In this document: positions 1 through 64,000 of the stretch, one piece after another
How the letters are laid out: every line of letters begins with the position of its first letter
Position numbering within the stretch: position 1 is the stretch's first letter
Assembly (NCBI GenBank): GCA_948823415.1
Contig: CAQKRU010000003.1
Location: 7,798 to 71,797, forward strand
DNA from: an uncultured Eubacteriales bacterium
GTDB taxonomy: Bacteria; Bacillota; Clostridia; Oscillospirales; Acutalibacteraceae
DNA: 64,000 bases
Direction: 5' to 3'
Made by a program: the position numbers and the translations under genes
Notes under the pieces: model-generated
The model's input: the letters and a program-made list of their open reading frames with translations, nothing else
The model's database searches: none
Told to the model about the DNA's origin: nothing

Positions 1-486
1 AAATTGATGTCTGCGGATTTGGTGATTTTTGTCCTTGATGGTTCAAGATCCTTGACAGACGGCGAAGTTGACCTACTTAATTCTATAAAAGAAAATAAAA
101 ACGTGCTGGCGGTTGTAAATAAATCTGACTTGAATCAGGTTTTGGACTGCGATGCTATTAAAAAATTTGTTAAAGATGTTGTTAAAATTTCGGCCAAAAC
201 TGGCGCTGGAGCTGAAGAGTTGGAGAAAAGCGTCCTGAAGATCCTTGAAGTGGCGCAGGTTGACCCTTCAGAGGGCATTTTGGTCTCGGAGCGACAATAT
301 TTTACGGTGAAAACTGCGCTGAAATCAGTTAAAGAAGCTTTGTCAGCTTTGGAGAGCGGCCTCACTTTGGACGCTGTGACGGTCTCGATAAACAGCGCTA
401 TTGACGAACTCTTAGTTTTGACTGGCGAAAAGGCGACTCAAGTGGTTGTGGATGAACTCTTTTCGAAGTTTTGCGTTGGAAAGTAA
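1..486 (+). CDS. mnmE: tRNA modification GTPase MnmE, C-terminal part (5' end lies outside the window)
   Basis: The ORF is open to the window edge. It has the G-domain NKSD motif and the family-typical C-terminus ...FCVGK*. mnmG-rsmG follow, as in the conserved origin-proximal cluster. Confidence 0.9.
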   Translation, partial: KLMSADLVIFVLDGSRSLTDGEVDLLNSIKENKNVLAVVNKSDLNQVLDCDAIKKFVKDVVKISAKTGAGAEELEKSVLKILEVAQVDPSEGILVSERQYFTVKTALKSVKEALSALESGLTLDAVTVSINSAIDELLVLTGEKATQVVVDELFSKFCVGK

Positions 487-543
487 AAGGCTGTAGACTC
501 AGTGTTCGTGCCGGTTTTAGAGAGATGAAAAAGAAGGGATATT

Positions 544-2424
544 TTGAAATTTTTTGCAGGAGAATACGATGTGGCGGTGATTGGCGCCGGTCACGCGGGC
601 ATAGAAGCGGCTTTGGCTGCGGCTCGGCTGGGCTGCAAGACGGCCGTCTTCACCATAAACATGGATGCAGTGGGGAATTGTCCATGTAATCCGTCTATTG
701 GAGGGACGGCGAAGGGCCATCTGGTGAGAGAAATCGATGCTTTGGGTGGAGAGATGGGCAAAACGGCGGACGAATGCTTTTTGCAGAGCCGGATGTTGAA
801 TCGCGGGAAGGGCCCTGCAGTGCACTCTTTGAGGGTTCAGATCGATCGAGAAAAATACAAGAGCACGATGAAATATAAGCTCGAGAGGCAGAAAAATTTG
901 CATCTTAGACAGGCCGAAATCGTTGAAATATCTAGGGCTGACGAGGATTTTTGGAGCTTAACTACGCGGATGGAGGCTATTTATCGCGCCAGGACTGTGA
1001 TTATTGCTACGGGGACGTACCTTAAAAGCAGGATTTTTGTGGGTGAGGTGTCTTTTGAGAGTGGTCCGGACGGGATTTTTCCTTCATCTTTTTTAAGTAA
1101 ATCTTTGGTAGAACTAGGAGTCCGGCTCCGTCGCTTTAAAACTGGCACTCCGGCACGGATTTTGCGGTCTAGTATAGATTTTTCTAAATTAGAAATTCAA
1201 AATGGTGACGAGAAAATTACGCCATTTTCTTACGAAAGCCGCGGGGGCGGGGGGAACAGGGTTTATTGCCATGTGGGGTACACGAGCGCGAGGACTCGCG
1301 AGGTAATTCTGCAGAATATTCACCGATCGCCGCTGTATGCGGGCTTGATTGAGGGCAAGGGGCCTCGATATTGTCCGAGCATCGAGGATAAATTCGTTCG
1401 ATTTGCAGATAAGGAGCGACATCAATTTTTTGTGGAGCCATGTGGTTTGAACACAGATGAGATGTACATTCAGGGGCTGTCGTCGTCGTTGCCGGAAGAT
1501 GTCCAAATTCAATTTTATCGATCGCTACCGGGCTTTGAGAATGCGATATTGATGCGGCCTGCGTATGCTATCGAGTATGATTGCATTGATCCGTTGCAGT
1601 TGAATTCTACCTTGGAATTTGCCGAACTGCCGGGATTGTTCGGCGCAGGGCAATTTAATGGAAGCTCAGGGTACGAGGAAGCTGCGGCTCAGGGGTTAAT
1701 AGCCGGGATTAACGCAGCACAGAAGGTAAAAAATCGGCCACCGCTGGAGTTGGACCGATCCACATCGTATATAGGCACGCTGATCGACGATTTGGTCACA
1801 AAGGGAGTCAGCGACCCGTACAGAATGATGACGTCGCGCTCGGAGTATCGGTTGGTTTTGCGGCAGGATAACGCGGACGAACGATTGACGCCGATTGGAC
1901 GCGAGGTAGGACTAATCTCCGACGAACGATGGGAAGTGTTTGAAGAGAAGCAATTAACAAAAAAAAGAGAGCTCGAACGCATAAAAAATGTAGTAATACC
2001 GCCGTCCGTGGAGGTTAACGCGACGCTTGTTTCACGTGAAACATCTGAAATTTCTACTGGCACACGGATGGTTGATCTGCTAAAAAGACCGCAAATTACC
2101 TATGATTGCTTGCAGGGATTTGACCTAAATCGTCCTGAGATCGACGAAGAAATCTTCGAGCAAATCGAAGTAGAAATAAAATACGAGGGGTACATAAAAA
2201 AGCAGCTGTCGCAAATCGAAGCCATGAAGCGGCTGGAGTCAAAAAAGTTGCCAACGGATGTCGATTATTCGCAGGTTGTGGGGCTTCGACTGGAGGCAGT
2301 CGAAAAATTAAACCTAGTGAAGCCAGAGAACATCGAGCAAGCTTCAAGAATTTCTGGCGTGAGTCCTGCAGATATCTCAGTTTTGCTGATTTGGATAAAG
2401 CAAAAATCGCAAAGGAGTGGATAA
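544..2424 (+). CDS. mnmG: tRNA uridine 5-carboxymethylaminomethyl modification enzyme MnmG (GidA)
   Basis: 626-aa ORF with a TTG start. The N-terminal FAD fingerprint DVAVIGAGHAGIEAA is present, the length is full GidA-like, and it sits between mnmE and rsmG. Confidence 0.95.
   Translation: MKFFAGEYDVAVIGAGHAGIEAALAAARLGCKTAVFTINMDAVGNCPCNPSIGGTAKGHLVREIDALGGEMGKTADECFLQSRMLNRGKGPAVHSLRVQIDREKYKSTMKYKLERQKNLHLRQAEIVEISRADEDFWSLTTRMEAIYRARTVIIATGTYLKSRIFVGEVSFESGPDGIFPSSFLSKSLVELGVRLRRFKTGTPARILRSSIDFSKLEIQNGDEKITPFSYESRGGGGNRVYCHVGYTSARTREVILQNIHRSPLYAGLIEGKGPRYCPSIEDKFVRFADKERHQFFVEPCGLNTDEMYIQGLSSSLPEDVQIQFYRSLPGFENAILMRPAYAIEYDCIDPLQLNSTLEFAELPGLFGAGQFNGSSGYEEAAAQGLIAGINAAQKVKNRPPLELDRSTSYIGTLIDDLVTKGVSDPYRMMTSRSEYRLVLRQDNADERLTPIGREVGLISDERWEVFEEKQLTKKRELERIKNVVIPPSVEVNATLVSRETSEISTGTRMVDLLKRPQITYDCLQGFDLNRPEIDEEIFEQIEVEIKYEGYIKKQLSQIEAMKRLESKKLPTDVDYSQVVGLRLEAVEKLNLVKPENIEQASRISGVSPADISVLLIWIKQKSQRSG
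2028..2043. promoter_or_regulatory. parS centromere-like site (perfect TGTTTCACGTGAAACA) inside the mnmG coding sequence
   Basis: Exact 16-bp palindrome matching the Firmicute parS consensus TGTTNCACGTGAAACA, read directly from the sequence. Confidence 0.8.
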
Positions 2425-2426
2425 AA

Positions 2427-3140
2427 ATGGAGAATAGCTTTGTTGAATTTGAGCAAATTTTGAAAAAAAGCAACCTTGAAATATCGGAGCAAATGGTCGA
2501 AATGTTCGAAAAATACGCAGATTTGTTAATAGAATGGAACAAAAAAATGAACTTGACGGCCATAACAGAACCGCGAGAAATCGCCGTTAAGCACTTTTTG
2601 GACAGCTTATTAACGCTTGACGTGTTTGAAATTCCGCACGGAGCAGCTGTTATAGATGTAGGCACAGGCGCGGGGTTTCCGGGAGTACCCATCAAAATTG
2701 TCCGGCCAGATGTTGACTTGACGCTGCTTGACAGCCTTAACAAGCGAATAAAGTTTTTGGAAGAATTGAAAAATTATTTGAAAGTTGATGTGAAGTTAAT
2801 TCACTCAAGGGCAGAAGAAGCGGCTCAAAAAGAAAATTTACGAGAATGCTTTGATGTCGCAGTATCACGCGCGGTTGCGCCTTTAAATGTTTTACTAGAA
2901 TATTGCATGCCGTTTGTGAAAGTTGGTGGAATTTTTGTTGCGCTAAAGGGTAAGAATTCCCAGTCTGAGCTAGATTTGGCTCAAAATGCGATGAAGGTTT
3001 TGAATGCAGAGATTTTCACACAAAAGAGTTTTAGTTTAGTGACTGAAAATGATCGAAATATAATTGTTTTTAAGAAAGTGGCGAAAAATTCGGAGATTTA
3101 TCCTCGAAATAGCGCGAAAATTAAGAAAAAACCATTATAA
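2427..3140 (+). CDS. rsmG: 16S rRNA (guanine527-N7)-methyltransferase RsmG (GidB)
   Basis: ATG at 2427 is preceded by AAAGGAG. The SAM-binding motif VIDVGTGAGFPG is present. Position directly after mnmG. Confidence 0.9.
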   Translation: MENSFVEFEQILKKSNLEISEQMVEMFEKYADLLIEWNKKMNLTAITEPREIAVKHFLDSLLTLDVFEIPHGAAVIDVGTGAGFPGVPIKIVRPDVDLTLLDSLNKRIKFLEELKNYLKVDVKLIHSRAEEAAQKENLRECFDVAVSRAVAPLNVLLEYCMPFVKVGGIFVALKGKNSQSELDLAQNAMKVLNAEIFTQKSFSLVTENDRNIIVFKKVAKNSEIYPRNSAKIKKKPL

Positions 3141-3256
3141 AAAAGCATAATTAAATTTCTAAAAGAGAAAAATTTTTTACCTACACAAAAGGGTAAGAAA
3201 TTCTTTTTTTTTATGTTATCATCGAGGTAAATCAGCGTTGCGCAGGGGGGATTCTT

Positions 3257-4081
3257 TTGTTTTGTTTTCAAAATTCGGACAAAATTCGCAGCATACCGGT
3301 GATCCAGATTGAGCCGAGTCGCTCTCAGCCGAGGATTTGCTTCTCTAAAGAGGCTTTGGCGGGACTTTCTCGGAGCATCAGGGAAAATGGGATCTTGCAG
3401 CCGATTTCGGTTAGGAGAGTTTTCGCATCTAAATTTGAGTTAGTTGCAGGAGAGAGACGTCTTCGAGCCGCGATAATGGCGGGATTTAAGACGGTTCCGT
3501 GCGTGATTTTGGATTGCGACGAGACTCAGGCGGCAGTTTTTGCTTTGTTAGAAAATTTGCAGCGAGCGAATTTAAACATGTTTGAAGAGGCCGAAGCGAT
3601 GCGGAATTTGATTGAAATTTGGGGATTGACGCAAGAATCAGCCGCGAAAAAGATGGGGAAAAAGCAGTCAACAATCGCGAACAAATTAAGACTTTTGAAG
3701 CTGGATGATGAAGAACGAGCATTGATAAAAAAGGCGAACTTGAGCGAGCGGCATGCTAGAGCCATTTTAAAGCTCGGAAGCAAGGAACAACGCAAATTGA
3801 TGATAAAAAAGATAGCTGAAAAAAATCTAAATGTGTTGGACACGGAAGCTTTAATTGAATCAATTTTGAAGGGCGACGTGTTAGGATCTTTTGAAAATTC
3901 TGATAAAAAATTTGTTGTTAAAGATTTAAACTTTTTTAAAAATGCTATCAATGACGCTTTGGACTTGATGAAGATATCTCGGGAGGGCGTACAGTATATT
4001 CACAACGAGACGGATGAATATTTGGAATATATGGTTAAAATCCCGAAGGGACGGGACTCTAAGAAGGTAGAAAGCGCATGA
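3257..4081 (+). CDS. ParB-family protein, Noc (nucleoid occlusion)-like by position
   Basis: ParB-box motifs (GILQPISVRR, LVAGERRLRAA) are present. TTG start 6 nt after a GGGGGG tract. It occupies the noc slot between rsmG and parA, but Noc versus a second ParB cannot be separated by eye. Confidence 0.75.
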   Translation: MFCFQNSDKIRSIPVIQIEPSRSQPRICFSKEALAGLSRSIRENGILQPISVRRVFASKFELVAGERRLRAAIMAGFKTVPCVILDCDETQAAVFALLENLQRANLNMFEEAEAMRNLIEIWGLTQESAAKKMGKKQSTIANKLRLLKLDDEERALIKKANLSERHARAILKLGSKEQRKLMIKKIAEKNLNVLDTEALIESILKGDVLGSFENSDKKFVVKDLNFFKNAINDALDLMKISREGVQYIHNETDEYLEYMVKIPKGRDSKKVESA

Positions 4082-4101
4082 TTTCTAGTTTGAGTCAAAG
4101 A

Positions 4102-4117
4102 TGTTTCACGTGAAACA
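4102..4117. promoter_or_regulatory. parS site (perfect TGTTTCACGTGAAACA)
   Basis: Exact palindrome in the noc-like/parA intergenic region. Confidence 0.85.
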
Positions 4118-4142
4118 TCTTTTTTTGCGCCCAGGTTTGCAA

Positions 4143-4158
4143 TGTTTCACGTGAAACT
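4143..4158. promoter_or_regulatory. parS site (TGTTTCACGTGAAACT, 15/16)
   Basis: Second copy 41 bp downstream of the first, in the same intergenic region. Confidence 0.75.
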
Positions 4159-4231
4159 TTTGAGATTTTTCTTGCAAAAAATTTTGTGTGTGGTATAATT
4201 AGTGTAAACCGTGAAAAAAAGGGGGCGCACG

Positions 4232-5014
4232 ATGAAGAAGATAATCGCGATAACGAACCAAAAAGGTGGCGTGGGAAAGACCACGACGGCGGTGAATTTG
4301 GCGGCCGCTTTGGGAAAGTCTAGGGAAAAAGTTTTGCTGGTGGACATGGATCCGCAGGGCAACACGACGAGCGGCGTGGGGGTTGACAAGGCGAAGCTGA
4401 AGTGCTCGGTTTATAACGTTTTGCTCGATGTGGACAGGGTCAATGAGGCCATTATCAAGACGGGCTTCGATAATTTGGACATTTTGCCTGCGAACATAGA
4501 TTTGGCCGGGGCGGAGATTGAGTTAGCGAATTTGGAGAATCGAGAGTCGAAGTTGAGCCAAGCAATCGCGCCAGTTCTGCGTTCGTATGATTACATTATT
4601 ATTGATTGCCCGCCCTCTTTGGGGCTGATCACCACGAATGCTTTGAGTTTTTGCGATTCCATTTTGGTGCCGATTCAGTGCGAGTTTTACGCTTTGGAGG
4701 GGCTTTCTCAGCTGATGAGCACGGTGCGCCTGGTTAAGCGGACTTATAATCCGGATTTGGACGTGGAGGGCGTGCTTTTGACGATGTTCGATGCGCGACT
4801 CAAGCTGAATCAGCAGGTGGCCGAGGAAGTCAAGAATTATTTCGATCAGAAGGTGTTCAAGACGTTCATTCCGCGGACGGTGAAGCTTTCGGAAGCGCCG
4901 AGCTTTGGGAAGCCGGCCATATATTATGATAAGCACGGAAAGGGCTCGCGCGCGTACTTGAAGCTGGCGAAGGAGCTCATAAAGCGCGCCAAGAAGAGGG
5001 GAGATGGCAAGTGA
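4232..5014 (+). CDS. parA: Chromosome partitioning ATPase ParA/Soj
   Basis: Deviant Walker A KGGVGKTT. ATG at 4232 follows a GGGGG tract. Its stop overlaps the parB start (ATGA). Confidence 0.95.
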   Translation: MKKIIAITNQKGGVGKTTTAVNLAAALGKSREKVLLVDMDPQGNTTSGVGVDKAKLKCSVYNVLLDVDRVNEAIIKTGFDNLDILPANIDLAGAEIELANLENRESKLSQAIAPVLRSYDYIIIDCPPSLGLITTNALSFCDSILVPIQCEFYALEGLSQLMSTVRLVKRTYNPDLDVEGVLLTMFDARLKLNQQVAEEVKNYFDQKVFKTFIPRTVKLSEAPSFGKPAIYYDKHGKGSRAYLKLAKELIKRAKKRGDGK

Positions 5015-5892
5015 TGGCGAAGAAAAGAGGCGGACTGGGCAAGGGACTGGACGCGATTTTTTTGGAAAACGCGACGGGAGACAAAGCGTCGGTGATGTTG
5101 AAGATCTCCGAAATAGAGCCAAACAGAGCTCAACCGAGGACCGATTTTGACGAGGAAGCATTGGCGGAGTTGGCAGATTCCATCGCGCAGCACGGCGTTT
5201 TACAGCCACTTTTGGTGAGGCCTGTGTCGGGTGGAGAATTTTATCAGATAGTGGCGGGGGAACGCCGCTGGAGGGCATCTCGTATTGCTGGACTGAGCGA
5301 AGTCCCTGTTGTAATCCGGGAGCTTTCGGATGGCGAAGTCATGCAGCTGGCCTTGATAGAAAACCTGCAGCGCGAGGATCTCTCGCCCGTTGAGGAGGCT
5401 TTGGGGTACAAGTCTTTGATCGAAAATTACGATCTCACGCAGGACGAAGTCGCTAAGACTGTTGGAAAGTCCCGCTCTACCGTCACTAACGCCATCAGAC
5501 TATTGGGACTGCCGCAATCTGTGCTAGATTTGCTCTCGGAGGGCGCCTTGACTTCTGGTCACGCGCGGGCTTTGCTTAGTTTGAAAAACGCTGCAGACAT
5601 CGAGAAGGTCGCCAACAAGGCTGTGGAGGAATCCCTCTCGGTTAGAGAGGTTGAGAAGATTTGCAAGGACCTTTTGGAGGCCTCTACTGCGGGCCCTAAG
5701 AAAAAGTCGAAGACGCTGAAGAAGAGGAATCCTTTTTTTGACGAGGTGGAAATTTCGTTAAAAGAAATTTTGGGTCGGAGGGTCAAAGTTAAGGAAAAAC
5801 CGCGCAAAAACAAAGGTGTGATCGAGATTGAGTTCTATAACAATGACGATCTGGCCAGTATTGCTCAGGGTTTGGGAGAAATTAATTTGTGA
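5014..5892 (+). CDS. parB: Chromosome partitioning protein ParB/Spo0J
   Basis: ParB motifs GVLQPLLVRP and IVAGERRWRAS are present, plus an HTH region. Translationally coupled to parA. Confidence 0.95.
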   Translation: MAKKRGGLGKGLDAIFLENATGDKASVMLKISEIEPNRAQPRTDFDEEALAELADSIAQHGVLQPLLVRPVSGGEFYQIVAGERRWRASRIAGLSEVPVVIRELSDGEVMQLALIENLQREDLSPVEEALGYKSLIENYDLTQDEVAKTVGKSRSTVTNAIRLLGLPQSVLDLLSEGALTSGHARALLSLKNAADIEKVANKAVEESLSVREVEKICKDLLEASTAGPKKKSKTLKKRNPFFDEVEISLKEILGRRVKVKEKPRKNKGVIEIEFYNNDDLASIAQGLGEINL

Positions 5893-5904
5893 GGAAGTGC
5901 TTTT

Positions 5905-7176
5905 ATGCTTGATATAAAGTTTATTCGCGAGAATCCGGATGTGGTGAAGGCCGCGATGAAGAGCCGCAACGCTAATATGGATGCGGAGATTGACGAAATT
6001 CTGCGGTTTGACAGAGTTCGGCGGGAGTTGACGGCTAAAGTTGAGGCGATGAAGTCCGAGCAGAACGCGGTGACGAAGAAGATTCCGCAGATGAAGAAAA
6101 ATGGTGAGGATACGTCGCAAGTGATGCGGGAGATGAAGGTTTTGTCCGATGAGATCTCGGGTTTGGACGGGGAGCTTAGTGATGTTGAAAAAAGCTTGCG
6201 GGATCGGCTTCTTACTATTCCGAATATCCCGAATGAGACCGTGCCGATGGGCGTTGATGATTCCGATAACGTTGAAGTTCGGCGTTGGGGCGAGCTTAGA
6301 GACTTTGGATTTTCTCCGAAGGCGCACTGGGACTTGGGTAGAGACCTGAATATTTTGGACCCGAAGCGGGCTGCCAAGGTTACCGGTGCGAGATTCCACT
6401 TTTACAGAGGCCTTGGCGCACGGCTTGAGCGCGCGATCATAAACTTTTTCTTGGATACTCACACAAGCCGCGGGTACACTGAGATTTTGCCGCCGGATAT
6501 CGTTAATCGTGCCGCTATGACGGGCACGGGACAGCTTCCAAAGTTTGAAGAAGATGCATTTAAGCTTGCGAATGACGATTATTTCTTGATTTCTACGGCG
6601 GAGATTCCGCTGACGAACTACCATCGCGAGGAGATTTTGGATGGAAACGCTTTGCCGATAAAATATTGCGCGTATTCGGCGTGTTTTCGGGCTGAGGCTG
6701 GGTCGGCGGGCAGGGATACTCGCGGGTTGGTCCGGCAGCACCAGTTTAACAAGGTCGAGATGGTGAAGTTTGCGCGGCCGGACGCCTCTTACGACGAGTT
6801 GGAGAAGCTGACGGCGGATGCGGAGAACGTTTTGCAGCTTTTGGGGTTGCCGTATCGAGTGGTTTGCCTTTCTACCGGGGATTTGGGCTTTTGCGCGGCC
6901 AAGACGTACGATGTGGAGGTCTGGATGCCCTCTTACGACCGGTATGTTGAGATTTCGTCTTGCTCGAACTGTGAGGATTACCAGGCGCGGCGGGCTTCGA
7001 TTCGGTTTAAGGATGACAAAGCGGACAAGGCCAAGTTTGTGCATACTTTGAATGGCTCTGGGCTGGCTGTAGGCCGCACTGTGGCAGCGATTTTGGAAAA
7101 TTACCAAGAGGCAGACGGCAGTGTGACGGTTCCGGAAGTTTTGAGTTCTTATATGAACGTAAGTAAAATCGGCTAA
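5905..7176 (+). CDS. serS: Seryl-tRNA synthetase
   Basis: 423 aa with an N-terminal coiled-coil arm and class II core motifs ([33 protein letters not shown]). Confidence 0.95.
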
Positions 7177-7215
7177 GCGGCGCACTATACTGCGTGCCGC
7201 CGCATGACCACAAAA

Positions 7216-7248
7216 AGAGCATCTCAATCGGATGCTCTTTCTTTATTT
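7216..7248. terminator. Rho-independent terminator between convergent serS and the DUF3048 gene
   Basis: Stem AGAGCATC/GATGCTCT with a 7-nt loop. An A-tract lies upstream and a T-tract downstream, so it could act in both directions. Confidence 0.7.
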
Positions 7249-7260
7249 GGTTTGACGAGG

Positions 7261-8310
7261 TTACTCAATGTCCGCGCGGGCCCACTGGGCTAGCAGACAT
7301 GTGTAGATCTTGCCGGGCAGCATAGTGAGTGGGGTTCCGTCGTTAGTGAAGTAGGAGAATGGCGATGTATCGGTATCTCGGGCCCAGGTGATGTCGATGC
7401 ATTTGCCGTGAGAGATGTATTTTCCGGTGCCGCGGCCGATGATGTCGAGCGCGAGAAGCTCGGTATTATCGATGTTTTGGCCCGAAACGTTCATCAAAAT
7501 GATGTTCGGCTTGCTGTTCTGCCTTTTGACGTTGTCGTCCATCTGAGGGCGATTAAACTGGGAAATTAGGTAGGTCTGAGTGGGCTCGTCGTAGGCAAAA
7601 ACGGTGCTCTTGTAGCCCGAAAACTTAGCGGTGACCTTTGTAGCGGTCGTGCCGCCTAGAACTTGCGAATCATCGCCGAATCTCTGCGGGTAGGAGTAAT
7701 CCGTGTTCCACTGAGTGCGAAAATCGTGGGCTTTGATGCCCTCGCCGAGCTTCTCGCCAGACGTTAGGGCACTGTGCTCGAGACCCAGATTTTTACGTCT
7801 GGCCGGGTCTCGCCACATGAACTGACCCTTGATAAGGTCGATAGAATCGATGTAGCCGCTCTTCAGGATGCTGTAAGCGTGCGTGCTGCCGCCCAGGTGA
7901 ACGTAGATGGCGTCGAGGCTCTTAGCAATGCTGATGAAATACGGTCGAGAACTGCGCACGCTGCCGATGGCCGGAACTGCAGAGGGATCTTTAAACACGC
8001 CCAAAATCCGAGTTATACCGCCTTCTGTGGGGCATTCGTAAATTATATCTGCCTCTGTGACGCCTAGGAGGGGCTGTCCGGAATGCAGATTGTTTATCAT
8101 GATAGCTACGGGACGATTATTCACTTTGCCTGCGTCGACAGGGAGCCCGGTCAGAGGGTTTTTGCTCGGGTTTTCAGCACGGACTTCCTCGCTTTGTGAA
8201 TATTCTGTAACGGAATTATTTTTCTGATTTAGAAAAAAGAATCCGGCAGCTGCAACAATAATTATAATGGGAAAAACTGCCACAACAACGATTTTTGACA
8301 TATTTTTCAT
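7261..8310 (-). CDS. DUF3048 (YerB-like) membrane-anchored protein
   Basis: ATG at 8310 with GGAGG upstream. N-terminal TM segment, and the motifs NRPVAIMINN...ITRILGVF...VRSSRPYF resemble B. subtilis YerB. The longer ORF to 8595 lacks an RBS and overlaps the ppa start. Confidence 0.75.
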   Translation of the reverse strand: MKNMSKIVVVAVFPIIIIVAAAGFFFLNQKNNSVTEYSQSEEVRAENPSKNPLTGLPVDAGKVNNRPVAIMINNLHSGQPLLGVTEADIIYECPTEGGITRILGVFKDPSAVPAIGSVRSSRPYFISIAKSLDAIYVHLGGSTHAYSILKSGYIDSIDLIKGQFMWRDPARRKNLGLEHSALTSGEKLGEGIKAHDFRTQWNTDYSYPQRFGDDSQVLGGTTATKVTAKFSGYKSTVFAYDEPTQTYLISQFNRPQMDDNVKRQNSKPNIILMNVSGQNIDNTELLALDIIGRGTGKYISHGKCIDITWARDTDTSPFSYFTNDGTPLTMLPGKIYTCLLAQWARADIE

Positions 8311-8442
8311 TTTTTGGCCTCCAAATATGTGATTTTTAATGTGAAAATTAGGCTTTTTTACAGATTTTATCAAAATTAATTTACAAATAGCCGAAATGTG
8401 TGGTATAATGGTCGTATCGAGATTTTTTGAAGGAGCTGTAAT

Positions 8443-8970
8443 ATGAATATTTGGCATGATATGAGCGCCGAGCGGGTTTCTGCGAGCAGTTTTATGGCCG
8501 TTATCGAGATTCCGCGGGGCTGCAAGACGAAATATGAGCTGGACAAGCAGACTGGAATGCTGACTTTGGACCGCGTGTTGTATACTTCGATGCAATATCC
8601 GGCGAGCTACGGGTTTATTCCGCGGACGTATTCTGAGGATGGCGATCCGTTGGACGTTTTGGTGCTTTGCTCAGAAGAGGTTTATCCATTAACGCTGGTA
8701 AAATGCTATCCTATCGGGATTCTCTCTATGGTTGACGATGGCGAAAACGACGAAAAGATCATTGCGGTGCCGTTTAAGGACCCTATGTATAACGGATACA
8801 AGGATATAAGCGAGCTGCCGCGGCACATTTTTGACGAGATGAACCACTTTTTTACCCGGTACAAAGAGCTGGAGGGCAAGAAAACGTCGGTAGAGTCGAT
8901 AAAAGGTGCTGGAGAGGCTCGCGGGGTTATCGAGCAGTGCATCGAGGCGTACAAAAAGAAGTTCTGCTAA
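8443..8970 (+). CDS. ppa: Inorganic pyrophosphatase, family I
   Basis: 175 aa with the motifs EIPRG..KYE and YPASYGFIPRT...DGDPLDVLVL. Confidence 0.9.
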   Translation: MNIWHDMSAERVSASSFMAVIEIPRGCKTKYELDKQTGMLTLDRVLYTSMQYPASYGFIPRTYSEDGDPLDVLVLCSEEVYPLTLVKCYPIGILSMVDDGENDEKIIAVPFKDPMYNGYKDISELPRHIFDEMNHFFTRYKELEGKKTSVESIKGAGEARGVIEQCIEAYKKKFC

Positions 8971-9038
8971 TGGCGGAACAGTCGGCATGTCTCGTTTTAT
9001 AGTATGCGCCGGGCCGCGAAATTATGGCACCCATGGCA

Positions 9039-9078
9039 AAAGGCATTTCTTTTAATTAAGAAATGCCTTTCTTATTTG
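9039..9078. terminator. Bidirectional rho-independent terminator
   Basis: 13-bp perfect stem AAAGGCATTTCTT/AAGAAATGCCTTT with a TTAATT loop, followed by a T-rich tail. It lies between convergent genes. Confidence 0.75.
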
Positions 9079-9090
9079 ATTTTGCCGGGG

Positions 9091-10314
9091 CTACGCGGCG
9101 GCGTTCACCAGCTTGTTGAACATCAGCGGGTTGAACTGATTTAGCGCGTTGTAGTTTATGGTAAAGCTCAGCGAATCGAGCTTTTGCTTGATTTTTTCTT
9201 CAAACTCTGTGCGTTTCATCTCGGACAAGATGTTATCGCGTTTGCTGTTTTTGCCGGATTCATCGGATTCTTGCTCTTGCTCCGAGTCATTTTCGGCGTT
9301 CTGATCGGAGTTTTCCTGATTTGCATCCTGAGATTCTGGCTTTTGCTCGGCGGCCTCATCCTTGCTAAAGTCAAGATCCTCCGTAGGAGCGCCGGCGTTA
9401 TAGATTAAGAAGTAGATGTTGTTCAAAGTCACCATGGCGGCCTTGCCCTTTTCGAGGGCCTTGACCTTCTCTGCGATTTCTGAAGCCAAGGTTGGTGAGT
9501 TCGGATTAATAATCTGCTCAACCAACGGGTCGCTAGGGGCGCCAGCCTGGGCAGGTGTAGACTTTTTGAGTTCCTCACGAACCTGATCAAGCGTCTTGCT
9601 GCCGTTGTTTATAGCGTCAACATAGCCGTTCAGCTCGCTCTGGATGGTTTCGTCCGTTTCGGCCGGTTGATTCTGGTTATTTTCGCCCTCTGGCTTATTT
9701 CCCGAATCAGAATTATTCGCATCGCCGCTCTCGCTCGAAGGAGTCGGCATTTTTGAGTAGAACAACAGCTTCATGTAGCTCTCTTTATAATATCTGTTGA
9801 TAGCCTCGTCGGAAACCGGGTTGGAGCCGTCCTTGCCGTAAATCGCCATAAAAATCTTGCTCCTCTTCACCTGAGCCGAAACCACGCGCTGCACGTCGGC
9901 CCTGCTAATGCCGGAGTTTGCAAACATCGTGCCCGATGACGACATGACGGAGTCGACAAGCTCTTGAATTTGCTTTTCATCAGATTCAGCCAGGCTCAAG
10001 CCCATCTCCGAGAACATCGCTTCGCCAACAAGAGCGTCCTTGCACATACTCAGCGACTTTTCGACGATCCAATTGGGCGCGCTCTGGCCCTCGATGGTTG
10101 CGTTGGTGATGTCGTCGGTAGTGGAGCCGTCTTGAGACAACTTCTGAATAGCCTCCTGATGGGCCTGCATCAAGAAAAAGACGTAAACCCCAGTAGGAAG
10201 GGATTCGTCGCCGCATTTGATAGCCCAAGACCTGTCGAAACAACCGCAGCCGCAAAAATTCAGACAAAGTGCGAGCGCCAAGAACATGGTGATGCCTTTT
10301 TTGAAAAATTTCAT
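9091..10314 (-). CDS. Putative lipoprotein with an acidic low-complexity C-terminal half (function unknown; sits in the slot where PrsA/SurA-like chaperones occur near mfd)
   Basis: Signal peptide MKFFKKGITMFLALALCLNFCGCGC, and long D/E/N/Q/S-rich tracts. No catalytic motif recognised. Confidence 0.6.
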   Translation of the reverse strand: MKFFKKGITMFLALALCLNFCGCGCFDRSWAIKCGDESLPTGVYVFFLMQAHQEAIQKLSQDGSTTDDITNATIEGQSAPNWIVEKSLSMCKDALVGEAMFSEMGLSLAESDEKQIQELVDSVMSSSGTMFANSGISRADVQRVVSAQVKRSKIFMAIYGKDGSNPVSDEAINRYYKESYMKLLFYSKMPTPSSESGDANNSDSGNKPEGENNQNQPAETDETIQSELNGYVDAINNGSKTLDQVREELKKSTPAQAGAPSDPLVEQIINPNSPTLASEIAEKVKALEKGKAAMVTLNNIYFLIYNAGAPTEDLDFSKDEAAEQKPESQDANQENSDQNAENDSEQEQESDESGKNSKRDNILSEMKRTEFEEKIKQKLDSLSFTINYNALNQFNPLMFNKLVNAAA

Positions 10315-10442
10315 TTTTACTTTACCCTCCGTTTTTTTGCTGCGCGAACATGGCCAAACGCCGCGCCAAAAGCCAGAAGTCCGCGCAAAAATATTATTTT
10401 AATCAGATTATACACTTTTTTACAAAAAATGTCCACAAAAAT

Positions 10443-13400
10443 TTAAGATATCGATAGAATTTCTTTCAGATTCGCGATGACAGTGAGCTTGGGGTCCGCC
10501 GTGACGCAGACGTGCGGCTTGGCAGTGGACTTTATGGTGATTCGCTTGCCCATGGTTTTTATGAATTTTTCGAGAAGTTTTTCGTCCAAATTGTTAGAAA
10601 AAAACAGGAAAGTGTTGTTCTGCTGGCGGATTTCGTAAATCCCGAGGTCCGAAGCGGTGTTGCGAATGAGCGCGATGTCAATCAGATTGCTCACACTCTC
10701 GGGCGGGTCGCCAAATCGGTCAATCAGCTCGTCAAAAACGTCCGTAGCATCGTCCTTAGAGCGAATATCCGAAATGCGGCGATAGATATCAAGCCGCTGG
10801 TTCACGTTCGAGATGTACCGTTCCGGAATATGAGCGCTAACCTGGACGTCCACAAGGCACTCGACCTCTAATTTTGCCGGCACGTCGCCCTTTTCAACGC
10901 GAACAGCATTCTCCAACAGCTTCAGATACATGTCGTAGCCCACGTCAGCCATGTGTCCGTGCTGCTCGCCACCAAGAATATTCCCGGCGCCACGCAGTTC
11001 GAGATCCCTCATCGCAATTTTGAATCCCGAACCAAACTCGGTAAACTCGCGAATTGCCGCAAGCCGCTTTTGCGAGATCTCGCTTAAAACCTTGTTGCGC
11101 TTATAAGTAAAGTAGGCAAAAGCGCGACGTTCTGAGCGTCCCACGCGGCCACGAATTTGATGAAGCTGCGCCAGACCAAGCCTATCGGCGTTTTCGATGA
11201 TCAAAGTGTTCACATTTGCAACGTCGACACCGGTTTCGATTATCGTCGTGCAGACTAGAATGTCGATTTTATGCTCGATCACGCCCTGCCACACGCGGGA
11301 AAGCTCCTGCTCGGACATCTTGCCGTGAGCAAAGCCGACCGTCGCCTCGGGAATCTGGCGTTGCAGAGCGGCCGCGGCTTGAGAGATGCTGCCGACGCTG
11401 TTGTGCATGTAGTAGACCTGGCCGCCCCGCCGCAGCTCCTTGCGAATCGCCTCGTTGATGATCGTTTGATTGTGCTCCAGAACGTAGGTCTGCACGGGAA
11501 CCCGATTCTGCGGGGCTTCCTCGATCGAGGACATGTCGCGGATCCCAGACATAGCCATATTTAGGGTGCGGGGAATGGGCGTTGCCGACAGCGTGAGGAT
11601 GTCGACGTTTTTAGCGATTTCCTTAAAGCGTTCTTTTTGCTTAACGCCGAACCGCTGCTCTTCGTCGATGATTACGAGGCCTAGATCGCGGAAGATCACG
11701 TCCTTTTGGACCATCCGATGCGTTCCGACGATGATGTCAATTTCGCCGCGCTTTAGGCGTTTTAAGATGGCCTCTTGTTGCCGTAGCGTCCGGAACCGCG
11801 AGAGCATCTCGATTTTCACTGGAAACGAGCGAAATCGCGAAAGGATTGTCTCAAAATGCTGCCAGGCCAAAATGGTCGTGGGCACCAGAATAGCGCACTG
11901 TTTGGAGTCGCAAACGCACTTGAACGCCGCCCGTAAGGCAACCTCTGTTTTGCCAAAGCCGACATCCCCGCACAAAAGCCGGTCCATGGGCACGATCCGT
12001 TGCATGTCCGCCTTTATTTCGTCGATGCAGCGCATTTGATCGGGCGTTTCGACGTACTCAAACTGAGCCTCAAAATCGCGCTGAAGCTCGCCATCTTCGG
12101 CAAAGGCGTACCCCTTTGCTCGCATGCGATCGGAGTACAGCTTGATGAGCTCTTTTGCGATGTCCTGAGTGGCCTTTTTCACGCGCGTCTTCGACTTTTG
12201 CCAGTCGATTGTGCCCAGTTTATTGAGCTTTACGCGAGTTTCTGCAGACGGACCGATGTATTTGTCGACCAAATCAAGCTGCGTAACAGGAACATAGAGC
12301 GTGTCGCCCTTCGCGTAGGAAATCTTGATGTAATCCTTCGCCACACCTTGCACCTCGAGCTTATGGACGCCGTTAAAAATGCCGATTCCGTGCAGGCTAT
12401 GAACGACATAATCGCCGACGTGGAGGTCAGAAAGGCTATAAATGCTAGTGGATTTATTTTTCTTTTTAGGAAAAATCTTCTGAGATTTGCCAGCATGACT
12501 ATAGGTAATGAGTGAAAAGTTAATTTCTGGATATTCAAACCCAGCCGAGAGCGTTCCAGGAGTGACAATTTTAACTCCGTTTGGTATATTTTTGGCATTT
12601 AATACAAATTGTATATTTTTATAAAGTGGTGTGAGGTCGAACACAATGCGGTTAGCAGCAGTTTCATCGCCAGCAAGAATCACAACAGATTGATCAACGC
12701 TCATAGAAGACAGATCTTCGCTCAAAAGATTAACACTTCCGCTCCAAGGCGCAATCTGACGGGCGTTAAAGGCAATATTTTTATCAATTGTCGAAAAACA
12801 ACTTTGAGTTAAAAACAAATCAAAATATACAGTTTGTTTATCATAAATAAAGGACAAAAAGTCAGATTTATCGAGCGAGAAGGATGTCAGACCATTGCAA
12901 AGCACGCCATCTTCTAGGTATAAGCGCAAACCTTCCTCCCATTGAGCCTGATGTGATCGCAGTTTTTCATCTATCTGAGCTTGCTCACATATGAATATCA
13001 TCGCATTTGACGGCAAATAATCCAGCAAAGTCCCAGGAGAGTCGTATATAAGCGAGATAAATTTATCGCGAGACCCGATATTACCTGTGTTCTGCAAGCA
13101 TTCTATTTCTGCACTTAAAGTATTAATCGCCTTTTCAACAGATTTACTTGATTCCAGACGTTTTTGAAGTTTGCTCATTTTTGCCAAAAGTTTAGAAGTG
13201 TCGCTAATGACGACCTCATGGGCCGGAGTGATGTTTATAACGTCAACTTTTTCGGTCCGGCGCTGGTCCGCAATATCAAAAAAGCTCATAGAGTCGATTG
13301 CGTCGCCCCAGAACTCAATTCGGACAGGCCTATTACTATTTGTTGAAAAGATATCTAAAATTCCTCCGCGTAGAGAAAATTGCCCCGGGCCTTCAACCTG

Positions 13401-13892
13401 ATCAGAGCGCGTGTAGCCGCAGTTTGTGAGATTTTTAACGGCATTTTCGGGAGAAATTTTTGTGTCCAATCCGATGCTGAAAGTGGAGGTGCTGAGGGTG
13501 CTTTCGGGGACTGTGAATTGCAGCGCGGCGTCGATCGTGGCAACAACGATGTCCAACTGACCGCTTAAAATCTGGCTCAGAACACTAATCCGCCGGTGCT
13601 CATATTCGGTAGATTGGCCTTCAATATTGTAAAAATTGAAGTCGCGAGCCGGAAAAACGGCGGCCCTGCTGCCCATAGAGGTTAAATCGGTGGCCATTTT
13701 TTGCGCAATACCCTCATTTGGAACGATCATAAGAGCAGGTAAATTCTTGACTTTGCAGATAGAATGGGCAAAGTGAGCCTTGTGAATGTCGGCCAACCCT
13801 GTAATACCAGCTGTATTTTTATCGTTGAAAATTACTTTTAGTATAGATTTAAACGTTGGCGATTTTAGCAATATTTTGTCTAAAAATTCCAT
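10443..13892 (-). CDS. mfd: Transcription-repair coupling factor Mfd
   Basis: 1149 aa. Superfamily 2 helicase motifs are present (GDVGFGKTEVA, DEEQRFGV, the TRG motif region) and pth lies immediately upstream. Confidence 0.95.
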   Translation of the reverse strand: MEFLDKILLKSPTFKSILKVIFNDKNTAGITGLADIHKAHFAHSICKVKNLPALMIVPNEGIAQKMATDLTSMGSRAAVFPARDFNFYNIEGQSTEYEHRRISVLSQILSGQLDIVVATIDAALQFTVPESTLSTSTFSIGLDTKISPENAVKNLTNCGYTRSDQVEGPGQFSLRGGILDIFSTNSNRPVRIEFWGDAIDSMSFFDIADQRRTEKVDVINITPAHEVVISDTSKLLAKMSKLQKRLESSKSVEKAINTLSAEIECLQNTGNIGSRDKFISLIYDSPGTLLDYLPSNAMIFICEQAQIDEKLRSHQAQWEEGLRLYLEDGVLCNGLTSFSLDKSDFLSFIYDKQTVYFDLFLTQSCFSTIDKNIAFNARQIAPWSGSVNLLSEDLSSMSVDQSVVILAGDETAANRIVFDLTPLYKNIQFVLNAKNIPNGVKIVTPGTLSAGFEYPEINFSLITYSHAGKSQKIFPKKKNKSTSIYSLSDLHVGDYVVHSLHGIGIFNGVHKLEVQGVAKDYIKISYAKGDTLYVPVTQLDLVDKYIGPSAETRVKLNKLGTIDWQKSKTRVKKATQDIAKELIKLYSDRMRAKGYAFAEDGELQRDFEAQFEYVETPDQMRCIDEIKADMQRIVPMDRLLCGDVGFGKTEVALRAAFKCVCDSKQCAILVPTTILAWQHFETILSRFRSFPVKIEMLSRFRTLRQQEAILKRLKRGEIDIIVGTHRMVQKDVIFRDLGLVIIDEEQRFGVKQKERFKEIAKNVDILTLSATPIPRTLNMAMSGIRDMSSIEEAPQNRVPVQTYVLEHNQTIINEAIRKELRRGGQVYYMHNSVGSISQAAAALQRQIPEATVGFAHGKMSEQELSRVWQGVIEHKIDILVCTTIIETGVDVANVNTLIIENADRLGLAQLHQIRGRVGRSERRAFAYFTYKRNKVLSEISQKRLAAIREFTEFGSGFKIAMRDLELRGAGNILGGEQHGHMADVGYDMYLKLLENAVRVEKGDVPAKLEVECLVDVQVSAHIPERYISNVNQRLDIYRRISDIRSKDDATDVFDELIDRFGDPPESVSNLIDIALIRNTASDLGIYEIRQQNNTFLFFSNNLDEKLLEKFIKTMGKRITIKSTAKPHVCVTADPKLTVIANLKEILSIS

Positions 13893-13902
13893 TTTGACCC
13901 TC

Positions 13903-14493
13903 TTAAGAATTAAACTTGTTCATCGCGCCCTCGATGTCACCGCCGATCATCAGCTTGAGCGCGAGACTAACATTTTTTATTGCGACATCAATTTTTTCGC
14001 GTTCCGCGGCACTAAATTCGGACAAAACCCACTTGGCAAGATCCCACTTTGGCGGTTTGGCGCCAATACCGATCTTTATCCGAGGAAAAGTATCGCACCC
14101 CGTCTTAATAATGATGTCCTTGAGACCGTTGTGGCCGCCAGCGCTGCCCTTTTTGCGAATTCGCAGCTTCCCCAGAGGCAACGAGATGTCGTCCGCGATG
14201 ACAATGACGTTTTCAATAGGGATTTTGTGGTAACTAGCGATCTCTTCGACTGCGTCGCCACTTAAATTCATAAAAGTTTGAGGTTTTACCAGCAGAACGC
14301 GATTATCTGCAAACGAAGTTTCAAAAATCTCAGCATGGTGCTTAACTTTTTTGGAAGCAGCGCCCTTTTCCTTTATAATATGGTCGACAGCCATAAAACC
14401 CACGTTATGACGGGTGTTTTTGTACTGGTTGCCAGGGTTGCCCAGCCCCACGACGAGGAATTCTGGCTTTGACTTGTTAAAAATTTTAAACAT
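13903..14493 (-). CDS. pth: Peptidyl-tRNA hydrolase
   Basis: N-terminal LVVGLGNPGNQYKNTRHNVGF and the GHNGLKD motif. Confidence 0.95.
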   Translation of the reverse strand: MFKIFNKSKPEFLVVGLGNPGNQYKNTRHNVGFMAVDHIIKEKGAASKKVKHHAEIFETSFADNRVLLVKPQTFMNLSGDAVEEIASYHKIPIENVIVIADDISLPLGKLRIRKKGSAGGHNGLKDIIIKTGCDTFPRIKIGIGAKPPKWDLAKWVLSEFSAAEREKIDVAIKNVSLALKLMIGGDIEGAMNKFNS

Positions 14494-14589
14494 ACTGGGG
14501 CACCTCTTTTTTGTTTTACTAAAAAATGGCTAAACAGCGGGGAAAATTGCCCTACTATTAAATATACAAATAGTATAAATTGTGGCGAG

Positions 14590-15621
14590 TTATACAAATT
14601 CGTTGTTGCGAATGACCGAAAAAGGTTTAATCGAAACGTCCGAAATAATGCGAGAATCAGAGCAGTCAACCGCCCGAAGGCTAATATTGTTGCCGATCAA
14701 GCAGTTTTCTATGTGAGAATTTGGCCCAATCACGCAGTTTGTGCCGATAATGGTTTTTTCGGTGATGACCGTACCAGGAAGAATGCAGGTATTATGCCCT
14801 ATCTGAACCTCGTCGGTCACGACAACCCCGTCAGTGCAAGGAATATCGACACCGTTAAGCATCAAGCGCTTGAGGATGCCCGCCCTAGCGATGTTGTTAA
14901 GCTCGTTTAGCTGAATCGGGTCGTTGGCGCCGAGCACGGTATTTTCGGATTGAGAAATATAGGCGTTAACGCGGAACCCGCGGGACAAAAGCAGGCAGAT
15001 GGTGTCGGGAAGGTAGAATTCTTGCTGAGAGTTGTTGCTTTTTATGTTGTGCAAGGCGTCCAAAAGCGGCGGAACCTTGAACCAGTAGCCGCCGGAGCTC
15101 ACCTCATTTATCTTCTGCGTCGTCTCGTCGGCGTCCTTCTGCTCCACGATGGCTGTGAGCGTCCCTGTGTGGCTGTCGCGGATGATTCTCCCGTATCCAT
15201 GCGGATTTTTAATTTTAGCAGAAATTACCGTAGCGTCGTTACCCTGATTCTGATGCAGTTCGTAGGCGTTTTTAATAGTGCGGCTGTCCATAAAAGGCCC
15301 GTCGCCGTTCAAAATTAGAACGTCCCTATCAATATTCTCCAAAAGAAAATTTTTAGCCGTCAAAACGGCGTGAGCAGTGCCCTTGCGCTCTTTTTGAATC
15401 ACGGTCTCATAGGGAAGAGCGAGTTTCTGCAGGTAATCAATAATCACGTCACTCTTGTAGCCCGCGACTACGCATACTGGTGAGATTTCTGCATCACTTA
15501 AGGCGTTTAAAACCCATTGTAGCAAGGGCCGAAATAGCACTTTTGACAAAACCTTCGGCATATTCGACTTCATGCGGGTTCCTTCGCCCGCAGCCAAAAC
15601 GATCGCACAGGTATTTTTCAC
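14590..15621 (-). CDS. GlmU-like sugar-1-phosphate nucleotidyltransferase with a shortened left-handed beta-helix tail
   Basis: N-terminal LAAGEGTRMKS..PKVL uridyltransferase signature. Only 343 aa; canonical bifunctional GlmU is roughly 450 aa from memory. Hexapeptide repeats run only to the C-terminus at about residue 343. Confidence 0.7.
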   Translation of the reverse strand: MKNTCAIVLAAGEGTRMKSNMPKVLSKVLFRPLLQWVLNALSDAEISPVCVVAGYKSDVIIDYLQKLALPYETVIQKERKGTAHAVLTAKNFLLENIDRDVLILNGDGPFMDSRTIKNAYELHQNQGNDATVISAKIKNPHGYGRIIRDSHTGTLTAIVEQKDADETTQKINEVSSGGYWFKVPPLLDALHNIKSNNSQQEFYLPDTICLLLSRGFRVNAYISQSENTVLGANDPIQLNELNNIARAGILKRLMLNGVDIPCTDGVVVTDEVQIGHNTCILPGTVITEKTIIGTNCVIGPNSHIENCLIGNNISLRAVDCSDSRIISDVSIKPFSVIRNNEFV

Positions 15622-15785
15622 AAAAAATCCTCCAAAATTAAAAATTCAAAAACAAAAGACATAAAAACCGCGCCATGGACGACCTGAGAGCAATTTTGAA
15701 TCTTAACAAATGTAAAACCGAAAAGTGCCATGAGGTCGACCAAACCGGAAAAGTTGAAAAAACCAAAATTAATATGCGTTTTGTG

Positions 15786-16316
15786 CTATTTGACGATACC
15801 GGTTTTGATTAGATCCAGCGCGGCGACTAATGCATTATATGCGGCAGAGAGCCGAATATAATCGCGGTCTGCGGAGTTTCCATGCGCCAAATTCAAGCGA
15901 ACATAGGTGGTTTTAGTCATGTTAGAGAGCCCAACATAAACGAGACCCACGGTATCACTGGAGTTAGGGCTCTTTGGACCAGCGTAACCTGTGGTAGAAA
16001 GGCCGACATCGGCATTTGCAAGCTTTCGCACGTTTGCGGCCATTTCCATCGCGGTCTCCTTAGAAACAGCGGTGTGCTGCGCCAGAGTCCTTGCGGAGAC
16101 GGACAGCAATTTTTCTTTTATAGAATTTGAATAGGCGCAAATTCCGCACTCGAAAACCTCCGAAGCGCCGGGAATATCGGTAATCAGCTTAGCAATCAAA
16201 CCTCCCGTGCAGCTCTCTGCAGTGGCGATCTTCAAGTTCTTTTCGAGCAGCAAGTCGATCAGCTCGCGCGCGAGCAGGTTAATATTTAGGGAATTCGCGG
16301 GTTTTCCTGAATCCAT
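15786..16316 (-). CDS. pncC: CinA C-terminal domain protein / nicotinamide-nucleotide amidase PncC
   Basis: The motif IATAESCTGGLIA...GAS.VF.G..AYSN is typical of the CinA_C family. 176 aa. Confidence 0.85.
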   Translation of the reverse strand: MDSGKPANSLNINLLARELIDLLLEKNLKIATAESCTGGLIAKLITDIPGASEVFECGICAYSNSIKEKLLSVSARTLAQHTAVSKETAMEMAANVRKLANADVGLSTTGYAGPKSPNSSDTVGLVYVGLSNMTKTTYVRLNLAHGNSADRDYIRLSAAYNALVAALDLIKTGIVK

Positions 16317-16463
16317 CTTATTCGGGCCTCCAAAACAAATCTAAATCTATTTTAAAGTTGCCGCGCCGTTATGTCAAATTTTTTGGGCGATTTTTTCAAA
16401 AATCGTTGACTTTTTGGGCGAAATTGGGGTATCATAAAAAGTGGAAAAGAGGTTGACAAATTT

Positions 16464-17012
16464 ATGATTTCGAGCGAGAATACGTGGATTGTCGCGGCGT
16501 GGAACGTGGGGTTTATCCTGGCGTGGGACTTGATCGTGTTTTGCTGCTGCAAGGTTTTGAGCGACGACCATTTTGATTACAATAAGTATATTTATCGAGA
16601 AAAATACTGGGAGGATAATGGCCGGTGGTACAACAAATGTCTAAAAATCAAGGCTTGGAAGAATTTGTTGCCGCAGTACATCTCGAAGAACGGATTTTCC
16701 AAAAAACGCCTGAGCAGCCTGTCGCTGAGCTACATAGACCGGTTTATTTTGGAAACGTGCCGCGCGGAGTGGGCGCATAAAAACTGCATGTGGGTGGCGG
16801 TTTTGATAGTTTTGATCAACAAGATCCTCATGGGAATAATGTTTTGCGCAGTTGTGCTGCTAATAAACCTGCCGTACGTGTGCATTCAGCGGTATAACCG
16901 CATCCGGCTGATAAATCTGCGTGAGAAGATCTTGAAATCGCGCCGGAATGAGTTTGAAAACAAAAATATGATGAATTTTGTGAAGAAGTTTGAGCTGGCG
17001 AACTTTCGGTGA
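16464..17012 (+). CDS. Integral membrane protein, CrtO-like (glycosyl-4,4'-diaponeurosporenoate acyltransferase family) by motif resemblance
   Basis: The motifs ILETCRAEWAHK and CIQRYNRIRLINL resemble S. aureus CrtO IIETKRAELIHW and IVQRYNRPRL. Two or three TM segments. Confidence 0.6.
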   Translation: MISSENTWIVAAWNVGFILAWDLIVFCCCKVLSDDHFDYNKYIYREKYWEDNGRWYNKCLKIKAWKNLLPQYISKNGFSKKRLSSLSLSYIDRFILETCRAEWAHKNCMWVAVLIVLINKILMGIMFCAVVLLINLPYVCIQRYNRIRLINLREKILKSRRNEFENKNMMNFVKKFELANFR

Positions 17013-17066
17013 TTCAGAGGCCGAGGCTCGCCTGATTTTTGCGATTTATGCGATTGGAATGATGAT

Positions 17067-17792
17067 ATGCCGCGTTTTTTTGTAAACGAGCCGGTTGAGG
17101 ATTTTTTTGAAATTTCGGGCGATGACGCAGCGCATATTGCGAAGTCGCTGCGGATGCAAAAAGGCGAAACGCTGACTTTGTGCCACGATGCGACGGATTA
17201 TATTTGTGAGATCACCGACTTTGGCGAGGGTTCGGTAAAGTTGAGGCTCTTAAAGGTAGAAAAGTGCGACTCAGAGCCAAACGTAAAGGTCACACTCTTT
17301 CAGGCGCTACCCAAAGGGGACAAGATGGACTTCATCGTTCAGAAGGCCGTAGAAGTCGGAGTGAGCGCGATCGTTCCGGTGCTCACAAGCCGATGTGTTT
17401 CGCGTCCGGATGAGAAATCGCTGCAGAAGAAGGTGTCTCGCTGGCAGAAAATCGCCGAAGAAGCTGCAAAGCAGTCCGGAAGAGGCAGAATACCGCGCGT
17501 TTTAGAAGCAGTAAGCTTAGAAAATGCCGTAGAAACAGCAAAAAGAAGTGAAAAAACGCTTCTTTTTTACGAAAATGGTGGATCCCCACTACGAGAGGTC
17601 ATAAACACCAGAAAACCGCAGTCTGTTGCTGTTTTCATCGGGCCAGAGGGTGGATTCGAACCTGCAGAAGTAGACTTGGTGTCGGCCGCTGGGGGCGCGA
17701 CATGCACGCTTGGCAAAAGGATCCTCCGAACCGAGACGGCCGCGATAGTCGCCACCGCGCTGGTGATTTACGAAATCGAAGCTAGAAACTGA
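17067..17792 (+). CDS. rsmE: 16S rRNA (uracil1498-N3)-methyltransferase RsmE
   Basis: Starts MPRFFV, has a PUA-like N-terminus, and carries the SPOUT C-terminal motif FIGPEGGF...LGKRILRTETA. Confidence 0.9.
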   Translation: MPRFFVNEPVEDFFEISGDDAAHIAKSLRMQKGETLTLCHDATDYICEITDFGEGSVKLRLLKVEKCDSEPNVKVTLFQALPKGDKMDFIVQKAVEVGVSAIVPVLTSRCVSRPDEKSLQKKVSRWQKIAEEAAKQSGRGRIPRVLEAVSLENAVETAKRSEKTLLFYENGGSPLREVINTRKPQSVAVFIGPEGGFEPAEVDLVSAAGGATCTLGKRILRTETAAIVATALVIYEIEARN

Positions 17793-17801
17793 GACTTGCG
17801 G

Positions 17802-19178
17802 CTAAATTTTAATTTTTTCGGCGATGTAGTCGACCAGCTTATCGATAGAAACGCGCTCCTGCTGCATGGAGTCGCGGTGGCGCACGGTGACACAGCTGTC
17901 GGCCTCGCTGTCGAAGTCATACGTGACACAAAATGGCGTGCCGATCTCGTCCTGGCGGCGATATCTCTTGCCAATGGAGCCGGCCTCGTCGTAGTCGACC
18001 GTGAAGTGCGCGGAGAGCTGACTGTAGACCTTGCTAGCGCCGTCGCTTAGTTTTTTCGATAATGGGAAAATGGCTGCCTTAAATGGTGCCAAATTCGGGT
18101 GAAGCCTCAACACTACGCGAGTATCACCGTCTTCGGTGGTTTCTTCGTCGTATGCATCGCAGAGGAACGCCAGTGCGACCCTGTCCGCGCCCAGTGAAGG
18201 CTCGATCACGTATGGAATGTAGCGCTGGTTGGAGTCGGGGTCGAAGTACTCGAGGCTCTTGCCGGAGTGCTCTTGATGCTGCGTCAGATCGAAGTCGGTG
18301 CGATCGGCAATGCCCCAAAGCTCGCCCCATCCGAACGGGAACAAGAATTCGATGTCGGTAGTGGCCCGCGAATAGTGCGAAAGCTCCTCTTTAGAGTGAT
18401 CGCGAAGCCGAATGTTATCGGACTTTAAGCCCAAGTTCAAGAGCCAGTTTTTGCAAAAATCGCGCCAGTAGTTGAACCATTCAAGGTCCGAGCCGGGCTT
18501 GCAAAAAAACTCAAGCTCCATCTGCTCGAACTCACGCGTGCGAAAGATAAAATTGCCCGGAGTAATCTCATTGCGAAAGGACTTCCCGATCTGAGCGATG
18601 CCAAAAGGCAGCTTGCGCCGGGATGTGCGCTGAACATTAGCGAAATTCACAAAGATACCCTGCGCTGTTTCGGGCCGCAAGTAGACCTCATTCTTCGCGT
18701 CCTCGGTCACGCCTTGAAAAGTCTTAAACATCAGGTTAAACTTGCGAATATCAGTGAAGTTCGCGGCGCCGCAGACCGGGCAAACAACGTGATGCTCCGT
18801 TATATAGGCGTTCATCTGATCAAAAGGCATGCCGTTGGCGTCACCACCGGCGCTCTCGATGAGTTTGTCCGCCCGATGCCGAGTTTTGCATTCTCTGCAG
18901 TCCATCAAAGGGTCAGAGAAATTGCCCAAATGCCCCGAAGCGACCCAAGTTTGAGGGTTCATCAAAATAGCAGAATCCAGCCCCACATTGAGCTTGCTTT
19001 CGCGAATGAACTTCTGGCGCCAGGCATCCTTAATATTATTCTTAAACTCCACGCCCAACGGGCCGTAGTCCCAGGAGTTCGACAAACCGCCATAAATCTC
19101 GGACCCAGGGAACACAAAGCCTCTGTTTTTGCACAGAGCCACGATTTTTTCCATAGATTTTTCGCTGTTTAATAGCAT
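17802..19178 (-). CDS. glyQS: Glycyl-tRNA synthetase (single-chain class II GlyQS)
   Basis: 458 aa with motifs throughout, such as LRPETAQG and [25 protein letters not shown]. Confidence 0.95.
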
Positions 19179-19204
19179 GAAAAAGGCCTCCTTTTGCTGA
19201 CAGT

Positions 19205-19234
19205 ATTATAATTCAGCAAGGAGGAACTTGTCAA
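19205..19234 (-). promoter_or_regulatory. Sigma-70-type promoter of glyQS (TTGACA-N18-TATAAT)
   Basis: Read on the minus strand: TTGACAagttcctccttgctgaatTATAAT. GGAGG and the ATG follow about 25 nt downstream. Confidence 0.7.
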
Positions 19235-19283
19235 TTGCCTAGTATATATTGAATAACCGGGGAAAATTATTGTCTTCGTTAAA

Positions 19284-25694: not shown

Positions 25695-28685
25695 TTAGTC
25701 GTCGATAACGTCTACGTTTACCTCATTATTATCGTCGTCGTCATTGTCGGTATTGGTTTCATTCAGACTTTTCTTTAGCCTCCTAGTAGGATTAACTTTT
25801 TTTGCTCTTTTCTTTATTGTTTTCGTTGTTTTCGTAGGACGGTTAACAAGCCGTTTTTTCTTACTTGTCGTTTTTTTCGGTTTGCTCTCTTCTTCATTAT
25901 TGGCATTGTTATTCTGATCTACATCGTCATCGTCGTTACCATTTATAACGTCGCTTTTTATCTCTTGAGTATCTTTACTATCGTCAATATCATCTTTTTC
26001 GTCATTGTTATTCAAGTCATCACTTTTACTTTCACTGCTTGCAACTTCTTTGTTACTCTTGTTGTCGTTATCTTTAGTATCAATTGAATGGAGTTTTCCC
26101 TTATAAATATATGACACGCCAGTATTTTCATCTATAATTAATTCGTCTGCATTAAGCTCCACTTTATTGAGATCACTCATATAATACCGCCATTCATCTC
26201 TTAGATCCTTAAAAGCAAAATGTCCAATCGTAGCCTTTTTACAAATTAGAGGTGCATTAAATTTTTCAAGGTTTTTGGTCAACGCAAACGCTTGTTCACC
26301 CACATAAAATGTTTCACAATTTTCCGGGCAAGTAACACTTTTCATATTAGAACACTCAAAAAATGCTTCTTTTTCCAAAATTAATTCATCTACGTTTTCT
26401 GGAAACTCTAACGATCCTAAATTTATGCAACTAGCAAAAGCACCTTCTCCGATATTTATTTTATTATACTTGCTTTTCGTATTAAAAATTATATCCTCAA
26501 GTGTATTCATATATCTAAAAGTGTTAGACTCTATAGTTATATTCTCTTGCCCACCCTCAAAAATTATTTTCTTAAGTTTTCTCATATGTCGAGCGTAATT
26601 ATCCCGATTACCGTAGAAGTCTTCAGGTAACGAACATATAGTAATATTTTTTGCATCTTCTGCTATTGTTACTTTTTCTAAATCCTTATTAAAACCAAAT
26701 CGATTTGCTAGACAAATTTTCTCAACTGAAAACTTGTTTCCGTTTTCATCAAATACTTCTCCATGTATCGTGATATCTTTTACATTTCTTTTATACAAAA
26801 ATGGATAAAAAACACCATTATCATCAGAATAATATGCGTTTTCATCATTATCAAATAGAATACTTTGGGGTAAATTCGCATACTTTTTCTTATGCCGAAT
26901 ATCATCAGTGGCTTTTCTTATTAAAAAGGTGTTTAGTTTGCTTTTTGATTTAGGTTGTAATTTATCCCAATCTCTATTATTGTGTTTTAGATCACTTACA
27001 AGTTCAAAGCACTTGTCAATACCAAAATATGTCTTGCCTTTAAAATCTTCTACTATGTTCTCGTTGATAAGTATAAACTTTAATGCTTGTTCAAGTTCAA
27101 ACCTTTTGTTACATCCAGAATTGTAGACATTGTTTCGTTGGTAAATTTTTGAAAATGTAAAAAATTCAGATTTAGGCATAGGCTCGCCATCATATTTAAA
27201 TAATAAACCATTGTCACTAATAGCAATATCAATCTTATTTGGGTCCATATTATCATATTTTTCATACTCTTTTAAAAATTTGTCTACTTTATCTTTTTCC
27301 GCCTTAGGAAGGTTTTCCAAAGCATCTTGGTTTTCCTCAAGCGTATCATTAATTTCTTCAAGAAGTTTTGCGGAAAGTTGTTCCATTGGGTTTTCGTTCA
27401 AAACTAGACACTTTAGAGCTTTGCTTAAATACCTAGCGTTTTTAGGAAAATAGCCAAGGCCACTTTCTTGGAATTTATTCACAAATGCAAAAAAATTAGA
27501 TTCAGTCATAGGTTCATAATTCTTATCATGATTCTTACTATATTCATATACTGTCTCATTGTCGTCAATCTTAATACGAATCCATACCGGATCTATATTG
27601 TTCAAGTCTATTCTGTCATTTTTTTCTCCATCATCATAATTATCGTTATTATTACTGTTGGCTGTTTCCATAGCTTTTTTCGTAGCCATTGAGGTTTGAT
27701 TTTCATCGCTACTGCTATTGTCGCTGCCTGCTGTGTTTTTGTCGTCGGTAACGCTGACGGTTGTCTCATTATTATCGTTGTCATCATCGTCGACATTGGT
27801 TTCATTTAGATGTTCCTCTGTCTCAGTAGAAGTAGAATTAACCTTTTTTGCTTTATTACGACGTTTAAAACGCCTTTTTTTCTTACGTGTCGTTTTTTCC
27901 GTTGTCGGTTTGCTATCTTCTTCATTATTACCATCACTATTCTGGTTTATATTGTCCTCATCTATGTTATTATTTTCTGCTCCATCATCATAATCATTGT
28001 CATTACTATTCGTAGCCATTGAGATTTGATTTTCATCGCCACTGCTATTATCTGTGCTTGATGTGTTTTTGTCGTCGGTAACGCTGATGGTTGTCTCATT
28101 ATTATCGTTGTCATCATCGTCGATATTGGTTTCATTTAGATTTTCCTCTGCCTCAGTAGAAGTAGAATTAACCTTTTTTGCTTTATTACGACGTTTAAAA
28201 CGCCTTTTTTTCTTACTTGTCGTTTTTTTCGTTGTCGGTTTGCTCTCTTCTTCATTATTAGCATCGTTATCGTCATTTTCTGATGATGACCCTTTGCCTG
28301 TTTGTGATGTACCGGGTTTTCCGCCCGTTCCTTTCCTACCATTTCTAGCTGCAAAGGATTCTAGGCCCATTCCAGCAAACATGGAAAAAGCCATAATTCC
28401 AAGACCGAGCAGTGGTTTAATTGCAATTCCCCGGCCACCGCTGACATTTGCCAAATCTTCGTCAGATAATTCTTTTAGCATTTCTTTCTCATACTCGAGC
28501 AGCTCTTGTGCCGAAAAGTCCACATTAAACTTCTTCATAAGCGGCATTATTTCTTCGCAAATTAACTGTCTTAAATCTTCCTCATTTGCGATTTCCTTCG
28601 CCTTATCTTCGATTCTTTCTTTCGATTTAGGATCCGAAAGTATTTGCCGATAAAATTCCTCGATTTCTTTTTTTCTATCTTCCAT
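25695..28685 (-). CDS. 996-aa protein: Nif11-like double-glycine leader, TM segment, tandem acidic/basic repeats and a BspA-type leucine-rich-repeat region
   Basis: AGGAGGAGG RBS. Residues 1-84 end ...ELSDEDLANVSGG. LRR-like units occur in residues about 640-860, for example NITIESNTFRYMNTLEDIIF and INIGEGAFASCINLGSLEFPENV. Confidence 0.85.
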   Translation of the reverse strand: MEDRKKEIEEFYRQILSDPKSKERIEDKAKEIANEEDLRQLICEEIMPLMKKFNVDFSAQELLEYEKEMLKELSDEDLANVSGGRGIAIKPLLGLGIMAFSMFAGMGLESFAARNGRKGTGGKPGTSQTGKGSSSENDDNDANNEEESKPTTKKTTSKKKRRFKRRNKAKKVNSTSTEAEENLNETNIDDDDNDNNETTISVTDDKNTSSTDNSSGDENQISMATNSNDNDYDDGAENNNIDEDNINQNSDGNNEEDSKPTTEKTTRKKKRRFKRRNKAKKVNSTSTETEEHLNETNVDDDDNDNNETTVSVTDDKNTAGSDNSSSDENQTSMATKKAMETANSNNNDNYDDGEKNDRIDLNNIDPVWIRIKIDDNETVYEYSKNHDKNYEPMTESNFFAFVNKFQESGLGYFPKNARYLSKALKCLVLNENPMEQLSAKLLEEINDTLEENQDALENLPKAEKDKVDKFLKEYEKYDNMDPNKIDIAISDNGLLFKYDGEPMPKSEFFTFSKIYQRNNVYNSGCNKRFELEQALKFILINENIVEDFKGKTYFGIDKCFELVSDLKHNNRDWDKLQPKSKSKLNTFLIRKATDDIRHKKKYANLPQSILFDNDENAYYSDDNGVFYPFLYKRNVKDITIHGEVFDENGNKFSVEKICLANRFGFNKDLEKVTIAEDAKNITICSLPEDFYGNRDNYARHMRKLKKIIFEGGQENITIESNTFRYMNTLEDIIFNTKSKYNKINIGEGAFASCINLGSLEFPENVDELILEKEAFFECSNMKSVTCPENCETFYVGEQAFALTKNLEKFNAPLICKKATIGHFAFKDLRDEWRYYMSDLNKVELNADELIIDENTGVSYIYKGKLHSIDTKDNDNKSNKEVASSESKSDDLNNNDEKDDIDDSKDTQEIKSDVINGNDDDDVDQNNNANNEEESKPKKTTSKKKRLVNRPTKTTKTIKKRAKKVNPTRRLKKSLNETNTDNDDDDNNEVNVDVIDD
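27681..28265. repeat. Two about 255-bp near-identical coding repeats (period about 330 bp) inside the 996-aa gene; a third diverged copy lies at about 25790-25905
   Basis: 27681-27935 versus 28010-28265 align with few mismatches. They encode ...EEESKPTT.KTT.KKKRRFKRRNKAKKVNSTSTE.EE.LNETN.DDDDNDNNETT.SVTDDKNT... Confidence 0.85.
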
Positions 28686-28715
28686 AAAAATCCTCCTCCT
28701 TTTTAATTTGCATAT

Positions 28716-28744
28716 ATTATACTATAAACAAAATGAAAAGTCAA
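28716..28744 (-). promoter_or_regulatory. Promoter of the 996-aa gene (TTGACT-N17-TATAAT)
   Basis: Minus strand reads TTGACTtttcattttgtttatagTATAAT, about 30 nt upstream of the RBS. Confidence 0.6.
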
Positions 28745-29126
28745 ATATTTTTCCTAAAATATAAGAATAAGTATCTGTGTTTTTGTCTTAATTCACTAAT
28801 TTTTCGTGTTTGCTAAGATGTAGATCGTTTTCCAAATTTAATGCCCCTCCTAAAATGTTTGTACAAAATGCGCCGATTCTTGGTTGCCATGTGGCCAACT
28901 TTTCGCTCTGTAAAACTGAACAATCTGGTACTAATAAAACGTTTTATGTTCATTTTTGTGTAACGACAAAAAACAAACCAATAAAACTTGGCATCGATTT
29001 AAATTCGGTACCAGGAGGTGTGGTTCTGCTCCATTAGGATATGAAGTTTTATAATTAAGGTAACTATTATAGGCAATTCACAGGTTTAGCTGAGTAACAA
29101 AATTTTAGCAAGATTATGGGAAAGAA

Positions 29127-29155
29127 TTGATTTTTAAATAGCTTTGTGCTATAAT
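29127..29155 (+). promoter_or_regulatory. Promoter (TTGATT-N17-TATAAT) upstream of the family C gene pair
   Basis: Direct reading. About 150-nt leader to the ATG at 29312. Confidence 0.55.
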
Positions 29156-29311
29156 TCACCCAAATATTAGGGGGAGTTGATTGAGAAAAAGAAAAACAGA
29201 AATTTAAATGAGGGAGTGTCTGAAAAAGCTAATTAAAATACGGAAAAACAAATTAATTTAGGTTTAAGCAATGGATTATTCAAAATTTGTATCAAAAAAG
29301 GAGAAATAAAA

Positions 29312-29983
29312 ATGAAAAATATCTTAAAAATCAAGAAACTTTCTTCAGCATTGTTAGTTGGAACTATTGTGATAGGAAGCAGCTCTATGACTGTAAAGGC
29401 TGCGTATAAAGGAAGCCCTAGTATGACAATCTATAATTTAGCCTCTGGAGCAAACCCTGAAGGCCATAATTACAAAGATATTCCTATTTTAGAGTTTAGT
29501 GAGGAAACCGGGGAAAGTAGAATAACAATTGAGAGCTATGAAAATTCTGATGATAGCGTTGAACGTTTTGCCGAAGGAAACGGGGAATGGTTTATTTTTA
29601 ATGGGAAAAAGATACCGAAATCCACTCGTATTGGGGATGTACACCCAAATGGAAGTAATATGCTTATTGTTGTTAACGGAAACCCCGATAAGCCTGCTGA
29701 TGAAGTTTGGGAAGAGACCGAGTACGACAGAGGTCAAATACTAGTAAATAAAAAACGTGTTGATCTTGACAGTAAAGAGGAAGAAAAACTGGGAGAGGAT
29801 AACGTATATCGGAAGGAACCAATATATGAATATCCTTATCTAAAAACAGGTAAACATCAAGTTAGGTTTATTAATGGCCAGAGAGTGGACGAAGACAAAA
29901 ATTTTGGAGATTATGAAAACGTAAATGGAGATAATAGCGTTATTGTTTATACTAGTAATGATCCAAACGCTCTTCCACAATAA
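29312..29983 (+). CDS. Exported protein, family C member 1 (unknown)
   Basis: AAGGAGAaataaaaATG. Signal peptide MKNILKIKKLSSALLVGTIVIGSSSMTVKA. Confidence 0.7.
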   Translation: MKNILKIKKLSSALLVGTIVIGSSSMTVKAAYKGSPSMTIYNLASGANPEGHNYKDIPILEFSEETGESRITIESYENSDDSVERFAEGNGEWFIFNGKKIPKSTRIGDVHPNGSNMLIVVNGNPDKPADEVWEETEYDRGQILVNKKRVDLDSKEEEKLGEDNVYRKEPIYEYPYLKTGKHQVRFINGQRVDEDKNFGDYENVNGDNSVIVYTSNDPNALPQ

Positions 29984-30079
29984 AAAATTTAAAAAAGTAT
30001 TTATGGTTAATACCCCATTTGCAAAGCGTTTTGCTTAGCAGAACGGGAGCCGACATCAATTTATAAAGGAGAAATAAAA

Positions 30080-30781
30080 ATGAAAAATATGTTAGGAATA
30101 AAGAAGATTTCATCGATACTGTTAGTTGGAACTATGGCGGTAGGAAGCAGTGCTATGGGTGCAAAAGCTTCAAACAATAATTATTGGCGTTCTAAAAATA
30201 ATTACATGTTTTATGACCCTAATGACCCAAATGAGCCCTTTCAAGTCCATGGCTTTGGCAGAATTGATAAGAATGAACTTATAAAAAACTCAGTACTTCA
30301 GGGGGAAGAAGAGGAGCTGAAATATTATCAAAACGGAAAAGAGATAAGCCCATATACTTATACTGAGAAAGTAACAGGATCTGACGATATGCTTATTGTT
30401 ACCAATGACACAGACAGACCTAAAGATAAAGTTTATGAGGAAACAAAAAAAGCAATAACGGAAAGAAAAGAAGTAGATCTTACTGTACTTAATAAAGATA
30501 CGAAAGAGACAAAAAGCTACACTCTAGATGTTTCGCCATACGAAAGTATGGATGATGTCTCGGACAGTTTTTTAACCGACAAATATGGTAAAAAATATCC
30601 ATCGTATTACTTTTCTTATAACGGTTTATATACTGATACAGGTCTTAAAGCAAGCGATGTGGATACTAATAAATATGGGAATATAAATATAGGCATAGGC
30701 TCTCATGATTCTGAGGAAGAGGAAGATAATTCCAATATTGTTGATTATTATTGTAACTGTTTAACACAGAAGAAGGGGTAA
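30080..30781 (+). CDS. Exported protein, family C member 2 (paralog), C-terminus ...DYYCNCLTQKKG*
   Basis: Same RBS string. Signal peptide MKNMLGIKKISSILLVGTMAVGSSAMGAKA. Shares the motif MLIV.N...D.P.D.V.EET. Confidence 0.7.
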   Translation: MKNMLGIKKISSILLVGTMAVGSSAMGAKASNNNYWRSKNNYMFYDPNDPNEPFQVHGFGRIDKNELIKNSVLQGEEEELKYYQNGKEISPYTYTEKVTGSDDMLIVTNDTDRPKDKVYEETKKAITERKEVDLTVLNKDTKETKSYTLDVSPYESMDDVSDSFLTDKYGKKYPSYYFSYNGLYTDTGLKASDVDTNKYGNINIGIGSHDSEEEEDNSNIVDYYCNCLTQKKG

Positions 30782-30805
30782 GGGTTTACATCAGGAAATA
30801 TTAAA

Positions 30806-30838
30806 GGCGGTAGCATAAAAACTACCGCCCTTTTTATT
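30806..30838. terminator. Rho-independent terminator between convergent genes
   Basis: Stem GGCGGTAG/CTACCGCC with an 8-nt loop and a T-tract. Confidence 0.7.
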
Positions 30839-30913
30839 ATCGTAATAATTTTTAAAAATACTAACAATTACATCCAAAAGTATTGGTACGAAGTATAACT
30901 ACCAGCTTCAGAT

Positions 30914-31390
30914 CTATTTTTCTGGGAATTCAACTTCTATGTTGTTAAGATTATTTTCTTTATCGCAGTCATCATCATAATACTTTTCCATAGCTCGTGC
31001 TTGCGAACGTTTAATTTCGGATTCAAGTTCTTTGATTAATTTATTAGAGTCACTGAGAACTTTTGTTCTTATTAGATCTTTTTCATTTTCGGAGGCGGAG
31101 TTCCACCTGTTACCGGATGCAAATTTTTCGCTTAAAAATTCAGCATTTAATTTTATACAGGACTCCTTGTAAGTAGGATCGAGTTTTTCAAATTTTTCAT
31201 TTTGCTTTTGATTTAAAGGTGACAAATACAAATTTTTTGCAATAGATCTTATTTTATCTGGATCTTCTGGCAAACTAGCACTTACGGTATGGCCGATTAA
31301 TGGACACAAAAATGAAAGAACACACCCAAACAAGATGGCCTTAACCGAAATTTTCTTTTTCACATTTAAACTTGACATACTTTTTTTCAT
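30914..31390 (-). CDS. Exported helical protein, family B member 1; C-terminal YYDDDCDKENNLNNIEVEFPEK*
   Basis: Signal peptide MKKSMSSLNVKKKISVKAILFGCVLSFLC. AGGAGA RBS. Confidence 0.7.
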   Translation of the reverse strand: MKKSMSSLNVKKKISVKAILFGCVLSFLCPLIGHTVSASLPEDPDKIRSIAKNLYLSPLNQKQNEKFEKLDPTYKESCIKLNAEFLSEKFASGNRWNSASENEKDLIRTKVLSDSNKLIKELESEIKRSQARAMEKYYDDDCDKENNLNNIEVEFPEK

Positions 31391-31415
31391 AACATTATCT
31401 CCTAATAGGTTTTAT

Positions 31416-32258
31416 TTAATCCAAAAATGTATCCCAATACGGGTCTTTTGCGATACCTTCACAGTCCCAATCAACATATTTAGAAGCCTGCTCATTTAAT
31501 TCATTAATATTTTCTTTAAAATATTGATTTTCTTTAGCAATTTTTAAATCATATTCATTTTGTGCTTTGGTGTTATCTTCTTCAAGCTTTTTACGCGCGT
31601 TTTCTAAGCGTTCTTCTTTTTTCTTTGGAGAAAGCTTTTTACCATTATTTATTGCTTCTACGGACTGATTATATTCCTCGTTGTTATTGTATAACCCCAA
31701 CTGTAAATCTCGGTCTAGCTGGGATTTATTTTCCAAATTCTCATAAAGCATAGCTGCATAATCTTCATCGTATGATGGGTAATCCCCGCCATGCATCCTT
31801 GTTTGCAGCCTTACTTCTTTATTGAACTCATTAACCTTATCGTTAAAGCTATTAATTTCGTCAATATACCTCTGTTTTTCTTTGAGCAAACCATTGCCAA
31901 AATTTTTGAAAACAGTTTCTGCCTCATCTCTTTTAGATGGAGGAATATAGTTTCCTAAATTCTTGTGTGTTTCATCGTATATATTATAAACATTTTGGTA
32001 ATGCTTCGAAAATGATTGTTGAACCTCATCTTTAGCGTTTGGGTAACATCCGAAGCCTGCAATATCTGGGAGGTCCTCATTGGCGATTATAGCTAATGTA
32101 GCGAAATGAAGTGAGTTATCTTTGCTATTACGATTAAAAGACGCGAAAACGCGATTATCACAACAAGTTGTAGTTGAGGCTAAGATTGAAAGCCCAAACA
32201 AAATGGCTTTAACCAAAATTTTCTTTTTTGCATTTAAACTTGGTGTACTTTTTTTCAT
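31416..32258 (-). CDS. Exported helical protein, family B member 2; C-terminal ...VDWDCEGIAKDPYWDTFLD*
   Basis: ATG at 32258 after AGGAGA. Signal peptide MKKSTPSLNAKKKILVKAILFG. Confidence 0.7.
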   Translation of the reverse strand: MKKSTPSLNAKKKILVKAILFGLSILASTTTCCDNRVFASFNRNSKDNSLHFATLAIIANEDLPDIAGFGCYPNAKDEVQQSFSKHYQNVYNIYDETHKNLGNYIPPSKRDEAETVFKNFGNGLLKEKQRYIDEINSFNDKVNEFNKEVRLQTRMHGGDYPSYDEDYAAMLYENLENKSQLDRDLQLGLYNNNEEYNQSVEAINNGKKLSPKKKEERLENARKKLEEDNTKAQNEYDLKIAKENQYFKENINELNEQASKYVDWDCEGIAKDPYWDTFLD

Positions 32259-32328
32259 AAAATTATCTCCTAACAAAATTTAAAAATTTCAACTCACTAA
32301 AAAATAATAATTATATTAACCGGTAGGT

Positions 32329-32868
32329 CTATTTCTTTACTGGATATTCAACCTGTACACGGTTCAAATTGAGTTCTTTATCGCAATCGTCATCACGATA
32401 TTCTTTATGATTCCTAGCTCTCTCTTGTAATTTTTTAAGTTCATCGTTGTATTTTTGCTGTGCAGCCTTCCAATCAGAATTTACACTGTGCCCATATTTT
32501 TTAAAGTAGTCTAACTTCCAATCAGAATTTGCACTGCGCCCATATTCTTTAGGGGAGGCTAAATATTGATACTCCATATTCAATATCTCAAAATGTTTTT
32601 TTGCACATTCAATCTTTGCGGATATCTCGTCATTTTTGTAGTCAGGATCCAAAGTCTCAAAGAATTCATGCTGCGCTGAGTTTTTAGAATATTCATATTC
32701 TGCAAATCCCTTCATTTGCTCGTCGTCTTTTGGAAACGGTGCATCATACATTGCCGGGCTGGCGACGTTATTAAACATTAACGCAGGGCACAAAATTGCA
32801 CACCCAAACAAAATGGCCTTAGCCAAAATTTTCTTTTTTGCATTTAAACTTGACGTACTTTTTTTCAT
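32329..32868 (-). CDS. Exported helical protein, family B member 3; C-terminal YRDDDCDKELNLNRVQVEYPVKK*
   Basis: ATG at 32868. The 5' region is nearly identical to member 2. Confidence 0.7.
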   Translation of the reverse strand: MKKSTSSLNAKKKILAKAILFGCAILCPALMFNNVASPAMYDAPFPKDDEQMKGFAEYEYSKNSAQHEFFETLDPDYKNDEISAKIECAKKHFEILNMEYQYLASPKEYGRSANSDWKLDYFKKYGHSVNSDWKAAQQKYNDELKKLQERARNHKEYRDDDCDKELNLNRVQVEYPVKK

Positions 32869-32966
32869 AAAATTATCTCCTAACAAAATTTAAAAATTTC
32901 AACTCACTAAAAAATAATAATTATATCAAACGGCAGGTTGATTTTTAACAATACTGTTATCACTAC

Positions 32967-33689
32967 TTACGAGTAGTCAAAGTCTATGAGCCCAAAATTG
33001 AGTTCCCGATCACAGTCATCATAATAGTAAGTTCTATCACTATCAACTTCAGAGTTATTGCTATTGGTTACTGGATATTCAACATTTAGGCTCCTCTGAG
33101 CAGGTTTATCGCAGTCATCACATTTAATACCATTGAACTCAGTAAATAAACCTTCTCCTGGCTTGTAACGAAGAATGGAAATTTCAGGATACTTGTTTAT
33201 AATATTATCTTTATCGTAGTCAACATTATTATGAATAATCACAGTGTTAGTTCCAGGAGGAAAGTCCACGTCAGAATTAACCCTTGTAATTTTAATAGAA
33301 TAACCATCACCAGATGTATAAGACAAACCTACCTGTTCTGGGACAACCACAACTCCATTATCATTTTCCTTAATTGCTTTGAGGGAAACCGGGTTATTCA
33401 AGGTATCGGCATCAAACTGTTCGTTTGAGTTAACAGTATTAACAGGTTCAAACTCCGCGGTATTAATCACTATTTTTTGGTAATTAGACACAGGATCAAC
33501 AGGTTCAGCGGAGGTGTCGCTATAAACAGGCGAATTAAAAAGAAAAGTATATCCGCACTCAAAATCTCCGTTTTCCAAGCGTTCTACTTCACCTAAACAA
33601 GCATAGCTTGGAAGAGCTAATGCAGATGAAAGGCTACATATAGCCAGTGCCGTGGTCGACAAATTGCGCAAAAAGTTTTTCTTTTTCAA
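32967..33689 (-). CDS. Exported protein, family D member 1, with two copies of the DDCD motif at its C-terminus
   Basis: TTG start after AAGGAGAG. Signal peptide MKKKNFLRNLSTTALAICSLSSALALPSYA. C-terminus ...CDDCDKPAQRSLNVEYPV...YYYDDCDRELNFGLIDFDYS*. Confidence 0.65.
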   Translation of the reverse strand: MKKKNFLRNLSTTALAICSLSSALALPSYACLGEVERLENGDFECGYTFLFNSPVYSDTSAEPVDPVSNYQKIVINTAEFEPVNTVNSNEQFDADTLNNPVSLKAIKENDNGVVVVPEQVGLSYTSGDGYSIKITRVNSDVDFPPGTNTVIIHNNVDYDKDNIINKYPEISILRYKPGEGLFTEFNGIKCDDCDKPAQRSLNVEYPVTNSNNSEVDSDRTYYYDDCDRELNFGLIDFDYS

Positions 33690-33853
33690 AAAAATCTCTC
33701 CTTAAAAATGATATTAAAGAAATTGTAGTACAAACTGTAGAAAAAAGCAAGAATTTTTTATGGATTTTACAGAGTCTAAACTTATTGGTGAAAAAAAGCC
33801 CCGATGAAAACTTTCTCATCGGAGCTTAACCGTTGTTAACTTAATACAATATT

Positions 33854-34324
33854 TTAAGCGTTATTATTGTTGTAAGGTAAAAGTAAAGAAATCCCAGGAT
33901 TGTTTTCTCTAATTTTAGCCTCGTCGAATTCGGCCTCATCAGGAAAAACTAAAGTTTTAGTGTTAGGAAATTTTGCGTCAGAATTAATTTTTGTAATTTT
34001 CATTTTGTTTCCATTAATAACTTCAACATCTTCAGGAATAACTACGATTTGGTTGTTGTTTTCTGTAGATCCCGTAACGGCTATAGACGAGCCCCAGATA
34101 CTATCTGCTTCATAGGTTAGTGTGCAATGGCTATCTTTTTTAAAAACAATTTGTTTGTCCTCCCCAATAACAGGAAGGGCATTAGACGTGCTGGCGGGCT
34201 TAGTAAGCGTAAGCTTAGGGCCTTTATTTAATGACGCAGAGCTTGGAAGAGCTACCGCAGAAGAAAGGCAGCATATAGCCAGTGCCGTGGCCGACAAACT
34301 GCGCAAAAAGTTTTTGTTTTTCAA
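33854..34324 (-). CDS. Exported protein, family D member 2 (no DDCD tail)
   Basis: TTG start. Signal peptide MKNKNFLRSLSATALAICCLSSAVALPSSA. Shares VV.PE.V...KIT..NSD..FP with member 1. Confidence 0.65.
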   Translation of the reverse strand: MKNKNFLRSLSATALAICCLSSAVALPSSASLNKGPKLTLTKPASTSNALPVIGEDKQIVFKKDSHCTLTYEADSIWGSSIAVTGSTENNNQIVVIPEDVEVINGNKMKITKINSDAKFPNTKTLVFPDEAEFDEAKIRENNPGISLLLPYNNNNA

Positions 34325-34511
34325 AAAAATCTCTCCTTAAAATGATACTAAAGAAATTATAATATCGGATGTAGAAAAAAGCAAGCATTTTTTGTGAATT
34401 TTACAGAGATTTAAAATTGTTGCGCAGAATTTAAGTTTATTGTATAATACTAATATATTTATTTTTAAAAATAGAAATAATTTAAACACAACACACATTT
34501 TTGCGAAAGAG

Positions 34512-35423
34512 GTGATTGCGATTATTACGGTAGAAGAGTGGAATTCGCAGAACGACGCCGTTTATAAGCCATTTTTGGTGGATAGAATCAATGATGGCGG
34601 CGAAGATTTTGTCGCATATGGCGCCAAATGTGGGAATATTCCGTGCGGAGCGATATATGCAAGGCTAGAGAAGTCCGATGTGGGCGGGCGAACTCAGGCG
34701 AACGTGACGAGCTTTTTTGTTGCCTCTTTTTTTAGAGAAAAGGGCGCCGGAACGGCTTTACTGGACGCGCTCAAGCTTAGATTGAAAGACCTGAACGTAG
34801 ATGCCATCCGGGTTAACGCGGTTACTTCGCAGGAAAACGTCGATCTGATAGACAAATTTTTGCAAAAGAGAGGATTTTCACCCGCCAGACTGCTAACAGA
34901 GGTCTATTTGTTTGATCCGAAAGTTCTGGTAGAGAAAAATAAAATCATAAAATCGGCGCTGCAGGGCAGTTTTGACCTGCCACCGAAAATATCTTTTTTG
35001 CCAAAAAACCTTGTGAGCCCAGATTTACTCGAGAAGGTCAAAAATAAGGATGGCATAGATTATCCGGATGTGCTGTCTCCGTTTGCAAATGAGTTCAACT
35101 TGGACGACGAATGCACTCAGTTTGCGATTTTTGACGACAGCGAGATCGTCGGTTGGGTGACGGCTTTTCGCGTTAAAGAGAGCGCAATCCTGTATCGGTC
35201 GCTGTTTATTCGGGAAGACTACCGAAAAAAGGCCCTAGGCTTTGCGCTTTTGGGAGAATGCATAAAAAAGCATGTGGCGAAGTATTCCGATAAAATGGTG
35301 CTTTATGCGGTCGCGTTGGATAATTTAAACGCCAGAAAGCTCTTTTCGGTCTGCTTTAAGCACTATTATAAGAGCAAAAAGTACGAATTTGAGGCGATTA
35401 TGGACCTTCGGCAAGGTTTCTAA
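34512..35423 (+). CDS. Tandem-GNAT N-acyltransferase (start uncertain; ORF open from 34440)
   Basis: Two motif-A-like segments, FFREKGAGTALLDAL and IREDYRKKALGFALLGE. The extended -10 TGTATAAT at 34440-34448 argues that the TTG at 34440 is promoter rather than start codon. Confidence 0.7.
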   Translation: MIAIITVEEWNSQNDAVYKPFLVDRINDGGEDFVAYGAKCGNIPCGAIYARLEKSDVGGRTQANVTSFFVASFFREKGAGTALLDALKLRLKDLNVDAIRVNAVTSQENVDLIDKFLQKRGFSPARLLTEVYLFDPKVLVEKNKIIKSALQGSFDLPPKISFLPKNLVSPDLLEKVKNKDGIDYPDVLSPFANEFNLDDECTQFAIFDDSEIVGWVTAFRVKESAILYRSLFIREDYRKKALGFALLGECIKKHVAKYSDKMVLYAVALDNLNARKLFSVCFKHYYKSKKYEFEAIMDLRQGF

Positions 35424-35524
35424 ACCTAATATATATATAAATTTTTGGACAAGCCCTAGCATCGACGGGCTTTTGTTATATGTTTTTTGCGGATATTACG
35501 AAAATTTTACGTGGAGGGATTGCT

Positions 35525-35767
35525 ATGGAAAACATTGAGAGGACGGTTCGAGAGGAACTTGGCAAGATTGTGGAGGCCGACGTGATGGCTGTCTCGGCGG
35601 ATGAAGACATCACGAAGCTATCTCAGATGGACTCTTTGAGCGTTTTGGAGCTTATGGACATTATTGAGGAACGTTTTGATATTGAAATTTCTCTGGGAGA
35701 AATTTCTAAAATAAGGACAATAGCCGACGTGGTGCGACTTATTTTGGCGCGGGTAAAAAAAGACTAG
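35525..35767 (+). CDS. Stand-alone acyl/peptidyl carrier protein
   Basis: 80 aa with a GGAGGG RBS. The phosphopantetheine-site context QMDSLSVLELMDIIEERFDIEI is present. Confidence 0.8.
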   Translation: MENIERTVREELGKIVEADVMAVSADEDITKLSQMDSLSVLELMDIIEERFDIEISLGEISKIRTIADVVRLILARVKKD

Positions 35768-36165
35768 CTGCGGGCCATTTATTATTACCAAAAATAGTAG
35801 GCAATTTTTGAGCGAAAAATATCATAATTTTGGCATAATTAATAAAAATATTTCTGAAACTTCTAACAAAAAATGGGTTGATTTTGTCGAATTTTGTGTT
35901 ATAATTAACACATTGGCAAAACAGTTATGTTTTTTTAAGCTGAAGGGAGGGCATTTATATTTAAACTGAACAAGTTTAAACTCAAAAGGTGCTATGCAGC
36001 AAAAAAATAAAGCTGAAATAAAAAAGGGGGAGGCGCAATTTAGCCAATAAAATTGCATGTTACTCTTTCTCGGAGAAAATAAAAATTATCTTTGGGGAAT
36101 TTTATGTGCAAAAAATTTTATTTTCAGAAATTAATTTTATTGATTAAGAAAGGACTGATTTATTA

Positions 36166-37545
36166 ATGAAAGGAAAAATTTTTAAAAGGGTAGCTAGCGC
36201 AATGCTAGGTTTGATGGTTGCATTTGCTGCAATTGGTGTAAACACCGCTTTTGCAGAGGGTGATCCTACAATAGCAGACACGAAGCCGAAGATTATTGTA
36301 ACAAACTACCAAAACGATGGAGCAGAAGCAGAAAGTTTGGTACACTGCGATGTCATCCTTGTGCTTACAGCAGACAATGATAAATTTAATGGCAAAGAAG
36401 TAGAATTTGATAGCGTGAAATACAAATTGACGTTTCCTACAAGCTTTATAAAAGATCAAGCGAAAATTTATCATTAGGATTTATTCCATACAACGGGGTA
36501 TCAACAAACATTTGCTTTGGAAGGTCAAACCACAATTAAGGGAACTATTGCAAAAACAGATCCACATGCTAAGAGCCTAAAGGGCACTATTGGACAAAAC
36601 ATACCACTTGCTAGAATTTCATTTGCAAGGGGAGAAAAACTTGCTAAAACAGTACAGATAGAAATTAAAGGTGTTGTGGAAGCATGTGCAAACGGTGAAG
36701 GTGCTGCCCAAAATTTCGTGGAGGAGCAAACCTACAATGTTACAGATTGTATACACCCCGCTGACAAAGTAACTTACTCTTTACCAGAAGATCCAGTTGA
36801 AGCATTACAGTATCACTTGATGAATTGCAGCGCATGTAATTCATCGCCAATTAAAGTCAAACATGCATATTCTGGCAACACAAGAACTGTACAAGGTACT
36901 GCTGATATAGTGGCTGGAACTTATGGAAAATGTATTTGCGGTAAAACATCGTATAAAGATATAGTTGTAAAAGGAACAGAAACACATACTCCAGAGGGCA
37001 ACCCTATTTTAGGTAACACAAATTTAAATTCTGTAGAAAAAGAGTACTTTGACAGTAAAGGTGCTAGATGCGGAAGCACTATAGCATACGACGTAACTAA
37101 CTTCTACAAAGGTGGAAAGCTAGATATAAACACAGGTTCTCCAGATACTGTAAATGATTTCTATGTTTGGAAGAACAGTGTCATTACGGTTGACGGCAAA
37201 AATGCTGCTGCCCCGGGAAAGAAAATTATCTTTGTAGCAAGAGAAACAGACTTACCAGTTGACAAGTTTGTAGAGTTATACAAAAAATTTGGTGGCCAAG
37301 GAAGCGTTATCCCACGTGAGTTTAAATACAACGGAAAAAGATATATATGTGCTTGGGAAAGTGGAATAAATCCATACTTTGTGCCAACCAGTGTTGCTGC
37401 TGAAAAGAAGAAAGAGGATCCTAAGAAGAAGGGTACTCAAACAAAGACTGGCGACGCTGCCGGAATGGTATGCCTAGCTGCTTCGGGATTGCTGGTAGTT
37501 GCTGGCTTGTACATGGAACTCATGAAAAAGAAAAAGAACGCTTAA
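36166..37545 (+). pseudogene. Cell-surface protein gene split by a single in-frame TAG (36475-36477): signal-peptide part 36166-36474, body plus C-terminal anchor 36478-37545
   Basis: Both ORFs are in the same frame with no other stop between them. ORF1 has the signal peptide MKGKIFKRVASAMLGLMVAFAAIGVNTAFA. ORF2 lacks an RBS and signal peptide but ends TKTGDAAGMVCLAASGLLVVAGLYMELMKKKKNA*. Confidence 0.6.
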
Positions 37546-37566
37546 GTTCTTCCTTCTAAAATAATT

Positions 37567-37602
37567 AAAAACCACACAGAATCTTGTGTGGTTTTTGTTT
37601 TG
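37567..37602. terminator. Bidirectional rho-independent terminator
   Basis: 12-bp stem AAAAACCACACA/TGTGTGGTTTTT followed by GTTTTG. Confidence 0.75.
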
Positions 37603-37619
37603 CGCATGAAAAATATCGA

Positions 37620-38192
37620 TTAAATGAGGACTTCGCCGTACATGGGTCCTGCTACGATGCCGGCAGCATTGGCTTCGTCGGTGTCTATATGCATGGCCGG
37701 GGCGAAGTTTTTGCTTACGCGGACTATCACATTCTCGAATGTTAACGAACGATGCGCTGTCTGCACCGCCACCCTTACGGTTTGGCCATCGGAGAGGTTA
37801 TGAGCCTTAGCAGAGTCTGAATCCATATGAATATGCCGTTTGGCGATGATGACTCCGCGTGGAATTTCGAGCCTTCCGTTTGGCCCAACCAACACGCAGC
37901 CGGGAGTCGCCTCTAAGTTGCCGGAATCTCGAATGGGAACGCTCAGACCCAGATTTATCGAGTCGGTGAGCGAGACCTCCACCTGAGTTTGTGCTCTTAG
38001 TGGACCGAGCACCGCCACTTTGGCGAATTTATTTTTGGGGCCGACGACCTCTAGCCGCGCGGTACTTACGAATTCGCCGGGCTGAGAGAGTTCCTTTTGG
38101 ACCACGAGCCCCGCGCCGCGGCCAAACAAGACTTCAAAGTCGCTGCGAGACAAGTGAATATGCCGCGCAGAAGTTTCGACTAAAATTTTCAC
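37620..38192 (-). CDS. pduL: Phosphate propanoyl/acetyl-transferase PduL
   Basis: GTG at 38192 after GAGGTG. Two PduL repeats with SARHIHLS and AKRHIHMD. 190 aa. Confidence 0.85.
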   Translation of the reverse strand: MKILVETSARHIHLSRSDFEVLFGRGAGLVVQKELSQPGEFVSTARLEVVGPKNKFAKVAVLGPLRAQTQVEVSLTDSINLGLSVPIRDSGNLEATPGCVLVGPNGRLEIPRGVIIAKRHIHMDSDSAKAHNLSDGQTVRVAVQTAHRSLTFENVIVRVSKNFAPAMHIDTDEANAAGIVAGPMYGEVLI

Positions 38193-38409
38193 AAAAATCA
38201 CCTCAGAGCAAAAATGCTGACAGACTGCCACTTATAAGGTATTCAACTTGCCCTATTTCGCCGGGCTGGGAGAGTTCCTTTTGGACCACGAGGCCTGCGC
38301 CGCGGCCAAACAAGACTTCAAAGTCGCTGCGAGACAAGTGGATATGCCGCGCAGAAGTTTCGACTAAAATTTTCACAAAAATCACCTCAGAGCAAAAATG
38401 CTGACAGAC
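38073..38409. repeat. Direct duplication of 153 bp (38073-38225 and 38257-38409, period 184 bp) covering the pduL RBS and first about 40 codons
   Basis: The two copies differ at only a few positions. The upstream copy yields a truncated ORF (38203-38385). Confidence 0.9.
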
Positions 38410-38699
38410 CGCTGTTTACAAGATACTCAACCCGCCCTGCAAAAATGATTAAAATGAAAATACTAAAAATGCTTGACTTTTTAGGGCGTTTGTAATAAAA
38501 TAATATACTGCATTAAAAATGGATTTTTGAAGCTTAAAATAGATTAATTATAGCACCATTTCGACAAAAAAACAAGGGTTTTGTTTTAAATTTTGTGTTA
38601 ATTATTATGATTGGGAGCTTTTGCGCGGTGCTGTGCGGATCTGCGGCCCGATTGTATTATTGAATATTGACAAAAGGATGAATTGGAGTGGGTAAACCT

Positions 38700-41600
38700 A
38701 TGCTGAATGTCAAACCTGTGCGGATGGGCAAAAATGTAAGGATGAGTTTTTCTAGAATTGACGAGGTTTTAGAGATGCCAAACCTTATTGAGGTCCAGAA
38801 GAAGTCGTATCGGTGGTTTCTTGACGAGGGTCTGAAGGACGTTTTTAAGGATATTTCGGGCATTACCGATTATACGGGCAACTTGGTTTTAGATTTTCTC
38901 GACTATCATTTGGACATGGACCGTCCGAACTACAGTGTTGCAGAATGCAAAGAGCGAGATGCTACCTACTCTGCCGCCCTACGGGTGAAGGTGCGGCTTT
39001 TGAATAAGGAAAATGGCGAGATTAAGGAGTCGGAAGTCTTTATGGGCGACTTCCCTCTTATGACCGACAGCGGCACGTTCATCATTAACGGTGCGGAACG
39101 TGTTGTTGTTTCGCAGCTTATTCGGTCTCCTGGCGTTTATTTTAAGATGGAGCACGACAAGACGGGCAAAGAGCTGTTTAGTTCGACGGTTATCCCGAAC
39201 CGCGGCGCCTGGCTTGAGTATGAGAACGATGTTAACGATGTTTTTTACGTTCGCATCGATAAGAATCGCAAGATCCCGATTACGGTGTTTATTCGCGCGC
39301 TTGGGCTTGGGACAACCGACGAGATTATCGATTATTTTGGCCGCGATGAGCGCATTTTAGCTACGATAGAGAAGGATCCGTGCAATAATTCGGAAGAGGC
39401 CCTTTTGGAGCTGTATCGCAAACTGAGGCCCACAGAGCCGCCGACTTTGGACAGCGCTAAGGCACACTTGGATGCTTTGTTTTTTGATGAGAGAAGATAC
39501 GATTTGTCGCGGGTTGGGCGGTATAAGTACAATAAGAAGTTGGGAATCTCTGGCAGATTGACGGGCCGAGTGATATCTCAACCTATTGTTAACCCCCGTA
39601 CTGGCGAGGTTATGGCCGATGCTGGCGAGACGATTTCTTTTGAGAAGGCTGGCGAGATCGAGAATGCCGGCGTTGCGGTTGCTTATGTTCAGGACGAGGA
39701 CCGCGAGGTTAAGGTGATTTCGAACGGCATGGTGGACATAGGTTGCTATGTTGACTTTGACGCGAAGGCCGAATGCGGCGTGAAAGAGAAGGTTCGGTTT
39801 AGCGTTTTGATGGAGATTTTGGAGGCTTCTGGCTCTGACGACGAGCTCAAAGAGGCTATTGTTGCGCGTTTGGGAGAGCTTGTTCCGAATTATATCACTA
39901 TTGACGACATTTTTGCGTCGATTAATTATATGAATTGCCTTGCCTGCGGCGTTGGCGTGACGGATGATATTGATCATTTGGGGAATAGGCGCGTTAGATC
40001 GGTTGGCGAGCTGTTACAGAATCAGTTTAGGATCGGATTGTCGCGGTTGGAGAGGGTTATTCGTGAGAGAATGACGCTTCAGGCGCAGGATTTGGAGATG
40101 TTGACTCCGCAATCTTTGATAAACATTCGGCCGGTTGTTGCGGCTATCAAGGAGTTTTTTGGGCTGTCGCAGTTGTCTCAGTTTATGGATCAGACGAACC
40201 CTTTGGCCGAGTTGACCCACAAGAGGCGGCTTTCTGCCTTGGGTCCTGGCGGACTTTCTAGAGATAGAGCCGGTTTTGAGGTTCGTGACGTTCACTATAG
40301 CCATTATGGCCGAATGTGTCCGATTGAGACGCCTGAAGGTCCTAATATTGGCTTGATTTCTTATTTGGCGACGTTTGCGAGGATCAACGAGTACGGCTTT
40401 GTTGAGGCCCCTTTTAGGAAGGTCGATAAGGCGCGGGGCGTGGTGACTTCGGAGGTTGTCTACATGACGGCCGACGTGGAAGACGAATTCATCGTGGCGC
40501 AGGCTAATGAACCGCTTGATGAAGAGGGCCATTTTGTAAATGCTAAGGTTAACGGCCGGTATCGCGACAGTTTTGTGGAAGTGGAGAGCGATCGAGCCGA
40601 CTATATGGACATTTGTCCGCGGATGGTTATGTCTGTGGCTACTGCGATGATTCCTTTTTTGGAGAACGACGACGCAAACCGCGCTTTGATGGGATCGAAC
40701 ATGCAGCGGCAGGCTGTGCCTTTGCTTAAGACGGAGGCGCCGATTGTTGGCACGGGCATGGAGTACAAGGCTGGCGTGGATTCGGGCGTTTGCGTGCTTT
40801 CTAAAGGAGACGGCGTTGTAGAGAGCGTTTGCGCGAATGAGATTACTGTTAATTACGATTCTGGCGAGGTGGAGACCTTTAAGGTTACCAAGTTTATGCG
40901 GTCGAATCAGGGAACTTGCGTTAATCAGGTGCCTGTGGTGAGTCAGGGGCAACGCGTTGAGAAAGGCGAGGTTTTGGCCGACGGGCCGGCGATTAACAAT
41001 GGTGAAGTTAGCTTGGGCAAGAATGTGCTCATTGGTTTCATGACTTGGGAGGGCTATAACTACGAGGACGCCGTGCTTATCAGCGAGAAGATTGTCCGCG
41101 ATGACGTTTATACCTCGATTCATATTGAGGAGTACGAAACTGAAGCCCGCGACACTAAGCTTGGGCCGGAGGAGATTACTAGAGATATCCCGAATGTTGG
41201 CGAAGATGCTTTGAAGGACCTTGACGAGATGGGCATAATCCGCGTTGGAACGGAAGTTCAGGCGGGTGACGTTTTGGTCGGCAAGGTTACGCCTAAGGGT
41301 GAGACTGAACTTACAGCTGAAGAACGCCTACTGCGCGCCATTTTTGGAGAGAAGGCTAGGGAGGTTCGCGATACCTCTTTGCGTGTGCCGCACGGTGAAT
41401 ACGGCATTGTTGTTGACGTGAAGGTGTTTACGCGCGCGAATTGCGACGAGCTGCAGCCGGGCGTGAATAAGGTTGTGCGCTGCTACATTGCGCAAAAGCG
41501 CAAGATTTCGGTTGGTGACAAGATGGCCGGCCGGCACGGGAACAAGGGCGTTGTTTCGCGGATTTTGCCGGTTGAGGATATGCCGTTTTTGCCGGACGGA

Positions 41601-42449
41601 ACACCGCTTGATATCGTTTTGAACCCGCTTGGCGTGCCTTCTCGTATGAATATTGGTCAGGTTTTGGAGGTCCATCTTGGCTACGCGGCGAAGGCTTTGG
41701 GCTGGAAGATCATGACGCCCGTTTTTGACGGCGCTCACGAAGAGGACATTTTTGAATGCTTTAGGCAGGCTGGGCTTAGTGAGGACGGCAAAACTTGGCT
41801 GAAGGACGGCCGCACGGGCGAGTACTTTGACAACCCCGTGACGGTGGGATATATGTATTATTTGAAGCTGCACCACTTGGTTGATGATAAGATTCACGCG
41901 CGGTCTACCGGGCCTTATTCGCTTGTTACTCAGCAACCTTTGGGCGGTAAGGCGCAGTTTGGCGGCCAGCGCTTTGGTGAGATGGAAGTTTGGGCCTTGG
42001 AGGCTTACGGTGCGGCGTACACTTTGCAGGAAATTTTGACGGTTAAGTCGGACGACGTTGTCGGCAGAGTCAAGACTTATGAGGCGATTGTTAAGGGGCA
42101 GAATATTCCGAAGCCCGGTATTCCGGAGTCGTTTAAGGTTTTGATTAAGGAGTTGCAGTCGTTGGGGCTCGATGTGAAGGTCTTGAACAAGGACGAGGAG
42201 GAGATCGACTTAAAGCAGACGTTTGATGATGACGATAATATGGGCTTGGCCCCGGCTGGCGGCGACTTTCATGAGGAGGAAGTGGTTACTTCTTTGGACG
42301 GGTTTAGCTTGGAGGACGACCCCGAGGGGAACAACATGTTCGATGAGTCCAGTGTTGTGGCCGATTCTGACGACGATGACGACTTTGAGGATGAGCTGAA
42401 CGAAGTTTTTGACGATGCGGATATACCGGCGGCAGATCAAGATTTTTAG
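38700..42449 (+). CDS. rpoB: DNA-directed RNA polymerase beta subunit
   Basis: Conserved throughout ([18 protein letters not shown]..., [15 protein letters not shown]). ATG at 38700 is chosen by alignment to typical N-termini; GTG at 38688 is possible. Long acidic C-terminal tail. Confidence 0.95.
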
Positions 42450-42465
42450 GGGGTTGCAGCTAATA

Positions 42466-45400
42466 ATGAAATTTAATGTTTTTGAATCGATTAAGATCAG
42501 ACTTGCGTCGCCCGATCAGATCCGGGAGTGGTCGCGCGGGGAAGTGAAGAAGCCGGAGACGATTAACTACAGAACCCTGAAGCCGGAGCGCGACGGGCTT
42601 TTTTGCGAGCGGATTTTTGGTCCGCAAAAGGACTGGGAGTGCCATTGCGGCAAGTACAAGCGGATTCGCTACAAGGGCAAGGTTTGCGACCGTTGCGGCG
42701 TTGAGGTTACGCGGTCTAAGGTTCGGCGCGAGCGGATGGGGCACATTGAGCTTGCGGCGCCGGTTTCGCATATTTGGTATTTTAAGGGAATTCCCTCTAG
42801 AATGGGACTCATTTTGGATATTTCTCCACGGATGCTTGAAAAGGTGCTATATTTCGCACTTTATATTGTTACTGATCCTGGAAAGGCGCGTGAATTGGTT
42901 AAGTATCAGTTTCTCACAGAGCGTGAGTACCGCGATTTGAAGGAAAAGTACGAGGACGATTTTGAGGCTTTGATGGGGGCGGAGGCCGTCAAGAAGCTTT
43001 TGGCCGAGATTGACTTGGAGGCGCTTTCTAAGGAGCTCAAGGACGAGTTGGAGTCTGCTGTGGGGCAAAAGAGAGTCCGGATTTTGAAGCGGCTCGAGGT
43101 GGTGGAGTCTTTCCGGTTATCGGGAAATCGCCCGGAGTGGATGATTTTGGACGTGATTCCTGTTATTCCGCCAGATTTGCGGCCTATGGTTCAACTGGAT
43201 GGCGGCAGATTCGCGACTTCGGACTTGAATGATCTTTATCGGCGCGTTATTAATAGGAATAATCGGCTGAAGCGCTTGCTGGAGCTGGGCGCGCCGGATA
43301 TAATTATTCGCAATGAGAAGCGCATGCTGCAGGAGGCCGTTGATGCGCTTATTGACAATGGTCGCCGCGGACGGCCTGTTACTGGTGCGAATAATCGGCC
43401 GCTTAAGTCGCTTTCGGATATGCTGAAGGGCAAACAGGGGCGGTTTCGGCAAAATCTTTTGGGCAAACGCGTGGATTATTCGGGTCGGTCGGTTATTGTC
43501 GTGGGGCCGGAGCTGAAGATGTATCAGTGCGGGCTGCCCAAGGAGATGGCTTTGGAGCTGTTTAAGCCGTTTGTTATGAAGCGGCTGGTGGAGACCGGGG
43601 CTTCGAACAACATTAAGTCGGCAAGAAAGGCTGTGGACCGGGTTAAGCCAGAGGTTTGGGACGCTTTGGAGATAGTCATAAAGGGGCATCCGGTGCTTTT
43701 GAACCGAGCTCCGACGCTACACAGGCTAGGAATACAGGCATTTGAGCCGGTTTTGGTTGAAGGAAGGGCTTTAAAGCTACATCCTTTGGTTTGTACGGCT
43801 TATAATGCTGACTTTGACGGGGATCAGATGGCGGTTCACGTGCCGCTTTCGGCAGAGGCTCAGGCTGAGGCTAGGTTCTTGATGCTGGCGGCGGGCAATC
43901 TGCTGAAACCTTCGGACGGGCGGCCGGTGACGGTGCCCACGCAGGACATGGTTTTAGGTTCTTACTACTTGACGCTGGACAAAGAGGGCGAAAAGGGCGA
44001 GGGCAAGGTGTTTAGGAACTTTGAGGAAGCCTTGATGGCCTATGACGCGAAGGATATTGGCCTGCACGCGAAGATTAAGGTTAGGCGGACTGTGGTTGTG
44101 CAGGGTGAGAAAGTTACCGGCATGATCGAGACGACGGTTGGTAAGATTATTTTTAACCAGCCTATACCGCAGGATTTGGGATTTGTTGAGCGGGAGAACC
44201 TTGATGATTACTTGAAGCTTGAGATTGACTTTTTGGTCGGAAAGAAGCAGATTCAAAAAATTATTGATCGTTGCATTAAAGTTCACGGAACGCAAGTAAC
44301 GGCGCGGGTTTTGGACTCTATTAAGGACCAAGGTTTCAAGTATTCTACCAGGGGTGCCATTACCGTTGCCGTTTGCGACGCAGTGGTGCCGCCGGCGAAG
44401 AAAGAGATTATTGCTGACGCTGAGGCTCAGATTGAGAAGGTTTCTCAGCAATTCAAGCGCGGCCTCATTTCGGACGAGGAGCGAGAGGGGCATGTGCTTA
44501 AAATTTGGGATAAGGCTACGAATGGCGTTACGGCGGCTTTGCAGGAGAATTTGGACAGATATAACCCGATTTATATGATGGCGGACTCGGGCGCGCGTGG
44601 CTCGATGAGCCAGATTCGGCAGCTTGCCGGGATGCGCGGACTTATTGCCAACACTTCGGGTAAGACTATTGAGGTGCCGATTCGCGCGAATTACCGCGAG
44701 GGGCTTAATGTTTTGGAGTACTTTATATCTTCGCGCGGGGCACGAAAGGGTTTGGCTGACACGGCGCTTCGTACCGCGGATTCTGGTTATCTTACTCGCC
44801 GGCTTGTTGATGTTTCGCAGGAGGTTATTATTCGCGAGGACGACTGCGGCACTACCGAGGGGCTGACGGTTTTTGAGATTAAGGACGGCAAGGAGTCTAT
44901 TGAGAGCTTGCATGAGCGCTTGATTGGTCGCTATTTGTGCGAGGATTTTGTGGACGCTGTGACCGGCGAAGTGCTGGTTTCTAAAGATAAGCTGATGGAT
45001 GACCACGATGCGGACGTCATTATTGGCGCGGGAGTCGAGAAAATTGATATTCGGTCGATTCTTGGTTGCAGGGCGCGGCACGGAATTTGCAAGAAGTGCT
45101 ATGGTTCGAACCTTGCGAACGGCATGCCTGTTGCTGTGGGCGAAGCTGTGGGAATCATTGCGGCGCAATCTATTGGTGAGCCGGGCACGCAGCTGACTAT
45201 GAGAACCTTCCACACTGGCGGTGTTGCTAGTGCTGAGGATATTACTCAGGGCTTGCCGCGCGTTGAGGAGCTGTTTGAGAGCCGTAAGCCTAAGCATCTT
45301 GCGATTATAAGTGAGATTTCGGGCGAGGTTAGCTTTGAAGAAGTCAAGAATAACCGCCATATCGTGGTTTATAATAGCGAGAGCGGCGAGAAGGTTTCTT

Positions 45401-46029
45401 ATTTGATCCCGTTTGGGTCTATTGTGAGGGTTCAGGAAGGCCAGCAGATAGAGGCTGGTGAGCGTTTGACTGAGGGTTCGGTTAACCCGCACGACGTTCT
45501 GGCCATAAGCGGGACGGACGCTGTGCAGAATTACCTGATACAGGAGGTGCAGCGCGTTTACCGCATGCAGGGCGTTGACATTAACGACAAGCACATCGAG
45601 GTCATTGTGCGGCAGATGATGCGCAAGGTGCAAGTTAAGGATCCCGGCGACACCGACTTGATTGCGGGTTCTATGGTGGATAAGTCCGACTTTATTGCGG
45701 CTAATGACGAGATTCGGCGGCGGACTGAGGATGGCGAAGAGGGACTTTTGGAAGCTACTTGTATTCCGACTTTATTGGGAATTACTAAGGCTTCGCTCGC
45801 TACGGAGTCGTTCTTGGCGGCGGCTTCTTTTCAGGAGACTACTCGAGTTTTGACGGATGCGGCGATAAAGGCTAAGATTGACCCTCTGGTGGGGCTGAAG
45901 GAAAACGTTATTATTGGAAAGCTGGTTCCTGCTGGCACGGGGATGCATCGGTACAGCGACGTTGTTGTTAATCGGCTTCCGGACGCGGACGATTTGGCTG
46001 AGGGAGCTCCGAGTGACGCTGGTGCTTAG
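42466..46029 (+). CDS. rpoC: DNA-directed RNA polymerase beta' subunit
   Basis: Zn-finger CHCGKYK...CDRCG and catalytic [15 protein letters not shown] at 42466 after GGGGG. Confidence 0.95.
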
Positions 46030-46127
46030 AATTTATCTGGCCAGGTTGGTGGTTGATGCTTGACTGGCGGGGCTTTGGGAGCTGCTCTTGATTGTGGGAT
46101 TTTTTGTGAATTTTTGAGAGAAAATCG

Positions 46128-46157
46128 TTGACAGCGCCTGTGAAAGTATGGTACAAT
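46128..46157 (+). promoter_or_regulatory. Promoter of the rpsL operon (TTGACA-N18-TACAAT with upstream TG)
   Basis: Direct reading. About 205-nt leader to rpsL. Confidence 0.55.
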
Positions 46158-46367
46158 ACTGTATTGTGGAAGATTATATACGCAAATCATCCATGTGGTG
46201 GTTTGCTTTTGTTTTCAAGTTTTGATGCTGCGGCTATTTTTGCGGTGGCAAGGGGTTTTTGCTGATTATTATGTTTATTTTTGGTTATAAAGCTCAGACT
46301 ATTACTGCTGTTGCGGTGCTTTTGTTGCGAGCTTTTAACATATATCTTGATTTTGAGGAGGTGTAAT

Positions 46368-46796
46368 ATGCCAACCTTTAACCAGTTAGTTAGAAAGGGC
46401 AGAAAGGTTTCTGAGAAAAAGTACAAGGCGCCGGCTCTTTTGAGGGGATGGAATGCTAAAAAACGGCTTCCTATTGAACAGACTTCTCCGCAAAAACGTG
46501 GCGTTTGTACGGCTGTTAAGACTGCTACGCCTAAAAAACCTAACTCGGCACTTAGAAAGATCGCTAGGGTGCGCCTTTCAAACGGAATTGAGGTTAGCTC
46601 GTATATTCCGGGCGAGGGTCATAACTTGCAAGAACACAGCGTTGTGCTTATTCGTGGCGGACGTGTTAAGGATTTACCTGGTGTTCGATATCACATTGTT
46701 CGCGGAACTTTGGATGCGCAGGGCGTTGCTAAACGTATGCAGGCTCGGTCTAAGTACGGAGCTAAGCGGCCTAAGGCAGGCGGAGCTAAGAAATAA
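46368..46796 (+). CDS. rpsL: 30S ribosomal protein S12
   Basis: Starts [12 protein letters not shown], preceded by a GAGGAGG RBS. Confidence 0.95.
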
Positions 46797-46964
46797 TCTG
46801 TTTTTTGAAATTGACAAATACCTTTACGGATGCAGATTGCACCTTGCAATGCAGATGTGTTTATTATAGATTTTAGATTTTATTTGGCACCTCTGTATTG
46901 GCAAACGGGAGTTTTGTCGCTTTCGAGTACCTAGGATATCATTTTTGTGAAGGAGGGAAGAGAA

Positions 46965-47435
46965 GTGCCAAGAAGAGGTTCTATTACTAGGCGCGACGTT
47001 TTGGCGGATCCGGTTTATAATTCTAAGCTGGTGACTCGCCTTATCAACAACGTTATGTATGACGGAAAACGAGGCGTGGCGCAGAAAATCGTTTATGGCG
47101 CGTTCGATATTATTAGAGAGAAGGTTGGACGCGAACCGCTCGAGGTTTTTGAACAGGCTATGGAGAACATTATGCCAGTTTTGGAGGTTAAGGCTCGGCG
47201 GGTTGGCGGTGCTACTTATCAGGTGCCTATGGAGGTTCGGCCGGAACGCAGGCAGACTTTGGGATTACGCTGGTTGACGAATTATTCTCGGGCTCGTGCT
47301 GAACGGACTATGAGAGAACGGCTTGCGAACGAGATTATGGACGCTGTTAATGAGACTGGCGGAGCTGTTAAAAAGCGCGAGGATACTCACAAAATGGCGG
47401 AGGCTAACAAGGCTTTTGCACATTACAGATGGTAG
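46965..47435 (+). CDS. rpsG: 30S ribosomal protein S7
   Basis: GTG start gives (M)[11 protein letters not shown], preceded by an AAGGAGGG RBS. Confidence 0.95.
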
Positions 47436-47497
47436 TTTATTTTGGGAAGATTTTTTGAGGATTTTACTATATTTTGAGAGAAAGGAGAGAGTTTTTT

Positions 47498-49576
47498 ATG
47501 GCAAGACAAGTTTCACTTGATTTTACGCGAAATATCGGGATAATGGCGCATATTGACGCGGGCAAGACTACGACTACTGAGCGGATTTTGTTTTATACTG
47601 GGGTTAATCATAAGATCGGCGAGACGCACGATGGCGCGGCGACTATGGACTGGATGGCTCAAGAGCAAGAACGCGGAATTACTATTACTTCTGCCGCTAC
47701 GACTTGTTTTTGGAAGGATCATCGGATTAACATTATTGATACGCCGGGGCACGTTGACTTTACTGTTGAAGTTGAGCGGTCTTTGCGGGTTTTGGATGGC
47801 TCGGTTACTGTTTTATGCGCTAAGGGAGGCGTTGAGCCGCAGTCGGAGACGGTGTGGCGTCAGGCGGACAAGTACGGAGTGCCGCGGATGGTGTATGTTA
47901 ACAAGATGGACATCATGGGGGCGGACTTTTACAACGTTGTGACTATGATGAAGGAACGCCTTAAGTGCAATGCTGTGCCGATACAGCTGCCGATTGGCGC
48001 GGAGGATACTTTTAAAGGGCTTATTGACTTGGTTGAGATGAAGGCTTATGTTTATTACGACGACCTGGGCAAGGATATCCGCGTGGAGGAGATTCCGGAG
48101 GACATGAAGGAGCTCGCGGAGAAGTATCATACCGAGCTTTTGGAGCACGTTGCGGAGCAGGATGAGGCGCTTTTTGAGAAGTATTTGGAGGGCGAGCAGC
48201 TTAGCGAACAGGAGATTAAGGACTGTATTCGTAAGGCGACGCTTGCTAATGCTATGGTTCCGGTTGTTTGCGGATCTTCTTATCGAAATAAGGGCGTGCA
48301 GAAGCTACTTGACGCCATTGTTGAGTACATGCCTGCGCCTACCGACGTGCCGGCTATTAAGGGTGTTAATCCTGAGACTGGCGACGAGGAAGAGCGGCAT
48401 TCTTCGGACGATGAGCCATTTGCTGCTTTGGCGTTTAAGATTGCTACGGATCCATTTGTTGGTAAGTTGTGCTTCTTTAGAGTGTATTCGGGCACTATTA
48501 GCGCGGGATCTACGGTTTATAACTCTACTAAGGACGATAACGAGCGGTTAGGTCGGATTTTGCAGATGCACGCAAATCACCGGCAGGACATTGAAACGGT
48601 TTATGCTGGCGATATTGCTGCGGCTGTTGGACTTAAAAATACCACTACGGGCGACACTTTGTGTACTGAGAAGGCTCCGGTTATTTTGGAGTCTATGGAG
48701 TTTCCGGATCCGGTTATTCGGGTTGCTATTGAGCCTAAGACTAAGGCGGGGCAAGAGAAAATGGGCATTGCTTTGGCTAAGCTTGCTGAGGAGGACCCGA
48801 CTTTTAAGGCTTATACTGACGAAGAGACCGGCCAGACTATTATTGCGGGTATGGGCGAGCTGCATCTAGAGATTATTGTTGATCGGCTTTTGAGAGAGTT
48901 TAAGGTTGAGGCCAATGTTGGTAAGCCGCAGGTTGCTTATAAGGAGACTATTCGCAGGAATGCTGATGTTGATCAGAAATATGCTCGGCAATCTGGTGGC
49001 CGCGGTCAATATGGTCATGTTAAGATTAAGATTGAGCCCAATCCTACTAAGGGTTACGAGTTTGTGAACTCGATTGTTGGCGGCGCTATCCCTAAGGAGT
49101 ACATTCCTGCGGTTGACCAAGGTATTAAGGGCGCCATGCTTTCGGGCGTTTTGGCGGGCTACAATGTTGTGGACGTTAAGGTTACGCTTTATGACGGTTC
49201 TTATCACGAGGTTGACTCTTCGGAGATGGCGTTTAAGATTGCTGGATCTATGGCTTTTAAAGACGCTATGAGGAAGGCTGACCCGGTTTTGCTGGAGCCT
49301 ATTATGAAGGTTTGCGTTACTGTTCCGGAGGAATACATGGGCGACGTTATTGGAGACATCAACTCGCGGCGCGGTATGATTCAGGGAATGGAGGCTATTT
49401 CTGGCGCGCAACGGGTTAATGCTTTGGTGCCGCTTTCGGAGATGTTTGGCTACGCTACGGATATGCGCTCTAAGACGCAGGGCAGAGGTCAATATACCAT
49501 GGAACCTAGTCATTACGCTGAAGTGCCAAAGTCGGTTTCGGAGAAAATTATTGCCGACAGAACTAAATCTAATTAG
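47498..49576 (+). CDS. fusA: Elongation factor G
   Basis: [20 protein letters not shown] and NKMD motifs. 692 aa. Confidence 0.95.
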
Positions 49577-49676
49577 TTTTGTTAAGTTTCTATTGATTTT
49601 TATTATCGAATTTGCTACAATGTAGACAATAGCATTTTAATTATTAATTTTTATGCATCAAAAGGAGGAAAATCCA

Positions 49677-50879
49677 ATGGCAAAGGCTAAATTTGAAAGA
49701 AATAAACCTCATGTAAACATTGGTACTATTGGTCACGTTGACCACGGCAAAACTACTTTAACTGCGGCTATCACTAAGGTTTTGAACTTGGGCGGAGCGG
49801 CTGAATTTGTTGATTATGCTAATATCGACAAGGCTCCTGAAGAGAGAGAACGCGGCATTACTATTAATACTTCGCACGTTGAGTATGAGACGGCGACTCG
49901 TCACTATGCTCACGTTGACTGCCCTGGCCATGCTGACTATGTTAAAAACATGATTACTGGTGCGGCGCAAATGGATGGAGCTATTTTGGTTGTTTCTGCT
50001 GCGGATGGCCCTATGCCTCAGACTAGAGAGCATATCTTGCTTGCTCGTCAGGTTGGCGTGCCTTGCATTGTTGTCTTTATGAACAAGGTTGACCAGGTTG
50101 ACGATGAGGAGCTTCTTGACTTAGTTGAGATGGAGATTCGCGATTTATTGAATGAATACGAGTTTCCTGGCGACGATACGCCTATTATTCGCGGTTCGGC
50201 TTTGGTTGCTCTTGAGTCTAGCTCGAAGGATCCTAATGCTGACGAGTACAAGTGTATTCATGAGCTTATGGACGCTGTTGACAAGTTTATTCCGACTCCG
50301 GAACGTAAGGCAGATCAGCCTTTCTTGATGCCGGTTGAAGACGTGTTTACTATTACTGGTAGAGGAACTGTTGCTACTGGTAGGGTTGAGCGCGGTCAGC
50401 TGAAGAATGGCGAGGAAGTTGAGCTTGTTGGTTTGACTGAAGAACGCACAAAGACCGTTGTTACGGGCATTGAGATGTTTAGAAAGATTTTGGATTATGC
50501 TGAAGCTGGCGACAATGTTGGCGTTCTTCTTCGCGGAATCCAGAGAGAGGACATTCAACGCGGTCAGGTTCTTGCTAAGCCGGGCACGATTAATCCTCAC
50601 ACCAAGTTTAGAGGCCAGGTTTATGTTTTGACTAAGGACGAGGGTGGCCGTCATACGCCGTTCTTTAATAATTATCGTCCGCAGTTTTACTTTAGAACTA
50701 CCGACGTTACGGGAATCATCAAGTTGCCAGAAGGTACCGAGATGTGCATGCCGGGCGACAACGTTGTTATGGACGTTGAGCTTATTACGCCTATCGCTAT
50801 TGAGGAAGGTTTGCGCTTTGCTATTCGCGAAGGTGGCCGTACTGTTGGGTCTGGCGTGGTTACTGCGATTAATTCGTAA
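49677..50879 (+). CDS. tuf: Elongation factor Tu
   Basis: Starts [27 protein letters not shown], preceded by an AAAGGAGG RBS. Confidence 0.97.
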
Positions 50880-50909
50880 CGCACTTCGATTTTACAAATA
50901 TATATTTTG

Positions 50910-50944
50910 GCAAGTCCTAATGCTTGGGGCTTGCTTCTTTTTTG
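50910..50944 (+). terminator. Rho-independent terminator after tuf
   Basis: Stem GCAAGTCC/GGGCTTGC (one G-U pair) followed by TTCTTTTTTG. Confidence 0.7.
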
Positions 50945-51246
50945 CGCAAATTTTGAGGATTACTTTTAGCTGAAATTATTACAAAAGAGTTACAAAGCAA
51001 ACTTTAAAATTAACGGTGAAATGTATAAAAAATTCACACAAAGGCAATATTTTTAAGCGAAAACATATAGTTAAAATTTATGCAAGGTTTATACAAATGA
51101 TGAGGGATTGTGAACTATTTTTGTTGCTAGGATAGAAATTTAACTTTGTTGCGAAATTCCCTTGATATGTTTCGATTTAGGTGATAAAATAATTACATGT
51201 TTGTAATATGTGTTTCTAAATTGAAACAAAACGGAGGGAACAAAAT

Positions 51247-52392
51247 TTGAGAAAATGCAAAAAAATTCTGTCCGAATTGCTGGCGGTTGGCCTTTTAGTA
51301 AACCCCTTGAACGTTACCATAGGAAAAATAGGGTCTGCGCAGGTTATGGACCCTTATGCAGAGAACGAGATGGAGCGTTTGGAGAGACGCCAGCGCCAGT
51401 TGGCTGCGAAGTCTGATAAATTGAGGGGAAGCATCAGCAGCAAAAAAGCCTACAGAGCCAATATTTTGGAGCAGATAAACCTTTTGCAAAGTCAAATGAA
51501 CATATTGGCTGAGAAGATGAACTTGATTAACCGGGAGATTGCGTCGAAGCAGGCCAGAATGGACGAAGTTCAGCAGAAGTTGGATGAAAATATGGCTACC
51601 TTGGGCGAGAGGTTGAAGGCTATATATAAGGCTGGCGATATTCCGGAGATTGAGATCTTTTTGAATGTTCGAGATTTTGAGGATCTTATGGACAAGGCGG
51701 ACATGGTTCAAAAACTGAGCAAGTACGACGCTGGATTAATCGATGATTTGAAGGAAAACAGAGCTCAAATTGAGCAGGAGAAAAATGGTTTGGAAGACCG
51801 CAAGAAAGAGGTTGAGGTTTCTAAATCTGCTTTGGACGCGAAGTCTGAGGAGCTTAACAAAATAAAACGCGAAAATGAACAGATCGCGAATGAGCTTTTG
51901 CGGCGGGAGTCTAGATTGCGCAGGAGAATAAGCGCGAATGAGGCGCGAAAAAGAAACTTACAAAGTAATATTTTTAGAGGCAAGGCTAACGGCCGGCCGC
52001 AGATTACTAGGGGGAGTGGTCGATATGCTTGGCCGGTGCCGGGGCATGGGAGGATTTCTTCTGGTTGGGGAGGCAAGCGGCGCCACAACGGAATAGATAT
52101 TTCGGGACCTATTGGAACGCCCGTTATTGCGGCTGCTGATGGTGTTGTGGTTGAAGCTAATAGCTCTAACCGCTGGGGCCATGGCTGGGGCTACTATGTG
52201 CTTGTTCTTCACGATGACGGCAGCAAGACGATGTATGCGCATTTGAGTAGAGTTTTAGCGAGCCCGGGCCAACGGGTGCAAGCGGGGCAGGCCATTGGGC
52301 TTATGGGTAGCACGGGCCATTCTACTGGGAGCCACCTGCATTTTGGAGTTATGGTAAACGGCAGATGGGTGAATCCTATGCTGTTTCTGTAA
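51247..52392 (+). CDS. Coiled-coil M23 (LytM-type) peptidoglycan endopeptidase
   Basis: HNGIDISGPIGTPV and GHSTGSHLHFGV motifs, with a long N-terminal coiled coil. TTG start after GGAGGGA. Confidence 0.85.
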   Translation: MRKCKKILSELLAVGLLVNPLNVTIGKIGSAQVMDPYAENEMERLERRQRQLAAKSDKLRGSISSKKAYRANILEQINLLQSQMNILAEKMNLINREIASKQARMDEVQQKLDENMATLGERLKAIYKAGDIPEIEIFLNVRDFEDLMDKADMVQKLSKYDAGLIDDLKENRAQIEQEKNGLEDRKKEVEVSKSALDAKSEELNKIKRENEQIANELLRRESRLRRRISANEARKRNLQSNIFRGKANGRPQITRGSGRYAWPVPGHGRISSGWGGKRRHNGIDISGPIGTPVIAAADGVVVEANSSNRWGHGWGYYVLVLHDDGSKTMYAHLSRVLASPGQRVQAGQAIGLMGSTGHSTGSHLHFGVMVNGRWVNPMLFL

Positions 52393-52499
52393 GATTTGGT
52401 TAGAATTTTTCAAGTAAAATCGGGCATAATTAATATAGGTTGCCTTAAAACCCGAGCTGCGATGGTGGCTGCGGGTTTGTTTTTTAGGAGATTATTTTT

Positions 52500-53303
52500 A
52501 TGCCGAAAAAGAAAAATTATTTGAGGTATTATAAAAGGACTTACTTGAAGGGCCAGAGCTCGCGGATGAAGCGGAGAATCTTTGGATTTGCCGGGTTGAT
52601 GTTATTTGCAAGTGCCGTTGTTGTGGCATGCATTTTTGTGAAGATTGAAAGCGAAAACGAAGAGTCGCAGAATGATGCGTCGCTGGCGATGAATCAGGCG
52701 GTGAGCGTTAAGAAAAAACGGCTGAGGACGGACTTTGGCGCGTGGAACAAGTCTTACGATTGGCTGCTGGTTGTGGTTAACAACATGAACGAGATGCCCG
52801 ATTATTACGCGCCGCGGCTTAAGCAGATTGGCGATGTGGAGCTGGATGAGCGGATTGTGCCGGCGCTTAGCGAGATGCTGCGGGAGGCGAGCAAAAGTGG
52901 CGTGAAGTTGTGGATTTCTTTGGGGTACAGAAGCAAGGAGCGGCAGGAGTGCTTATTTAACGCGGAGGTTGAAAAATTTTTGCAGTCTGGGGTGGCTAAG
53001 GAACAAGCGAGGGAGCTGACTTTGGAGAATATCTCTGCGCCGGGGCACAACGAACATAACACTGGGCTGGCGGTGGACTTTAACGCCGCCGGAGAAGAAT
53101 TTTTGGCGACGCCAGAATATCAGTGGCTGCGCGATAATTGCGAAAAGTTCGGGTTTATTGCAAGATATGAAAAAGAAAAGGAGTCGTTGACCGGCAAAGC
53201 GTCCGAGCCTGCGCACTTTAGATACGTTGGAGAAGAGCACGCTGCGGCCATGAAGGCGAAGGATTTGTGTCTGGAGGAGTACGTTTCGGGGCTGATCCGT
53301 TGA
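52500..53303 (+). CDS. D-alanyl-D-alanine carboxypeptidase, VanY/M15B family, membrane anchored
   Basis: Motifs GYRSKERQ, GHNEHNTGLAVDF and EPAHFRYVG, with an N-terminal TM segment. Confidence 0.85.
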   Translation: MPKKKNYLRYYKRTYLKGQSSRMKRRIFGFAGLMLFASAVVVACIFVKIESENEESQNDASLAMNQAVSVKKKRLRTDFGAWNKSYDWLLVVVNNMNEMPDYYAPRLKQIGDVELDERIVPALSEMLREASKSGVKLWISLGYRSKERQECLFNAEVEKFLQSGVAKEQARELTLENISAPGHNEHNTGLAVDFNAAGEEFLATPEYQWLRDNCEKFGFIARYEKEKESLTGKASEPAHFRYVGEEHAAAMKAKDLCLEEYVSGLIR

Positions 53304-53391
53304 GCTGTTGCAGTGGGGTTGGATGAAATCGAAAATTCTGCTATAATTGTTTTGAAGGCCGCGATTTTGTTAGTTTGAAGGGATGAAAAAT

Positions 53392-54858
53392 ATGTCGCAA
53401 AGCAAAGTGAGGACGAGGTTCGCGCCCAGCCCGACGGGGTTTATGCATGTTGGGAATTTGCGAACGGCGCTGTATGAGTATTTGATAGCTAAGTCTTGTG
53501 GTGGAGAGTTTATCTTGAGGATTGAGGATACCGACAGAGAGCGGTTGGTGCCTGGCGCCATCGACGTAATATATGAAACTATGCGGAAAGTGGGCCTTAG
53601 GCACGACGAAGGACCTGATATTGGCGGGGATTATGGACCATACGTTCAGAGCGAGCGCCAAGGATTGTACAAGGAGAAGGCCGAGGAGCTGGTGCGATCG
53701 GGCAAGGCATACTATTGCTTTTGCACGAAGGAGCGGCTGGCGGGCCTGCACGATGAGCAGAGCGAGAAGGGCGAGTTTGCCGGCGGGTACGACAGGCACT
53801 GCAGGGATTTGCCTCAGGTGGAGGTGGACGCGCTTTTGCAGGCTGGGACGCCGTATGTTATCCGCCAGAAGGTACATCTGGAGGGCTCCACGACCTTTGT
53901 GGACTCTGTTTATGGCGAAATAACGGTCGAGAACAGCGAGATAGAGGACCAGATCCTGCTGAAGAACGACGGGTACCCTACATACAACTTCGCGAACGTC
54001 GTGGATGACCACGCGATGCGGATCACGCACGTTGTGAGGGGGAGCGAGTATTTGTCGTCGACGCCGAAGTACAACCTTTTGTATGAGGCTTTTGGCTGGG
54101 AGACGCCGACGTATGTGCATCTGCCGCTGATTATGGGGAAGAACGCGGATGGCACGACCTCGAAGCTCTCAAAAAGGCATGGTTCTGTGGGGTTCGAGGA
54201 CTTGGTGCGGCAGGGCTATTTGCCCGAGGCGATCGTGAATTACGTGGCGATGCTGGGCTGGTGTCCGCAGGAGAACCGCGAGATCTTCACGCTTTCGGAG
54301 CTTGTTTCGGCTTTTTCGGTGGAGCGCATCTGCAAATCGCCGGCCGTGTTTAATTTTGACAAGCTAAACTGGTTCAACGCCGAGTACATCCGGGCGATGC
54401 CGCTTGAGGAGTTCGCAAAGCTCGCGGAGCCGCAGTTCAGGTCGGCCATACGAGGGGAGCTTGACTGGATTAAGGTGGCCGCAATATTGCAGCAGCGGGT
54501 TGACGTTTTGACGCAGATCCGAGATATGGTGAGATTTTTGGGCGAGCTTAGGGATTACGACAGGGCGCTGTTTGTGAACAAAAAGAGCAAAACGGATTTG
54601 GAGAATTCCGTTGTGATGCTGAGGAACGCTATTGAGGAGCTTTCGAAGCTCGATGACTGGAGCCATGACGCTATTCATGATTGCTTAATTAGCTTAGCGG
54701 AGCGGTTGGGAGTCAAAAATGGCACTGTTATGTGGCCGGTGAGGATTGCTGCATCGGGGCAGCAGGTGACGCCTGGTGGAGCTATTGAGATTTTGGAGAT
54801 TTTGGGCAAGAAAGAGTCCTTAAAAAGGCTTGAGGCTGGACTTAAGAAGTTGATGTAA
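53392..54858 (+). CDS. gltX: Glutamyl-tRNA synthetase
   Basis: RFAPSPTGFMHVGNLRTAL (HIGH) and KLSKRHG (KMSKS). ATG at 53392 has better RBS spacing than ATG at 53383. Confidence 0.93.
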   Translation: MSQSKVRTRFAPSPTGFMHVGNLRTALYEYLIAKSCGGEFILRIEDTDRERLVPGAIDVIYETMRKVGLRHDEGPDIGGDYGPYVQSERQGLYKEKAEELVRSGKAYYCFCTKERLAGLHDEQSEKGEFAGGYDRHCRDLPQVEVDALLQAGTPYVIRQKVHLEGSTTFVDSVYGEITVENSEIEDQILLKNDGYPTYNFANVVDDHAMRITHVVRGSEYLSSTPKYNLLYEAFGWETPTYVHLPLIMGKNADGTTSKLSKRHGSVGFEDLVRQGYLPEAIVNYVAMLGWCPQENREIFTLSELVSAFSVERICKSPAVFNFDKLNWFNAEYIRAMPLEEFAKLAEPQFRSAIRGELDWIKVAAILQQRVDVLTQIRDMVRFLGELRDYDRALFVNKKSKTDLENSVVMLRNAIEELSKLDDWSHDAIHDCLISLAERLGVKNGTVMWPVRIAASGQQVTPGGAIEILEILGKKESLKRLEAGLKKLM

Positions 54859-54938
54859 AATTATTTTTGCCAATATGGCGGGATTAAGCGCGATGGTTTG
54901 GCTATGATCTTAGATTTTATGCTGTGTGGAGTGGTTTT

Positions 54939-56639
54939 ATGGAGGAGAAGAGTGCGAATTTGGCGGGCTTTTTGGATGAAAACAATAATTTTATCAAGGA
55001 TATCGTCAAGGAGGACATGAGGCCGGGCGGCCGCTGCTATGGCGAGAAGATCCACACTCGGTTCCCGCCCGAGCCGAATGGATACCTGCACATCGGGCAC
55101 GCAAAGGCCATTTGCATTGACTTTGGCTTGGCGGCGCAGTTTAGAGGCATTTGTAATCTACGCATGGACGACACGAACCCCGCGAAGGAAGATGTGGAGT
55201 ACGTTGAGGCGATAAAAGAGGACATAAAATGGCTTGGGTTCGACTGGGGTGACCGCTTTTATTTTGCGTCGGACTATTTTGAGGAGATGTATGAGTTTGC
55301 CTGCGAGCTGATAGGCAAGGGGCTGGCGTATGTTTGCGAGATGACGCCGGAGGAGGTAAAGGCGAACCGTGGGGATCTTTCTGCGGCGGCGGTGAGCTTT
55401 TATCGCGACAGGCCTCGGGCGGAGAGCTTGGACTTGTTTAAACGCATGCGGGCTGGGGAGTTTGCCGATGGCGCCATGACTTTACGGGCGAAGATTGACC
55501 TTGCGTCGGGCAACTTTAACATGCGAGACCCGGTGCTGTACCGAATCAATCACTCTCAGCATCACCGAACGCGCGACAAATGGTGCATCTACCCGATGTA
55601 CGACTACGCGCACCCCATTGAGGACGCCCTGGAGGGGATTACGCATTCGCTGTGCACGCTGGAGTTCGAGGATCACCGGCCGCTGTACGACTGGGTGATA
55701 AACAACGTGAGCGTGCCGCACAAGCCCCGGCAGATCGAGTTCGCGCGGCTTGGGATAAACCATACTGTGATGAGCAAGCGGAAGTTGCGCGCGCTGGTTG
55801 AGAAAGGCTTTGTGGCGGGGTGGGATGACCCAAGGATGCCGACGCTGTGCGGGCTGAGGCGGCGCGGGTATACTCCGGCGTCTATTCGGAATTTTTGTGA
55901 AAGAATCGGCGTGGCGAAGGTCAACAGCACGGCTGATTACGGCTTTTTGGAGCACTGCCTGCGTGAGGACTTGAATCAGAACGCTAGGCGGGCTATGGCG
56001 GTGCTGCGGCCGGTAAAGCTGATCATCACGAATTATCCGGAGGGCCAAGCGGAGAGCTTTGAGGTCGAAAATAACCCGAATCGCCCAGAGGACGGCACGC
56101 GGCAGATCTCGTTCTCGCGGGAGTTGTTCATCGAGGCGGACGACTTCATGCAGGAGCCGATTAAGGGGTACTTTCGGATGTTTCCGGGGAATGAAGTCCG
56201 GCTGAAGAGCGCCTATGTTGTGCGCTGCACGGGCAGCAAGACCGACGAGAATGGCAATGTGGTGGAGGTTTATGCTGAGTACGACCCCGAGACTATCGGT
56301 GGCAACACGCCGGACGGCAGAAAGGTGAAGGGAACCATCCATTGGGTGGACGCAAAGAATGCCGTGGATGCGGAAGTTCGGCTGTATAACGAGCTTTTTA
56401 CGGTTTCGGACCCGGAGGGGCAGGAGGGTGACTTCTCGGAGTATGTGAATTCGCAGTCTTTGGAGGTTTTGACGGACTGCAAGGTGGAGCGCTCGTTGGC
56501 GGACGCGAAGGCGCCGGATAACTTTCAGTTTATGCGGTTGGGCTACTTTTGCGTGGACAATGTCGACAGCAAGCCCGGGCGACTGGTGTTTAACCGGTCT
56601 GTTTCGCTGAAGGATGGCTTTAAACCGGGCAAGAAATAA
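54939..56639 (+). CDS. glnS: Glutaminyl-tRNA synthetase
   Basis: TRFPPEPNGYLHIGHAKA and VMSKRKL motifs, with a GlnRS-type C-terminal anticodon-binding region. Confidence 0.92.
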   Translation: MEEKSANLAGFLDENNNFIKDIVKEDMRPGGRCYGEKIHTRFPPEPNGYLHIGHAKAICIDFGLAAQFRGICNLRMDDTNPAKEDVEYVEAIKEDIKWLGFDWGDRFYFASDYFEEMYEFACELIGKGLAYVCEMTPEEVKANRGDLSAAAVSFYRDRPRAESLDLFKRMRAGEFADGAMTLRAKIDLASGNFNMRDPVLYRINHSQHHRTRDKWCIYPMYDYAHPIEDALEGITHSLCTLEFEDHRPLYDWVINNVSVPHKPRQIEFARLGINHTVMSKRKLRALVEKGFVAGWDDPRMPTLCGLRRRGYTPASIRNFCERIGVAKVNSTADYGFLEHCLREDLNQNARRAMAVLRPVKLIITNYPEGQAESFEVENNPNRPEDGTRQISFSRELFIEADDFMQEPIKGYFRMFPGNEVRLKSAYVVRCTGSKTDENGNVVEVYAEYDPETIGGNTPDGRKVKGTIHWVDAKNAVDAEVRLYNELFTVSDPEGQEGDFSEYVNSQSLEVLTDCKVERSLADAKAPDNFQFMRLGYFCVDNVDSKPGRLVFNRSVSLKDGFKPGKK

Positions 56640-56660
56640 GTTTTTGTCAAATATAAAGTT

Positions 56661-56700
56661 CCCCTATGTCAAGCGGATGGCTTAGCGTAGGGGATTTTCT
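56661..56700 (+). terminator. Probable terminator after glnS
   Basis: Outer stem CCCCTA/TAGGGG with an inner AAGC/GCTT pairing, followed by ATTTTCT. Confidence 0.5.
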
Positions 56701-56715
56701 GCTGTTAATATGGGT

Positions 56716-57021
56716 TTATTTAGATAGAATGTAGTAGTCGAGGAGCTTGTAGAGCCGAGTGCGGGCTTTTTTGATGTGCCGCGAGGCGGTGGACTTGCCT
56801 ATGCCCAGCTTTAATGCGATTTCTGTGACTGTTAAATTTTTGTAATATCGCATGATGATGCACTGCTGTTGACGTTCGGTCAGTTCGCCTGCTATAATCT
56901 TAGACAAAATGCGAAGAAGCTGCTTGTGCTCGGCCTCGTTTGTAAAATGCATACTCTTGTTGTACTCCATCATTCCGGCGACGGACTCGGTAAATTCGTT
57001 CAGTGTCGTTTTAGTATTCAT
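56716..57021 (-). CDS. Sigma-70 region-4-like HTH protein (101 aa; mobile-element regulator type)
   Basis: LTERQQQCIIMRYYKNLTVTEIALKLGIGKSTASRHIKKARTRL is a region-4/LuxR-like HTH. No region 2 is present. Confidence 0.7.
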   Translation of the reverse strand: MNTKTTLNEFTESVAGMMEYNKSMHFTNEAEHKQLLRILSKIIAGELTERQQQCIIMRYYKNLTVTEIALKLGIGKSTASRHIKKARTRLYKLLDYYILSK

Positions 57022-57229
57022 CTTTCAAATCTCTTCTTTCACAAAGTTTTAAGTATTCGCTGGTGTGTTTCAAATCGAGACAAATCGAATATAGGATGGA
57101 AACTCGGCGTTTGACCTCTCTTTCGTCTGGCGGATCGGCGTATTTTAGCTGGCGCCGCAGGTTTTTGACGTATTTTGAAATGTGCTTGTACTCCAAAAAA
57201 TATTGCGCATAAAGTTGTTTGTAGTTCAT
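57011..57229 (-). CDS. Small protein (72 aa), translationally overlapping the sigma-r4-like gene
   Basis: ATG at 57229 after CGGAGG. 11-nt overlap with the downstream gene start. No recognisable motif. Confidence 0.55.
   Translation of the reverse strand: MNYKQLYAQYFLEYKHISKYVKNLRRQLKYADPPDEREVKRRVSILYSICLDLKHTSEYLKLCERRDLKDEY

Positions 57230-64000: not shown

What the first reader, a model, noticed from the sequence alone, without database searches (positions are those of the whole stretch)
28434..28685. 996-aa LRR protein begins with a Nif11-like double-glycine leader rather than a Sec signal peptide
Residues 1-84 read MEDRKKEIEEFYRQILSDPKSKERIEDKAKEIANEEDLRQLICEEIMPLMKKFNVDFSAQELLEYEKEMLKELSDEDLANVSGG. 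This has the layout of Nif11-type leader peptides: a helical domain, ...F.F.A.EL..., then LSDE(E/D)L..V.GG.

Such leaders normally sit on small RiPP or bacteriocin precursors. They are cleaved after GG by C39-peptidase ABC exporters.

Here the leader is fused to a hydrophobic segment (IAIKPLLGLGIMAFSMFAGMGL) and about 900 residues of repeats and BspA-type LRRs. No such transporter is encoded in this window. A GG-leader-dependent route for a giant surface or effector protein would be unusual.
Basis: partly seen in the sequence, partly recalled or inferred. Interest (0 to 1): 0.72.

Follow-up and report, generated by a model that had tools for sequence, protein, structure and literature searches.

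The report
Bacteriocin-type leader before a signal peptide
A 996-residue leucine-rich-repeat protein of a mouse-gut Clostridia bacterium starts with a Nif11-type double-glycine "bacteriocin" leader joined directly to what looks like an ordinary Sec signal peptide, and the same two-part N-terminus is found on at least 200 clusters of mostly large proteins, an arrangement I could not find described anywhere.

Summary

- **Leader.** ORF 25695..28685 (-) encodes 996 aa. Residues 1-84 form a helical domain ending in a canonical double-glycine motif (L-12, L-7, V-4, GG).
  - It passes the curated cutoff of TIGR01847.
  - It misses the Nif11 model on its own. Its family does not: 31 of 40 members hit TIGR03798, and the family profile matches a solved Nif11 domain (E=5.5e-10).
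The hydrophobic segment after GG has the full layout of a Sec signal peptide: RGIAIK, an 18-aa core, then ESFA|A.
- **Family-wide pattern.** The module heads at least 202 protein clusters, mostly 400-4000 aa, often with LRR cargo.
  - K/R sits at +4.
  - AxA peaks at +23..+32 after GG.
  - The flank before the core is positively charged only once the leader is removed.
- **Transporter.** No C39/ABC exporter lies in the 64-kb window or near eight other large members. Related small precursors do sit next to one.
- **Best reading (inferred).** The cargo crosses the membrane through Sec. A C39 peptidase encoded elsewhere clips off the leader.
- **Not tested.** Whether the genome holds such a peptidase.

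Unusual, and apparently undescribed.

The parts
28716..28744 (-). Sigma-70-like promoter TTGACT-17-TATAAT (11 of 12 matches), about 30 nt upstream of the start codon
   Evidence: This is a consensus match only.
28692..28699 (-). Ribosome-binding site GGAGGAGG, 6 nt before the ATG
   Evidence: Read directly from the sequence.
25695..28685 (-). Whole ORF, 996 aa plus stop codon. It has its own promoter-like site and is flanked by genes on the opposite strand.
28470..28685 (-). Residues 1-72: Nif11-like helical domain of the leader
   Evidence: AF2 model has helices 2-17, 19-29, 35-52 and 59-72, with pLDDT 80-89. The family profile matches PDB 9zn4_A, a Nif11 domain, at E=5.5e-10. 31 of 40 family members hit TIGR03798. 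This protein alone scores 17.3 bits against a cutoff of 32.3.
28434..28478 (-). Residues 70-84, LKELSDEDLANVSGG: canonical double-glycine recognition and cleavage motif. The predicted cut is after G84.
   Evidence: TIGR01847 scores 18.4 bits against a cutoff of 15.7. L78, G83 and G84 are invariant and L73 nearly invariant in the family alignment.
28350..28433 (-). Residues 85-112, RGIAIK-PLLGLGIMAFSMFAGMGL-ESFA: Sec-signal-peptide-like segment (n, h and c regions). The predicted signal peptidase I site is SFA|A after residue 112. It also resembles the core of a class IIb bacteriocin.
   Evidence: It is the only hydrophobic stretch, KD 1.69. Family-wide, K/R is at +4, the uncharged run has a median of 27 residues, and AxA peaks at +23..+32. 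TIGR03949 scores 21.4 bits against a cutoff of 21.5. SFAA is conserved in the three closest relatives.
27591..28349 (-). Residues 113-365: low-complexity region rich in D, N, K, S and T. It holds two ~110-aa repeats, each with the basic cluster KKKRRFKRRNKAKK (residues 158 and 268).
26886..27590 (-). Residues 366-600: two copies of a ~117-aa domain (starting near WIRIKIDD at 368 and IDIAISDNG at 485). No homologs were found outside the family.
26205..26579 (-). Residues 703-827: BspA-type leucine-rich repeats (Pfam LRR_5)
   Evidence: E=7.1e-14, 52.2 bits against a cutoff of 27.7.
25698..26078 (-). Residues 870-996: C-terminal low-complexity acidic/basic tail with a degenerate third copy of the basic cluster. 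It has no LPXTG motif and no second membrane segment.

Best explanation
**What it is (shown).** The N-terminus is a two-part export signal.
- Part 1 (residues 1-84) is a Nif11-type helical leader that ends in a canonical double-glycine site.
- Part 2 (residues 85-112) is a Sec-type signal peptide: a short basic n-region, an 18-residue glycine-rich hydrophobic core, and a signal-peptidase-I-type site, SFA|A.
- Together these 112 residues are homologous to a complete small Nif11-leader class II bacteriocin-like precursor (leader, GG, ~24-33-aa hydrophobic core). An ~880-residue hydrophilic LRR passenger has been appended to it.

**How it most likely works (inferred).**
1. The hydrophobic core takes the passenger across the membrane through the Sec translocon, with the folded acidic leader kept on the cytoplasmic side.
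2. A C39 (double-glycine) cysteine peptidase, most likely the peptidase domain of an ABC transporter encoded elsewhere in the genome, cuts after G84.
3. Signal peptidase I may then release the passenger at A112|A113. Otherwise the protein stays anchored by its N-terminus.

**Not resolved.** Whether GG cleavage comes before Sec targeting (unmasking a cryptic signal peptide) or after insertion.

**Likely role.** The mature product is a surface or secreted LRR protein, probably an adhesin or host-interaction factor. It is one of several such proteins in this genome.
For: **Shown**
- The GG motif passes the curated TIGR01847 cutoff. Leader homology to Nif11 holds at family level: 31 of 40 members hit TIGR03798, best E=1.6e-13; the family profile matches PDB 9zn4_A at E=5.5e-10 over profile positions 1-82; distant short members carry PF07862.
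- The module heads 202 clusters, 96 of 139 of them at least 400 aa long.
- GG is present in 139 of 150 hits. Positions -4, -7 and -12 are hydrophobic in nearly all. L78, G83 and G84 are invariant, while mean column identity in the alignment is 36%. The C39 recognition residues are therefore among the best-conserved positions in these proteins.
- After GG: K/R at +4 in 70 of 111 proteins, almost no acidic residues in +1..+8, and an uncharged run with a median of 27 residues. AxA occurs 45 times at +23..+32, against 1-15 per 10-residue bin further downstream. The window protein's ESFA|A is at +28.
- Charge: the 15 residues before the core are net -1.25 with the leader attached. The residues left after GG cleavage are about +1 (plus a new free N-terminal amine), and the C-terminal flank is -0.9 to -2.5.
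- All 107 members of at least 300 aa have the hydrophobic segment; 7 of 28 small members fall below the same threshold.
- Related small Nif11 precursors with hydrophobic cores sit next to true Peptidase_C39 ABC transporters (L016, L018).

**From the literature**
- A clostridial C39 domain (LahT150) cleaves Nif11-type leaders. It recognises only the last ~13 leader residues and tolerates diverse sequences after the cut (PMC6363468).
- The PCAT1 cavity (~15,000 cubic angstroms) holds a 66-residue cargo (PMC6959990). This argues against passage of a 900-4000-residue cargo.

**Weaker support**
- LRR_5 proteins elsewhere commonly carry plain Sec or lipoprotein signals.
Against: - No cleavage or export has been observed for any member. 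Everything about the mechanism is inferred from sequence.
- No C39/ABC gene lies in the 64-kb window or within 10 kb (less where contigs end sooner) of eight other large members. I could not test whether the genome has one at all.
- The window protein is an outlier in charge. Its C-terminal flank is +3 (ESFAARNGRKGTGGK), which is unfavourable for translocation.
- The n-region left after GG cleavage carries only one or two positive charges, fewer than the 3-5 lysines in the signal peptides of neighbouring genes in this window.
- The strict AxA motif is present in only about half of the members.
- My family search used a query that included the hydrophobic segment. Its universality among large members is therefore partly an ascertainment effect.
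- No signal-peptide predictor was available, so the n-h-c assignment rests on my own counts.
Confidence: 0.45

Rival explanations
1. **Whole-protein export through a peptidase-containing ABC transporter.** The leader docks on the C39 domain of a transporter encoded elsewhere. It is cut after GG, and the entire ~900-residue cargo is threaded through the ABC transporter. The hydrophobic segment is only the inherited bacteriocin-like core.
For: - The GG leader is canonical and strongly conserved.
- Related small precursors are next to such transporters.
- Prochlorosin-type Nif11 precursors are known to be scattered far from their single transporter (background knowledge).
- Cargo recognition by these transporters depends on the leader only (PMC6959990).
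Against: - Known Gram-positive substrates are peptides of tens of residues. The PCAT1 cavity fits about one 66-residue cargo, whereas family cargos reach 4018 aa.
- It does not explain why the post-GG segment has acquired signal-peptide features that the canonical cores in L016 lack: K/R at +4 and the AxA peak at +23..+32.
- It does not explain why every large member keeps the hydrophobic segment.
Confidence: 0.15
2. **Plain signal anchor with no GG cleavage.** The hydrophobic segment is an uncleaved type II membrane anchor. The Nif11-like domain is a permanent cytoplasmic domain with some other role, such as oligomerisation, regulation or partner binding. The GG motif is an evolutionary leftover.
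For: - There is a single hydrophobic segment, no C-terminal anchor, and no LPXTG in any of 111 members. An N-terminal anchor would explain how the proteins stay on the cell.
- No C39 gene lies near any large member.
- The window protein's positive C-terminal flank disfavours clean signal-peptide behaviour.
Against: - A leftover motif should decay. Instead GG and the -4, -7 and -12 residues are among the most conserved positions in the family, present in 139 of 150 hits across many divergent subfamilies.
- The positional AxA enrichment also argues for processing.
Confidence: 0.2
3. **One gene, two products.** Sec exports the passenger and signal peptidase I releases it. The membrane-retained remnant (leader, GG, ~28-residue hydrophobic peptide) is itself a complete bacteriocin-type precursor. 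A C39 ABC transporter then processes it and exports the peptide as a bacteriocin or signal.
For: - Residues 71-104 score 21.4 bits against TIGR03949 (class IIb bacteriocin, cutoff 21.5), and 16 of 40 family members hit that model.
- AxA at +23..+32 would give peptides of about the same length as the 24-33-residue cores of canonical neighbours.
- Enterococcal pheromones derived from lipoprotein signal peptides are a precedent (background knowledge).
Against: - This is speculation only; no peptide has been observed.
- The hydrophobic segments vary as signal peptides do and show no conserved bacteriocin-specific motif beyond glycines.
- Signal-peptide remnants are normally degraded.
Confidence: 0.1
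4. **Artefact.** The start codon is wrongly chosen, or the resemblance to a GG leader is due to chance in a low-complexity, charged N-terminus.
For: - This protein alone is below the Nif11 cutoffs, and Pfam finds no Nif11 domain in it.
- The N-terminus is rich in E and K.
Against: - A strong ribosome-binding site and a promoter lie directly upstream of M1.
- The module is conserved at protein level in 202 clusters, with invariant residues.
- The family profile matches a solved Nif11 domain at E=5.5e-10.
Confidence: 0.02

Closest known systems
Nif11-like leader peptide RiPP precursors (TIGR03798 / Pfam PF07862), e.g. prochlorosin ProcA and the LahA peptides of Lachnospiraceae C6A11
   Same: - A ~70-80-residue helical leader ending in LS-EDL-NV-GG.
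- Homology is shown at family level.
- The leader is conserved and the cargo is hypervariable.
- There are several copies per genome.
- The genes can lie far from the transporter.
   Different: - The cargo is 300-4000 residues instead of 20-40.
- The cargo starts with a Sec-type signal peptide.
- No modifying enzyme or C39 transporter lies nearby.
- This protein alone scores below the curated cutoff.
Class IIb/IIc double-glycine bacteriocins (TIGR03949 lactobin A/cerein 7B family; Pfam Bacteriocin_IIc), including the Nif11-leader precursors next to C39 ABC transporters in L016 and L018
   Same: - A GG leader is followed at once by a ~24-33-residue glycine-rich hydrophobic peptide.
- Residues 71-104 align to TIGR03949 (21.4 bits against 21.5).
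   Different: - Those proteins end after the hydrophobic core, and their genes sit beside the transporter.
- Here the core has K/R at +4 and an AxA site, and is followed by ~880 residues.
Long or extended Sec signal peptides on large surface proteins: the ~90-residue KxYKxGKxW-type signal of serine-rich adhesins (GspB, accessory Sec), YSIRK signals, and the ESPR extension of autotransporters (background knowledge)
   Same: - An N-terminal extension precedes an otherwise normal n-h-c signal peptide on very large adhesin-like proteins.
- The hydrophobic core is glycine-rich, as in GspB.
   Different: - There is no sequence relationship.
- Those extensions have no double-glycine protease site and are not folded leader domains taken from bacteriocin precursors.
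Class III (type IV prepilin) signal peptides (background knowledge)
   Same: The predicted cut is after a glycine on the cytoplasmic side, directly in front of the hydrophobic segment rather than behind it.
   Different: - A different protease family is involved (aspartic prepilin peptidase against C39 cysteine peptidase).
- There is no conserved +5 glutamate.
- The leader is 84 residues and folded, not 5-25 residues.

Membership tests
Double-glycine bacteriocin-type signal (TIGR01847) | HMM score at or above the curated cutoff | tested here: met
   18.4 bits on residues 1-119 and 16.4 bits on the full protein, against a cutoff of 15.7.
Double-glycine bacteriocin-type signal (TIGR01847) | Hydrophobic residues at -4, -7, -12 and -15, and GG at -2/-1 | tested here: met
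   V81, L78, L73, L70, G83 and G84 are read directly from the sequence.
Double-glycine bacteriocin-type signal (TIGR01847) | Cleavage after GG by a C39 peptidase | not testable with these tools
   This needs biochemistry or N-terminal proteomics. A clostridial C39 domain is known to cut such leaders (PMC6363468).
Nif11-like leader peptide family (TIGR03798 / PF07862) | HMM score at or above the curated cutoff for this protein | tested here: not met
   TIGR03798 scores 17.3 bits against a cutoff of 32.3. Pfam gives no PF07862 hit.
Nif11-like leader peptide family (TIGR03798 / PF07862) | Homology of the leader domain to Nif11, tested with the family profile | tested here: met
   31 of 40 members hit TIGR03798 at E<=0.01, best 1.6e-13. 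The profile matches PDB 9zn4_A, a Nif11 domain, at E=5.5e-10. 6 of 42 large members hit PF07862.
Nif11-like leader peptide family (TIGR03798 / PF07862) | Short, hypervariable core peptide (a RiPP precursor about 100 aa long in total) | tested here: not met
   912 residues follow the GG, and the cargo contains LRR_5.
Substrate of a peptidase-containing ABC transporter | A C39 ABC transporter encoded in the same locus | tested here: not met
   None in the 64-kb window. None within 10 kb (less where contigs end sooner) of eight other large members. Present next to related small precursors.
Substrate of a peptidase-containing ABC transporter | A C39 ABC transporter encoded anywhere in the genome | not testable with these tools
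Class IIb bacteriocin, lactobin A/cerein 7B family (TIGR03949) | HMM score at or above the curated cutoff | tested here: inconclusive
   21.4 bits against a cutoff of 21.5 on the N-terminal fragment, and 17.3 bits on the full protein. 16 of 40 family members match at E<=0.01.
Sec-type (signal peptidase I) signal peptide | Basic n-region, 10-20-residue hydrophobic core, and small residues at -3 and -1 of the cleavage site | tested here: met
   R85 and K90; core P91-L108; S110-F-A112|A113. These are my own counts, because no dedicated predictor was available.
Sec-type (signal peptidase I) signal peptide | Located at the extreme N-terminus of the precursor | tested here: not met
   It starts at residue 85, behind a folded acidic leader with a mean net charge of -3.3 across the family.

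The most novel reading that the evidence does not exclude
These genes carry a new kind of two-key secretion signal. A bacteriocin-type leader masks a signal peptide, or partners with it. Either C39 cleavage licenses Sec export of giant LRR proteins, or, more radically, each gene yields two products: a Sec-exported surface protein and a ~28-residue hydrophobic peptide. In the second case, a C39 ABC transporter would cut that peptide from the leftover leader-plus-signal-peptide remnant and export it.
Probability: 0.3. Interest if true: 0.88.

Novelty: new variant of a known kind. Interest (0 to 1): 0.72.

Why it matters
- **Two systems usually treated as separate.** Double-glycine leaders and C39 ABC transporters are regarded as a peptide-only export system. 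Sec signal peptides are regarded as self-sufficient. A conserved, widespread fusion of the two on giant LRR proteins of gut Clostridia suggests a link between these systems that I could not find described. The link could be a control step on the export of large surface proteins, a new job for C39 peptidases, or signal peptides that double as bacteriocin-like peptides.
- **Annotation.** These proteins are currently labelled 'hypothetical'. Standard predictors are likely to miss the signal peptide because it begins at residue 85 (not tested here).
- **Genome mining.** Nif11 or GG hits on such genes could be mistaken for RiPP precursors.
- **Biology.** The cargo (BspA-type LRRs, and elsewhere in the family FNIP, PRANC and transglutaminase domains) points to host or cell-surface interaction factors of uncultured gut bacteria.

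Tried and rejected
- **Word-index homolog search with the N-terminus.** It found a single hit. The exhaustive HMMER search was needed.
- **Profile word-index search.** It returned only short proteins, so it gave no architecture information for large members.
- **Genome-collection scan with the 40-sequence alignment.** It failed for lack of a conserved stretch. A tighter alignment found only 2 loci, but these did identify the organism.
- **Metagenome scan.** They served as a useful contrast but did not enlarge the sample of big members.
- **Structure search of the AF2 model against the PDB.** No match reached E<=0.001. The sequence-level hit to 9zn4_A carries the Nif11 homology instead.
- **Cargo homolog search.** Hits matched only through LRR_5 and were a mix of Sec, lipoprotein and cytoplasmic proteins, so this is weak evidence. 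The central repeats have no outside homologs.
- **Repeats.** Tandem Repeats Finder found nothing at DNA level in the gene. Self-BLAST gave no off-diagonal hits. The repeats were placed by motif positions instead.
- **Literature.** Seven full-text searches and seven papers read turned up no description of Nif11 or GG leaders on large proteins or in front of signal peptides.
- **Rejected ideas.**
  - Type IV prepilin signal: no +5 Glu, wrong leader.
  - T7SS LXG/WXG-type signal: no match, and a membrane segment is present.
  - GlyGly-CTERM/rhombosortase: that is a C-terminal signal of Proteobacteria.
  - Wrong start codon: a ribosome-binding site, a promoter and protein-level conservation all argue against it.
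Full report
**1.

They map to 28434..28685.
- A GGAGGAGG ribosome-binding site lies 6 nt upstream of the ATG.
- A near-consensus TTGACT-17-TATAAT promoter lies at 28744..28716.
- The flanking genes are on the opposite strand, so this is probably a stand-alone gene whose translation includes the leader.
- The only hydrophobic stretch in the protein is residues 86-108.
- Pfam finds LRR_5 at residues 703-827 and nothing else.

**2. Is it a Nif11-type double-glycine leader?**

For this protein alone the answer is split.

| Model | Score (bits) | Curated cutoff | Region |
|---|---|---|---|
| TIGR01847, bacteriocin double-glycine signal | 18.4 (16.4 in the full-length protein) | 15.7 | residues 71-84 |
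| TIGR03798, Nif11 leader | 17.3 | 32.3 | residues 30-84 |
| TIGR03949, class IIb bacteriocin | 21.4 | 21.5 | residues 71-104 |

The motif KELSDEDLANVSGG has L at -15, -12 and -7, V at -4, and GG, which is the textbook pattern.

At family level the Nif11 question is settled.
- An exhaustive HMMER search with residues 1-119 found 202 clusters (50% identity) at E<=1e-3 and 41 at E<=1e-10.
- Of 40 representative N-termini, 31 hit TIGR03798 at E<=0.01, the best at 1.6e-13.
- A profile of these 40 matches the solved 'Nif11 domain-containing protein' 9zn4_A at E=5.5e-10 over profile positions 1-82, right up to that protein's terminal ELSDSELEAVAGG.
- An AlphaFold model gives a helical bundle for residues 1-72 (pLDDT 80-89), a short helix at 75-81, and disorder across the GG site.

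So the leader is a diverged Nif11-type double-glycine leader.

**3.

These counts are across the family hits.
- GG is present in 139 of the 150 best hits. The 11 exceptions are mostly fragments or frameshifts.
- Positions -4, -7 and -12 are hydrophobic in nearly all hits.
- L78, G83 and G84 are invariant, although mean column identity in the alignment is only 36%.
- After GG, 84% have K/R within +1..+8 (at +4 in 70 of 111), and acidic residues are nearly absent there.
- A hydrophobic 15-mer with KD above 1.5 starts about 6 residues after GG in 123 of 135 proteins.
- The uncharged run that follows the n-region has a median length of 27 residues.
- AxA occurs 45 times at +23..+32, against 1-15 per 10-residue bin further downstream.

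This is the n-h-c layout of a signal peptidase I substrate. In the window protein it reads RGIAIK / PLLGLGIMAFSMFAGMGL / ESFA|A, with the site at +28. SFAA is conserved in its three closest relatives.

The charge analysis is informative.

| Region | Mean net charge |
|---|---|
| 15 residues before the core, leader attached | -1.25 |
| Whole leader | -3.3 |
| Residues between GG and the core (what is left after cleavage) | about +1, plus a new free N-terminal amine |
| 15 residues after the core | -0.9 |
| 30 residues after the core | -2.5 |

The segment therefore obeys the positive-inside rule only once the leader is gone. None of the 111 long members has an LPXTG motif or a second membrane segment.

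**4. The family**
- Of the 139 hits with the motif, 68 are 400-1000 aa and 28 are at least 1000 aa; the longest is 4018 aa.
- Among 42 large members, the cargo is LRR_5 in 22, LRR_8 in 5, FNIP repeats in 2, and transglutaminase and PRANC in 1 each. None has a cell-wall-anchor domain.
- All 107 members of at least 300 aa carry the hydrophobic segment. Among 28 short members, 7 fall below the same threshold, and several of those have Cys-rich or hydrophilic RiPP-like cores. Caveat: my query included the segment.
- The window comes from an uncultured Eubacteriales MAG of the mouse gut, MGBC113434 = GCA_948527295.1.
- That MAG holds at least two more members, of 1821 aa and 2697 aa, in tandem. A second tandem pair is seen in L021.

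**5. Where is the peptidase?**
- The 64-kb window has no ABC or C39 gene. All large ORFs are housekeeping genes or island proteins with no Pfam hit.
- None lies within 10 kb (less where contigs end sooner) of eight other large members sampled from different subfamilies.
- By contrast, two related loci from metagenomes (L016, L018) have tandem ~100-120-aa Nif11 precursors. These end in ...ELSDEDLENVAGG followed by a 24-33-residue glycine-rich hydrophobic core. They sit beside a true Peptidase_C39 + ABC_membrane + ABC_tran transporter and a radical SAM/SPASM enzyme.
- So the first ~112 residues of the window protein correspond to a whole precursor of that type, and the LRR passenger is a C-terminal addition.
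- Whether the MAG encodes a C39 protein elsewhere could not be tested.

**6. Mechanism**

The anatomy is shown. The mechanism below is inferred.

My best reading, at confidence 0.45, is as follows.
1. The hydrophobic core drives Sec-dependent translocation of the passenger.
2. The leader stays in the cytoplasm and is cut after G84 by a C39 peptidase encoded elsewhere.
3. Signal peptidase I may then release the protein at A112|A113.

Published work supports two parts of this.
- A clostridial C39 domain, LahT150, cleaves Nif11-type leaders. It reads only the last ~13 leader residues and tolerates varied sequence after the cut (PMC6363468).
- The PCAT1 cavity fits about one 66-residue cargo (PMC6959990). 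This makes ABC-mediated export of 900-4000 residues unlikely.

The rivals are:
- whole-protein ABC export (0.15);
- an uncleaved signal anchor with a vestigial GG (0.2), which is hard to square with GG being among the best-conserved positions;
- a two-product gene whose leader-plus-signal-peptide remnant is itself a bacteriocin-type precursor (0.1);
- an artefact (0.02).

Points against my reading:
- no experimental data exist for any member;
- no nearby C39 gene was found;
- the window protein has an atypical +3 C-terminal flank;
- the n-region is weak;
- strict AxA is present in only about half of the members.

**7. Novelty**

NCBIfam and Pfam have no model for this composite N-terminus. Seven full-text searches found no description of it. 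It is built from known parts: a Nif11 leader, a GG site and a Sec signal peptide. I therefore rate it a new variant of a known kind, of real interest to the secretion and RiPP fields, with every mechanistic step still to be tested.

Noticed in passing
window 20000-36000; tRNA-Pro at 23542..23618: The LRR gene lies in a low-GC island (32-38% GC against 45-53% on either side). The island holds a tRNA-Pro gene and is filled with small predicted secreted proteins that have no Pfam hit. It may be horizontally acquired.
   Followed up: partly
window 30914..31390 (-), 32329..32886 (-), 32967..33689 (-), 31416..32276 (-): Small proteins with Sec signal peptides form an apparently uncharacterised paralog family beside the LRR gene. 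Three share a C-terminal motif of the form Y-DDDCD[KR]E-N[LF]...[EY][FY]P. Two share the N-terminus MLGDNFMKKST-SLNAKKKIL.
   Followed up: no
window 28173..28214 and 27843..27884 (residues 158-171 and 268-281); degenerate third copy near residue 941: The basic cluster KKKRRFKRRNKAKK is repeated with a 110-residue period inside an acidic low-complexity region. It resembles a nuclear localisation signal or a motif that binds cell-wall polymers. Such clusters are unusual in a Sec-translocated region.
   Followed up: no
L005 3564-9029 and 10643-18736 (same MAG, contig CAOSWK010000003.1); L021 5053-7950 and 7984-10299: Giant family members occur as tandem pairs. In L005 an 1821-aa and a 2697-aa LRR protein with the same leader are separated by a 92-aa ORF and a ThiF/E1-like gene.
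   Followed up: partly
family members in alignment A3: Some cargos behind this leader carry PRANC and FNIP-repeat domains. To my knowledge these are mostly seen in eukaryotes, giant viruses and intracellular symbionts, which hints at host-directed functions.
   Followed up: no
L002 545-560: The closest short-contig homolog has a 1-nt deletion just before the SGG codons. It breaks the frame, so this is either a sequencing or assembly error or a pseudogene. In the corrected frame the sequence reads SGGRGIAIKPLLGLGVMAFSMFAGMGIESFAARGG.
   Followed up: yes
L016 2479-14295; L018 2801-12648: These are canonical RiPP-like loci. They hold 2-4 tandem Nif11-leader precursors with hydrophobic cores ending in RRW or RSRW, a C39 ABC transporter, a second ABC transporter, a DUF7005 protein and a radical SAM/SPASM-TPR enzyme. 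They may represent an uncharacterised RiPP class.
   Followed up: partly
L010 8462-9828, upstream of the 4018-aa member P0124: The largest family member (4018 aa, no Pfam domain) lies directly downstream of M23 and M50 peptidase genes and an HtrA-like protease gene. Any link to its processing is unknown.
   Followed up: no

Follow-up and report, generated by a model that had tools for sequence, protein, structure and literature searches.

Introduction

Short conserved peptides at the C-termini of exported proteins are best known from the tripartite sorting signals (LPXTG/sortase, PEP-CTERM/exosortase, GlyGly-CTERM/rhombosortase and MYXO-CTERM), and such classical sorting tags occur on many proteins per genome, in many taxa and with a cognate enzyme. 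Different solutions are seen in the dockerins (PF00404), in CaaX-type Cys motifs and in the variable surface lipoprotein families of Mycoplasma and Borrelia, in which recombination diversifies tandem genes whose ends are conserved and whose cores are hypervariable.

The peptide described here, a C-terminal tail on exported proteins encoded in a window of 64,000 nucleotides of DNA from an uncultured Eubacteriales bacterium, resembles each of these systems in part. Like the tripartite signals it is a short conserved C-terminal motif on signal-peptide proteins with unrelated bodies, but it has no transmembrane (TM) helix, no basic tail and no NCBIfam model match, and it is represented by ~10 instances in two species rather than by dozens per genome across phyla. 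With dockerins it has in common that it is a short acidic C-terminal module on diverse Sec-exported proteins of Clostridia, that two proteins (D1 and P0009) show two ~20-residue repeats with a short linker and that docking of varied cargo to one partner is proposed (see below); however, the tail gives no PF00404 match even at E <= 10, lacks the D-x-[DN]-x-D-G Ca2+ loop (there is D/Y/F at position 1, K/R/N at position 6 and no acidic residue at position 12), is a single unit in most carriers and contains an invariant Cys. The parallels with the Mycoplasma and Borrelia families lie in the tandem arrays, near-identical 5' promoter and signal-peptide segments, mosaics, frequent pseudogenes and body dN/dS around or above 1, whereas the products here are not lipoproteins (by inspection, the Cys in the h-region provides no usable lipobox) and what is conserved at the C-terminus is a discrete peptide of 20 residues, present in several alternative classes. 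Finally, the single suspicious Cys in a C-terminal peptide recalls CaaX-type motifs, and array neighbours do end in C-x-x-x, but the tail Cys lies 13-23 residues from the protein end and is flanked by acidic rather than aliphatic residues.

Results

Coordinates refer to the window, and all features given with them lie on the minus strand. The first-pass annotation had reported nearly identical end peptides on three island proteins, B1, B3 and D1, with a second, internal copy in D1, and all of these copies are present. The B1 gene (30914..31390; ORF) encodes a protein of 158 aa with a Sec-type signal peptide, a K/E-rich helical body and a class-1 tail, YYDDDCDKENNLNNIEVEFPEK (30917..30982); the protein is identical to P0013 and its body is 76% identical to that of the L001 ortholog. 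The B3 gene (32329..32868, in ORF 32329-32886) encodes 179 aa from the ATG at 32868, equals P0001 and ends in YRDDDCDKELNLNRVQVEYPVKK (32332..32400). D1 (32967..33689; ORF; 240 aa) joins a D-family signal peptide and a beta-rich body to a B-type double tail, made up of copy 1 (KCDDCDKPAQRSLNVEYPV, 33069..33125, recognised by sequence, one codon shorter and divergent in the middle), a 13-residue linker (TNSNNSEVDSDRT, 33030..33068, homologous to NNDNNSEVDSDRA in P0009) and copy 2 (YYYDDCDRELNFGLIDFDYS, 32970..33029). The tails of B1 and B3 and copy 2 of D1 were identified both by sequence and by a degenerate DNA pattern (DDCD[KRN]E-7 codons-[VF][ED][YF]) that gave 3 matches in the window versus 0 in 100 shuffles.

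The class-1 tail follows the ~20-residue consensus Y-[YRS]-[DYF]-D-D-C-D-[KRN]-E-[LN]-[NK]-[LFW]-[GN]-x-[IV]-x-[VF]-[ED]-[YF], in which Y1, D4, D5, C6, D7 and E9 are invariant among the copies, and has a net charge of -2 to -6. It had been called a C-terminal motif and indeed sits near the stop codon, but it is not strictly terminal: a variable 0-10 residues follow VEY, and all ten copies, from four genomes, either lie 0-10 residues before the stop or are the first member of a tandem pair at the protein end. All carriers possess a K-rich n-region and a hydrophobic core of 15-20 residues, as expected of Sec-type signal peptides judged by inspection and Kyte-Doolittle hydropathy. By inspection, the B signal peptide (LFGC) was not taken for that of a lipoprotein, since its Cys falls within the h-region, just 5 residues after the last Lys. 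In agreement with the earlier description of a motif without TM helix or basic tail, no TM-like segment was found after residue 45 in B1, B3, D1 or P0015 (see below; 19-residue window, mean Kyte-Doolittle >1.6), and the motif carriers lack a basic tail.

B2, whose end VDWDCEGIAKDPYWDTFLD had been described as a degenerate version of the motif, is better placed in a class of its own. Its gene (31416..32258, in ORF 31416-32276) encodes 280 aa from the ATG, and comparison with L001 and P0003 revealed that only the first half of its class-2 tail (KYVDWDCEGIAKDPYWDTFLD, 31419-31481) resembles the motif, while the second half differs and leads into an ending (..DPYWDTF[LW]D) that is common to B2 and other B genes (DPYWDTFWD in P0003); moreover, the tail Cys of B2 is a Tyr in the L001 ortholog of the sister genome. 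A few alternative C-terminal tail classes are present in the system. Many neighbouring array proteins carry conserved C-terminal Cys motifs too, such as DLCP..KC.LI or a Cys at position -4 (C-x-x-x). A terminator-like hairpin recognised by sequence (30803..30832) closes the array after B1.

The class-1 tail matches no described family and is an undescribed peptide, as the first-pass annotation had suspected. Pfam, NCBIfam and PHROG scans of the whole proteins yielded no relevant match for the motif carriers, isolated tails, single and double, drew nothing but spurious zinc-finger matches from Pfam (hmmscan, E <= 10), the NCBIfam/TIGRFAM models of C-terminal signals matched no island protein at E <= 1, neither the B-family profile nor the tail profile matched a PDB sequence, and a literature search turned up no account of such a motif. 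Spacing and model scores do not fit EF-hand, dockerin, choline-binding-repeat or CX3D ranthipeptide readings; PF01473 choline-binding and other Gram-positive wall-binding modules gave no Pfam match, and each protein has only 1-2 units. A RiPP precursor with a C-terminal Cys core (ranthipeptide/SCIFF-like) was likewise rejected, since the carriers have Sec-type signal peptides and no maturase is among the Pfam matches in or flanking the island, which comprise GNAT and BspA-type LRR domains (a PP-binding, i.e. acyl-carrier-protein (ACP), annotation is found on the homologous gene in L001 and L018). A radical-SAM-like ORF beside a second locus (see below) has a CxxxCxxC motif and by inspection appears to be housekeeping HemW-like.

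To place the motif among genomes, the tail profile was run against 1.84 billion protein representatives, with 4 true matches, all from this lineage, and the DNA pattern against 185,579 species genomes, in which the true motif occurs in two "uncultured Eubacteriales" species only. Four of the 7 matches to the genome pattern are chance CDDCD zinc-ribbon-like strings, in agreement with an estimate of ~4 chance matches, and the motif is absent from JGI metagenome contigs, where all six pattern matches arose by chance (internal, no YY prefix, no ELN). A word-indexed tail-alignment search of 5.8 billion proteins produced 88 word candidates, none at E <= 10, which indicates rarity and is otherwise uninformative. 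All public data searched contain ~10 tail copies. The two carrier species are known from MGBC-labelled MAGs, which we take from that label to be of mouse-gut origin. Since the motif is found in only two species of Clostridia, the tail is a local, lineage-restricted protein module rather than a sorting tag of general use.

These data bear directly on the proposal of a true sorting or processing tag, in which, once Sec has exported the protein, a dedicated enzyme with its gene at another site would recognise the tail and cleave it, cross-link it through the Cys or modify it (for example by lipidation). Such a tag would account for a C-terminal motif under purifying selection (see below) on three signal-peptide families, with an invariant Cys and acidic neighbours, amid array proteins that also have conserved C-terminal Cys motifs and beside a double-GNAT and ACP pair that adjoins the array in every strain seen. 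Yet GNAT and ACP are cytoplasmic proteins, and their place beside the array may reflect no more than synteny in the neighbourhood of rpoB; sortase, exosortase, rhombosortase and CPBP gave no match among the window ORFs scanned, which lie at positions below 38688 (ahead of rpoB); no processing-enzyme candidate was found in L009 or L007 (loci up to ~20 kb); and the two loci have neither a non-array gene nor such a candidate in common. With the missing TM helix and basic tail, the variable number of residues after VEY and some ten substrates in two species, against the many substrates and wide distribution of known tag systems, we consider a sorting tag very unlikely, and the analogy with LPXTG, PEP-CTERM or GlyGly-CTERM tags, as first drawn, is not borne out by a peptide of such rarity with three decaying carriers.

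How the tail came to sit on different proteins can be read from the DNA. The B and D bodies had been described as unrelated, and this is so for the D body; within the B family, however, the bodies of B1 and B3 (signal peptide and tail removed) are 27.5% identical over 109 aa (E = 7e-6, BLASTP), so that by sequence B1 and B3 are diverged paralogs and the D body alone stands apart. The motif is not native to the D family, as shown by D2 (33854..34324; ORF; 156 aa), a tail-less member; P0010 and P0011 lack the tail as well. Alignment to L001 revealed a recombinant tract of 363 nt (32758..33120) that spans the double tail, the stop, the promoter and RBS between the genes and, with the signal peptide, ~110 nt from the start of B3. 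Over 368 aligned positions the tract shows 88.9% identity to L001 13969-14334, a segment that combines the 3' end of a B pseudogene with the beginning of the B gene that follows. By this recombination a B-type double tail was placed on the unrelated body of D1. D1 and P0008 are 70% identical overall (BLASTP), with near-identical 3' ends and tail DNA; P0008, which ends ..GIKFDD, was discarded as an ancestral tail-less D1, as a TGC to TGA change at the motif Cys truncates it and the whole tail is still present downstream. A third signal-peptide family, encoded at a second locus, has the tail as well: there the E-family protein P0015 (L009), with a different signal peptide and body, ends in YYDDDCDNELNWGNIMVEY and has essentially the motif alone in common with the other carriers.

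The vehicle of these exchanges is the junction between array genes. Each array gene has a near-identical promoter, RBS and signal-peptide junction, and the junction repeats are 86-95% identical within and between genomes. By repeat comparison, the B3/B2 junction module (32182..32334), with an extended -10-like TATAAT, an AGGAGA RBS and signal-peptide codons, is 92% identical to 32792-32944 and 62% to 31314-31466. The array thus consists of tandem paralogs with near-identical 5' junctions and contains mosaic genes, recombination tracts and fast-evolving bodies, as a recombining multigene family does, and tails have been swapped between its genes by homologous recombination anchored in the junctions. 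The module shuffling postulated from a 14-mer common to B3 and D1 is therefore upheld by the tract and by the third family; the 14-mer itself (ACTGGATATTCAAC) is present at 32339-32352 and at 33070-33083, the latter one base away from where it had been placed. Several carriers have decayed, by a TGC to TGA nonsense mutation at the Cys codon in L018, as a split B pseudogene in L001 and as a split E gene in L007, and as three carriers are inactivated, the tail or the genes are dispensable in some strains.

Such an array raises the possibility that the tail has no independent function and is the conserved end of one paralog family, spread and homogenised with junction DNA by recent duplication or gene conversion. 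The distant paralogy of the B1 and B3 bodies, the arrival of the D1 tail within a recombination tract, arrays full of 85-95% identical junction repeats, the pseudogenes and the extremely narrow distribution are all in keeping with this explanation, but the coding changes in the tail are not. The invariant residues are each encoded by both synonymous codons, and for most pairs pS is 0.45-1.0 (near saturation) versus a pN of 0.15-0.30, counts that derive from only 19 codons and ~9 synonymous sites per pair; three independent tail pairs gave Fisher p = 0.0018, 0.02 and 0.00025. Tails are more constrained (dN/dS 0.06-0.30) than bodies (1.2 for B1, 0.54 for B2 and 1.8 for D2, window versus L001), and tail DNA is 61-71% identical between copies versus 92% for the adjacent junction, so gene conversion does not explain the conservation of the peptide. 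These substitution patterns show that the class-1 tail is kept by purifying selection at the peptide level and is not merely copied DNA. Nor is a constraint on the DNA itself supported, be it a -35 promoter element or an invertible repeat within the tail: the stop precedes the extended -10, the synonymous sites of the tail are free to vary and inverted repeats of any significance are absent. Together with the E-family copy, which has little but the motif in common with other carriers, these results render a functionless paralog end distinctly unlikely. The situation that the first-pass annotation had named as speaking against its proposal, a motif confined to local paralogs, applies in large part, though not entirely.

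AlphaFold2 models of B3 and D1 (mean pLDDT 56.5 and 43.7) were too weak for fold searches. The B3 model has a helical body, with 10-residue block means of 65-84 for residues 51-100 and 75-80 for residues 131-150, while pLDDT in its tail (residues 157-179) is <50 except for one residue; in the D1 tail it is 21-29, values that are no proof of disorder because the alignments had only 4-6 rows. An intramolecular role, with the tail folding back on the helical body and its Cys bridged to a body Cys by a disulfide or a metal, so as to cap or stabilise a small protein, is suggested by the exactly two Cys in mature B1 (C78, C142) and in mature B3 (C88, C162) and by conservation that in B proteins reaches ~20 residues upstream of the tail into the last helix. 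It is at odds with the single Cys of the mature E-family protein, the same tail on the unrelated beta-rich body of D1, there even as a tandem double, the replacement of Cys by Tyr in B2-type tails and the models, in which no confident docking of the tail onto the body is seen; we therefore regard it as unlikely. As context rather than evidence here, cysteine exclusion from exported proteins has been reported only for aerobic Firmicutes (Daniels et al. 2010, PMC2823432).

Discussion

The absence of a TM or basic anchor, the low-confidence tail models, the 0-10 trailing residues and the tandem duplication together make a post-export interaction handle the most likely role of the tail. Our tentative reading, which we hold at somewhat less than even chance, is that a short linear motif shuffled by recombination serves exported proteins as a shared docking or retention handle. 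The tail would dock otherwise variable exported proteins to one shared partner, either a component of the cell surface or each other; the invariant Asp-Asp-Cys-Asp-x-Glu cluster would help binding through a metal or through thiol/disulfide chemistry, and the I-x-V-x-Y stretch would offer a beta-strand for pairing. It would thus act as a docking peptide, like a dockerin or another non-covalent anchor, and not as a cleaved sorting signal. Several observations count against a docking handle: an acidic tail is no obvious ligand for the anionic Gram-positive wall, the two Cys of mature B1 and B3 also fit an intramolecular disulfide, and three carriers are inactivated.

A bolder proposal, which we judge highly improbable, is that the DDCD tail is a new Cys-dependent C-terminal signal for anchoring or modification in a monoderm bacterium, with the Cys-at-minus-4 and DLCP..KC.LI endings possibly belonging to the same system. 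The thiol might then, for example, be lipidated or covalently attached, either by the adjacent GNAT-ACP pair or by an enzyme with its gene at another site, and the tail classes would be alternative addresses, exchanged by recombination among the variable cargo proteins.

The practical reach of these findings is small, as only ~10 genes in two uncultured species carry the motif, with no enzyme or partner known. They also show that, before the wider distribution of a striking C-terminal peptide has been checked, its sharing within one island argues only weakly for a new sorting system. Should the tail prove to be a docking handle, it would illustrate how a gut commensal can leave one attachment or interaction function unchanged while the exposed bodies diversify under selection and recombination at conserved gene junctions brings about the swapping, a compact, natural case of cargo-plus-address modularity in a Gram-positive bacterium.

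An acidic single-cysteine tail in a low-GC gene array

The GC content drops to 32-40% at ~20-38 kb of the window, versus 44-53% in the flanking sequence on both sides, and this low-GC stretch sits in a housekeeping region with gidA/gidB/parAB/serS/mfd on one flank and rpoB/rpoC on the other. Within it five small minus-strand genes follow in succession, D2 (33854-34324), D1 (32967-33689), B3 (32329-32868), B2 (31416-32258) and B1 (30914-31390), and a hairpin terminator (30803-30832) ends the run after B1. All five proteins begin with a Lys-rich n-region followed by a hydrophobic core of 15-20 residues, and none has a TM-like segment beyond the signal peptide. A double-GNAT acetyltransferase (327 aa) and a small acyl-carrier-like protein with a DSL motif are encoded at 34440-35767 (+), and in all strains seen this pair separates the array from rpoB; homologs of the acyl-carrier-like protein are annotated PF00550 in L001 (the rpoB-adjacent locus of sister genome MGBC113434) and L018 (a Logan locus of another strain).

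The first-pass annotation had reported C-terminal peptides shared by B1, B3 and D1, and we found every one of them in the window. Searched for with a degenerate DNA pattern, the motif turned up 3 times in the window and never in 100 shuffles. The consensus is Y-x-x-D-D-C-D-[KRN]-E-[LN]-[NK]-[LFW]-[GN]-x-[IV]-x-[VF]-[ED]-[YF], after which the protein either ends or continues with S, L, PEK, PVKK or PVKKSTRLLI (0-10 residues), and the motif can occur as a tandem duplicate with a 13-residue linker between the copies. The last 24 residues of the carriers have a net charge of -2 to -6 and 2-6 aromatic residues, and contain no hydrophobic anchor. AlphaFold2, working from shallow alignments, modelled the B3 body as helices (10-residue block mean pLDDT 65-84 over residues 51-100) and the D1 core as beta-rich, while both tails were of low confidence (B3 pLDDT <50 save one residue; D1 block means 21-29). 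B3 also harbours a 48-nt tandem duplication (32467-32562, -; 85% identity) that encodes ..GRSANSDWKLDYFKKY / GHSVNSDWKAAQQKY...

The motif is new and confined to a narrow lineage

Nothing relevant was returned by Pfam and NCBIfam for whole proteins, by Pfam for isolated single and double tails (E <= 10), by PHROGs, or by the PDB sequence library queried with B-family and tail profiles. Whole-protein searches of 5.8 billion clusters yielded six matches each for B3 and D1, none from outside this organism group and most resting on the signal peptide alone. Scanning all 1.84 billion 50%-identity representatives with a 24-position tail profile gave five matches at E <= 0.001: B3, B1, a B pseudogene of L001 (P0009), a protein of a second locus (P0015) and one spurious 11-residue tandem repeat. 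A degenerate 48-nt pattern run on 185,579 species (one genome per species) hit seven loci, three of them real and four chance CDDCD strings, in keeping with the roughly four expected by our own estimate; the real loci fall in two MAGs, MGBC113434 and MGBC113401, both titled 'uncultured Eubacteriales bacterium'. All six matches in JGI metagenome contigs were due to chance. Since these searches gave so few real matches, the motif is limited to a very narrow lineage, two species, with about ten known copies in total.

The motif is thus real and, as a sequence motif, new, but neither its distribution nor its architecture supports the proposal that it is a new C-terminal sorting tag. Sortase, exosortase and rhombosortase signals are defined by a TM helix, a basic tail, a curated model match and a broad distribution, none of which the tail has; it likewise lacks the model match and Ca2+ loop of dockerins and wall-binding repeats, and its carriers lack the maturase and leader peptide of RiPP Cys cores. 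Several points weaken the case for a true processing or modification tag served by an unlinked enzyme: its substrates would be very few, a TM helix and a basic tail are missing, the residues after the motif vary, and the neighbourhoods of the carriers have no enzyme in common. The defining features present here are those of a tandem multigene family that recombines and keeps its ends conserved. Because exported proteins of aerobic Firmicutes exclude cysteine (Daniels et al. 2010, PMC2823432; anaerobes lie outside that paper's coverage), an invariant exported Cys is noteworthy.

The tail moved between gene families

The carriers had been considered unrelated, which holds for the D body versus the B bodies, but B1 and B3 can be aligned even without signal peptide and tail (27.5% identity over 109 aa, E = 7e-6), as can B3 and the L001 ortholog of B1 (E = 2e-7); B1 and B3 are diverged paralogs. 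The D family is natively without the tail, as other endings are found in D2, in the D proteins P0010 and P0011 and in the D1-like gene of L001. L001 holds a larger B array than the window, and its B pseudogene P0009 has the same double tail as D1 (..YSYDDCDKELKLGHIKVEYPVNNDNNSEVDSDRAYYDDDCDRELNFGLIEVEYL). The window tract 33120-32758, which runs from the first DDCD of the D1 tail through the stop and the intergenic promoter and RBS to take in the first ~110 nt of B3, is 88.9% identical to L001 13969-14334 over 368 aligned positions. The B-type tail of D1 therefore arrived by homologous recombination, with the conserved gene junction as anchor, which supports the module shuffling suggested earlier. 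The 14-mer common to B3 and D1 is indeed shared, though its second copy lies at 33070-33083, one base off the position first given.

The D1 homolog P0008 (..GIKFDD) was ruled out as a tail-less ancestor: its DNA carries TGC -> TGA at the motif Cys and the whole tail persists downstream. Aligning L018 8260-8573 (Logan SRR24951076) with window 32860-33200 placed the change at the first motif Cys, with tail DNA beyond the TGA nearly identical to the window, so that P0008 is a recent truncation in another strain. Its gene is a mosaic: P0008 and D1 share 70% identity overall (BLASTP), yet the 3' end is near-identical.

The second tail locus lies on another contig of MGBC113434 and is also present in MGBC113401; by inspection only, its neighbours are a HemW-like radical-SAM ORF and RlmH-, MBL-fold- and MurA-like ORFs. 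Its 122-aa E-type protein has a different signal peptide and body and ends in YYDDDCDNELNWGNIMVEY, with homology to the B/D tails essentially confined to the motif. Together with the B and D carriers, this places the tail on three signal-peptide families. An intramolecular cap or disulfide would suit B1 and B3, each with two Cys in the mature protein, but neither the E-type protein, which has one, nor the D1 fusion. In L001 (13298-14125) and L007 (2746-3096; a copy of the second locus) a stop or frameshift parts the signal-peptide ORF from the tail-bearing ORF, reflecting either pseudogenes or MAG assembly errors. With the L018 nonsense codon, 3 of about ten carriers are broken, so some strains can do without the system.

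The tail peptide is under purifying selection

Junctions (extended -10-like TATAAT, AGGAGA RBS and signal-peptide codons) reach 92% identity between window paralogs (32182-32334 versus 32792-32944), whereas tail DNA shows just 61-71% identity between copies. Across eight tail copies Y1, D4, D5, C6, D7 and E9 are invariant, with both synonymous codons used for each, and most pairs have pS of 0.45-1.0 and pN of 0.15-0.30 (one-sided Fisher p = 0.0018, 0.020 and 0.00025 for three phylogenetically independent pairs). Between the window and L001, dN/dS is 0.06-0.30 for tails, versus 1.2, 0.54 and 1.8 for the B1, B2 and D2 bodies. Purifying selection thus acts on the tail peptide while the bodies evolve fast, a result firm in direction but not in magnitude because the synonymous and non-synonymous counts are small (19 codons); this signal weakens the view of the tail as functionless inherited sequence. 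The values above 1 for the B1 and D2 bodies (window 30914-34324 versus L001 8561-13245; small counts) suggest diversifying or relaxed selection on exposed parts.

Other tails and leaders in the arrays

Further arrays of this kind lie at 19284-25042 and 29312-30781, and another low-GC array (58895-60590, +) encodes three small exported paralogs (MFKKV.S.CLSAAVA...; helical and with several Cys), none of which has the class-1 tail described here. By hand count, ~14 of ~35 small signal-peptide proteins of the arrays have a Cys exactly four residues from the C-terminus, CaaX-like (CAIC, CSPQ, CILL, CELQ, CLLI, CNPQ, CNIA, CNLI, CSLT, CNVA), an enrichment far above chance. They are encoded in the window (19960-20253, 20393-20737 and 20856-21206, all -; 23837-24346, +), L001 (12135-12704, 19127-19456, 19587-19991), L009 (a copy of the second locus; 15-476, 503-928, 965-1948, 3134-4006, 4038-4853) and L007 (137-664, 1169-2191). 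A second tail class, C-terminal [GN]DLCP-x(0-4)-KC-x-L-[ILT], is common to several array proteins from three different signal-peptide families; in one L001 gene (..KCLLI) the final codons TTG ATA TAA overlap the TTGATATAAT -10 box of the next gene. A 996-aa ORF (25695-28685, -) opens with a leader of Nif11-like or double-glycine type (..ELSDEDLANVSGG; NCBIfam bacteriocin_sig 16.4 bits versus a 15.7 cutoff) and also has BspA-type LRRs (PF13306) and long acidic/basic 330-nt repeats. Such a predicted bacteriocin-style export leader is unusual on so large a protein, and no C39-peptidase ABC transporter was found among the scanned window ORFs.

A mobile peptide module of small exported proteins

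The tail is a real, previously undescribed short module that is constrained as a peptide, has moved between gene families and is part of a multigene system of small exported proteins that recombines and evolves fast. Once these proteins are exported, the tail may act as a shared handle for interaction or retention, much like a docking peptide, in which DDCD-x-E would possibly serve metal or thiol chemistry and I-x-V-x-Y might mediate beta-strand pairing.
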